Shown piece after piece: positions 1 through 48,652 of a stretch of 48,652 nt of DNA (the stretch's first letter is position 1; each line of letters begins with the position of its first letter). The notes below the pieces were generated by a model that was not told the DNA's origin, made no database searches, and saw only the letters and a list, made by a program, of their open reading frames with translations. The position numbers were made by a program, and so were the translations under genes. Source of the stretch: Fusobacterium sp. (lineage in GTDB: Bacteria; Fusobacteriota; Fusobacteriia; Fusobacteriales; Fusobacteriaceae). The stretch covers positions 1 through 48,652 of the forward strand of contig JAHHSZ010000001.1 in the NCBI GenBank assembly GCA_020024915.1, read 5' to 3'.

Positions 1-508
1 TTTTTCTTCTTCCTGTAATCGTAATTGGTTCTCTTTTTCTTTCTTTAATAAAAAATTTGTAGCAATTCTTTTATTTTCATTTTATGCTTTATAGAGAAAT
101 CTATCCCAAATTGTTTAAAAAGTCCTCCTTATCTGATTTATACAATATATTATACCTAAAAACTCTTTAAAAGTTAAGTTTGACTTTTTTTAATTTACGG
201 ACTATTTTTAAGATAAAATAAAAGTTTTGTAAGAAAATTAGATAGGATGTCTAACTGACATTTTTCACTCCACTTCAGTTGTCTTGGACTTATAATGAAA
301 AGTATGAGAATCTCTTTTCTTAGTAATTTTCTAAAACACTTTGAATTCCATTTTTTTCAAAAGAGTAGCAAGGAATTTGGTTAGAAAAAGAAATATGATT
401 TATTTTTATTTACAAGAAAGAGTATTAGTAATGATATTTTTCCAAAATATCCAAGGAATCGCCTTTAATGACTAAAGTGTTTTTTTGTTTCATTTTAAAA
501 AAAATATA

Positions 509-517
509 TGTTATAAT
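509..517 (+). promoter_or_regulatory. Extended -10 promoter (TGtTATAAT) for the aminopeptidase-GT4/deacetylase-coaX unit
   Basis: TG at 509-510 and TATAAT at 512-517, just upstream of RBS GAGGTG (532-537). Confidence 0.6.
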
Positions 518-543
518 AAAAAAAATATACTGAGGTGGTTTTT

Positions 544-1659
544 ATGGATAATAGAATTTTACAACTTGCAAAAAACTTAGTTTCTCACTCTTGTAAAGTT
601 GAAAAGGGAGAGCGTGTTCTTATAGAGATCTTTGGAGAGGCTCCTAAAAATTTGGCAAAAGCTCTAGTTAAAGAGGTAGCTAATGTTGGAGGACTACCCT
701 TTGTAACATTAAAAGATCAATCTATTACTAGAGAGCTTATTAAGAACTCTACTAAAGAGCAGCTTGAACTGATGGCTAAGTATGAATTAGAAAGAATGAG
801 AGATATGGATTGCTATATTGGAATTAGAGGAGGTGAAAATACGGCAGAATTATCTGATGTTGCAGAGGATAAAATGAGACTTTACTCTGATTATCTCTCA
901 ATACCTGTACATCTAAAAGAGAGAGTTAACAACACTAAGTGGGTGGTTTTAAGATACCCTAACAACTCTATGGCTCAACTTGCAAATACCTCTTTAGAAA
1001 GTTTTGAGGATTTCTATTTTGATGTTTGTTGCTTAGATTACTCTAAAATGGAAAAGGCTATGGATTCTCTATCTCAACTTTTAGAAAGATCTAATAAAGT
1101 TAGAATAATTGGTCCAGGTACAGATATCTCTTTCTCTATTAAAAATATACCTAATGTTAAATGTTTTGGTCGTAGAAATATCCCTGATGGGGAGGTTTAT
1201 ACAGCACCTATCAGAAATAGTGTAAATGGAGTTATATCTTACAATACACCATCTGTATATGAGGGATTTACTTTTGAAAATATAGTGTTTGAGTTTAAAG
1301 ATGGAAAGATTATAAAAGCTACTTCTAATAATACAGAAAAGTTAAATGAAATTTTAAATTCTGATGAAGGAGCCAGATATATTGGAGAGTTTGCCTTTGG
1401 AGTGAACCCATATATTTTAAAACCTATGAAAGATACATTATTTGATGAAAAGATTTCTGGAAGTATACACTTTACTCCTGGTCAAGCTTATAAACTAGCT
1501 GACAATGGAAATAAATCTAGTATTCACTGGGATTTAGTTCTTATCCAAAGACCTGAATTTGGTGGTGGAGAGATTTGGATAGATGATGTTTTAATCAGAA
1601 AAGATGGAATTTTTGTATTAGAAGAATTAAAAGTTCTAAATCCTGAAAATTTAAAATAA
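544..1659 (+). CDS. M29 family (AmpS/aminopeptidase II-like) metallo-aminopeptidase
   Basis: Motifs NIPDGEVYTAP, IGEFAFGVN, LFDEKISGSIHF, SSIHWDLV. ATG at 544 follows RBS GAGGTG; the ORF track starts at GTG 535. Confidence 0.9.
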   Translation: MDNRILQLAKNLVSHSCKVEKGERVLIEIFGEAPKNLAKALVKEVANVGGLPFVTLKDQSITRELIKNSTKEQLELMAKYELERMRDMDCYIGIRGGENTAELSDVAEDKMRLYSDYLSIPVHLKERVNNTKWVVLRYPNNSMAQLANTSLESFEDFYFDVCCLDYSKMEKAMDSLSQLLERSNKVRIIGPGTDISFSIKNIPNVKCFGRRNIPDGEVYTAPIRNSVNGVISYNTPSVYEGFTFENIVFEFKDGKIIKATSNNTEKLNEILNSDEGARYIGEFAFGVNPYILKPMKDTLFDEKISGSIHFTPGQAYKLADNGNKSSIHWDLVLIQRPEFGGGEIWIDDVLIRKDGIFVLEELKVLNPENLK

Positions 1660-1672
1660 TTTGGAGGAAATT

Positions 1673-3478
1673 ATGAATATACTTATGGCTCTCTCTCAGC
1701 TTGAAGTGACAGGAGCAGAGGTTTATGGTGTTACATTGAGTGACGAACTTATAAAGAGAGGAAATAAAGTTATAATTGTTTCTGACACTCTTACGAAAAA
1801 AACTCAGGCTGAGTATATCAGGCTTGAATTTAATAAAAGAGGTTTGTCCCAGAGAATAAAACAAATTCAAACTTTACTTAAAATTATAAAAGAGAATGAT
1901 ATTCAAGTTGTTCATGCACACTCAAGAGCTTCTTCTTGGAGCTGTGAGATAGCTTGTAAAATAGCTGGTATTCCACTGATTACTACGGCACATGGAAGAC
2001 AACCAATACATCTTAGTAGAAAAATATTTAAAGCCTTTGGAGATAAGACTTTAACAGTTTGTGAAAATATAAAAAAACATCTCATAGATGAATTGGGAGT
2101 AAAGAGTAGTAAAATTGAGATTCTTAGAAATCCTATTGAGATAGCTAAATATCCATTTGCCTATTGTGATACCTTTGAGAAAGAGGAGAGAACTGTATCT
2201 ATAATTGGAAGATTATCTGGTCCTAAGGGTGAAGTTGCCTTCAAAGCTCTTGAGATTTTACAAGGTATTCCAAATATCACAACTCAAGTTATTGGTGGAA
2301 AAAATATTCCTGAAAAATTTCAAAAGTTTTTAAATAATGAAAAAATTAAATTTTTAGGCTATGTTGATAATATACCTGAAAAAATTAAAAATTCTGATGT
2401 TGTTATTGGTGCAGGAAGAGTTGGAGTGGAGAGTATTCTTTCTGGAAAACCTCTAATAGCTATTGGAGAAGCACAATATATTGGACTGATTAAAGAGGAT
2501 AATATCTCTCAAGCTTTAGAATCAAATTTTGGAGATATTAACTTTAAAAATATAAATGAATTTCACTGGAATAAGCTTAAAAAAGATATTGAAGAGAGTG
2601 TTTTCTTATCTAAAGGACAACTTTTAAGCCTTCGGGATAGTATCATCTCTGAATTTGACTTAAATACAATCATTGATAAAATTGAAAAGCTATATGCTAA
2701 AACTTATGTTGTCAAAAAAAAATATGAAGTACCTGTTGTCATGTACCATAGGGTAATAAGAGATAAAAGTGAAGGTGGAGTGCATGGAATCTATGTTACA
2801 GAAAGTGATTTTGAGAAACAACTTCAATACTTAAAAGACAATAACTATGAGGTTATAACTTTTAAAGATCTCCTAGACAATAAATATAAAGAGCGTTTTA
2901 ATTCAGGGAAAAAACAGATTATTCTCACTTTTGATGATGGTTATGTGGATAACTATAAATATGCCTTCCCACTCCTTAAAAAATTTAATTTTAGATGTGT
3001 TATCTACCTACTTTCTGATTTAGATTATAATAAATGGGATGTAGATGTAAAAGATAATCCAGAACATAGATTTGAACTTATGAATTTAGAGATGATAAAA
3101 GAGATGGACGAATATGGTATAGAGTTCGGTGGTCATACTAAAACTCATCCTAAATTAGCAACTATACCTCCTGAAATAGCTCAAGTTGAGATTTTTGATT
3201 CTAAAGATATATTAGAAAAAAAATTGGGACATAAATTGATATCATTTGCTTATCCTTATGGTAATCTCAATGAAGAAGTTAAGGAGATGATCAAAAATGC
3301 TGGTTATGAATTTGCTGTAGCAACTGATTCTGGAGATATATCATTTTCAGAAGATCTTTTCCAAATTAGAAGAATTGGATTTTTCTCTACAAATAACTTC
3401 TTTACATTCAAAAGAAAAGTATCTGGAAAATATAATTTCATAAAAATAAAGCGAGAACAAAAAAGAAAGAAAATTTAA
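1673..3478 (+). CDS. Fusion of a GT4 glycosyltransferase (N-term) and a CE4 polysaccharide deacetylase (C-term)
   Basis: GT-B start MNILMALSQLEVTGAE and VHAHSR; C-terminal VVMYH, LTFDDG, HTKTH, FAYPYG. ATG 1673 follows GGAGG. Confidence 0.85.
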   Translation: MNILMALSQLEVTGAEVYGVTLSDELIKRGNKVIIVSDTLTKKTQAEYIRLEFNKRGLSQRIKQIQTLLKIIKENDIQVVHAHSRASSWSCEIACKIAGIPLITTAHGRQPIHLSRKIFKAFGDKTLTVCENIKKHLIDELGVKSSKIEILRNPIEIAKYPFAYCDTFEKEERTVSIIGRLSGPKGEVAFKALEILQGIPNITTQVIGGKNIPEKFQKFLNNEKIKFLGYVDNIPEKIKNSDVVIGAGRVGVESILSGKPLIAIGEAQYIGLIKEDNISQALESNFGDINFKNINEFHWNKLKKDIEESVFLSKGQLLSLRDSIISEFDLNTIIDKIEKLYAKTYVVKKKYEVPVVMYHRVIRDKSEGGVHGIYVTESDFEKQLQYLKDNNYEVITFKDLLDNKYKERFNSGKKQIILTFDDGYVDNYKYAFPLLKKFNFRCVIYLLSDLDYNKWDVDVKDNPEHRFELMNLEMIKEMDEYGIEFGGHTKTHPKLATIPPEIAQVEIFDSKDILEKKLGHKLISFAYPYGNLNEEVKEMIKNAGYEFAVATDSGDISFSEDLFQIRRIGFFSTNNFFTFKRKVSGKYNFIKIKREQKRKKI

Positions 3479-3489
3479 GGTGGTGTATA

Positions 3490-4263
3490 ATGTTAATTAC
3501 TGTTGATATTGGAAATACTCATATCGTTACTGGTCTATTTGATAAAGCTGGAAAATTACTCTTAACTTTTAGAGTGTCTACTAATGATAGACTTACTGAA
3601 GATGAATATTTTTCATACTTTAGAAATATTTCAAAATTTAATGGGGTAGAGATCAAAAGAGTAAGTGGGATTATCATCTCATCTGTTGTTCCCAATCTGA
3701 TTACAATCTTTCAGTTCTTTGGAAGAAAGTATTTCAACATAGAACCTATGATAGTTGACTTAGAGAAAAAACTTCCATTCTCTTTTGCTAAAAATATGAA
3801 CCCTACAGGTTTTGGTGCTGATAGAATAATTGATATAGTTCAAGCTTTAGCTGATTATCCAGATAAAAATCTTATCATTATTGATCTAGGAACTGCTACC
3901 ACCTTTGATGTTTTAAAGAGAAATATATACATTGGTGGAGCTATTCTTCCAGGAATTGAAATGAGTATCAACGCTCTCTGTGGAAATACAGCTAAACTAC
4001 CTAAAGTTAAATTCACTACTCCAGAGTGTGCTTTAGGTTCTGATACAATTTCACAAATTCAGTCAGGAATATTTTATGGTTATGCTGGTCAAATAAAACA
4101 CATTATCAAGAAAATTAAAGAGGAAATAGGAGAGGAGTGCTTTGTTGTTGCAACAGGTGGTCTTGGAAAACTACTTTCTGCAGAGATTGATGAGATTGAT
4201 GTGTATGAAGCTGATTTGAGTATCAAAGGGCTTCATACTATATACCTTACCAACAAAAATTAA
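3490..4263 (+). CDS. coaX: Type III pantothenate kinase
   Basis: VDIGNT, GADR, IDLGTATTFD, GGAILPG and VATGG motifs. Confidence 0.93.
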   Translation: MLITVDIGNTHIVTGLFDKAGKLLLTFRVSTNDRLTEDEYFSYFRNISKFNGVEIKRVSGIIISSVVPNLITIFQFFGRKYFNIEPMIVDLEKKLPFSFAKNMNPTGFGADRIIDIVQALADYPDKNLIIIDLGTATTFDVLKRNIYIGGAILPGIEMSINALCGNTAKLPKVKFTTPECALGSDTISQIQSGIFYGYAGQIKHIIKKIKEEIGEECFVVATGGLGKLLSAEIDEIDVYEADLSIKGLHTIYLTNKN

Positions 4264-4306
4264 GTTAAAGTTTGTAATAACTCTTTTTTTCTTCAAAAAA
4301 AATTTC

Positions 4307-4335
4307 TTGTATTAATTCCTATTTAATGATATAAT
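4307..4335 (+). promoter_or_regulatory. Sigma70-type promoter of the cold-shock gene, giving a ~130-nt 5' UTR
   Basis: TTGTAT (4307-4312), 17-bp spacer, TG at 4327-4328, TATAAT (4330-4335). Confidence 0.7.
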
Positions 4336-4381
4336 GAGTACATAGAGAACTAATTTGATAAATTAAACACTAACTTTTTTT

Positions 4382-4415
4382 CACGTTTCAAAAGCAGATA
4401 ACCACGTTTCAAAAG
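4382..4415 (+). repeat. 13-bp direct repeat CACGTTTCAAAAG x2 in the csp leader
   Basis: Exact copies at 4382-4394 and 4403-4415 (21-bp period). Confidence 0.9.
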
Positions 4416-4473
4416 TTTTAGCGTTTGTTTTTTCTATTTTGGTTTTATCTAAAATTTTTGGAGGTGCATTTTA

Positions 4474-4674
4474 ATGCTAAAAGGAACTGTAAAATGGTTT
4501 AATAAAGACAAAGGGTTTGGATTTATTTCTGGAGAAGATGGAAACGATTATTTCGTACACTACTCTAACATAAACGCTAAAGGATTCAGATCATTAGAAG
4601 AAGGACAAGCAGTATCATTTGAAGTAACTGAAGGGGCTAAAGGTCCAGTTGCTTCTAACGTAACAGTAGCTTAA
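4474..4674 (+). CDS. cspA: Cold-shock protein (CspA family)
   Basis: [14 protein letters not shown] (RNP1), FVHYS (RNP2); 66 aa; RBS GGAGGT. Confidence 0.95.
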
Positions 4675-4690
4675 TTTATTGAAAGTAATT

Positions 4691-4717
4691 CAGGGTGCTG
4701 AAGGGTACCCTGTTTTT
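4691..4717 (+). terminator. Intrinsic terminator after csp
   Basis: CAGGGTGC-loop-GTACCCTG followed by TTTTT. Confidence 0.85.
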
Positions 4718-4740
4718 ATCTAAAAATTGGAGAAAATATT

Positions 4741-4905
4741 ATGAATAAATTGAGAAAAAAAAGACTCCATTGGTTAGTAAATACTTTAGTTAAACTGTTT
4801 TTATTTCCATTGCTTATTGTAGGACTTTTATTGAGGTTATATGATAAGATTTTCAAAAAAGATAAGAAAAAGAAAAAAAGAGTGTTATACAATTTGTGGT
4901 ATTAG
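4741..4905 (+). CDS. Small (54 aa) basic single-pass membrane protein, not in the ORF track
   Basis: RBS GGAG at 4729-4732; MNKLRKKRLHWLVNTLVKLFLFPLLIVGLLLRLYDKIFKKDKKKKKRVLYNLWY*; one hydrophobic segment flanked by K/R clusters. Confidence 0.55.
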   Translation: MNKLRKKRLHWLVNTLVKLFLFPLLIVGLLLRLYDKIFKKDKKKKKRVLYNLWY

Positions 4906-4910
4906 TATAT

Positions 4911-4997
4911 GCATGGGTGGCGGAATGGTAGACGCGCAAGGTTGAGGTCCTTGTAGGTAGTTCTCCTGTGAGAGTTCAAATCTCTTCTCATGCACCA
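4911..4997 (+). tRNA. tRNA-Leu (anticodon GAG)
   Basis: Acceptor stem GCATGGG/CTCATGC plus ACCA; anticodon arm CAAGG-TTGAGGT-CCTTG; long variable arm; T-loop GTTCAAATC; encoded CCA. Confidence 0.96.
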
Positions 4998-5008
4998 TTT
5001 TAACAACT

Positions 5009-5041
5009 AAGAGGGTAAATATATCCTCTTTTATTTTTTTT
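5009..5041 (+). terminator. Intrinsic terminator after tRNA-Leu
   Basis: AAGAGGGTA-AATA-TATCCTCTT followed by a T-rich tract. Confidence 0.75.
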
Positions 5042-5126
5042 ACATATAAAAAATTTAAAGCAAAGTATTTAAAAATATGATACAATAGGAAACAAGAAAT
5101 ATAAACTTAATTTTAAAGGAGAAAAC

Positions 5127-6791
5127 ATGAAGCTGACTAAAAAAGAAAAAATCATCATTATTTGTTCAGTAGCAGTAATCTGTTTGAGTCTTTATGCATC
5201 TAGTAAAAAGGATAGTTTAATAGATGGATTAGCAAATAGTCAAATTTTTTCAAAATCTTATCAAGAAAGTAGAAAAAAAAGATTTGAAAAGGAGATAGAT
5301 AGAAAATTAACTAGCAGCACTCTGGTTAAATACATAAAAAAACTCTCTCTTCAAAAACTTGAAGTTGTGAATAATTTATTAAATGATGAGGCCTTAATAC
5401 AGGTATTAAATACTAAAGTTAAAGAAGATTACAGCTCTGCAAATTACTTTTCCAATGATGTATCTTACAAAGAAGCTTCCTCTCTGTATAGTGCGAGTAA
5501 GGGCTTTAGAGAGTTAAGCCTACTATCTGAAAATATAAAAAATTATTTAGATAACAGTTTCCCCAATTTTGATTATAATTCAATTGTTGATAACGAAGGA
5601 AAAATTCCTAAATTAATTACTGCAAAGGATAAAATTTTAAAACTTACACCTAACAAGGAGCTAAAATCTATAATTACTCAATTAGATAAGGAACAATTGG
5701 ATAAATTAAACTCTATTGTTAACAACAATGGTGGTATGATTGAATTTTTAAATTTAAATGATAAATTTGTAACTGAAGTTAAAGAGAGTTGTCATAATTT
5801 ATTAACTCGTGGACTTTCTATAGAATCTCTAGAAAAATTAGTTTCTTTGAGTAAGAGAATAGACGAGCTTTCTAATCTTGACGAAAGATTTAAAACATTT
5901 ATCTCTCAAAATTTTGAAGGAGTAGATTTTAAAAAAATCTATCTTTATGGTGAATTCTATCTAACTGATAAAAATAGTAATGTTGAGTTAGAAAAAGAGT
6001 ATAGAAAAAAAATATATACATTTAGTGATCCTTTCATTAAATTAAATCCTTATGGAAGAACTCCACTTACAGCCCTTATGAAAATTGAGCCTACTGAGGC
6101 TAATAAAAAGGTTAAAGTTTTAGTTAGAGGACAGTTTGATAGTGAAAACTACTCATACACTACAACCATAAATGAATTGGGTGAATTTCCTATAGTTGGT
6201 TTATATCCTAAATATGAAAATAAAGTTAAAATAACTTTAGAGAATGGTAAGGAAAAAGATATAACTATTACAACAGGAAAACTAGATGATATTCTTCCTA
6301 CTATAGTCATTGAGAAAAAAATCCCTAACAAGATGGAAAATGGAATGAACCTAGTTTCATTTAATACTAAAGAGAAAGCTCTACCATTTGTATTTGATAT
6401 CAATGGAAATATTAGATATGTACTAGATATCTCTTCTACTATGAACAAGGCTTACGTAGGAAAAGAGAATAATGAATGGATAGTAGCCAATGACAAGGCT
6501 GTATTTACCTTCGATATTTTGGGAAAGATTTTAAGCACTAGAAATCCTGAATATTATGCTGAAAATGAAAATTGGAAAAATGGTGTGTTATTTAGAGAAA
6601 TACAGTATTTACCTAAGCTCAATAATCAGTTAGCTGTTTATGGTTTTAGTGATAAAGTTTATCCAAGTGGTGTTTTTTCAGAACTAGGAATTGATAGTAA
6701 ACAAGAGCTATTTAAAGCTAGACTTTATTTTGATAAGAATAGTTTTGAAGAGAACAATATACTATCAGGTAGAAGAATAGAACTTTTTTAG
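5127..6791 (+). CDS. Membrane-anchored protein with a duplicated helical region and an aryl-sulfate sulfotransferase N-terminal (Ig-like) domain
   Basis: N-terminal TM segment; LNPYGRTPLTA...PIVGLYPKYENKV...FDINGNIRYVL resembles the ASST N-terminus; the C-terminal part is too short for a full ASST propeller. Confidence 0.65.
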   Translation: MKLTKKEKIIIICSVAVICLSLYASSKKDSLIDGLANSQIFSKSYQESRKKRFEKEIDRKLTSSTLVKYIKKLSLQKLEVVNNLLNDEALIQVLNTKVKEDYSSANYFSNDVSYKEASSLYSASKGFRELSLLSENIKNYLDNSFPNFDYNSIVDNEGKIPKLITAKDKILKLTPNKELKSIITQLDKEQLDKLNSIVNNNGGMIEFLNLNDKFVTEVKESCHNLLTRGLSIESLEKLVSLSKRIDELSNLDERFKTFISQNFEGVDFKKIYLYGEFYLTDKNSNVELEKEYRKKIYTFSDPFIKLNPYGRTPLTALMKIEPTEANKKVKVLVRGQFDSENYSYTTTINELGEFPIVGLYPKYENKVKITLENGKEKDITITTGKLDDILPTIVIEKKIPNKMENGMNLVSFNTKEKALPFVFDINGNIRYVLDISSTMNKAYVGKENNEWIVANDKAVFTFDILGKILSTRNPEYYAENENWKNGVLFREIQYLPKLNNQLAVYGFSDKVYPSGVFSELGIDSKQELFKARLYFDKNSFEENNILSGRRIELF

Positions 6792-6808
6792 TGGAGTAGG
6801 AGATAAAA

Positions 6809-8065
6809 ATGGAACAAGAAAAAGGAATGACTTTAAATACGATATATATTTTAATATTAGGTAGCATTTTTTATTTAGAAAAATACATCTTTATATCACA
6901 TGAAAATCTATTCTCTCTTTACTCTATAATAGGTTTTTTCATTCTTATGTTAACTGCATATGTCACTGATAATATGAAATTTCAAAGATATAAAGATAAA
7001 TTTGTCAATTTTATTTTAATTGCTGTTGTAGATATTATCTGTTTTATGATTTGGTTTTTTTATAGCTGGGATCTATCTTTAATACCATATATGCTTATCT
7101 TTATAGCATCACAAATCTTATTGACTGTACTTATCAGTATAGCTGTTTTTAAGATTAAAAATGTCACTATCTATGGTAAGGGTGAAATGAAAAAGAGAGT
7201 TGTTGATAGTATTCAACACTTTTCTGACTACAGATATATTGATTTTAAAGAGAGTGATGATCTTGTAAAATTTACAAAAGAGAATGATATTTCTCTAATT
7301 ATTCTTTGTAAGGAAAAATTAGAAAGCAAGGAGATTAGAAATATACTCTCTCTTAAACTAGGTGGTATCGAAGTTAAAAGCTATTTTGACTATATGATTG
7401 AAAATGAAGGCAAGATTGAAGTTGAATTTATAAATGAAGAGTGGTTACTACAAGCCTATGGTTTTAAAATCTTACGTAGTCAAATTCAAAATAATATAAA
7501 GAGATTATTTGATATTATCATGGCTATTATTATCGGAGTAATGGCTCTTCCTGTTATGATTGTTGCTGCTATTATAGTTAGACTTGAAAGTCCTGGTCCT
7601 GTAATATATAGTCAAGATAGAGTGGGAGAAAATGGAAAAGAGTTCAAAGTTCACAAATTTAGAAGTATGAGAAATGATGCTGAGAAAGATGGGGCTAAAT
7701 GGGCTCAAGTTAATGATCCTAGAGTTACTAAGTTTGGTAATTTTATGAGAAAGACAAGAATTGATGAGTTACCTCAACTTGTCAATGTCTTTAAAGGGCA
7801 GATGAGTTTTATTGGACCAAGACCAGAAAGAATGGTTTTTATTAAAGAATTAGAAAAAGAGATTCCATACTACAATTTAAGACACATGGTTAAACCTGGG
7901 CTTACTGGTTGGGCTCAAGTTATGTATCCATATGGTGCTAGTGTTGAAGATGCTAGAAAAAAATTGGAATATGATCTTTACTATATTAAGCACCACAGTC
8001 TTTATTTAGATTTGATAATTATGTTTATGACATTTAAAACTGTTATATTTGGAAAAGGAAGATAA
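6809..8065 (+). CDS. Priming polyprenyl-phosphate glycosylphosphotransferase (WcaJ/EpsE-like sugar transferase)
   Basis: KRLFDI, ESPGPVIYSQDRVG, KFRSM, DPRVT, IDELPQL, MSFIGPRPE, VKPGLTGWAQV, YDLYYI. Confidence 0.93.
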   Translation: MEQEKGMTLNTIYILILGSIFYLEKYIFISHENLFSLYSIIGFFILMLTAYVTDNMKFQRYKDKFVNFILIAVVDIICFMIWFFYSWDLSLIPYMLIFIASQILLTVLISIAVFKIKNVTIYGKGEMKKRVVDSIQHFSDYRYIDFKESDDLVKFTKENDISLIILCKEKLESKEIRNILSLKLGGIEVKSYFDYMIENEGKIEVEFINEEWLLQAYGFKILRSQIQNNIKRLFDIIMAIIIGVMALPVMIVAAIIVRLESPGPVIYSQDRVGENGKEFKVHKFRSMRNDAEKDGAKWAQVNDPRVTKFGNFMRKTRIDELPQLVNVFKGQMSFIGPRPERMVFIKELEKEIPYYNLRHMVKPGLTGWAQVMYPYGASVEDARKKLEYDLYYIKHHSLYLDLIIMFMTFKTVIFGKGR

Positions 8066-8067
8066 TT

Positions 8068-8859
8068 ATGTTAACAATTTTTACCCCTGTATACAATAGA
8101 GAAGATACACTTGAAAGACTGTTTTATAGCTTACTTAAACAGACATGTAAAGAGTTTCAATGGGTGATTATAAATGATGGCTCTAGTGATAACAGTGAAA
8201 AACTTATAAAAGAGTTTATCCAAAACTCTCCCTTTGAAATCATCTACAAATATGTAGAGAATGGTGGAAAGATGAGAGCTATTAATGAGGGTGTAACTCT
8301 GGCAACTGGTGAGTACTTTTTTATAGTGGATAGTGATGACTATATTTCTGAAGATTGTGTTGAAAAGATCTTATCCTATGGAAAGGAGCTTCCCTCTAAT
8401 CTAGGGGGAATGATCTTTAGAAAGATCAATCTCCTAACTAATGAGATCACTGGAAAACCCTTTCCTAAACATATTCTTGATTCATCACCTATTGAGATTG
8501 TCTATAAGTTGGGAATAGATGGAGATAAAGCAGAGGTATTCCGAACTGCACTCTTAAAAGAACATCCATTTCAAGTACATACTGGGGAAAAGTTTATTCC
8601 AGAGGCAATTATTTGGATAAAAATTGGTGAAAAATATAAGATGAGATACATTGATGAAGGAATCTACTATTTTGAGTATCTTGAAACAGGTTATACTAAT
8701 AACTTTAAAAGATTACTACAAAATAATCCAAAAGGATTTACTGATTACTACAAATTTATGTTATCTCACCCTATTCCACTAAAAAATAGATTAAAATTTT
8801 TTATTCGTTATATACAGTGTATATACTATAATATGATCAATAAAGGAGGCAAGCTTTGA
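8068..8859 (+). CDS. GT2 family glycosyltransferase
   Basis: TIFTPVYNRE, INDGSSD, VDSDD. Confidence 0.9.
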   Translation: MLTIFTPVYNREDTLERLFYSLLKQTCKEFQWVIINDGSSDNSEKLIKEFIQNSPFEIIYKYVENGGKMRAINEGVTLATGEYFFIVDSDDYISEDCVEKILSYGKELPSNLGGMIFRKINLLTNEITGKPFPKHILDSSPIEIVYKLGIDGDKAEVFRTALLKEHPFQVHTGEKFIPEAIIWIKIGEKYKMRYIDEGIYYFEYLETGYTNNFKRLLQNNPKGFTDYYKFMLSHPIPLKNRLKFFIRYIQCIYYNMINKGGKL

Positions 8860-9944
8860 AAATACTTCATATAATAACATCTTTGGAACTTGGTGGAGCA
8901 GAGAAACTTCTTACTGATCTAGTTCCCTTTCAAAAGAATAAAGGGCATTTTGTCAAAGTTTTAATACTCAGTGATAAGGGGACTGTTTTTAAAAAGACTC
9001 TTGAAAATAAAGGAGTTGAGGTTCTAGTATGTAAAAGTAACTCCATTAAATCTTTTAAAAATATCTTTCACATTCTTAGGGAGATAAAGAGAGAAAACTA
9101 TGATATTGTTCATACTCATTTAGTACATGCTCAATATTGGACAAGACTAGCTAAACTTTTTGATACTAAGAAGAGAAAATATATCACAACTGAACACAGC
9201 ACCTCAAATAGGAGAAGAGAGTCTAAGCTTATGCAGTTTATTGACAAATTTATATTTAAGGGCTTTGATAAAATTGTGAGTATCTCTGAAGCTACTGAAA
9301 AAAGTTTAAAAGAGTGGTTAGAGATATCTGATGATAGATTTGAAATAATATATAATGGAATTGATCTTACAGAGTTTAAAAACTCACTACCATATGAAAA
9401 GATTGAGTTAGGAGTTAAAAATGAGGACTATCTTTTAATGATGGTTTCAAGATTCCATGAATCAAAAAATCAAAAGGGAGTTATTGAAGCTCTAAAATGG
9501 TTACCTGTTAAGTATAAACTTGTTCTTGTAGGTGATGGAAAACTTGAGAATGATGTAAAAGAGTATTGTGAGAAAAATAATCTTTCAAATAGAGTTAAAT
9601 TTTTAGGCTTGAGAAGAGATATTCCAAAATTACTAAAAACTGCTGATATTGTTATTCAATACTCTTTCTTTGAAGGGTTTGGAATAACTGCAGTAGAGGC
9701 TATGGCTTCTGGAAAACCTGTTATAACTAGTGATGTTCCAGGTTTGAGACAAGTGGTTGAGAATGCTGGTTATCTAGTGAGTATAGATGATTCAAAAGAG
9801 TTGGCTAAGGCTATTTTAGCTCTTAGAGTTGAAAATAATTATGAAATAATAAGTAAAAAATGTTTAGAAAAGAGTGAAAACTATACTATTGAATCTTGTG
9901 CTAATAATTATTTAACACTTTATAAAAAGGAGATAGAGAGATGA
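8856..9944 (+). CDS. GT4 family glycosyltransferase
   Basis: KILHIITSLELGGAE, VHTH, EGFGITAVEAMASGKPVI; TTG start after AGGAGG. Confidence 0.9.
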   Translation: MKILHIITSLELGGAEKLLTDLVPFQKNKGHFVKVLILSDKGTVFKKTLENKGVEVLVCKSNSIKSFKNIFHILREIKRENYDIVHTHLVHAQYWTRLAKLFDTKKRKYITTEHSTSNRRRESKLMQFIDKFIFKGFDKIVSISEATEKSLKEWLEISDDRFEIIYNGIDLTEFKNSLPYEKIELGVKNEDYLLMMVSRFHESKNQKGVIEALKWLPVKYKLVLVGDGKLENDVKEYCEKNNLSNRVKFLGLRRDIPKLLKTADIVIQYSFFEGFGITAVEAMASGKPVITSDVPGLRQVVENAGYLVSIDDSKELAKAILALRVENNYEIISKKCLEKSENYTIESCANNYLTLYKKEIER

Positions 9945-11125
9945 TAGCTTATTTTGGAATATTGTTATTTTTAGATGTGGGTGTTGCAATAGAACAAATT
10001 AATCACAATAAAAGGTGGAGAGAAAATTACTTTATACTCTCTCTTTTCCTTTTAGTTTTATTCTTTGGATTGAGAGGATATATAGGCTATGACTGGTTTT
10101 CATATAAGCCCAACTTTGATAATGTTCAAAATATTATGGAGATTATCAAAGGAGATAGAAGATCTCTTGTTACTGGTTATGAGATTGGATTTCAAATATA
10201 TAATTCACTTATAAAATCTTTTACACAAAACTATTTTATATATAATCTAATTAACTCAGTAGTTGATATATCTATTTTGTATATTGTTATCAAAAGATAC
10301 TCTAAATTTCAATTGCTTACCCTCCTACTATTCTTTGGAATCTATGGTGTTGCTTTAGAGATTGATATGATTAGAAATTTTAAAAGTATTCTGCTCTTTT
10401 TACTCTCTATTGAGTATATTGAACAGAGAAACTTTCCTTTATTTCTACTTTTTAATATAGTTGGAATACTCTTTCATATTAGTTCAATTCTATATATACC
10501 TATGTATTTTATTCTAAATATCAAATGGAATAGAAATCTTATTCTATTACTATTCATTTTAGGTAATATTTACTATATCTCAAATACAAGGATATTTTTA
10601 ACTGTTATAAAAAATTACTATAACTATCTCCCTGCAGGAATAGGTACAAGATTAAATGGTTATTTTAATCTCATTCCTTTAGATTTTCCACTGGGATTTT
10701 CTCTCTATTATTTTGAAAGAATGGCTCTCTTTTTATTAGCTTGGCTAGTGTCAGATAGTTTAAAAAATAAGAGATATGGAAATATTATGTTAAACTCTAT
10801 GTATATTTCAATATTTTTCTTTCTATATTTTTCTGAGTTTTCTATAATTTCAATGAGATTTAGTCTGCTCTTCATCTACTCATACTGGTTTATTATACCT
10901 ATGTTTTTAGAAATATTACCAAAATTCCCAGTAGTTATCTTTGCTCTTCTATTGGCACTATTTAGATTAAATAACCAAATTAATTTTATTGGAAGTCGTG
11001 AAGTCTACTCCTATCAAAATATCTTATTCAATGCTAAGGATTTGAATACTCAACTTGAAAAAATTAAATCTGCTAGTCAATTTAAGAACCTTGGTCACGG
11101 AAAAGAGATTTCACTACTATTTTAA
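9941..11125 (+). CDS. EpsG family (Wzy-like) polysaccharide polymerase
   Basis: Multi-TM protein with GLRGYIGYDW, YEIGF, IRN and FHISS motifs typical of EpsG. Confidence 0.8.
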   Translation: MIAYFGILLFLDVGVAIEQINHNKRWRENYFILSLFLLVLFFGLRGYIGYDWFSYKPNFDNVQNIMEIIKGDRRSLVTGYEIGFQIYNSLIKSFTQNYFIYNLINSVVDISILYIVIKRYSKFQLLTLLLFFGIYGVALEIDMIRNFKSILLFLLSIEYIEQRNFPLFLLFNIVGILFHISSILYIPMYFILNIKWNRNLILLLFILGNIYYISNTRIFLTVIKNYYNYLPAGIGTRLNGYFNLIPLDFPLGFSLYYFERMALFLLAWLVSDSLKNKRYGNIMLNSMYISIFFFLYFSEFSIISMRFSLLFIYSYWFIIPMFLEILPKFPVVIFALLLALFRLNNQINFIGSREVYSYQNILFNAKDLNTQLEKIKSASQFKNLGHGKEISLLF

Positions 11126-11136
11126 GGAGATAATTT

Positions 11137-12243
11137 ATGAAAATAATGTTTGTTGCTAACTATATGTGGGATATCTACATATTTAGAGCTGGAGTTTTAA
11201 AAGCTTTGGTAGAAGCTGGTCATGAGGTGGTAGCTGTAGCCCCTGATGATGGTAGAATTGATCTAGAAAAAATTATTCCAGGTTTGAGAACAATTTCTAT
11301 TAAACTTAATAAAAGGGGGATAAATCCAATTGAAGATATTAAACTTATTAAAGATCTATATCTATTATATAAAAAGGAGAGACCTGATTTAATCTTTCAC
11401 TATACTATTAAACCTAATATCTATGGAAGTATTGCTGCTAAGCTATCTAAATGCAACTCCATTGCAATATTAACTGGTTTAGGATATTCATTTGTACAAA
11501 AAAGTTTAGTTTCAAAGATAGCTATATCTCTCTATAAGTTTAGTTTGAGATTTTCTAAAGAGATATGGGTACTCAACAGAGATGATAAAGATACTCTTAT
11601 CTCTAAAGGAATAGGCTCTGAAAATAAGATATTTATCCTTCCTGGAGAGGGAATTGATTGTGATAGATTTAAACCATTAAAAAAGGACAGAGATGATCAA
11701 AAGGTAGTATTTCTAATGGTGGCTCGTGCTTTTATTGATAAAGGATTTAAGGAGTATGAAGAAAGTGCCAGAAGAATTAGAGCTAAGTATGGAGATCAAG
11801 TTGAATTTTGGTATTTAGGAGCTTTAGGGGAGAATGCTGTTTCTGGAATTACTAAAGAATATATGGACTCCCTCGTTCATGAAGGAACTCTTAACTATTT
11901 GGGAATCACTGATAAACCTGAATTGATAATAAAAGAGTGTGATGCTATTGTCCTTCCCTCTTATAGAGAGGGAATCTCTAAAACTTTACTTGAAGGAGCT
12001 GCTATGGGAAAAGCTATTATTGCTTCTAATGTAACTGGTTGTAAAGAGATTGTTAATGATAATATCTCTGGTTATCTTGCTCAGGTAAAAAATGTAGATG
12101 AGCTTGTTGAAAAAATGGAAAAATTCATCTCTTTAACAGATGATGAAAGGTATAAAATGGGAATTTTAGGTAGAGAAAAAGTACTTCATGAGTTTGATGA
12201 AAAGATAATTATTGATATTTACAAAGAAAAGATAGAATTATAA
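11137..12243 (+). CDS. GT4 glycosyltransferase (CapM/PglA-like)
   Basis: HYTIKPNIYG, TGLG, PGEGID, LPSYREGISKTLLEGAAMG. Confidence 0.9.
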   Translation: MKIMFVANYMWDIYIFRAGVLKALVEAGHEVVAVAPDDGRIDLEKIIPGLRTISIKLNKRGINPIEDIKLIKDLYLLYKKERPDLIFHYTIKPNIYGSIAAKLSKCNSIAILTGLGYSFVQKSLVSKIAISLYKFSLRFSKEIWVLNRDDKDTLISKGIGSENKIFILPGEGIDCDRFKPLKKDRDDQKVVFLMVARAFIDKGFKEYEESARRIRAKYGDQVEFWYLGALGENAVSGITKEYMDSLVHEGTLNYLGITDKPELIIKECDAIVLPSYREGISKTLLEGAAMGKAIIASNVTGCKEIVNDNISGYLAQVKNVDELVEKMEKFISLTDDERYKMGILGREKVLHEFDEKIIIDIYKEKIEL

Positions 12244-12257
12244 GGAGAGTATAGAGT

Positions 12258-13250
12258 ATGATAGATTTAAGTATTATAGTTCCCATATATAACGTTGAGG
12301 AATATTTGGCAGAGTGCTTGAAAAGTCTATATAAGATAAGGTCTCTAAAATATGAGGTCATCTTAGTCAATGATGGATCTAAAGATAATAGTTTTAAGAT
12401 TATGGAAGAGTTCAAAAATCTATATCCTAATAAAACAGTAATAGTTAATAAAAAAAATGGTGGACTCTCTTCAGCTAGAAATGCTGGTCTTAAAGTTGCT
12501 AAAGGAAGGTATATATCTTTTATTGACAGTGATGATTTTATTGATACTGATGAGTTCGAAAAATTTGTTATTAAAGGAATTAAAGGAAGATTGGATATTG
12601 TTGTAGGTAATATGAGATACTATATTCCCGGAAAAATAGGGGAGCCTCTATTTAGATCTAAAAAAATTAAAGATTTGGAAACTACTGATGGAGTAAATTT
12701 CCTATGGAATCTATTTCAAGCACCTAAATGTTATAGAGAAGAGGTTGTTGATGATATATATAGAAGAGATTTTCTACTGAAAAACAATCTTTTCTTCAAT
12801 GAAGAAATTGTTCACGAAGACAGTGAATTCACAACTTTGGCTTATCTTAAAGCAAAAAAAGTAAAATATATTGATAAAGCTTTCTACTTCTATCGTCAAA
12901 GAGAGGGAAGTATAATGAATAAAGTTTCTGAAAAAAGTATTGTCTCTCTTGAAAAAATCTGTGAAAAACTTTTTTTAGAATGTAAAAATATAGAGAGTAA
13001 AAATGGAAAAGAGGTTTTAGCTAATCTAATCCTTAGCTTTTACTCTACAGTTGTGTATAAAAGATACAATGGAAATAATGACTATCAAAGAGTTTATAGA
13101 AGATATAAAGAATTATATAAAGAACTAAAAAAATACACTAAAGCTAATTTTGAACAAAACTTACTCTCTTTCTCCATCTTTATTCCAAACACTCTTAGAA
13201 AACTTTTAGGTAAAGAGATTAGTAATGTACAGAAAGTTCCTAAATTTTAA
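12258..13250 (+). CDS. GT2 family glycosyltransferase
   Basis: SIIVPIYNVEEYL, VNDGSKD, NGGLSSARNAG, FIDSDD, HED, YRQREGSI. Confidence 0.92.
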   Translation: MIDLSIIVPIYNVEEYLAECLKSLYKIRSLKYEVILVNDGSKDNSFKIMEEFKNLYPNKTVIVNKKNGGLSSARNAGLKVAKGRYISFIDSDDFIDTDEFEKFVIKGIKGRLDIVVGNMRYYIPGKIGEPLFRSKKIKDLETTDGVNFLWNLFQAPKCYREEVVDDIYRRDFLLKNNLFFNEEIVHEDSEFTTLAYLKAKKVKYIDKAFYFYRQREGSIMNKVSEKSIVSLEKICEKLFLECKNIESKNGKEVLANLILSFYSTVVYKRYNGNNDYQRVYRRYKELYKELKKYTKANFEQNLLSFSIFIPNTLRKLLGKEISNVQKVPKF

Positions 13251-13270
13251 GTAACTATCCAAATTATTAT

Positions 13271-13350
13271 AAAAAGAAGTTGATTAACTGGGGCTCTTCT
13301 CACTACTACAACATTGTAATATGTTACTAACTAAGTTAATCTAACTTCTC
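13271..13350. terminator. Long-loop inverted repeat between convergent genes, possible bidirectional terminator
   Basis: AGAAGTTGATTAACT (13275-13289) pairs with AGTTAATCTAACTTCT (13334-13349), with one bulge. Confidence 0.5.
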
Positions 13351-13368
13351 TCTAAAAAATTTCTATAG

Positions 13369-14253
13369 TTATTTTAACATCTCATAGTTAGTGGCAACCA
13401 TTGGAACTTTCAAAACATCTAACATTCTCTCCAAAAGCACGCCCTCTTTACTTGGATAATTAAATCCATAACTTGCCATAATACACTGCGTTATGAACTG
13501 TACTCCCCTTTCTATAGCTATTGGCAAACTATCTCCTTGCAACAAGCTTCCTATTACTACACTTGTATATGCGTCTCCTGTTCCTGGATAAGATGCTGGG
13601 ATATATTTACAGCTCACTCTCCAAAATAGATCATTCTCTCTATCATAAGCTACTACACTTGTCTTCCTATCAATCTCACTACTTGTAGTATCTGGAACAC
13701 TTGTTGCTATAACTATTTTAGGTCCCATCTCTGACAACTCTTTTATGTATTTTTTAATTTTTTCCTCTGTTGTATCCTCTTTATAATCTTTACCTAATAA
13801 ATACATAACCTCAGTGAAGTTTGGAGTGATTATATCAGCTTTTTTTATTAAGCTTCTCATTCCATTTACCATCTCTTCACCCATAGTCTTATATAGTTTA
13901 CCATCATCTCCCATCACAGGATCTACAACAGTAAATTTTGCTTTTTTTCCAAAATAATCAATAAAATCTTTAACTATCTCAATCTGTTTAGATGAACCTA
14001 AAAAACCTGAATATATACAATCAAATTCCAAATCCAATTTTTTCCAGTGGTTTATATGCTCCTGCATATACTCAGTTAAATCTATAAAACTATACCCTTC
14101 AAATCCTCCAGTATGTGTTGATAGTATTGCTGTTGGTACTGGACATACCTGAACTTTCATATTTGATAAGATCGGGATTATTGTAGTAAGAGATGCTCTT
14201 CCATATCCTGATAGGTCGTGTATTGCTGCTACTTTTTTCACTAAATGCTCCAT
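13369..14253 (-). CDS. pdxK: Pyridoxal/pyridoxamine kinase
   Basis: IHDLSGYGRASL, PTAILSTHTG, YSGFLG, VDPVMGD, ITPNFTE, GTGDAY. Confidence 0.88.
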   Translation of the reverse strand: MEHLVKKVAAIHDLSGYGRASLTTIIPILSNMKVQVCPVPTAILSTHTGGFEGYSFIDLTEYMQEHINHWKKLDLEFDCIYSGFLGSSKQIEIVKDFIDYFGKKAKFTVVDPVMGDDGKLYKTMGEEMVNGMRSLIKKADIITPNFTEVMYLLGKDYKEDTTEEKIKKYIKELSEMGPKIVIATSVPDTTSSEIDRKTSVVAYDRENDLFWRVSCKYIPASYPGTGDAYTSVVIGSLLQGDSLPIAIERGVQFITQCIMASYGFNYPSKEGVLLERMLDVLKVPMVATNYEMLK

Positions 14254-14318
14254 TTTTCCACCTCACTTTTATTTTCATATATAATCTAACATATTTCTCA
14301 TTTTTAATCAACCTTAGA

Positions 14319-14810
14319 TTAATTTATCTCTCTTTCTCTCACTATATTTCCCTCTATATCATACCACTTCCAACTTCCTACCATATTGTTTTTTCTATAA
14401 TTTCCTATCATCTCAAGCTTTCCATTCTCATAATATCTTCTTTTTTCTCCATCAAACTTTCCATTTTTATAGTTTTCTACTACTAACCTCTGCCCGTTGA
14501 TAGAGTAACTTCTACTCTCACCATCCAATTTCCCACACAGATAGTGAGTCTCTGTTTTAATTAAACCATTAGAATAATATGTAATTTTTACTCCATCTAA
14601 CTGATTTTTTTTATAACTACTTTTTGAAATTACTATCTCATTCTCATATATAGAGGAAATTCCATCTAACATATCATCTTTATACTCCAAGCTTTCAATT
14701 AACTTTCCCTCTTTATATTTCCTCAGTACTCCCTGTTTCCAATTGTTTTCATCTAAATAGTATTCATAGGTGAAACCTCTAATCTCTTCAACTACTCTCT
14801 TTATACTCAT
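14319..14810 (-). CDS. MORN2-repeat (YwqK-like) protein
   Basis: Repeated Y-K-x-G-x-L-D-G...Y-Y-x-N-G units of ~24 aa. Confidence 0.85.
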   Translation of the reverse strand: MSIKRVVEEIRGFTYEYYLDENNWKQGVLRKYKEGKLIESLEYKDDMLDGISSIYENEIVISKSSYKKNQLDGVKITYYSNGLIKTETHYLCGKLDGESRSYSINGQRLVVENYKNGKFDGEKRRYYENGKLEMIGNYRKNNMVGSWKWYDIEGNIVREREIN

Positions 14811-14823
14811 TCTATCTCCTCAT

Positions 14824-14862
14824 AAAGAAAAGAGGAAATTTCCCTAAGGTGATTTCCTCTTT
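14824..14862 (-). terminator. Intrinsic terminator after pepV
   Basis: AAAGAGGAAATT...GATTTCCTCTTT hairpin. Confidence 0.75.
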
Positions 14863-14879
14863 AATTTTTTATTAATCTC

Positions 14880-16262
14880 TTATTTAGCTAATTGATAAAT
14901 AGCCTCTACATATATTTTTAGGAGAGTATCTATTTTATCTATCTCAAGATATTCATTTTTCTGATGCATATTATCCACTTGTGATGATAATAGTGCTCCA
15001 AAAGCTACTCCATTAGTTACACATCTTGCATATGTTCCCCCACCAATTGCTATTGGTTGACTCTCCACATCTCCTGTAACATCTTTATAGACATTCATAA
15101 GTGTTGAAACTAGGAAACTATCCTTAGCCACATATAGAGGAGCTGTGTCTCCTGCTACTTCCACTTCCATAAATTTAGATGCTCTCTCCTTTATGATCTC
15201 AATAATCTTTTTATTTTCTACTTTAACAGGACATCTTATATCTATACAGATCTCTAGAACTCCATCTTTAAGAGTAGTTTTTCCTACGTTTAGAGTCAAC
15301 TTTCCACTCTCATCATCTTCAAAATTCACTCCTAAAGATTTTCCATCCATATCCATCTTGATATAAGTATTAAAAAATTCTACTAATGACTTAAGCTCTT
15401 CATTTTTAATCTTAATTTCTCTTAAAAATTCAAATAGAGCAGAAACGGAGTTATAACCTAAATATGGTTTTGAAGCGTGTGCTGATTTACCATAAGAGTT
15501 AATATGATAATTTCCATTTTTTTTCTCACAACTTATCTTATACTCTCCATTTTTATTATATACTGCTAAACACTCCTCCACACTCTCTAAATAATCCATA
15601 GGTATAGTTAATTCACATCTTTCTGGGACAGAGTTAAATGCATTTCCTCCACTTAGTGAAACATTGTCTAATGTTGAATAGTTATTTTTTAATCTCATAC
15701 GTACAATACCTTTCTCAGCAAATGTAACAGGGAAGTTTGAATCTGGTGTAAAAGCTAGTGTTGGTTGTGGCATCTTTAAAGTTCCAAAATAGTGTTTCAT
15801 ACACTTACTTCCACTTTCTTCATTAGATCCTAATATCATTCTTACTCTCTTATTTAATTTTATTCCTGAATCTTTTATAGCTTTCATTGCATATAGACAA
15901 ATAGTTGAAGGACCTTTGTCATCTAAAGTTCCTCTTCCATAGATTCTTCCATCTACTAGAGCTCCACTATATGGTGGGTAATCCCACCCCTCTCCCTCTG
16001 GAACTACATCAACATGCCCTAATATCCCTAAGACCTCTTCTCCCTCTCCAAACTCAATTGTTGCAACATAATTATCATAATTAATAACTTCAAACCCCAT
16101 ATTTTTTCCCAACTCAACAAAATAGTTTAAAGCTTTTGCTGGTCCCTCACCAAATGGCATTCCTGCCTTTGCTTCTTCCATTACACTCTTAATTTGAATA
16201 GCTCCTTGAATGCTCTTTATAACTTCATCTTTGTATACTAATACTTTCTCTTGTAAACTCAT
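14880..16262 (-). CDS. pepV: M20 dipeptidase (PepV/Sapep family)
   Basis: LGHVDVVP, GRGTLDDKGP, NEESG, AEKG, HAS, GGGTYAR, MHQKNE; ATG 16262 follows RBS GGAGGG. Confidence 0.9.
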   Translation of the reverse strand: MSLQEKVLVYKDEVIKSIQGAIQIKSVMEEAKAGMPFGEGPAKALNYFVELGKNMGFEVINYDNYVATIEFGEGEEVLGILGHVDVVPEGEGWDYPPYSGALVDGRIYGRGTLDDKGPSTICLYAMKAIKDSGIKLNKRVRMILGSNEESGSKCMKHYFGTLKMPQPTLAFTPDSNFPVTFAEKGIVRMRLKNNYSTLDNVSLSGGNAFNSVPERCELTIPMDYLESVEECLAVYNKNGEYKISCEKKNGNYHINSYGKSAHASKPYLGYNSVSALFEFLREIKIKNEELKSLVEFFNTYIKMDMDGKSLGVNFEDDESGKLTLNVGKTTLKDGVLEICIDIRCPVKVENKKIIEIIKERASKFMEVEVAGDTAPLYVAKDSFLVSTLMNVYKDVTGDVESQPIAIGGGTYARCVTNGVAFGALLSSQVDNMHQKNEYLEIDKIDTLLKIYVEAIYQLAK

Positions 16263-16291
16263 TTTTCCCTCCATTGTATTAATAATCTATT

Positions 16292-17011
16292 TTAAAAAAC
16301 TTCACTTCCCAATTCATTTTGTAACTCTCTATATTTAAAAAATAAAAATCTCACATACTCGTACTCAAAAGGTGATCCTGTTTGATAATATTCAAACTGT
16401 ACATTAGCTCTAGTATTCACTGCTGAAAGTGTTGTTACACCTACACTATTTAGTTCATCTAAATCACTTGTCTTATAGATTGCTCCTCTTCCAAAAGTAT
16501 CCACTCCCTTACCAAAAGCATCTCTTACAAAACTTGGACCCAAAATAGGTAGAACTAAGTATGGTCCCTTTCCAATTCCATAACGAGCCAATGTTAATCC
16601 AAAATCCTCATATGGCTTGGGCATTCCTAATGATGAACCCACATCCACTAAACCACCAAAACCTAAAGCTGTATTTATAGTAAATCTTCCTATGGCTCTC
16701 ATTGCTTTTCCTATCTTAAACTGCAAGAGTGAGTTACTTGTTACAGAGATATAATCTGCATTCTCAAAGAAATTTTTAACTCCTGTTTTAATTGGTTTTG
16801 GTGTCACTGTCTTATAAAACCTCACTGTTGGTAAAAATATATATTTATCAAATTGATAGTTGAAGTAGTATATTCTCCTATTCAATGGCTCAAATGGATC
16901 ATACACTTCAAAATATTTAAATGATTCTTTACTATTTTTCTCCAATGCTTGAGCAAAGCTTGTAAAGGATAGAAGTAAAAGTATAATCACTAATATCTTA
17001 CTAAATCTCAT
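16292..17011 (-). CDS. mlaA: MlaA/VacJ family protein (MlaZ-like)
   Basis: DPFEPLNRRIYYFN, RFTINT, GFGGLVD, EDFGLTL, GPYLVLPILGPSFVRD. Confidence 0.9.
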   Translation of the reverse strand: MRFSKILVIILLLLSFTSFAQALEKNSKESFKYFEVYDPFEPLNRRIYYFNYQFDKYIFLPTVRFYKTVTPKPIKTGVKNFFENADYISVTSNSLLQFKIGKAMRAIGRFTINTALGFGGLVDVGSSLGMPKPYEDFGLTLARYGIGKGPYLVLPILGPSFVRDAFGKGVDTFGRGAIYKTSDLDELNSVGVTTLSAVNTRANVQFEYYQTGSPFEYEYVRFLFFKYRELQNELGSEVF

Positions 17012-18275
17012 GACTTAACTCCCCCTTTTCTAAAAACTCTAACATTATTTTTACATTTGTACTAAAAAACATATTTCCACAATGTCCACCATATGGATAG
17101 ATTAGTAATCTATTTCCAAAAGTTGACTCAAGAAATTTAAAATCACTCTCATCTAAAATCAACTCATCTGCATTTGTTACCACTGCTATTTTTGAACTAT
17201 TTTTTAAATAATTCTCTATATTATTCAATCTAGATCTCTCTGCCAATTGCTCTAACTTCAGATCTTTACCTAATTTTTCACGATAATATGGAAGTGCAAC
17301 CCTATTTATATACTCATTAAAAGTTGCAAAATTTATTTTCTCAAAATATCTAAACATTGGTGTAAACTTTTCAACTGGCTCCTTCACATAAACTTTTCTA
17401 TTATTTATCACATCGGTGATATAGTTTAAATCAATAGATGTCAATCTAAAAGCTCCTCCTATTAACTCTTGCATCTCTTTATTAGTTAATTTATTTTTAG
17501 AAAATAACTTGTAGATAGTCTCTATATCTATTGAAGTATACTCAGGTAATGTACTACTTACTACTGTATCTATAATCTTTTCTATCAAGCCACCTATTTT
17601 TTCAGCTCTCTCATTTTCAGGAAAATCTAGATAGCTATCCAATTTTAAGGCAGAATTATAGAGATTTACTGCTGGATTAATCATAAATACCCTTTTGAAA
17701 TTAAACTCTTTTTCCGACTCATCTATATATGATAATATTCCTGCTTCTGTTGCTCCTAAACTATAACCAACTACATAAAAGTCACTTATCTTTACTTTTT
17801 TAGATATTTTTTTATTAGTTTCTTTCATTATATTATAAATATCTTTTGAGTCTTCCATTATTAATCCAGGCATACGTGAGCTAGATCCATTAATAATAAA
17901 GTTATTATTCATTGGAGAAGAGATTGAAACAACATGATAACCTGCATCATAGAATATTCTCTGAAAATACTCCATTCTGATAGAGTTATGGGATGATCCT
18001 GTACCAGCCAATAAAAATATCAAAGGGGCCTCTGTCTTTTGTGATACCAATGAAAATTTAAAACCTTCATTATACCAAAACTCTTCACCTACTGCCTTTG
18101 TCCAAGGTAGCTTTATGCTATACTCTTTTCTTGGAATCTTTGTGCTCACTTCTTCAATCATTAAATTTGAACTTCCAAATATTGTTGCTATATTTGGATT
18201 ATGGAATGGATAATCATAACTTCCAAAAGAGAGCATAGATATAAATATATAAAATATTCCTGATAATTTCTTCAT
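17001..18275 (-). CDS. Exported alpha/beta-hydrolase, putative phospholipase (MlaY-like)
   Basis: Signal peptide; AGTG oxyanion region, GYSLG nucleophile elbow, NADE, GGHCGN; overlaps the mlaA start. ATG 18275 follows GGAGG. Confidence 0.75.
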   Translation of the reverse strand: MKKLSGIFYIFISMLSFGSYDYPFHNPNIATIFGSSNLMIEEVSTKIPRKEYSIKLPWTKAVGEEFWYNEGFKFSLVSQKTEAPLIFLLAGTGSSHNSIRMEYFQRIFYDAGYHVVSISSPMNNNFIINGSSSRMPGLIMEDSKDIYNIMKETNKKISKKVKISDFYVVGYSLGATEAGILSYIDESEKEFNFKRVFMINPAVNLYNSALKLDSYLDFPENERAEKIGGLIEKIIDTVVSSTLPEYTSIDIETIYKLFSKNKLTNKEMQELIGGAFRLTSIDLNYITDVINNRKVYVKEPVEKFTPMFRYFEKINFATFNEYINRVALPYYREKLGKDLKLEQLAERSRLNNIENYLKNSSKIAVVTNADELILDESDFKFLESTFGNRLLIYPYGGHCGNMFFSTNVKIMLEFLEKGELSHEI

Positions 18276-18368
18276 ATAATCCTCCAATTTTTAATCTGTA
18301 CTTTAATATTTTACTTCATAAATACTGTTTTTTCAATGAAAAAATAATTATTATGAAAAATGTAAATT

Positions 18369-18680
18369 TGAACTATATCCTGCCAAGTACTCAATTTAAT
18401 TATCAACATTTTTTCTTTTTCATTTATTGAGTTTTCTATATTCTTGAGGACTTCGCTCCCCTAGATTATAACCTTTCTTCATTGTAAAATTTTACATATG
18501 ATGATATAGCTTCTTCTAAAATTCTTCTAACTTTTCATATTTCTTTAAATAATATTTTTCTGTTTTTAAATTCCACCAAAATCCTTCCATTGGACTATTA
18601 TCTATACTTTTACCTACTCTTGACATACTATGAGTTAGTCTTAGTCTCTCTATTTCTTTTTTATACTCATATGATGTAAT
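18369..18680 (-). mobile_element. Degenerate IS3-family (IS150-like) element: 3' part of the OrfB transposase plus right end
   Basis: Minus strand reads TSYEYKKEIERLRLTHSMSRVGKSIDNSPMEGFWWNLKTE...(frameshift/stop)EAISSYVKFYNEERL...SPQEYR. The end sequence finishes in ...GGATATAGTTCA at 18369, as IS3 ends do. Confidence 0.88.
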
Positions 18681-18696
18681 AAGTTAAAGAATCAAA

Positions 18697-19527
18697 CTAT
18701 TTTTTATATTTCCTATTCAATGCTCTCAATATAGCATATGTTTCCAAATCCATATTTCCAGTTACATTTTTAGGGTTAAAGTGAGCTTGAAAGTTATATA
18801 TTACTCTTCTACTCTCTTCGTCCCACTCATCATTATAATTTATTTTATACCCATATTTTCTAAATTCCTCTTTTATTTTTTCAACAGGAGTTACTTGATA
18901 TAATTTTTCATTCATAAAAAACCTCTTATCTTTCTCATCATACCAAGCACCTATTCCATACTCTCTATAAAGCAATTCCCAAGGAAACTTTGGACCTGGA
19001 TCAATTTTCCTTGTAGGAGCTATATCTGAATGTCCTACAATATCATATGGTTTTATTTTATATTCAGTTATTAGTTTTTGAAGTAAGCTTGCTAATTTCT
19101 TTATCTGCCCCTCTTGAAAATATAAATACTCCTCTCTTGGTATGAAAAAACCATACTTTTTCTCCATTTCATTATATTTTCTTACCCCTCTATTACTTAT
19201 CTCTATCCCTATGGATGTATCATTTAAATTACTTCGTCCACTAAACTCACTCATACCTGCGTGCCAAGCCCTTTTCTCCAATGGAACAAGATTATATATA
19301 GGTTCCTCATCTTTAGTGGAAATAAAATAGTGTGAACTAACATTTCCTTGAGTCAATCCTCTTAAGCCTACTTCATCTGTTGTTGCTGTATAGTGTAATA
19401 CTATAAATTTTACTCTTTCATTCATTCCCTTAGATAAATACTTTTTACTATTAACAGTATAATTAATTCTAGAACATGACAAAGATAAAATTATAGTTAG
19501 AGTAAACATAATTATTTTTTTTAACAT
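18697..19527 (-). CDS. N-acetylmuramoyl-L-alanine amidase (Amidase_2, AmiD-like lipoprotein)
   Basis: Lipobox-like LSC; IVLHYT, VSSHY, RAWHAG, SIGIE, VGHSDIAPTRKIDPGPKFPW; C-terminal PG-binding-like FQAHF. Confidence 0.9.
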   Translation of the reverse strand: MLKKIIMFTLTIILSLSCSRINYTVNSKKYLSKGMNERVKFIVLHYTATTDEVGLRGLTQGNVSSHYFISTKDEEPIYNLVPLEKRAWHAGMSEFSGRSNLNDTSIGIEISNRGVRKYNEMEKKYGFFIPREEYLYFQEGQIKKLASLLQKLITEYKIKPYDIVGHSDIAPTRKIDPGPKFPWELLYREYGIGAWYDEKDKRFFMNEKLYQVTPVEKIKEEFRKYGYKINYNDEWDEESRRVIYNFQAHFNPKNVTGNMDLETYAILRALNRKYKK

Positions 19528-19604
19528 TTTTTATCTCCTAAAGCATTTTTTCTAGTATATTTTACAATATTTTAAAAAAAATAGCAAAAATTTATAAAAA
19601 ATTA

Positions 19605-19633
19605 TTGTAAATGTTTGGATTTTGTGATATAAC
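19605..19633 (+). promoter_or_regulatory. Promoter of hup
   Basis: TTGTAA (19605-19610), 17 bp, TGa-TATAAC (19628-19633). Confidence 0.55.
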
Positions 19634-19671
19634 ATAGAAACTTGCGTATTTATAAATTTTAGGAGGATAAA

Positions 19672-19947
19672 ATGACAAAAAAAGATTTTACAAAAGTTTT
19701 ATTTGAAAAAGGAATATTTGCTTCTAAAGCTGAAGCTGAAAGAAAATTTGACTCTATCCTTGAAGTTCTTGAAGAAAACTTAAAAGCTGGAGAAGAAATC
19801 AACTTTATCGGTTGGGGAAAATTTGAAGTTGTAGAGAAAGCTGAAAGAATTGGAAGAAACCCTAAAACAGGTGAAGAAATCGTAATTCCTGCTAAAAAGA
19901 CTGTTAAATTCAAAGCTGGAAAAAACCTAGTTGAAAAAATGAACTAA
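19672..19947 (+). CDS. hup: DNA-binding protein HU
   Basis: GWGKFEV, RIGRNPKTGEEIVIPA, KFKAGK; RBS AGGAGG. Confidence 0.95.
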   Translation: MTKKDFTKVLFEKGIFASKAEAERKFDSILEVLEENLKAGEEINFIGWGKFEVVEKAERIGRNPKTGEEIVIPAKKTVKFKAGKNLVEKMN

Positions 19948-19953
19948 TTACAT

Positions 19954-19977
19954 AAAGGAGCTACTCAGCTCCTTTTT
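19954..19977 (+). terminator. Intrinsic terminator after hup
   Basis: AAAGGAGCT-ACTC-AGCTCCTTTTT. Confidence 0.9.
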
Positions 19978-20042
19978 ATAATTATTAATTCTCCAATACT
20001 ATTTATTGTTTAAACTTTCAATTAATCCAAATATAAATATAT

Positions 20043-20068
20043 AAAAAGAGCAGATTTCTCTGCTCTTT
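20043..20068 (-). terminator. Intrinsic terminator after fba
   Basis: AAAAAGAGCAGA-TTTC-TCTGCTCTTT. Confidence 0.88.
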
Positions 20069-20072
20069 AAAA

Positions 20073-21053
20073 TTATTTAGTTCCTTTTTTATAAGCTCCT
20101 TCAGATCCGAAAACATCAACAATTTTAGTTTTGTAGTAAGCTTTCATCTCATCTTTAGCTGCTCCTAAGTATTTTCTAGGGTCAAACTCTTTTGGATTAG
20201 TTCCTAATACTCTTCTGATAGCTGCTGTAAAAGCCAATCTTCCATCAGTATCTACATTTATTTTAGCTACTGCTGATTTAGATGCTTTTCTTAATTGAAT
20301 ATCTGGTATTCCAATAGCATCTTTAACTTCTCCACCAAACTCTTTTATCATAGAAGTATATTGTTGAGGAACTGCAGATGATCCGTGTAAAACAATTGGG
20401 AATCCAGGTATTCTTCTTTCAATCTCTTCTAATATATCAAGTCTTAATTTAGGATCTTCTCCTGGTTTGAATTTGTGAGCTCCATGAGAAGTCCCAATAG
20501 CTATTGCTAGTGAATCTACTCCTGTTTTTGTTACGAACTCTTCAACTTCATCTGGGTTTGTATAAGTGTGTGATTCGGCCTTAACATCATCTTCTATTCC
20601 TGCAAGTACTCCTAATTCAGCCTCTACAGTAACATCTTTTGAGTGAGCATACTCTACAACTTCTTTTGAAACTTCTATATTTTTAGCGAAATCATAGTGT
20701 GATCCATCAATCATTACTGATGAAAACCCTGCTTCGATACAAGTTTTTACAGTTACTAAATCTGGACCATGATCTAAGTGTAAAGCTACTGGTATATCTG
20801 ATCCCATATTTCTAGCTCTGTCTACTGCTGCTTTAGCTAATAAAGGTGCTACATCTGCTCCCATATATCCTAAAGCTCCTTTTGAACATTGTAGAATTAC
20901 TGGTGATCCCATCTCAGCACAAGCTTCAACTATAGCTAATGCCATCTCCATATTGTTAAAGTTAAAAGCTGGTACTGAATATCCTTCTTTATTTGCTTTT
21001 GCAAACATCTCTTTTGTGTTTGAAAGACCTAATTCTTTATAATTGTATCCCAT
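20073..21053 (-). CDS. fba: Class II fructose-1,6-bisphosphate aldolase
   Basis: PAFNFNN, LHLDHG, SSVMIDGS, EAELG, IGTSHGAHK, VLHGSS, KINVDTD, DPRKYL. Confidence 0.95.
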   Translation of the reverse strand: MGYNYKELGLSNTKEMFAKANKEGYSVPAFNFNNMEMALAIVEACAEMGSPVILQCSKGALGYMGADVAPLLAKAAVDRARNMGSDIPVALHLDHGPDLVTVKTCIEAGFSSVMIDGSHYDFAKNIEVSKEVVEYAHSKDVTVEAELGVLAGIEDDVKAESHTYTNPDEVEEFVTKTGVDSLAIAIGTSHGAHKFKPGEDPKLRLDILEEIERRIPGFPIVLHGSSAVPQQYTSMIKEFGGEVKDAIGIPDIQLRKASKSAVAKINVDTDGRLAFTAAIRRVLGTNPKEFDPRKYLGAAKDEMKAYYKTKIVDVFGSEGAYKKGTK

Positions 21054-21140
21054 TTTTTTCCTCCTGAAAAATTATATATATTAATTTTAACAAAAATTGA
21101 TAATAAAATCAATTAGAGAATTTTCCATTTTTTATTTAGA

Positions 21141-21611
21141 TTAATTTTTTACTTTTATTTGTTTCAAAATATATCTAAAAAAACTCTTAATTCTCATTCT
21201 TTTCTTTACCATTATCATTGCTTCTGGCACTAACTCAATAACTGTTTCTATAGTGTTCTGATACTTTGAAAATCTACCCTCTAATAACTTTTGAGTAGAA
21301 ACTATCCAAGAGAGAAGAAGTAGATTAAAAATTCTTAAAAGATTTAGCAAGAAATTTATAACTCCTTCTTTTGTTAGATAAAAGTTATAAACTTTAACAA
21401 TTACCTCTCCCTCTTGTATATAAAATATCTGAAATAAACAAGTTATAAAATAGAACAAAAATAAAAATTTCACTCTTCTTATGTGTTTCATTAAATCCTT
21501 ATTATATTTTAGATTGAGTATAAATAAAATAACAGTTGATATTCCAATATAATATAGATTGCTATAAAATATATTAACTAGTAGTAGTATTAACAGACTA
21601 CTTTTTAACAA
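21141..21611 (-). CDS. Hypothetical membrane protein resembling a shortened EcfT/CbiQ
   Basis: TTG start with RBS GGGAGG inside the serS 3' end; several TM segments; EGEV...LTKEG...LLR...LLS pattern. Confidence 0.6.
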
Positions 21612-22869
21612 TTTCTAGCCCTCCCATGTATGGGACCAATACTTTTGGAATTAAAAATGATCCATCTTCTTGTTGGTAATTTTCCATTATAGCTACTAAT
21701 GTTCTTCCTACTGCTAATCCTGATCCATTTAGAGTATGGCAATACTCACTTTTAGAGCTTCCATTTGGTCTATATTTAAGTCCCATTCTTCTAGCTTGGA
21801 ATCCTTCACAGTTAGAACAAGAAGAGATTTCTCTATACTTTCCTTGAGAAGGTAACCACACTTCTAAGTCATAAGTTTTAGCTGCTCCAAAACCAATATC
21901 CCCTGTACATAATTGAATAACTCTATATGGTAATTCAAGCTTTTGTAGCACCATTTCAGCATTATTTACCATTTTTTCTAACTCATCATAAGAAGTTTCT
22001 GGAGTAGCAAGTTTAACCATTTCTACTTTGTTGAATTGGTGAAGTCTTATTATTCCTTTAACGTCTTTTCCATAAGATCCAGCTTCTCTTCTAAAACAAG
22101 GTGAATATGCTGTATAGTATTTTGGTAACTCTTTCTCATCTAATATCTCTTTTCTATGGATATTTGTCATAGTGATTTCTGAAGTAGATATTAAGAACAT
22201 ATCATCAGTTGTTCTATACATATCATCCTCAAATTTTGGAAGCTGTCCTGTTCCTTCACAAACCTCTCTTTTCACTATAAATGGAGTTATATGCTCAGTA
22301 TATCCGTGCTCTGTTGTGTGTAGATCTAGCATAAAGTTAATTAATGCTCTCTCTAATCTTGCTCCCAATCCTCTGTATAGAACAAATCTAGATCCTGCTA
22401 ACTTTGCTCCTCTTTCAAAATCAAGAATACCTAATCCTTCACCTATATCCCAGTGTGCTTTTGGTTCGAATGAAAACTCTTTTGGAGTTCCCCATCTTCT
22501 AATTTCAACATTTGCATCTTCATCTATCCCAAATGGAGTACTTTCATGATACATATTTGGGATTGTCATTTGAATATAAGTTAATTTCTCTTCAACTTCA
22601 GCTAATTTTGCATCTAATTCTTTTATTTGAGCAGAAACTTTTCCCATCTCTTCTATTAATACTGAAGCATCTTGCTTTTCTTTCTTCAATCTAGCTATTT
22701 CAGTAGATTCTTGGTTTCTTTTTTGTTTTAAAGCTTCTACCTCTCCTAAAATTGCTCTTCTTTTGTCATCTAGTTGAAAGAACTCGTCAAGAGTTAGATT
22801 ACTATTTCTATTTCTTAACATCTCTTCAACTTTTTCTCTGTTTTCACGTATGAATTTTAACTCTAACAT
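21598..22869 (-). CDS. serS: Seryl-tRNA synthetase
   Basis: [55 protein letters not shown] 22869 follows AGGAG. Confidence 0.97.
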
Positions 22870-22895
22870 ACTCTTTTCTCCTCTCACAATATATT

Positions 22896-23489
22896 TTAAT
22901 TGTTAGTTTTATAACCTAATCTTTTTATTTTTACATTTTGTTGCTCTATTCCTACCATCTCTAAATATGAGTTTGGTGATGTGTTTATAATCTCCATAGA
23001 GATCTTATCTCCCTCTCTCGAAAAAAATCTTAATCTCTCTTTTAAGTTTCTAGTTACAACCTTTCCCTTTTTTTCTCTAACTTCAAGTATTTCATCTCTA
23101 TTGAATAGCTCTTCAAGCCTATCCATATCTGAATTACTTCCCTCTACTTCATATAGCATATTCGTAAACTCTTCCATTATTGAAGACTTTCTAGGAATTT
23201 CTTCCACTTTATGCACTTTAAATCCCAATACTCCACTCTCATTAAGTCTTTTTACAACCTCTTCATTGGAAATTTCTCCATCTGTCTCAAAGTCCATAAT
23301 CTCATTATAAGCTTCTGTTCCCAAGGATATAGGACTTCCAAAGGACATCTTTGGTCTCGGATGAAATCCTTCACTATATTTTACAGGAATTTCCGATTTA
23401 TTGAATAGTCTCTCAAAAAATCTTAATAAGTCTAGATGGGATATAAATTTCATTTCTCCACATTTATCAAAATAAACTCTTTTCTTCAT
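22896..23489 (-). CDS. Radical SAM-linked protein (TIGR03936/DUF2344)
   Basis: [28 protein letters not shown]; probable ATG 23489 after GAGGG. Confidence 0.85.
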
Positions 23490-23560
23490 TCTTCCCTCAT
23501 CTTTTCCTATATTTGTATCTTTATATTTTACCACTTTCTAATAAAATTTCAAATATCTTT

Positions 23561-24571
23561 TTATTTTTCCTGTAATTTTTTCTCAATATTTCTTACTTTT
23601 TTCAATAAATCTGGAACTTTTTTCAATGCTATCTTCACCTTTAAGTCTTCTCTATGATCCATTAATGGGTATCCAGATAAAACTTGATTATCATCTACAT
23701 TTCCTATTACACCGGATTTAGCAGCAATTACAACATTACTTCCTATTTTTATGTGCCCAGCTATTCCAACTTGTCCAGCCAATGTTGTATTATTTCCAAC
23801 CTCTACACTTCCTGCTATTCCAACTTGAGAAACAATTAAACAATTCTCTCCTATTATGTCATTATGAGCAATCTGTACCAGATTATCTATCTTAGTATAT
23901 TTTTTTATTACAGTATCTCCAATAGCTCCTCTGTCAATAGTTGTATTAGCTCCAATCTCTACATTGTCCTCTATTACTACACTACCTATCTGATCTATCT
24001 TAGTGTTATTCCCACCTACTTTTACAAATCCAAAACCATCAGACCCTATTACTGCCCCAGGTTGAATTACACAGTTCTTTCCAATTTTACAGAATTCTCT
24101 CACAGTAACATTTGAGTATATTGTACTCCCCTCTCCAATTGTAACTCCTTCACCAATAGTTACATTTGGGTAGATTGTAACATTATCATCTATCACTACA
24201 TCATGCCCTACATATACATTCGGTCCTAATTTAACATTTTTACCTATCACACTTGAATCCTCTATCATTTTTTCAAAAGGTTTTGTCTCTCTCTTAAAAA
24301 AATTCAAAAGTTTTGGCATCAATGTTCTTGGATTCTCTTTTACTACCAAGTACATTTTTCCAATATTAGGTAGTGGTATGTCTGGTACTAATACTACTTT
24401 TGCATTAGTTTTATTTAATTTTTTTAAAAACTTCTCATCTGAAGCAAATGTTACATTCTCCTCATGAGCTTGAAAAAAGGGAGCAAGCCCAGAAACATAT
24501 TCTAGACTTAAATCTCCCTTTACTTCACACTCTAGGAGGCTCACTAACTCTTTAATACTATATCTCATCAT
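23561..24571 (-). CDS. lpxD: UDP-3-O-(3-hydroxyacyl)glucosamine N-acyltransferase
   Basis: Hexapeptide repeats, [30 protein letters not shown]. Confidence 0.95.
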
Positions 24572-24590
24572 TATCCTCCTAGTTCAACAC

Positions 24591-25070
24591 TTATTTTTTA
24601 GATTTTTCCATAGCTTTTATTACATCAGCAGTAATATCTTTTCCACCAAATTTTACTGCTCCAGCTTCTAATATATAATCATATTTCTCTGCTTTTGCTA
24701 CTGAGTCTATAGCTGATTGCATTGCTCTATCTATCTCTTGCATTCTTGTATACTCTTCTTTGCTTAACTTAGCTTGTGAATCTCTTACAAATTTTTGGAA
24801 TGCTTCAACTTGCTTTTGGAATCCCTCTTTCTCTTTATCAGTTATTTTGTTTCCTTTAGATTGAAGCTCTAATTGTGCTTTTTGAAGAGCAACTTCTTTT
24901 TGTTTTATCTCGTTCTCTAATCTATTTTTCTCTTTGTTTAAGTTCTCTTGGATTGTTTTAGTTTGAGAGTATTTTGAAAATGCCTCTTGTGAGTTTACAT
25001 ACCCTATTTTTTCAGCTAAAACTGATGCTGATAAGCTTAATGCCATAATTGTTACTATTATTTTTTTCAT
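24591..25070 (-). CDS. skp: Periplasmic chaperone Skp/OmpH
   Basis: Signal peptide, KIGYVN, coiled coil, YDYIL...DITADVIK; lies between bamA and lpxD. Confidence 0.9.
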   Translation of the reverse strand: MKKIIVTIMALSLSASVLAEKIGYVNSQEAFSKYSQTKTIQENLNKEKNRLENEIKQKEVALQKAQLELQSKGNKITDKEKEGFQKQVEAFQKFVRDSQAKLSKEEYTRMQEIDRAMQSAIDSVAKAEKYDYILEAGAVKFGGKDITADVIKAMEKSKK

Positions 25071-25115
25071 TATATTACCTCCAAAGTATAATTTTTTTAT
25101 TATTTTATATATATA

Positions 25116-27200
25116 CTAAAATGATTGACCCATATTGAAATAGAATTCCATTCCACTAGCCTTATCATTTCCTACTGGCCATCCAAAATCAAATCTCAAT
25201 GGTCCTATTGGTGTGTTTACTCTAAGTCCAACTCCTGCTGCCATTGCTATATCATTTGCAAATTTTTCATCATGTTGATATGATAAATCTCTTCCATGAT
25301 AATCCCAAGCTCTTCCTGTATCAAAGAAAACAACAAATCCTAAAATATCATTAAACTGTGTTCTATTTTCTATAGTTCCAACTAATTTTTTGGTTCCTTT
25401 ATAAAAACCTCCGTCATATCCTCTAAGTGTACTTCCTCCTCCTACCCAGAATCTCTGACCCTCTTTAGTTGAATCTGTCATCACTCCAGCTACTGCTCTA
25501 TAAGCAAAAGTATTTTTCTTAAAAAATCCTCTATGATATTTTCTAAGTTCAAGTGTGATATTTCCAAAAACATCACCATCATACCCATTAGCATATCCCG
25601 CTTCTAATTGTAATTTTCCATATTCACCTGCAGTAGGATTCCAAAAATGATTTCTTGTATCATAAGTTATTGATGGGAATATACTCCAAATGAAATATTT
25701 ATCATTTAAGCCTTTAGCCTCTTTTCCTGGATAATTTCTCCATTTAGTTATTCCATTTTGTTCTATAAATTGGTTTTTATCAGGAGTTTCTTCCACATAT
25801 TCAACTTTTGTTCCTAAACTCAATCTTACATTTTTGCTTAATCCTTTTCCTATATTAAATTTAGCTCCCAATGTATCTATTTTGTTAAATATTGCACTGT
25901 CACTATCTTCATAAGAGTTCTTGTAAATGCTCCATCCCCAAGATATTCTATCAGTTCCCTTTATCCAAGGATCGTAGAAGTTTATTGAAAAACTTGAGTA
26001 ATCTTCATCTGATTTTTCAAATGTAAATCCTAACTCTTGTCCTTTCCCCTTCCAGTTAGTATCTTTTATTGAAATTGTCCCCAACAATCCAATCTCAGAA
26101 CCGTAAGATATAGCACCTTGAAGTATTGCAGTTCTCTCTTCATCTAATAAAAGAACTATATTTTTCCCATCTGGATCTCCAGGTATATTTCTAGCTTCAT
26201 ATTTAACATTTTTAAAATGTCCTAATCTCATTAGATTTTGTACTGTTTCATCATATTTTTTAGAGTTAAATATCTCATTTTCATGGAATTCTAACTCTCT
26301 TTCAACAACATATGATTTTGTTTTTAAAACGTCATCAGTAGCCCTTCTTCTAGCACCTTTTTGCTTTGTTACCATCTTTTTAAACTCAATACTTCTAACT
26401 ATACCTTCACTTAAATAAATCTCAAGTTCAAGGTTTGCATTAAGTCCAATATCTGTAACTTCAGCAAGAACATAACCAGCATCCTGATATTTTTGGATTA
26501 TTCTATCTCTATCCTCTCTGATTGTATTGATATTAAATATCTTTCCAGGTTCAGTTTTAATTACTTCCATAAGTTCATCTGTAGAATAAACTGTATTTCC
26601 TATTATATTAACTCCATTTATGATTGGATTTTCAAGAACGTGGTATATTACTTTTACACCTTTTCCTGATTTTACAACATCTGGTATTACATCTCTAAAA
26701 TATCCACTCTCAATAAGATTTTTATGCCCCTCTATAACCTTATTCTTTGAAAAGTATCCTCCAGCTTGAACAGGAATCATAGCTCTTATCTCTTTAGTTG
26801 GTACATGTGTATTTCCTATTATATCTACCTCTGATACAACTATACTCTTATCTACTTTTTCTCTCTCTGATAGAGGAATTATCCCTTTTGACTCCAATAA
26901 TTTTTTACTATCCTTTTTTTCCGTTACATCAACAGTAAGTTTGATACCATTATCATAAACACTTGGATATATAGATACATCATCTACATACTCTAAATCT
27001 TTAATTGATTTATAGTCTGATATCATATCTTCTGTTATATATTTCTGCCCCTCTTTTGACTTCATACTCCCCAGTATTACCTCATAAGGAATCTCTCTAT
27101 TATTTATTATCTCCACCTTTGTTACTTGATAATTGGTAACATCAGCAAAGGAGAAAATACTTAATACAAAGATCAGTAATCCAGCTATTCTTTTTCTCAT
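25116..27200 (-). CDS. bamA: Omp85 family outer-membrane assembly factor
   Basis: POTRA-like repeats (GYFRDV, IIGNTV, GHFKNV), LRGY, GVGLRVNTPIGPLRFDFG, C-terminal GQSF; ATG 27200 follows GGAGG. Confidence 0.92.
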   Translation of the reverse strand: MRKRIAGLLIFVLSIFSFADVTNYQVTKVEIINNREIPYEVILGSMKSKEGQKYITEDMISDYKSIKDLEYVDDVSIYPSVYDNGIKLTVDVTEKKDSKKLLESKGIIPLSEREKVDKSIVVSEVDIIGNTHVPTKEIRAMIPVQAGGYFSKNKVIEGHKNLIESGYFRDVIPDVVKSGKGVKVIYHVLENPIINGVNIIGNTVYSTDELMEVIKTEPGKIFNINTIREDRDRIIQKYQDAGYVLAEVTDIGLNANLELEIYLSEGIVRSIEFKKMVTKQKGARRRATDDVLKTKSYVVERELEFHENEIFNSKKYDETVQNLMRLGHFKNVKYEARNIPGDPDGKNIVLLLDEERTAILQGAISYGSEIGLLGTISIKDTNWKGKGQELGFTFEKSDEDYSSFSINFYDPWIKGTDRISWGWSIYKNSYEDSDSAIFNKIDTLGAKFNIGKGLSKNVRLSLGTKVEYVEETPDKNQFIEQNGITKWRNYPGKEAKGLNDKYFIWSIFPSITYDTRNHFWNPTAGEYGKLQLEAGYANGYDGDVFGNITLELRKYHRGFFKKNTFAYRAVAGVMTDSTKEGQRFWVGGGSTLRGYDGGFYKGTKKLVGTIENRTQFNDILGFVVFFDTGRAWDYHGRDLSYQHDEKFANDIAMAAGVGLRVNTPIGPLRFDFGWPVGNDKASGMEFYFNMGQSF

Positions 27201-27211
27201 CTCTACCTCCA

Positions 27212-30200
27212 CTATTTATTTATAAAGATATCTATTAGCTTATCATATTTTTTCTCAAATTTAAAGTCTATATGATAATTTAAATCCTCTTTAGATTCTT
27301 TATCTGATGTTTTTTTTCTGTTTTCTGGTAACTTTCCAACTCCTATTCCGATAGATTTTACAGCATCAAATCTATATTCCAATGAGAAGTCATACTCTTT
27401 AAATGCTCCGTTGCTCTCTTCTTGTTTGTCGTTTCCTGTATTATCCTCCTCCAATAGTGTTCCTTTTGCAACCCACCATATTTTATCTTTATATATATTA
27501 TCTTCTGCCTCTAATACTGCACCTAATTTTAAACTACTCTGACTTTTATCATCATTATTGTTAGAACTATTTTTTGTATTCTGAGTCAAAAGGTTTGAGC
27601 TTATTCTAAACTTCGATATATTTAATGTATGTTTTATTAGATTAGCTATAGGTTTTAATACTTGAGTAATCTGTCCTCCAATTACATTTGTAATCAAAGT
27701 CGTAGTCGCTTCACTATTCTCTCCAAAACTGTCTGTATCTGTTAAAAGTGAATTTAAGTTTCCACTGCTACTTCCGTTTCTAGAACTGATAGTAAATTTT
27801 AAATTATCTAAATTCCCATTTAAACTTAACCCAATCTGGTCATCTTGTACTAATACTCTAGCATCTATCAAAAGGTTTGGATCTACTTTTGGCAGATAGC
27901 TCTTAGGATCATTAAATATAACAACTGCTCTATCTAAATAGAAAGTGTTATCATTGAGGTTAAAGCTTCCACCTAAGATCTCTGTATTTCCAATAAAGCT
28001 GTACTTTCCGTTTTTACCTGACAAGATTCCATTGCCAACAACATTTCCTTTTATCTCCTCTACTAAGCCATTTATATCCCCTATATCCAATTTTATTCCT
28101 TCGTTTATTTTTATTCTAACATCAATTGAAGGGGCATTTTCAATTATACTCTCTATTTTAAAATCGCTTCCTAGATCTTCACTCTGATTTATAGTTTTAG
28201 ATGTGGAACTAAATAAAAACTCTTTTATTTTTTGAAAGATACTCTTAGATGTATTTGGTATCTCTGATACCAAACCTTTTTCAATCTCAATATTTCCTCT
28301 GATATCCTTCTCTCTTATTCCTATATTAGCACTAAAATCAACATTAAAATAATCTCCATATCTATATTTTATACCATTTAATTTTAAATTTCCATTATAT
28401 TTTATATTTTCATAGTAGTATGGATTATCTGAAATATCTTTCAATGTTGGGAAAATTATCTCTCCTTTGACTCCTAAATCTCCATCATTCAACTTTCCAG
28501 AAAAATCTTTTATGGATATTTTATTATTCTCTAGTTCTATTGTACTGTTAAATTCTTGTAATTTCAAGAAAAAATCTTTTTTTTCTAAATTTAAATTTTT
28601 TATTTTAATAAATCCATCATTTCTACTATCATTTATTTTTAAATCAAACTCAGCATTTCCACTTATACCTGAGATATTATAAGGCTCTAAGAATACATTC
28701 AAAAAGTCAAAATCTATGTTAGATGATTTTGCATAATATCTATATCTATTCTTTGTAATTTTATACTCTCCATCTGATGAGAATTTATTCTGTAAATATT
28801 TAAATGAGAGCTCATCTAATTTTACCTCTTTCATATCTCCAGATAGAAACACTCTAATTGTATTAAACTTAACTTTTTTTACATCAATCTCACTACTTAA
28901 AATAGAAAAATTATAGTTTAAATCATCTAACTCTCCCAATAATTTCCCCTCTAAATAGAGCTTTCCTTCAACACCATCTATTGGAATATAATCTTTCAAT
29001 TTAGCTAGTGGCAGTTCCTGCTTATCTACCTTTACCTCCAAGAAGTTGTTAGGTAGATCATAACTTCCTGTAACAGTAAATAGATCTTGTAGATTTTGAT
29101 TGCTAAAAGTTAGATTTTTTAACTTAACTATTCCATCATTTAAATTCTCTGCTGAATAATCAGCTTCAATATATGCTGTAGGAAAAATTATTCCATTCAT
29201 ATACACCTTATCAATAGTGGATTTTAGTCCAATTTTTAATTTTTTATTCTCTCCTTCAGCTATTAATGTTCCAATCACTCTGTATTTTAAGTTTTCATAG
29301 TTATAATAACGTCCTATATTCTCTTCCAATATATTTAATTTAGCTTTATACTTTCCATCTTTTACTGAGTATCTAGCTTTCAATATATTTTGATTTATCT
29401 TAACATCACTAGTTGTTACCAACTTATCCTTATAGTTGATCTCTCCAGTAATTTTAATCTCTTCCTCATTTTTAAAACTTATTCCAACATCTGAAATACT
29501 TATCTTTCCTATAGGATTCTTAATATTCCCATCTATACTTGCAGTAACTTTATTTAATTTGATCTTAGGGAAATCAATATTAAATCTCTCCAATGATAAA
29601 CCATTTGTCTCTAATTTTCCTTTTAATTTTGATGTTTTAAGATCATATCTTCCATTTACAGTCAAAAGCTGATTAGTAAAATTTTTAATTTCAAAAACCT
29701 CATCTTTCAACCTCAAAGAGATCATAATTCCATTTAGACTATAATTTTGATAAGAAAGTTTATCTATCTCCCCTTGATATTCAAAAAATAGGTTATTTTT
29801 ATTATTCAGTAAAACCTTTCCATTAATATTTTGAATCTCTCCAAGATATTTCAAATACAATGAGCGAATATCTAAATCTCCATTAAATTTCCCATTTTCG
29901 CTCTTTAGAGTTCCAAAGATTTTCCCTTTTATCCAAAACTCTTCCTCTCCCAACTTTCTTTTAATATCCAAGTTCTGCCCGTCCATATTGAAAGCATAGG
30001 AGCTGTTTTCTAAATCAATCTCTCCAGTTAGCTCTAACTCTTTTTTCTTACCATTTATTATAGAGGCCTCATTTAATAAAAATCTATTTTTATCTATTGT
30101 ATAGTCAAATATAATATCTAGATCAAAAATATTTAACCCTATTCTCCCTTTTCCATCAGAAAACTTCTTATCAGCTAAACTATATTCTAAAAAGTATTGA

Positions 30201-31636
30201 TTTTTCTTATCTAACTGGATTTTTTTCTCTTTAGTGAAATATTTTCCCTCTAAATCAATTATGTTAGAATCTAACACAATAGCAATTTGATCCTCTAAAA
30301 TATCAAAATTCAGATCTCCATTGATATTTGGAATGTAACTCTTATTATTTACATTCTCCACTTTAAATTTTAACATTCCTCTCTTATCTATAAGATCAAA
30401 TGTCCCAGTTATCTTCTCCTCTATCCCTACATTTTTCTCCTTGTCTAAGGTAGTTAGATCTGTAGAGATTATTGGCAGATGTATACCTGATTTATCATAA
30501 ATAAGCTTTACTTGGGTATCATTCAATCTCAACTGCTCCAATTCAGCCCTCTTTATAAAGGCATCAATATTTATCTTTAACTCATTTTTTAAGTTGAGAT
30601 TAAATTTCACATCATTGACAACTAGATTTCTGAATGGTAGCTCCAGTCCATCTAAATATGATAATTTTTCTAAGTCTTTCTGTTTAACATCCTTTAATTT
30701 AAAATCTATATTAAGCTCATTATCCTTATATGAAAGTGTAAATTTTTCTGGTTTTTCAAATACTTTACCAATAGCATTTAAAAATATACCCTCTTTGGTA
30801 AACTCAACTTTTCCAGTTACATCTTTCACTTCATCATCTAGATCAATATATTTTACATTTACCCCATCAAAGTTTATCCAACCTAACATACCACTAGATG
30901 CAATAGTGAGATCCATATTTAATTTCCCATCTTTATATGAAACTTCCTTTCCGTCATAACCATACTGTACCAATTCTGTTTTTACATCTATGTCTTTAAG
31001 TTTTATAGTCATAGAATAAGGTTCTTTGCTTGTAGAAAAAGAAAAATCATATAACTGCTCCTTATTATTTCCAGTAAAATGTAAATTGATCCCCTCGCTC
31101 TCACTAAAAGTTAAATATCCATTAGTGTTATATGCTATCTCTTCAATAGGCTCTCTATATCCTAAATCTCTAAATATAGTTGTTACATTTTTACCAATTA
31201 TCTTATCTATAGGAACCTTTATTCCTGGCTGATATCTCTCATCTTTATTTTTTTCTTTTTTTCTTTCTTTGACAAAAGCTGCAACTATATTTATATCACC
31301 ATTTTTTCTTCTAGTTATATTTGCAATTCCACCATCCATGATGATTTCATCTATTCTTTTTCTCTTTAAAATATCTTTTGAATAAAGAATCTCCACTTTT
31401 GGAGTATCTATAATTACCTCTTCCCCATCTGCTAATATAAAATCCTTTATTACTATCTTTTCTTTTTCAAATTCTATACTGCTACTTTTAAATGTAGGTC
31501 CTACAAATAACCTCACCACCACTTCTACTGTCTTTGGTAAATTGTACTTTATATTCCAAATGATCCCAAAAAACAATAAAAAGAGGAAAGTAACAAATAT
31601 AAGTTTTTTTCTATTTTTCTTATAAAAATCTGTCAT
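27212..31636 (-). CDS. tamB: TamB/AsmA-like translocation and assembly module protein
   Basis: 1474 aa, N-terminal TM anchor, beta-taco-like repeats, DUF490-like C-terminus (DPNLLIDAR...GNLDNLKFTISS); abuts bamA. Confidence 0.8.
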   Translation of the reverse strand: MTDFYKKNRKKLIFVTFLFLLFFGIIWNIKYNLPKTVEVVVRLFVGPTFKSSSIEFEKEKIVIKDFILADGEEVIIDTPKVEILYSKDILKRKRIDEIIMDGGIANITRRKNGDINIVAAFVKERKKEKNKDERYQPGIKVPIDKIIGKNVTTIFRDLGYREPIEEIAYNTNGYLTFSESEGINLHFTGNNKEQLYDFSFSTSKEPYSMTIKLKDIDVKTELVQYGYDGKEVSYKDGKLNMDLTIASSGMLGWINFDGVNVKYIDLDDEVKDVTGKVEFTKEGIFLNAIGKVFEKPEKFTLSYKDNELNIDFKLKDVKQKDLEKLSYLDGLELPFRNLVVNDVKFNLNLKNELKINIDAFIKRAELEQLRLNDTQVKLIYDKSGIHLPIISTDLTTLDKEKNVGIEEKITGTFDLIDKRGMLKFKVENVNNKSYIPNINGDLNFDILEDQIAIVLDSNIIDLEGKYFTKEKKIQLDKKNQYFLEYSLADKKFSDGKGRIGLNIFDLDIIFDYTIDKNRFLLNEASIINGKKKELELTGEIDLENSSYAFNMDGQNLDIKRKLGEEEFWIKGKIFGTLKSENGKFNGDLDIRSLYLKYLGEIQNINGKVLLNNKNNLFFEYQGEIDKLSYQNYSLNGIMISLRLKDEVFEIKNFTNQLLTVNGRYDLKTSKLKGKLETNGLSLERFNIDFPKIKLNKVTASIDGNIKNPIGKISISDVGISFKNEEEIKITGEINYKDKLVTTSDVKINQNILKARYSVKDGKYKAKLNILEENIGRYYNYENLKYRVIGTLIAEGENKKLKIGLKSTIDKVYMNGIIFPTAYIEADYSAENLNDGIVKLKNLTFSNQNLQDLFTVTGSYDLPNNFLEVKVDKQELPLAKLKDYIPIDGVEGKLYLEGKLLGELDDLNYNFSILSSEIDVKKVKFNTIRVFLSGDMKEVKLDELSFKYLQNKFSSDGEYKITKNRYRYYAKSSNIDFDFLNVFLEPYNISGISGNAEFDLKINDSRNDGFIKIKNLNLEKKDFFLKLQEFNSTIELENNKISIKDFSGKLNDGDLGVKGEIIFPTLKDISDNPYYYENIKYNGNLKLNGIKYRYGDYFNVDFSANIGIREKDIRGNIEIEKGLVSEIPNTSKSIFQKIKEFLFSSTSKTINQSEDLGSDFKIESIIENAPSIDVRIKINEGIKLDIGDINGLVEEIKGNVVGNGILSGKNGKYSFIGNTEILGGSFNLNDNTFYLDRAVVIFNDPKSYLPKVDPNLLIDARVLVQDDQIGLSLNGNLDNLKFTISSRNGSSSGNLNSLLTDTDSFGENSEATTTLITNVIGGQITQVLKPIANLIKHTLNISKFRISSNLLTQNTKNSSNNNDDKSQSSLKLGAVLEAEDNIYKDKIWWVAKGTLLEEDNTGNDKQEESNGAFKEYDFSLEYRFDAVKSIGIGVGKLPENRKKTSDKESKEDLNYHIDFKFEKKYDKLIDIFINK

Positions 31637-31654
31637 TTCCTCTCTTCCTTTCTC

Positions 31655-32356
31655 CTATAAAGGTCTCTTTAAAGGTATACCAGACCTCCTTGGATATTTT
31701 TTATCTGTTTTTTCTCTTTTTTCAATCTTTATAATTATTCTTGGATCTTTACAGAATGGAAGTTCAAAATTAAATACCTCCATAATTTCAGAGTTTAAAA
31801 TTTTTAAAGCATTTTGTGCTTCACTTTCCTCTCCTGTTCCCTCCATTTTTTGAGAAAGGAAGATTCCATCTTTCTTTAAGAAAGGGATTATGTATTCTAG
31901 TATTGTACTTAATTTTGACACTCCTCTACAAAGTCCTAAATCATAACTTTCTCTTTTTTCATCACTTATATAATCTTCAGCTCTTGATGTAACTACCTCA
32001 ACATTTTCAAGATTTAACTTATCTTTTACTAGTTGTAAAAACTTTGTCTTCTTCCCAATAGAATCCATCAGTGTAAATTTTATATTTTCATTGAAAATAG
32101 CTAGTACCATTCCTGGAAATCCAGCTCCTGTTCCCACATCAATAGCAGTTTTCATATTACTATTTAATAACTGTTGCAATAGTAATGAATCTATAAAATG
32201 CTTCTCTATAATAGATTTTTCATCTCTTACAGCTGTTAGATTAGTGTGTGAATTATACTCTTGTAAAAGAGTTAAATACTTTAGAAGGTTATCAATCTTC
32301 TTTTCACTGTACTCTACTCCAATCTCTTTCAATCCATTTACTAAGAACTCTCTCAT
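31655..32356 (-). CDS. rsmG: 16S rRNA m7G527 methyltransferase
   Basis: NLTA, KHFIDSL, DVGTGAGFPG, RAED, YPRRSGIP. Confidence 0.95.
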   Translation of the reverse strand: MREFLVNGLKEIGVEYSEKKIDNLLKYLTLLQEYNSHTNLTAVRDEKSIIEKHFIDSLLLQQLLNSNMKTAIDVGTGAGFPGMVLAIFNENIKFTLMDSIGKKTKFLQLVKDKLNLENVEVVTSRAEDYISDEKRESYDLGLCRGVSKLSTILEYIIPFLKKDGIFLSQKMEGTGEESEAQNALKILNSEIMEVFNFELPFCKDPRIIIKIEKREKTDKKYPRRSGIPLKRPL

Positions 32357-32357
32357 C

Positions 32358-34241
32358 TTAATTACCCCTCGCTTTTAAATATATCAACAATACTTGTATA
32401 TCTGCAGGTGATACCCCTGAAATTCTTGAAGCTTGTCCTATATTTAATGGTTTCCCCTTTTTCAATTTATCCTTTGCCTCTTTTGGAATATTTGTTAAAC
32501 TATCATAATCTAAATCTGCTGGTATTTTTTTGTTTTCTAAGCTTTTATGTTTCTCTATCATCTTCATAGATCTCTCTATATATCCAGAGTATTTTACTTG
32601 AACTTCAATTTGATACTCTGTGTCTCTACAATAGTTCCCCAATTCTAAATCACCCAATTCTGCGATATATTTTACATCTTCAAATGTTACAGTTGGTCTT
32701 CTTAAAAGCTCAAAATAAGTGATTCCATCTTTTAACAGAGTCTCTCCTCTCTTTTCAAGAACCTCATTTATTCTAGGATTACTTGGTCCAACATAGTTTC
32801 TTGCTAACTTCTCCTTTATCTCTTCTACATCTTTTTCTTTTTTTTCAACTCTTCTATATTCTTCTTCAGGTAATAATCCAATATCATATCCTATTTTTGA
32901 AAGTCTTAAATCAGCATTATCCTCTCTCAATAATAATCTATACTCACTTCTTGCTGTAAACATTCTATATGGCTCATTTGTTCCCTTAGTTACTAAGTCA
33001 TCAATTAAGGTTCCAATATATGAATCTGCTCTATCCAATACTACTGCCTCTTTATTTTGAATTTTTCTAACAGCATTAATTCCAGCCATGAGCCCTTGAG
33101 CTCCTGCTTCTTCATATCCTGAAGTTCCATTTATCTGTCCAGCTAGGAATAGGTTCTCAACTTTTCTACTCTCCAATGAGTATTTTATCTCTTGTGGTGG
33201 GATATAGTCATATTCTATCGCATAAGCATATCTCATTACATGTGCATTTTCTAGACCAGCAACATTTTTTATCATCCCCTCTTGTACATCTGTTGGCAAT
33301 GAAGATGACAGTCCTCCTAAATAGACCTCAGTTGTCTCATTTCCCTCTCTCTCTAAAAAAAGATGGTGTTGATTTTTATCCTGATATCTAAAAACCTTAT
33401 CCTCTATTGATGGACAGTATCTAGGTCCTGTTCCCTGAATTGTTCCATTAAATAGTGGTGATCTATCTTTATTACTTTTAATTATTTCATGAACCTTTTC
33501 ATTTGTATGAGCTATGTAACATGAGATCTGCTCTCTTCCTAATACCTCTTCATCTTTTGTTCTATTAGAGAATTTTAATAGTTCTGTATCCCCTGGTTGC
33601 TCCTCTACTTTTGAAAAATCTATACTTCTAGCATCTATTCTTGAGGGTGTTCCTGTCTTAAATCTTCCTAGTTTTATTCCAGCTTTTTCCAAAGATAATG
33701 GTAAGTCATCAGAAGACAACTCTCCCATTCTTCCTCCACTAAAATGATTCTCTCCTACGTGAATAAGACCTCTCATAAAAGTTCCAGTGGCTAATATTAC
33801 CATCTTAGCTCTATACTCAACACCTTCTCTAATCTTAATTCCTACTGCTTTTCCATCTTCAATTACTATATCTGTTACCATTCCTTGAATAGCATTTAGG
33901 TTAGGGCAATTTTCTATTGTTTTTTTCATCTCTTTTGCATATTTAACCTTGTCAGCTTGTGCTCTTAATGCTCTTACTGCTGGTCCTTTTTTAGTATTCA
34001 AAACTCTGATCTGTACAAAAGTTTTATCTATATTTCTTCCCATCTCTCCACCTAAAGCATCTATCTCTTTGACTAAGTGAGATTTTGCTGGTCCACCTAT
34101 TGATGGGTTACATGACATCACTCCTATATTATCCAAAGTTATTGTAAAGATTGCAGTATTTGCACCCATTCTTGCTGCACTTAGAGCAGCTTCACAACCT
34201 GCATGTCCTGCTCCTACTACAATGACATCAAAATTATGCAT
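32358..34241 (-). CDS. mnmG: tRNA uridine-5-carboxymethylaminomethyl synthesis enzyme
   Basis: [63 protein letters not shown]. Confidence 0.97.
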
Positions 34242-34268
34242 TTTATCCTCCTAAAATCTATTCTAAAT

Positions 34269-34925
34269 TTATTTCAAATTCTCAAAAAAGTCCGCTGTTT
34301 TATCATCAGTTATCATGAGTAACACGTCTCCTTTTTCAATCATAGTTGTTGCCAAAGGGTTAGGATTAAAACTCTGATCCTCTTTCTTTATTCCAACTAC
34401 ATTGGAATTATATTTTTTTCTAATATCCAACTCAATTATACTCTTACCCCAAAAAACAGATGGTGCTTTTACTTCTAATAATAAAAAGTCTGCTGAAAAT
34501 CTCAAATGCTCAACTAGATTTGGCTCCATTGCAAGTTGTGCAACTCTTCTTCCCATATACTCCTCTGGATAGATTACTTTAGTAGCTCCTATCTTAGCTA
34601 GTACTTTTCCATGACTTTTAGTAACAGCCTTAGCTATTATCTTCTTCACTCCTAACTCTTTTAAATTTAGAGTTATCATTATACTTGGCTCAATCTCCCC
34701 TACACAAACAAATGCTATATCATAATTTCCAGCACCTATCTCTTTTAAGCTTTTTACATCAGTTGCATCAAGCATTATAGCATTGTCTACTGTGTTTTCA
34801 CTTATACAATCCTGTACTATCTCCTCATCTGTATCAATGGCAAGTACCTCTTCATTTGATTCATATAATGTCTGAGCTACACTTGTTCCAAACCTTCCTA
34901 ATCCTATTACTAAATATTGTTTCAT
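34269..34925 (-). CDS. ktrA: K+ uptake regulatory subunit (KtrA/TrkA)
   Basis: VIGLGRFG Rossmann motif, KIGATKVIYPE, RCK C-terminal domain. Confidence 0.9.
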   Translation of the reverse strand: MKQYLVIGLGRFGTSVAQTLYESNEEVLAIDTDEEIVQDCISENTVDNAIMLDATDVKSLKEIGAGNYDIAFVCVGEIEPSIMITLNLKELGVKKIIAKAVTKSHGKVLAKIGATKVIYPEEYMGRRVAQLAMEPNLVEHLRFSADFLLLEVKAPSVFWGKSIIELDIRKKYNSNVVGIKKEDQSFNPNPLATTMIEKGDVLLMITDDKTADFFENLK

Positions 34926-34943
34926 TGTTTTCGCTCCTTAATT

Positions 34944-36293
34944 TTATCCTACTAATATATTCTCTTTCGGGTATTTTGATATAGCTTTATTTTTACTCTC
35001 CCCTATTGCCAACGCAAAAGTAAGTGGTCCCAATCTTCCTACAAACATTGTAATAATTATTAGAATTTTTGAGAAAACACTCAAATATGGTGTAATTCCT
35101 AAAGTTAGTCCCACTGTTCCAAAAGCTGAAATTACTTCAAATACAACTTGTTCCATTGGAAAATTCTCTACAACTAAGATACAAGTGATGATAAATGCCA
35201 CATATGTAATTCCTATTACAAGTATTGCTAGAGCTCTATTCAAAATCTCCCAATCTATTCTTCTATTAAATACCTCTATATTCTCTTTTTTCTTTACTAT
35301 ACCAATAACATAGAACATAATTATTCCAAAAGTTGTAGTCTTTATACCTCCACCTGTAGATCCCGGTGAAGCTCCTATGAACATTAAAATACAACTTATA
35401 AAAATAGTTGCATCTCTTAAATTTCCAAGTGGAATTGTATTAAATCCTGCTGTTCTCAAAGTTACACTTTGGAAATATGAAGCTAATATTTTTTGTATAA
35501 AATTCAGATCTCCTAAAGTATCTGGATTGGAATATTCCAATAATAAAAATAGTATCATTCCCCCAAAAGTTAGCATTATTGATATTAATATAGCCATTTT
35601 TGAAGTCAAATTAAACCTATCTATTCCATTTCTAATTACTGCAATAAATGAGGTAATTACTGCAAATCCAATTCCTCCTAATGTAATCAAATATCCTATC
35701 GTTAAGTTTATACTAACATTGGATTTGAATCCCTCTAAGTTATTGGAAAACAGAGCAAATCCAGCATTACAAAAAGCTGAAATTGAGTGAAAAACTCCAA
35801 AATACAACGCTTTCCAAAAACTCATCTGATCCATAAATTCTATTGTCAATATTATAGCTCCAATACTCTCTATTGTAAAAACTATAAATAATAATTTCTT
35901 TATAAATTCTGCTATCTCTCCACTGTTATCAGCATTCCTCTCCTCTTTTAACAACTCTCTTTCATGAAAAGTCATCTTCTTTCCAGTAGCTAAAAATAGT
36001 ATAGAGGAAAAAGTCATAACTCCCAATCCACCCAGTTGTATGAAGAATATGATAATAGTAGTTCCTACTGGAGAGAATACTGTGGCTGTATCAACTACTG
36101 TAAGGCCTGTTACACATATAGCTGAAACAATTGTAAATAGTGACGATATAAAACTCAGGCTCTTACCTTCATTCAATGAAAAAGGCATCATCAATAGAAT
36201 AGTTCCTATCAATATTGCCAATAAAAAACTAAGTATCAACTTTCTTGAAGGAGAAAGTCTTTTTAAATACTCTTTTGTTTCCTGTATATTCAT
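34944..36293 (-). CDS. ktrB: K+ uptake membrane subunit (KtrB/TrkH)
   Basis: Four pore motifs: CVTGL, CNAGF, RTAGF, GTVGL; GASPGSTGGGIK. Confidence 0.92.
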   Translation of the reverse strand: MNIQETKEYLKRLSPSRKLILSFLLAILIGTILLMMPFSLNEGKSLSFISSLFTIVSAICVTGLTVVDTATVFSPVGTTIIIFFIQLGGLGVMTFSSILFLATGKKMTFHERELLKEERNADNSGEIAEFIKKLLFIVFTIESIGAIILTIEFMDQMSFWKALYFGVFHSISAFCNAGFALFSNNLEGFKSNVSINLTIGYLITLGGIGFAVITSFIAVIRNGIDRFNLTSKMAILISIMLTFGGMILFLLLEYSNPDTLGDLNFIQKILASYFQSVTLRTAGFNTIPLGNLRDATIFISCILMFIGASPGSTGGGIKTTTFGIIMFYVIGIVKKKENIEVFNRRIDWEILNRALAILVIGITYVAFIITCILVVENFPMEQVVFEVISAFGTVGLTLGITPYLSVFSKILIIITMFVGRLGPLTFALAIGESKNKAISKYPKENILVG

Positions 36294-36385
36294 CTCATTC
36301 CTTTCTGATTTAACTCAATATTAATTTTTTCTATCTTCATATTATACAGGATTCTTTAGTATTTTACAACTATGAATTCTCTTGT

Positions 36386-36432
36386 TAAAAAATAATAAGA
36401 GTCGTTATAGCTCTCACTATAACAACTCTTAT
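36386..36432 (-). terminator. Intrinsic terminator after pepT
   Basis: ATAAGAGTCGTTATAG-CTCTCA-CTATAACAACTCTTAT plus an A-tract on the + strand. Confidence 0.8.
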
Positions 36433-36436
36433 CCCA

Positions 36437-37654
36437 TTATAATTTTGCTGTATTTTCTATAATTTTTACTATTAGATCTCTAGCTTTTTCCATTGATTGT
36501 ATTGGAATATACTCAAATTTTCCATGGAAGTTATGACCACCTGTAAATAGATTTGGACATGGTAACCCTTCAAATGATAATCTTGCTCCATCTGTTCCAC
36601 CTCTTATTGGTCTTATCTTAGGAGCTATCTCCAACTCTTCCATTGATTTTTTTGCAAGTTCAATAATATGCATCACAGGTTCTATCTTCTCTCTCATATT
36701 GTAATAACTATCTTTTACCTCTATCTCAATTACTGCATCCTTATATTTAGCTTGAAGATATGCTGCAGCATTTTTTATAAGCTCCTTCTTCTCATTGAAT
36801 TTAGCCATTGAGTGATCTCTTATAATATATGTCATTGTTGTATCCTCAACTGTTCCTGTAAATTCATCTAGCAAGAAGAATCCCTCATAGTTTTCTGTAT
36901 GCTCTGGTCTTTGGTCACTTGGTAACATTGAGTTTAACTCCATAGCTATTATTATAGAGTTAATCATACTGTTTTTAGCACTTCCTGGGTGGATATCTCT
37001 ACCTTTAATCTTAATCACAGCAGAGGCAGCATTAAAGTTTTCATACTCTAACTCCCCTATCTCCCCTCCATCTACTGTATATGCAAACTCACAACCAAAT
37101 TTTTTAACATCAAATAGATCTGCTCCTCTTCCTATCTCCTCATCTGGTGTAAATCCTATCTTAATATCTCCATGTTTGATCTCTGGATGAGCTTTTAAAT
37201 ATTTTATAGCTTCTATTATCTCAACTATTCCAGCTTTATCATCTGCTCCTAACAAGCTTTTTCCATCAGTTACAATAAGATCTTGTCCTATATAATCGTT
37301 TAAATGTTGAAAATCTTTTGGTGATAGCACTATATTTTCAGCTTCATTTAATACTATATCCCTCCCATCATATCCTTCTACTATTCTTGGATTTACACCT
37401 CTCCCATTATAACTAGGTGCTGTATCCATATGTGCTATAAATCCTATTGTTGGAATCTCAATATCACAATTAGCTGGTAACTTTGCCATAATATAGCAAT
37501 TCTCATCTAATGATATCTCCTCTAATCCTAATTCTCTTAAATCTTCAACTATTATCTTAGCTAAGTCCCATTGGATCTCACTACTTGGACATTGCTCATT
37601 TTCTGAATTTGAATCTGTTGCTATTTTTACATACTTTAAAAATCTTGTTATCAT
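36437..37654 (-). CDS. pepT: Peptidase T (tripeptide aminopeptidase)
   Basis: FIAHMDT, LLGADDKAG, FTPDEEIGRG, ENFNAA, IRGGTDGA, GGHNFHG. Confidence 0.96.
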   Translation of the reverse strand: MITRFLKYVKIATDSNSENEQCPSSEIQWDLAKIIVEDLRELGLEEISLDENCYIMAKLPANCDIEIPTIGFIAHMDTAPSYNGRGVNPRIVEGYDGRDIVLNEAENIVLSPKDFQHLNDYIGQDLIVTDGKSLLGADDKAGIVEIIEAIKYLKAHPEIKHGDIKIGFTPDEEIGRGADLFDVKKFGCEFAYTVDGGEIGELEYENFNAASAVIKIKGRDIHPGSAKNSMINSIIIAMELNSMLPSDQRPEHTENYEGFFLLDEFTGTVEDTTMTYIIRDHSMAKFNEKKELIKNAAAYLQAKYKDAVIEIEVKDSYYNMREKIEPVMHIIELAKKSMEELEIAPKIRPIRGGTDGARLSFEGLPCPNLFTGGHNFHGKFEYIPIQSMEKARDLIVKIIENTAKL

Positions 37655-37693
37655 CAGTATACCCCCTATTTAGTTTAGTATATTTTAAAACTT

Positions 37694-39091
37694 TTAAGAG
37701 TTTTTTTCAACTATATTTTCTCTATCTACCCTTACCTTTTTCTCTAATTCCTTAAGATGTTTTAATTCCAATCTTATAAATATAAAAGTTAATACTGCAG
37801 CAATAAAGTCAGACACAGGGGCTGCATACCATATTCCAGCCACACCAAACAATTTAGACATTATAAATATACTAGGAACTAACACAATTATTTGTCTAGT
37901 TAAACTCATGAAAAAACTCATCTTAGGTTTTCCTATAGCTTGGAAATAGATTGATGATATTATCTGGAATCCCCCCAATGGTAACATGAAAGTCTGAATT
38001 TTCAATCCTCTAGATGCTATTCTAACCAATTCTTTTTCTTGAGTAAAGATATTTATAAAGTATTTTGATAAAAATTGAATAGCTAAAAAATCTATAACAC
38101 ATAAAACCGTAGCTGCAAAGATAGCTTTGAATAAAGCCTCCTTTACTCTAGGATAATATCTTGCCCCATAGTTATATCCCAATATAGGTTGTAACCCTTG
38201 ATTTATTCCAAAAATAGGCATCAAAATAAATGTTATTACAGCTTGAACTATAGCCATTGCTCCAATAGCACTATCTCCACCATAATACTTCAACGTGCTA
38301 TTATATATATAGTTTACTACGCTAGCCCCCATTTGTATAGCAAAAGGAGCACTTCCTAAAGATATAATACTCTTTATTTTAACTACATCTAATCTAAAAT
38401 TTTTCATATGTAATTTCATTCCACTAAATTTTGAAGTAAAATAATATAATGCCCATATACATGATACATATTGAGATATTATTGTTGCCCAAGCAGCTCC
38501 TTTTACTCCCATATTCAAATAAAATATAAATATTGGATCTAATACTATATTAGTAATTGCTCCAATAAGTAATGTTGCCATTGCCATTTTAGGATTCCCA
38601 TCTGAACGTATGGATGCATTTGCAACATACCCAACCACTGCTGCAGGAAATCCAAAAGCTAAAATTTTCAGATACTCTTTGGCATAGATAGTTGTATTTT
38701 CACTTCCACCTAACTTTTCTATCAACCAATCCAATCTCCATAAAATAAGTACCATCAATATTACAGAGATTATAAACCCAAAAAATACTGCAGTTCCCAA
38801 ATATCTTTCAGCTTCCTCTTTTCTCTTTTTTCCCAAGTTCAATGATGAGTTTGTAGCTGATCCTAACCCAATCAATATAGAAAAACCAAATACAAAAATC
38901 ACTATCGGAAAACTTATCCCAACACCTGCTATAGCTAGGTGTCCTACTTTTGCTATATTTCCTATGTATATTCTATCTACAATGTTGTATAGAGCATTTA
39001 CTAACATACCTATTATAGCTGGTAAAGAAAACTGTATCAGCAACTTTGTAATCTTTTCCGTTCCCATTAATTGATGTTTTTTCTCAATCAT
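37694..39091 (-). CDS. MATE family efflux transporter (MepA-like)
   Basis: LYNIVDRIYIG, NIVLDPIFIF, GAAWATIISQ, QPILGYNYGA. Confidence 0.92.
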   Translation of the reverse strand: MIEKKHQLMGTEKITKLLIQFSLPAIIGMLVNALYNIVDRIYIGNIAKVGHLAIAGVGISFPIVIFVFGFSILIGLGSATNSSLNLGKKRKEEAERYLGTAVFFGFIISVILMVLILWRLDWLIEKLGGSENTTIYAKEYLKILAFGFPAAVVGYVANASIRSDGNPKMAMATLLIGAITNIVLDPIFIFYLNMGVKGAAWATIISQYVSCIWALYYFTSKFSGMKLHMKNFRLDVVKIKSIISLGSAPFAIQMGASVVNYIYNSTLKYYGGDSAIGAMAIVQAVITFILMPIFGINQGLQPILGYNYGARYYPRVKEALFKAIFAATVLCVIDFLAIQFLSKYFINIFTQEKELVRIASRGLKIQTFMLPLGGFQIISSIYFQAIGKPKMSFFMSLTRQIIVLVPSIFIMSKLFGVAGIWYAAPVSDFIAAVLTFIFIRLELKHLKELEKKVRVDRENIVEKNS

Positions 39092-39113
39092 AAAATCCTC
39101 TCCTTAAAATACT

Positions 39114-39548
39114 TTAAAAATTTTCAACTAATTTTTCCATCAAACAAAAAAGTTGAATTATCTCCTCTTTTGTTAATATCTTCTTCACCCTCTTATGAAA
39201 AACATTTGTAACTTGAGATACTGTTTCTATAATTTCGTCAGCTTTTTCTTCTAAAGTGAGATATATAACTCTTTTATCCTTTGCAGAAGCAGTTTTTTTC
39301 ACATAACCCATTTTCTCTAATTTATTGACGAGAGAGGTCACTGTTGATTTATCTTTACTTATTAGATTGCTTATCTCTTTCATTGATAACTTTTTATAAA
39401 CACTTAATATTATAATGATTCTGATATGGGAATATACTAAATTATCTATCCCCTTCTCTCTTAATAGCTCTTCAATATAGATAGCACCTCTATGTTGTAC
39501 CCTATTTATATAACTAAAAAGTGTGTTTTTTATCTCCAACTTTTCCAT
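39114..39548 (-). CDS. MarR family transcriptional regulator
   Basis: KDKSTVTSLVNKLEKMGYV...DKRVIYLTL winged helix; probable ATG 39548 after GGGGAG. Confidence 0.9.
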   Translation of the reverse strand: MEKLEIKNTLFSYINRVQHRGAIYIEELLREKGIDNLVYSHIRIIIILSVYKKLSMKEISNLISKDKSTVTSLVNKLEKMGYVKKTASAKDKRVIYLTLEEKADEIIETVSQVTNVFHKRVKKILTKEEIIQLFCLMEKLVENF

Positions 39549-39566
39549 TTTTCTCCCCCTTCCATG

Positions 39567-39606
39567 ATAGTTTATCATAAAAATAGTTTTATATCAAACT
39601 ATTTTT
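39567..39606. promoter_or_regulatory. Palindromic operator(s) upstream of marR
   Basis: AAAAATAGTTT-TATATC-AAACTATTTTT (39579-39606) plus an overlapping imperfect copy ATAGTTT-ATCAT-AAAAATAG (39567-39586). Confidence 0.7.
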
Positions 39607-39650
39607 ACTAAAAAGTCTCTTAACTACTCTCAATTATATCAATCAAAAAT

Positions 39651-39680
39651 AAAAAGAAGATAGTTCTTAAAAACTATCTC
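39651..39680 (-). terminator. Probable terminator after the ClC gene
   Basis: AGATAGTT-CTTAAA-AACTATCT with an adjacent A-tract. Confidence 0.55.
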
Positions 39681-39692
39681 CATATTAACCTT

Positions 39693-41267
39693 TTAATAAC
39701 TACCTTGTTTGTATAAAAGCCCCTTCATCTTAAAAACCTTACTCTCTGGAAGTAAAAGTGTCAATTGATCACCACTTTCAATAACAGTATTGCCCTTAGG
39801 AATAATCTCATGTCCATTTCTTGAGATTGCTACAACTAAGATATCACGCTCCCAAACCACTTCACATATCTTCTTTCCATCCAGTTCCGACTCTGCCGCT
39901 ACTGGTACTGTTATAATCGTTTTATTCTTACAAATCTCTTCCTCTTTAGGTGTATCTTTTGGCATACGCTCGAATAATATCTCATAAACAGGCTCCAATC
40001 CCAAAAGTTCTGTTACATAGTAAGCTATTACAGAAACTGTTACTAATGCTAATAGATGATCTAAATTTCCTGTCATCTCCAATATCAATACTGCCCCAGT
40101 AATTGGTGCTCTTACTACAGCCACAAAGTATCCAGCCATTCCTAAAACCATAAAGTGTGGAACAGCTCCTATTCCTATATCAAAATACTTTATAAGTGTA
40201 AGTCCATATATCTTACCAATAATGGCTCCTAAAACTAACATGGGTAAGAAAATTCCTCCTGCAAACCCTGTTGCATAACATAGTGCTGTAAAAAATAGTT
40301 TTACTATGAATATTATCATCAACAGTTGTATTGCTCTATTTCCGCCAGCCATCTCTTCCACTAGTTTATGTCCTCCACCTGTTACCTCTGGTAAAAAATA
40401 ACAGAATAGAAAAGATGTAGACATAACAAATGAAATCTTTACCCATCTAGGTAATTTTATACTTTTAAATCTGTCCTGTACCCTTATTAGAGTTACTGTA
40501 AATAGTTTACCAAAAAATGCAATAATAACTCCAAGTAAGATATAAAGTATAAACTGGTAGTATGGATTCATATTTTTGGGATATGAAGCAATCAAATCAA
40601 ATGAAGGATTCATTCCAAATATTCTTCTTCCAACAAAATCAGATGCTATACTAGCCAAAAATGTACAAATCAATAGCTTTGCAGAGATAAATTTGTGCAA
40701 CTCCTCTAATGCAAACATAACTCCTGATAATGGAGCTCCAAAAGCACCGGACAATCCTGCACTAGCTCCACTAGTTACAAGATATTTTTTTTCAATAGTA
40801 TCACGATCAAAAATCTTTGTCATTCCAAACCCTATATATGACCCTAACTGTACTGACGGTCCCTCTCTCCCTAAAGAAAGTCCAGCACCTATACTCATAA
40901 GACCAGCTATAAATTTTGCAATTAACTCCTGTAGCCATTTACAATAATCTAATTGTCTCAACAGTATTCCTTTTACTTGTGGAATACCACTTCCAGATAT
41001 TTTAGGATATTTTCTAGATATGTAATCTACAAATAATCCAATCAAAACAAAAAATAACCAAACAACAAGTACAAAATATGGTTTTCCTTCCAAAGAGTTA
41101 CCTATTACCTCAGTTCTGAGATGGTTAAAAAAGTTTAAAACCAATCTATAAAGAGATACTGTAAATCCTGTCAAGGCTCCCACTACTACACATAGCAAAT
41201 ATAACCTTCCACTCCCTTTTTGTAAGAGTCTTAGATTATCTGCTGCTGTTTCTATTTTCATTAGCAA
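39693..41267 (-). CDS. clcA: ClC family H+/Cl- antiporter with C-terminal TrkA-C (RCK_C) domain
   Basis: GSGIP, GREGP, GGIFLP, EMTG; C-terminal ELDGKKI...IIPKGNTVIESGD. Confidence 0.9.
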   Translation of the reverse strand: MLMKIETAADNLRLLQKGSGRLYLLCVVVGALTGFTVSLYRLVLNFFNHLRTEVIGNSLEGKPYFVLVVWLFFVLIGLFVDYISRKYPKISGSGIPQVKGILLRQLDYCKWLQELIAKFIAGLMSIGAGLSLGREGPSVQLGSYIGFGMTKIFDRDTIEKKYLVTSGASAGLSGAFGAPLSGVMFALEELHKFISAKLLICTFLASIASDFVGRRIFGMNPSFDLIASYPKNMNPYYQFILYILLGVIIAFFGKLFTVTLIRVQDRFKSIKLPRWVKISFVMSTSFLFCYFLPEVTGGGHKLVEEMAGGNRAIQLLMIIFIVKLFFTALCYATGFAGGIFLPMLVLGAIIGKIYGLTLIKYFDIGIGAVPHFMVLGMAGYFVAVVRAPITGAVLILEMTGNLDHLLALVTVSVIAYYVTELLGLEPVYEILFERMPKDTPKEEEICKNKTIITVPVAAESELDGKKICEVVWERDILVVAISRNGHEIIPKGNTVIESGDQLTLLLPESKVFKMKGLLYKQGSY

Positions 41268-41502
41268 CCTCCAGCTTTTTATTATCTAACTCTTCTATTT
41301 TAATATTTTTTCTGTTGTTATTCAACTATTTTTTTATTTCTATATTTTTTGGCAGGCATATAGAAATATTCTATCTGCATTATACCAACTTTATTTTTCC
41401 TTTTCTATCTATCAAAAAAAAATTAATTCTATTCATAATTTTATAGTTTAAAATGTATATTTACAATATTTTAAACTATTTCATTGTTCATAATTATTGA
41501 AT

Positions 41503-42426
41503 CTAATCTTCTACAACTTTCTCAATTATCTTTATACTTTTATTTTCACTATCAACTTTGCAAAGAGCTCCCAATGGTAGTGTCAACATAGGTTCACTAT
41601 GTCCACTCTCTAAATTATATAATACTGGTTTTCCTAAATTTTTAAAATAATCTTCAAAAACCTTTATTAATGGCATATCCTTTTCAGAATTTGGTTCACA
41701 ATTTTTGAAATCTCCCAATACAATACCTTGAACCTTATCCAAAACTCCATGTTTTTTTAATTGATTTAAAAATCTATCAATTCTGTAAGTTTTCTCTCCT
41801 ATCTCCTCTAAAAACAGTATCTTATCTCTATAATCCAAGTCATACTCTGTTCCTAAAGTGGCTATAAGAGTTGTCAAATTTCCACCTACAAGTACACCTC
41901 TAGCTCTTCCATGAGATATCACTCCAATCTCTTTTGAAAAGTTTTTTATCTCCAACTCTTTTGAAGAATTTGAGACTACCTCTACAAAGTTTTTATAACT
42001 CTCTTCACTATAGTTGCCTAAAAAATTGCTCACAGCCATAGGACCATGAAATGTCACAAGCTGAACTCTCTCATTTAGAGCTATATGCAATGTAGTTATA
42101 TCACTGTATCCTATGAATATTTTAGGATTTTCTCTGATCATATCTAAATCTAGATACTCCACAATTCTGTTGCAACCATAACCACCACGCATACACATTA
42201 TTGCTGATATCTCTTTATTTGCAAAAAATTCATTTATCTCTTGAGCTCTCTCCATATCTGTTCCAGCATAAGAGTACCACTCTTTCTTAGTACACTCTCC
42301 TAAAATTACTTTATAACCCATAGCTTCTATATTTTTTTTAGCCTCCAAAACCCTCTCAAAAGAGGTATTACTTGCTGGTGCTACAATTCCAATAATATCA
42401 CCTTTTTTTAATTTCTTTCCTAACAT
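41503..42426 (-). CDS. ldcA: LD-carboxypeptidase (S66, LdcA/MccF family), no signal peptide
   Basis: GIVAPAS, RGGYG, GYSDIT (Ser), HGPM, GGNL, LEEIGE (Glu), SGH (His). Confidence 0.9.
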   Translation of the reverse strand: MLGKKLKKGDIIGIVAPASNTSFERVLEAKKNIEAMGYKVILGECTKKEWYSYAGTDMERAQEINEFFANKEISAIMCMRGGYGCNRIVEYLDLDMIRENPKIFIGYSDITTLHIALNERVQLVTFHGPMAVSNFLGNYSEESYKNFVEVVSNSSKELEIKNFSKEIGVISHGRARGVLVGGNLTTLIATLGTEYDLDYRDKILFLEEIGEKTYRIDRFLNQLKKHGVLDKVQGIVLGDFKNCEPNSEKDMPLIKVFEDYFKNLGKPVLYNLESGHSEPMLTLPLGALCKVDSENKSIKIIEKVVED

Positions 42427-42435
42427 ATATCACCT

Positions 42436-44088
42436 TTAAAATAGATCTATCAGTAATTTTTCCATCTCATTTTTTAACTTTCTTCTACTTCCATTCCAGT
42501 GGTTTACTATAACAGTAAAAGCATACTCTCTATCATCTTTTTTTATATATCCAGTATATGATTGTATTCCACTCATACTACCACTTTTTATTCTCACTTC
42601 TCCATCAAATTTTTTAGGATTTAAAAAATCGTAAACTGTACCTTCATAACCTCCTCTAGGAAGTAATTTAATGTAAGCAGGATAGTTTTGATACATATAT
42701 GCTACTATACTTGTTAATAACTCTGCTGATACATAATCTCCTCTTGATAATCCACTCCCATCGTCCATGTTCAGTACCTTTGTATCTATACCTTTCTCTT
42801 CCCAAAACTCCTCTATATTGACATCTTGAAGTTTTAACAATTGAAATAGATGTTCAGTATAGTGGTTGTCACTTCTTTTTAATAAAGTTCTTACCATCTC
42901 TTTTATTGGTGCAGATTTTGTCACTGCTAAAGTCTTAGGGTTTTTAGCTCTTTTAGAAGTTTCTCTAGCTGTTTTTACTTTTCCATTAACCTTTATATTT
43001 GCTGAATTTAAATTAATTTTTAAATACTCACCTAAAAATAATCCTGGATTAGGAATATCACTCTGTATTACTATCTTTGATTTTTTAGGTACTTCTCCAG
43101 TCAAAACTCTCTTGTTCTCAAGTGGTAACCCTCTAACAGAAAATTCTCTACGCCCTTTTGGTGATATTTTTAATCTATTCTCAATTTTCAATCCAGGAAT
43201 TTTAGGTTTTACATCTAAAATTTCAACATTCTTCTCTCCAGAGTTTAGAGTTAGGGTATACAAATTATCAAATACACTTATCCCGTAAACTCCTTGTCCA
43301 TAGTTAGTTCCAAAATCTTCTAACAGCCACTTTTCTTCAACTCCAACGTATCCAAAAAGATTATCTATTACAATTATATCCCCTTTTACTCCCTTTATTC
43401 CTGCTGATTTTATCTTGGCTATCCAATCATTTATAAAAGCCATTCTATCTATCTTCACACCGTCAGATCCAAGAGTTGGATCTCCGCCACCTATTATATA
43501 TATATCCCCTGTCAATATTCCTTTGGGGTCTATCTTTCCATCATATAATAGCTTCGTTTCTAGTTTTGTATCTGCTCCTAATTTCTGAATAGCTGTAGAT
43601 GATGTTATCACTTTCATTATTGAGGCTGGAGTTATAGCTCTCTTCTCATTATATGAAGCCACCTGTTTTCCCTTTTGTAAATCAACAATACTAATTCCTA
43701 TATTGCTATGTTGTAACATCTCTAAGTTAATAAATCTTTCTACTGCTCTTTGCTCCCTTGTTTGAGTGATTTTTTTCTCTTGAACCTCCTGTTTTTTCTC
43801 AGGCTTTATCTCTACTACTTCATTTTTTACCTCTTCAACAACTGTTTCCATTGGTTCAACTTTCTCTTGTTCAAGTAACTCACTCTTTATCTCTTCAGAA
43901 CTCTCATCCTCCTTATAAAACTCACTCTCTAATCCATTTAGTATCTGCCCTGGTGCTTTCACTTCATTTTTTGTTGAGACTTCCTCTACTGCTACATCTT
44001 CATTTTTTAGATTATCAACTGGTATGTGTGTATTACTACAACCTGTCAATAAAACTAAAGCTAGTACAAAACATTTTAATTTTACCAT
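42436..44088 (-). CDS. dacB: D-Ala-D-Ala carboxypeptidase/endopeptidase PBP4 (S13), lipoprotein with an acidic N-terminal linker
   Basis: Lipobox LTGC; PASIMK (SxxK), GGGDPTL, SDN, DGSGLSR, KSG; probable ATG 44088 after GGAG (track start TTG 44100). Confidence 0.9.
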   Translation of the reverse strand: MVKLKCFVLALVLLTGCSNTHIPVDNLKNEDVAVEEVSTKNEVKAPGQILNGLESEFYKEDESSEEIKSELLEQEKVEPMETVVEEVKNEVVEIKPEKKQEVQEKKITQTREQRAVERFINLEMLQHSNIGISIVDLQKGKQVASYNEKRAITPASIMKVITSSTAIQKLGADTKLETKLLYDGKIDPKGILTGDIYIIGGGDPTLGSDGVKIDRMAFINDWIAKIKSAGIKGVKGDIIVIDNLFGYVGVEEKWLLEDFGTNYGQGVYGISVFDNLYTLTLNSGEKNVEILDVKPKIPGLKIENRLKISPKGRREFSVRGLPLENKRVLTGEVPKKSKIVIQSDIPNPGLFLGEYLKINLNSANIKVNGKVKTARETSKRAKNPKTLAVTKSAPIKEMVRTLLKRSDNHYTEHLFQLLKLQDVNIEEFWEEKGIDTKVLNMDDGSGLSRGDYVSAELLTSIVAYMYQNYPAYIKLLPRGGYEGTVYDFLNPKKFDGEVRIKSGSMSGIQSYTGYIKKDDREYAFTVIVNHWNGSRRKLKNEMEKLLIDLF

Positions 44089-44109
44089 TTTCTTCTCCAA
44101 ATTATATTT

Positions 44110-44649
44110 TTATGCAAACACAATTCTACAAATCCATACTGCTGTTAATAATCCTGCTAAGTCTGCTAATAATCCTGCTAATACTGCATGTCTTGTTTTT
44201 CTTATGCTTACTGCTCCAAAATATACTGCAAGAACATAAAAAGTTGTTTCAGTTGACCCCATCATAGTTGAGGCTATTCTACCTATCAATGAATCTGGTC
44301 CATAAGTTATCATCAGATCATTCATAACTCCTGTAGCCCCTCCTCCAGATAGAGGTCTTAAAATTGCCATTGGTAATACCTCTCCAGGCATACCTATTAT
44401 TGAAAATACTGGATCTAGTACTTTCAACATTATATCTATACATCCAGAGGCTCTAAATATTCCTATGGCAACTAACATGGCAACTAAAAAAGGTATTATC
44501 CTAATAGCTGTATCAAAACCTTCCTTAGCTCCTTCACAAAATACTTCATATACCTTTACTTTTTTTACAAAGTAAGCATATCCCACTATTATTAATATAA
44601 TTAAAGGAATTGCATAAAGTGATATACCTTCCATTATTCTTACAAACAT
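44110..44649 (-). CDS. spmB: SpmB-like nucleoside-recognition (Gate) membrane protein
   Basis: VYEVFCEGAKEG, IGIFRASG, LRPLSGGG, GPDS, GSTETTFYVLAVYFG, TRHA. Confidence 0.92.
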   Translation of the reverse strand: MFVRIMEGISLYAIPLIILIIVGYAYFVKKVKVYEVFCEGAKEGFDTAIRIIPFLVAMLVAIGIFRASGCIDIMLKVLDPVFSIIGMPGEVLPMAILRPLSGGGATGVMNDLMITYGPDSLIGRIASTMMGSTETTFYVLAVYFGAVSIRKTRHAVLAGLLADLAGLLTAVWICRIVFA

Positions 44650-44698
44650 ATTTCTCCTCCTAAATTTTACTAAAATTTTAATATTATTTCAATCTCTT

Positions 44699-45295
44699 TT
44701 ATCTTTTTTCTCTTTTATATGCAGGTAATTTTTCTAAAAACTTACAAGACACTACTGCCACTACAGTTGAAACAATAGTCGCTATTATTGTTGGAGCTAT
44801 TATTTCAGTAGCATTTGTAGATCCGGCTGCCACTCTATAAGCTATAGTACTTGATGAGATCAGTGTCACTGAAGATGTATTTATTGCTAAAAACATAACC
44901 ATTGAGTTTGTTGCCTCATCCTTATTATCATTTAACAATTGTAACTCTTGCATTGCCTTTATTCCTAATGGAGTAGCAGCATTTCCTAATCCAAAAAAGT
45001 TTGCTGCCATATTTGCAACTATACTTCCCATTGCAGGATGATCTGCTGGTATTTCTGGAAATAATTTTACCATTAAAGGTTTCATTGCCTTCCCTAAAGC
45101 TTTTACCATTCCAGCTTCCTCTGCTACCTTCATAAGCCCTAACCATAGAGCCATAACTCCTATCATCTCTATAGATAGTGTCACTGCTGTACTAGCACTA
45201 GAGATGGCTGAATCTGTTATCACCTGTACATTCCCAGTAAATATACCAACTAAAATTCCAATCACTATCAAACCACACCAAATCGCATTAATCAT
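44699..45295 (-). CDS. spmA: SpmA-like nucleoside-recognition (Gate) membrane protein
   Basis: MINAIW, LWLGLMKVAE, LFPEIPADHPAMG, GLGNAATPLGIKAM, FLAINTSS. Confidence 0.92.
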   Translation of the reverse strand: MINAIWCGLIVIGILVGIFTGNVQVITDSAISSASTAVTLSIEMIGVMALWLGLMKVAEEAGMVKALGKAMKPLMVKLFPEIPADHPAMGSIVANMAANFFGLGNAATPLGIKAMQELQLLNDNKDEATNSMVMFLAINTSSVTLISSSTIAYRVAAGSTNATEIIAPTIIATIVSTVVAVVSCKFLEKLPAYKREKR

Positions 45296-45327
45296 AAAAA
45301 ACCTCCTCTAAAATTTAATTTAAAATT

Positions 45328-45352
45328 AAAAAAATCACAGCTGAACTGTGAT
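45328..45352 (-). terminator. Leader terminator (riboswitch expression platform) upstream of spmA
   Basis: Minus strand ATCACAG-TTCAG-CTGTGAT-TTTTTT, between the aptamer and the spmA RBS (AGGAGG). Confidence 0.85.
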
Positions 45353-45371
45353 AGTCTATTAAATATCTTTT

Positions 45372-45536
45372 CAGATAGTACTTCATTAAAAACTAATGAC
45401 AAACACTATAAATATTGTTTATAGTGCCAATAAAAAAGTTCAGCCCTCTTTTTTACTTCAGCAAATTCCCCTTTCAAAATATCATAACGCCTGCCAAGCT
45501 ATATAATCCTACTCTTGTCCTTTGCTCCCTACCTTT
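45372..45536 (-). promoter_or_regulatory. Lysine-riboswitch (L-box)-like aptamer with a variant ligand pocket
   Basis: P1 AGGTAG/CTATCT; P2 GCAAA/TTTGC; loop-E strands AAGAGTA and GAAAGG; P3 GTAAAAAAG/CTTTTTTAT; P4 CACTATAAA-CAATA-TTTATAGTG; TGTCA; P5 CATTA/TAATG; ~165 nt; followed by a terminator. Confidence 0.85.
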
Positions 45537-45553
45537 ATTCAATTTATATTGTA

Positions 45554-45583
45554 AGTATACTATAATTACTGTTTTTTGTACAA
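45554..45583 (-). promoter_or_regulatory. Promoter for the riboswitch-spmA operon
   Basis: Minus strand TTGTAC (45583-45578), 18 bp, TATACT (45559-45554); ~20 nt upstream of P1. Confidence 0.6.
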
Positions 45584-45612
45584 TATATTTTATATTTTGT
45601 ACAATATATTTT
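45574..45612. repeat. 18-bp direct repeat TTTTGTACAATATATTTT x2 with palindromic TTGTACAA core
   Basis: Exact copies at 45574-45591 and 45595-45612. Confidence 0.85.
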
Positions 45613-45662
45613 GTATATAAAGTTATTAAAAAAATATTTTATTTAGACTCACAAAATATTTA

Positions 45663-45690
45663 TTGACAATAACAAAATATATGCTATAAT
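45663..45690 (+). promoter_or_regulatory. Consensus sigma70 promoter with no downstream + strand CDS
   Basis: TTGACA (45663-45668), 16 bp including TGc, TATAAT (45685-45690). Confidence 0.75.
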
Positions 45691-45696
45691 AATATT

Positions 45697-45780
45697 GTCA
45701 TAAGACATTTCCTTAAATTACATTTTAATTTCTACGTATAAAGAAGTCCTGAGGCCGAAGGGGCTTCTTTATCGTTTTTT
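45697..45780 (+). ncRNA. Candidate ~84-nt small regulatory RNA
   Basis: Starts 7 nt after TATAAT; 5' mini-hairpin GTC-ATAA-GAC; CATTTCCTTAAA; long 3' hairpin 45738-45772 plus TTTTTT. Confidence 0.6.
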
Positions 45781-45847
45781 GAGTTTTTATAATTATTTGA
45801 TGTTATAAGTAAAAAATACTCTTACTAGCTAGAAGTGCCTTATACAT

Positions 45848-46606
45848 CTATTTTATAAAATAATCTAACTTTTTACCTATCTCTTCACAAGCTATTTTTA
45901 TCTCTTCAACTATTAATTCTAACTTCTCCTCTGTCAAATTATCTGGAAAACATGGACAACTTATAGCTGCTACAATTCTATTTCTATTATCTAAGATTGG
46001 AAGAGCAACTGCTTTTATATTATTGGAATGTTCCATATGATCGTAGGAGATTTTTTGTAAATTGATTTTTAATAATGCTTTCTTTAAAATCTCTCTATCT
46101 ATAATTGTATTTTCCGTATATTTAGATAGTACTTTAGGTAAAAGTTTATTCAATCTATTTTCACTTAACTGGCAAATAAGTAATTTACTAGCTGCTCCTG
46201 CATGGAGTGGAAATATTGCATTCTCTGAAACGGAAACTTTTATTATATCACTACTCTCAACAGTTGAAATAGTTCTTATCTTATCATTATCTAACACACT
46301 TAATTTAAATGTCTCTTTAAATTTCAATGAAAGTGCTTCTAAATATGGATATGTTACATTCTTTAAGAGAGTATACTTCTCATTTCTATTTGAAAAAAAG
46401 TAAAATTTTTCACCCAATGTATACTCTTTATCCTCAAAATTTAAATATTTCAAATTCGTCAATACTTCTAACAGTCTATTCACTGTAGCTTTAGAAAGTC
46501 CCAAATCTTTTGCTATGGAACTTTGAGTTGCAGAGTATTTATAGTATAAATAGTTGAATATCTTATCTGCTTTATCTATAGCTGGAACCTTTGATTTTTC
46601 ACTCAA
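45848..46606 (-). CDS. IclR family transcriptional regulator (probable KdgR-like)
   Basis: VPAIDKA...LGLSKATVNRLL HTH; PLHAGAASK; AVALPI...VAAIS; TTG start after AGGAGG. Confidence 0.88.
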   Translation of the reverse strand: MSEKSKVPAIDKADKIFNYLYYKYSATQSSIAKDLGLSKATVNRLLEVLTNLKYLNFEDKEYTLGEKFYFFSNRNEKYTLLKNVTYPYLEALSLKFKETFKLSVLDNDKIRTISTVESSDIIKVSVSENAIFPLHAGAASKLLICQLSENRLNKLLPKVLSKYTENTIIDREILKKALLKINLQKISYDHMEHSNNIKAVALPILDNRNRIVAAISCPCFPDNLTEEKLELIVEEIKIACEEIGKKLDYFIK

Positions 46607-46737
46607 TTTACTTCCTCCTGATATAAACTCTTTTTTTTATTACTTTATATTTTATAGTAACATATTTTCAGATTTATTTTAATAATTTTATTTCAAATTT
46701 CTCCCATTTTCCAACTCAAACAGATAAAATAAAATAT

Positions 46738-46781
46738 AAAACAGGAAAAAACTACCTTATATCCAAAGTAGTTCCTCCCTG
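46738..46781 (-). terminator. Imperfect terminator after kdgK
   Basis: CAGGAAAAACTAC...GTAGTTCCTCCCTG imperfect stem. Confidence 0.45.
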
Positions 46782-46815
46782 CTATATTGTTAAATTATTT
46801 TTAGTTAAATATTAA

Positions 46816-47853
46816 TTATCTGTTCATCTCAGATGTATTTCCATTATCATGGTCTGCTATAATCCTCTCTACAAGAGCTGAGTCAGCACAAGAAATATCT
46901 CCAACTATTGTATTCTTTAAAACAGAGTTAGCATTTCCATATTTCATTGCTCTTTCTGCTTCATTAAAGTGTAGGATTCCATATAGTACTCCTGCTACAT
47001 AAGCATCTCCACTTCCTATTCTATCAACTATCTCAATATTTTCATAAGCTCTTTCTGAATAGAATGTGTCTGACTTTCTATCATATACTAATGATGAGAA
47101 ATTATGAGATTTAGGAGAGTTTACAACTCTTTGAGTAGAAGCTATGAATGATAGATCATACTCTTTTGCAAATGCTCTTATAATATCTTTTAGATCTCCT
47201 GTCTTTTCAAACATCTTTCTAAAAGTTTCTTCTGAAGCAAATAATATATCTACATCTGGAAGTATCTTCTCTATTTCAACCTTTGCCTCTGGCTCTGACC
47301 ATAGATTTCTTCTGAAGTTTACATCAAAAGACACCAATGCCCCACCTTTTTTAAAGTTTGAAATTAGATCCTTTGTCAAAGTCATAGAAGTTTCACAAAG
47401 CCCTAATGATATTCCACTTGTATGGAAAATTTTAGTTTTTCCATATACTTCTGGATTTACTTCATTTACTGTCATTCTCTGAAAAGATGAGTTTAGTCTA
47501 TCATAAGTAACATTTGGTTTTCTAGGTGATGATCCATACTCATAATAATATATAGGCATACGTTTATATTTACTATCATCATAGATTAAAAAATCATCAG
47601 CTACACCATTCAATGTCATTGATTTTCTAGCAAATTTTCCCAACTCATTATTTGGTAAAGTTGTTAACATTGCTGTCCTTTCTCCCAAAATAGATACTGA
47701 ACTAGCTACGTTAAATTCTGCTCCACCCATCTGTTTTGTCAAAAGATTTCCTTGAATAAGCATCTCATTATTTAAAGGAGATAATCTCATAATCATCTCT
47801 CCACAACAAACTAGACCAAACTCTTTTTCTGTAAAATCAAATATTTTACTCAT
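46816..47853 (-). CDS. kdgK: 2-keto-3-deoxygluconate kinase (PfkB family)
   Basis: GEMIMRLSP, GGAEFNVA, SFDVNFRRNLW, VDRIGSGDAY; adjacent to eda. Confidence 0.88.
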   Translation of the reverse strand: MSKIFDFTEKEFGLVCCGEMIMRLSPLNNEMLIQGNLLTKQMGGAEFNVASSVSILGERTAMLTTLPNNELGKFARKSMTLNGVADDFLIYDDSKYKRMPIYYYEYGSSPRKPNVTYDRLNSSFQRMTVNEVNPEVYGKTKIFHTSGISLGLCETSMTLTKDLISNFKKGGALVSFDVNFRRNLWSEPEAKVEIEKILPDVDILFASEETFRKMFEKTGDLKDIIRAFAKEYDLSFIASTQRVVNSPKSHNFSSLVYDRKSDTFYSERAYENIEIVDRIGSGDAYVAGVLYGILHFNEAERAMKYGNANSVLKNTIVGDISCADSALVERIIADHDNGNTSEMNR

Positions 47854-47871
47854 TTATTTTCCTCCAAGATA

Positions 47872-48507
47872 CTACTTATTTCTTATTTCTAATAATTTTT
47901 TTCTAAATGCTTGAGCAGTTGCTATGATCTCTTCATCTGTTCCAGAAGCTAATTTTCCTCCAGCTCCTACTGCTATTACACCATTTTTAAACCATTCTTC
48001 CATATTGTCTAAACTAACTCCACCAGTAGGCATTATATTTGCGTGAGGTAATGGAGCTTTTACAGCTTTTACAAATGAAGGCCCAAAAGCACTTCCAGGG
48101 AATAGTTTTATAATATCAGCACCATATTGCATAGCTTTTGTCATCTCAGTTATAGTCATACAACCTGGCATATATGGTATTTGATAAAGATTACATAACT
48201 TAGCAGTCTCTTTATCAAATCCAGGTGACACTATAAACTCTGCTCCAGCAAGTATAGCTATTCTAGCAGTAGCTGCATCTAATACAGTTCCTGCACCTAT
48301 AACCATCTCATTATTTGTATCTTGCTCTTTAAGAGCTTTTATAACCTCAGTTGCTCCAGGAACAGTGTAAGTTACTTCAATAGCTGGTATTCCACCTTTT
48401 GTACAAGCCTTAGAGATTCTAACTCCCTCAGCTACATTCTCTCCTCTTACTACAGCTACAATTCCTATATCAGCTAGTTTTTCTAATATTTTGTATTTTT
48501 TTAGCAT
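47872..48507 (-). CDS. eda: KDPG/KHG aldolase
   Basis: VAVVRG, IEVT, IGAGTVLD, FIVSP, MPGCMT, KLFP, MPTGGV. Confidence 0.93.
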   Translation of the reverse strand: MLKKYKILEKLADIGIVAVVRGENVAEGVRISKACTKGGIPAIEVTYTVPGATEVIKALKEQDTNNEMVIGAGTVLDAATARIAILAGAEFIVSPGFDKETAKLCNLYQIPYMPGCMTITEMTKAMQYGADIIKLFPGSAFGPSFVKAVKAPLPHANIMPTGGVSLDNMEEWFKNGVIAVGAGGKLASGTDEEIIATAQAFRKKLLEIRNK

Positions 48508-48599
48508 TCTGTTTCCTCCTAAAAGAAAAATTTTGTTTACCTTTTACTATAAATATATAATAATTTTACCTTAAATTCAAGAAAATAATTCAACATTAA

Positions 48600-48615
48600 G
48601 TTTTATATATGAAAC
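48600..48615. promoter_or_regulatory. Candidate IclR-type operator upstream of eda
   Basis: Near-perfect palindrome GTTTTATATATGAAAC. Confidence 0.45.
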
Positions 48616-48652
48616 AAAAAAATATTAATATATTTTAAATATCTTCAAATAT

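Follow-up and report, generated by a model that had tools for sequence, protein, structure and literature searches.

A lysine-riboswitch homologue with a non-canonical ligand pocket upstream of spmA-spmB-carboxypeptidase operons in five species of one genus

The canonical lysine riboswitch or L box (RF00168), known from T. maritima asd and B. subtilis lysC, combines a five-way junction with loop E in P2, an L2-L3 pair, an AAUA-type loop in L4, the nucleotides G80-A81 and an intrinsic terminator, all in a leader position. In the legend to Figure 2 of PMC3384330 the pocket pair G12-C79 is called invariant among known L boxes, and the list of conserved T. maritima positions given in PMC3764141 agrees with the T. 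maritima numbering applied here. The consequences of replacing this pair were described by Wilson-Mitchell, Grundy and Henkin (2012; PMC3384330) for the G40A-C110U mutant of B. subtilis lysC. According to their report, which concerns an aptamer other than ours studied in vitro at 10 mM ligand, the mutant showed no lysine response (Trm1/2 above 13 mM), was unresponsive to D-Lys, cadaverine, AEC, hydroxylysine, ornithine, arginine, DAP and N-methyl-lysine, and increased its termination 4.4-fold when given lysine hydroxamate (Trm1/2 2.1 mM) and 2.9-fold when given lysinamide. Another mutant from the same work, G144A-U170 (G114A in T. maritima), likewise no longer responded to lysine; the compounds that did act on it were lysine ethyl ester, lysinamide and methyl-lysine.

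Specificity variants are known from other riboswitch classes, including the guanine-derived 2'-dG, xanthine and 8-oxoG RNAs, the FMN variants and the SAM-derived spermidine RNA. In the accounts consulted, these keep the scaffold of the parent and, like the element described here, have changed ligand-contacting nucleotides and are rare and lineage-restricted. They differ in having their own gene association and biochemical proof, whereas our element has the same association as its parent in sibling species. Riboswitches for only three amino acids are known according to PMC9971707. No natural specificity or pocket variant of the lysine class was found in print by a search that left aside the 2017 variant survey, the crystal-structure papers and supplements.

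The stretch of Fusobacterium sp. DNA analysed here, referred to as the window, comprises 48,652 nucleotides (contig JAHHSZ010000001.1). Rfam cmscan matched the Lysine model RF00168 to the minus strand at 45368-45539, over model positions 1-182, with 71.2 bits and an E-value of 1e-16, the gathering score being 30 bits. The loop-E strands AGAGUA and GAAAGG, L2, L3, the CAAUA loop of L4 and the helices P1-P5 all align to the model, in agreement with the original prediction, made from the letters of the sequence, of a complete L-box scaffold around an altered pocket. The three departures from the consensus on which that prediction was built can all be read directly in the sequence: a shortened J1/2, GCUGAA instead of GCCGAA in J2/3 with U at 45460, and a substituted J5/1 (Table 1). 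Additionally, a G-to-A change at 45383 converts the U.G pair closing P5 to U-A. Thus the pocket retains G11, G80, A81, G114.U140, G141, A162 and G163; compared with the canonical L box it has A-U for G12-C79, A for G165 and G for A10, nucleotide 13 is absent, and the CUGUGA antiterminator is missing. The element is certainly a lysine-riboswitch homologue, and its ligand pocket is certainly non-canonical.

Table 1. Positions in the window of the variant element, its expression platform and the operon behind it.
Feature	Position	Strand	Evidence
Promoter-like site TGTACA, 17 nt, TATACT	45554..45582	-	consensus scan 9/12; 10-leader alignment
Lysine-riboswitch-type aptamer (P1-P5, loop E, L2, L3, L4)	45368..45539	-	RF00168 71.2 bits; 5-leader pairing
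P1 5' strand AGGUAG	45534-45529	-	direct reading of sequence
J1/2 GGA, 3 nt, versus consensus AGGN	45526..45528	-	sequence, model, leader alignment
A45526, taken as position 12, pairing with U45460	45526, 45460	-	sequence and leader alignment
P2 start GC	45525-45524	-	direct reading of sequence
J2/3 U79-G80-A81; U (45460) in place of invariant C79, G80 and A81 retained	45458..45460	-	
L3 loop GGGCUGAAC, complementary to top of terminator (GUUCAGC)	45438..45446	-	duplex energy, loop shuffles
J5/1 AGUA versus AGNG; A162 and G163 retained, G165 to A at 45379	45379..45382	-	
Small hairpin UAUCU-GAAA-AGAUA using P1 3' strand, possible anti-P1 element	45364..45377	-	minimum-free-energy folds
Second CUAUC copy, overlapping terminator base	45350-45354	-	
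Intrinsic terminator, 8-bp stem AUCACAGU/GCUGUGAU, then U run	45327..45352	-	
RBS GAGGAGG of spmA-like gene	45302-45308	-	
spmA-like membrane protein, Pfam Gate	44699..45295	-	
spmB-like membrane protein, Pfam Gate	44110..44649	-	
S13 D-Ala-D-Ala carboxypeptidase, DacB/PBP4 type	42436..44100	-	
S66 LD-carboxypeptidase, LdcA type	41503..42426	-	

RF00168 matches were present in 129 of the 131 genomes of the family. From about 329 such matches 56 distinct L-box sequences were aligned, and all 51 non-variant sequences in this alignment are canonical at the positions changed here, having AGAGG-N(1-2)-GC, C79, G163 and G165; position 164 is free among them (A 13, C 4, G 2, U 32). The variant pocket state was found in 5 of the 131 genomes, all belonging to genus g1. 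Common to the five are a J1/2 of 3 nt ending in A, U79 within GCUGAA, and a changed position 165. Two types can be distinguished: type A, comprising the window's genome (G000) and a sister species (G056), has GGA or AGA in J1/2 and AGUA in J5/1, and type B (G055, G060 and G051) has GUA, GAA or AAA in J1/2 and AAAU or UAUU in J5/1. Of the altered positions, A12-U79 and the 3-nt J1/2 are present in all five species, which form two clades, and the other junction positions vary.

A covariance model built from the five variants (R1) scored them at 179-187 bits across the family, and its next matches were canonical spmA leaders at 135-149 bits. SpmA was encoded at 43 places in 36 of the 131 family genomes; the regions upstream, confirmed by covariance model, carry a canonical L-box in 11 cases, a variant in 5 and none in 27. 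Among 80 SpmA loci of other taxa an L-box was detected only at L034, where it is canonical and G064-like, and no variant occurred there outside the genus. Likewise, a metagenome scan with an invariant 18-mer (60 stretches) added no new diversity: the sole real L-box, at L224, is cut at the locus end and, as far as it is visible, is identical to the G051 type. Within the phylum 67 of 190 genomes contain the pattern GAARGG-N7-GCUGAA, at about 100 places altogether, and among the 46 places examined, which include recurrent ones of a second family, the only L-boxes were the four known variants; the AAAAGG of G060 does not fit the pattern. Contigs with a G056-type allele, recognised by minus-strand G-to-A changes at 45528 and 45532, were recovered from four DNA runs of four studies and carry no change at 45460, 45526 or 45379. 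Canonical orthologues had been named as a sign of strain-specific drift. Outside the sister species, the closest clade is in fact canonical, but the variant is not specific to a strain, and drift of this kind is not its explanation.

The original prediction comprised two paired swaps in the pocket, G12-C79 to A-U and A10.G165, which we take to be paired in the T. maritima aptamer, to G.A; the alternative was a deleted A10 with a G12.U79 wobble. In the five variants J1/2 reads GGA, AGA, GUA, GAA and AAA. The A adjoining P2 and U79 are invariant, and the other two J1/2 positions vary; G056, with A-G-A, retains both A10 and G11, and its final A lies directly against P2. Because these two nucleotides are invariant while the middle position varies (G, G, U, A, A), the alignment favours an A12-U79 pair in a continuous helix with no bulge over the wobble. 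The prediction is also supported by lysC G40A-C110U, a change of the same pair, in which the lysine response is lost and specificity is altered (PMC3384330). The second swap fared differently: G10.A165 is private to the window's genome, the sister species has A.A, and type B has G.U, G.U and A-U. Type B also has U-A, A-U and A-U at 11-164, and with these standard or wobble pairs P1 is thus two pairs longer and the G11.G163 floor is replaced. Type B is also changed at G163 and G165, two of its leaders have A114-U140, and one has no G141. Of the junction, only A12, U79, G80 and A81 are conserved in the five, J1/2 positions 10-11 and all of J5/1 being variable. By this comparison the picture is closer to a pocket that has relaxed or collapsed than to a new, sharply defined one.

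Over 48 pairs of the fold in the five variants, 96.3% of pair cells hold standard pairs and 12 pairs are changed on both sides, five of these double changes lying within the three-species type B clade. This pairing score was reached by none of 500 shuffles, and slid controls were 41-50% paired. As sequence motifs, the loop E / P2 turn, the L2-L3 complementarity and the L4 pentaloop are present and invariant in all five. Within type B the identity at four-fold sites of spmA is 0.48-0.51 and that of the aptamer 0.77-0.83; for canonical pairs at similar divergence the corresponding values are 0.48-0.57 and 0.77-0.90. Since the aptamer is as conserved as its canonical counterparts near synonymous saturation and carries compensatory changes, the fold is still under selection. 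Judged by these comparisons, its maintenance is about as strong as that of functional L-boxes.

Synteny at the locus extends over type A, type B and canonical species, with spmA-spmB-S13-S66-ClC followed by MarR, MATE and M20 genes. In the window the spmA, spmB, S13 and S66 genes are all on the strand of the aptamer, followed by a gap and the ClC channel gene. Canonical L-boxes are located on the same spmAB-dacB-ldcA-ClC locus in G052, G053, G054, G062 and G064. Hence, the gene association of the variants at this sibling-species locus is not distinct from that of the parent class, and, the context being shared with canonical siblings, no new physiology is indicated. The downstream genes had been taken as a pointer to a new ligand, an argument that this shared context does not support. 

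Canonical lysine riboswitches were seen to lead operons of spmA-spmB with DD- and/or LD-carboxypeptidase genes in at least 10 species of genus g1 (loci L116-L125, L148 and L149), and several large genomes of the genus have lysA 3-4 kb downstream of the L-box leader of spmAB-ldcA. Such loci suggest a role of SpmAB in lysine/DAP salvage. No account of spmAB-carboxypeptidase operons under an L-box was found in the literature, supplements excluded (PMC5584792, PMC10043782 and PMC9971707 among the papers covered), and this undescribed regulon link between lysine sensing, spmAB and peptidoglycan carboxypeptidases could help to assign the function of SpmA and SpmB.

In a tree of SpmA+SpmB, type A is sister to the canonical G064a inside a canonical clade (99/98), and type B forms a separate clade (100/100); canonical spmA-locus orthologues are closer to type A than type B is. 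The type A aptamer is also closest overall to that of G064a (0.83), versus 0.70-0.72 to type B, and the linker deletions differ between the two types. The separate clades and differing deletions thus indicate that the pair-preserving A-U change arose or was fixed in two lineages, and two origins of the variant pocket are the simpler reading of these sequences. Sliding-window similarity of the leaders is mosaic, which could also reflect a single origin combined with a leader swap by short-patch recombination.

The expression platform of the variants departs from that of their relatives. All of the 8 canonical spmA leaders analysed have a CUGUGA...UCACAG antiterminator enclosing an inner hairpin, in a linker of 35-65 nt, and a CUGUGA-type antiterminator is absent from 5 out of 5 variant leaders, the linker of which is 9-20 nt. 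With this classical antiterminator lost, a read-out would have to use another competitor. One candidate, in type A only, would be the second CUAUC copy at the terminator base acting as an alternative P1: in the folds the P1 5' strand can pair with it while the first copy forms the small hairpin. The predicted terminator probability of type A drops from 0.98-0.99 with P1 enforced to 0.12-0.18 with its 5' strand blocked, and that of type B is 0.96-0.99 in every P1 state, predictions that are noisy even in canonical leaders (0.03-0.95), so that thermodynamic coupling between P1 and terminator counts only as a hint. As the type B terminator would form whatever the state of P1, there is no evident way for ligand binding to act on it.

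Another candidate competitor would be loop L3, pairing with the top of the terminator. The predicted duplexes have energies of -10.9 to -14.7 kcal/mol, equalled by a fraction of no more than 0.003 among 300 loop shuffles, and in 7 of 16 leaders at most 0.01 of the loop shuffles match as well as L3. The pairing strands are GCUGAAC/GUUCAGC in the window, GCCAAAC/GUUUGGC in G062 and GCUAAAC/GUUUAG in G054; these differences between species are compensatory at two adjacent pairs. Other L-box leaders examined from the family showed no such complementarity, and the pairing may be an antitermination contact. In spmA-associated L-boxes L3 was found to match both the 5' arm and the loop of the element's own terminator (45334-45352 in the window; also L116-L120 and L148), and the terminator loop mimics L2.

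A canonical lysine riboswitch leading the spmA-spmB-dacB-ldcA operon would be the ancestor of these RNAs, its scaffold (five helices, loop E, L2-L3 loops and L4) being kept by selection and the main-chain end of its ligand pocket rebuilt. Given the intrinsic terminator behind the aptamer, we propose that the element still works as a transcription-attenuating leader. The A12-U79 pocket would have no guanine amino group facing the carboxylate, and by analogy with the engineered lysC G40A-C110U, in which the pair at the carboxyl end of the pocket is replaced in the same way, the natural variants are probably lysine-blind, the response to free L-lysine being most likely lost. The mutant G144A-U170 provides a further parallel, its G114A change being common to two type B leaders. 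Both engineered RNAs are laboratory point mutants, whereas the natural variants carry further junction changes and an altered expression platform. Any ligand would be expected to bear a neutral or donor group at the carboxylate site, which disfavours DAP, D-Lys, ornithine and cadaverine. These were among the ligands originally suggested, and none elicited a response in the engineered A-U mutant as reported in PMC3384330. Our preferred reading is a lysine-like compound with an alpha-carboxyl that is neutral or a hydrogen-bond donor, for example a peptide with an N-terminal diamino acid, the carboxyl of which is amide-linked, or another carboxyl-modified derivative.

To a riboswitch descendant with a rebuilt pocket binding such a new lysine-like ligand we assign a chance slightly below even. 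A narrower version appears doubtful, namely that the variants represent the first natural class derived from the lysine riboswitch with a new ligand, a diamino acid with a neutral alpha-carboxyl such as a stem-peptide fragment ending in X-D-Ala, and that this class arose twice in one genus. This fragment would be on the substrate side of the operon's own LD- and DD-carboxypeptidases, and if the version is true, the operon is tied to peptidoglycan turnover and not to the lysine pool. In favour of the broader reading, a pair-preserving double change was fixed in two lineages, though one mutation would have sufficed for lysine binding to be lost. A sharply defined new class is opposed by the low number of sequences (five), by a junction that varies, by a gene context that has not changed and by the lack of the antiterminator. 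As a natural copy of the pair swap that reprogrammed B. subtilis lysC in vitro, the element offers a concrete RNA for testing natural retargeting, and the canonical leaders that sibling species carry at this locus are built-in controls.

Several other explanations have to be weighed. The leader could be a structured RNA with no ligand, its pocket having been inactivated to uncouple the operon from lysine, and serve as a constitutive partial attenuator or stabilising 5' structure, a role for which its helices would have been retained. The junction nucleotides that vary among the five, the two canonical pairs added to P1 in type B, the antiterminator lost from every variant, the type B terminator predicted in all states and an operon identical to that of canonical siblings are all in line with this explanation. 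However, a constitutive role needs no five-helix fold of 170 nt, and this fold shows compensatory changes and L-box-like conservation; one mutation would abolish binding, yet the double change preserved the pair in two clades; and a strong terminator without an antiterminator would shut off genes that have clearly stayed intact. We consider a leader of this kind unlikely, with a chance that is still substantial. Lower is our estimate for a sensor that still binds lysine with a shifted affinity or dynamic range and is thus retuned, not retargeted. It would fit the pocket nucleotides G80, A81, G114.U140, G141, A162 and G163 retained in the window's copy, the presumed lysine control of the orthologous loci through their canonical L-boxes, and the salvage logic suggested by the nearby lysA (3-4 kb) in several large genomes. 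It is rendered improbable by the engineered A-U pair, which abolished the lysine response up to 13 mM, by the invariance ascribed to the pocket pair among known L boxes (both PMC3384330), and by the further changes in type B at G163, G165 and, in two species, G114.

Two explanations have very little weight. Release of aptamer and terminator as a small RNA or a protein-binding platform acting in trans would account for a strong terminator close behind the aptamer with no antiterminator; it is very improbable, as there is no evidence of a target and the distance of about 30 nt from the terminator to the RBS leaves no room for an operon promoter downstream. A dying riboswitch, the changes of which look compensatory by chance, might be suspected from the shortened linker and from the Rfam score, the lowest of the three L-boxes in the genome. 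Recent decay is nevertheless hardly credible, given that the state is common to the sister species and four independent runs and that a similar state occurs in a second, three-species clade with saturated synonymous sites and a conserved, covarying aptamer.

The two other L-boxes of the window's genome, in L001 (1210-1384) and L002 (1501-1681), are both canonical (AGAGGNGC, GCCGAA, GGAGNGC), with 111.6 and 85.7 bits. One precedes an NhaC-type antiporter gene and the other genes for a thioesterase and a beta-keto-acid cleavage enzyme (lysine fermentation), so that this cell also has lysine sensing of the ordinary kind. For lysA (TIGR01048) the window's genome (G000; 88.6% complete) gave no match, and the gene was found in 20 of the 20 other genomes of the genus, appearing split by an internal TAA in G068. 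With this distribution, presence of lysA fails to discriminate variant from canonical leaders.

The promoter-like site upstream of the aptamer is conserved in canonical and variant leaders in an alignment of 10 leaders. Near it, AAAATATATTGTACAAAA forms a direct duplication in the window's genome (45578-45620), and 21 bases of this segment are missing from three of the four DNA runs holding the G056-type allele. A palindromic core, TTGTACAA, is conserved upstream of canonical and type A leaders, and type B has TTATACA instead. Elsewhere in the window, positions 4911-4994 hold an ordinary tRNA of 84 nt with a long variable arm (RF00005, 52 bits).
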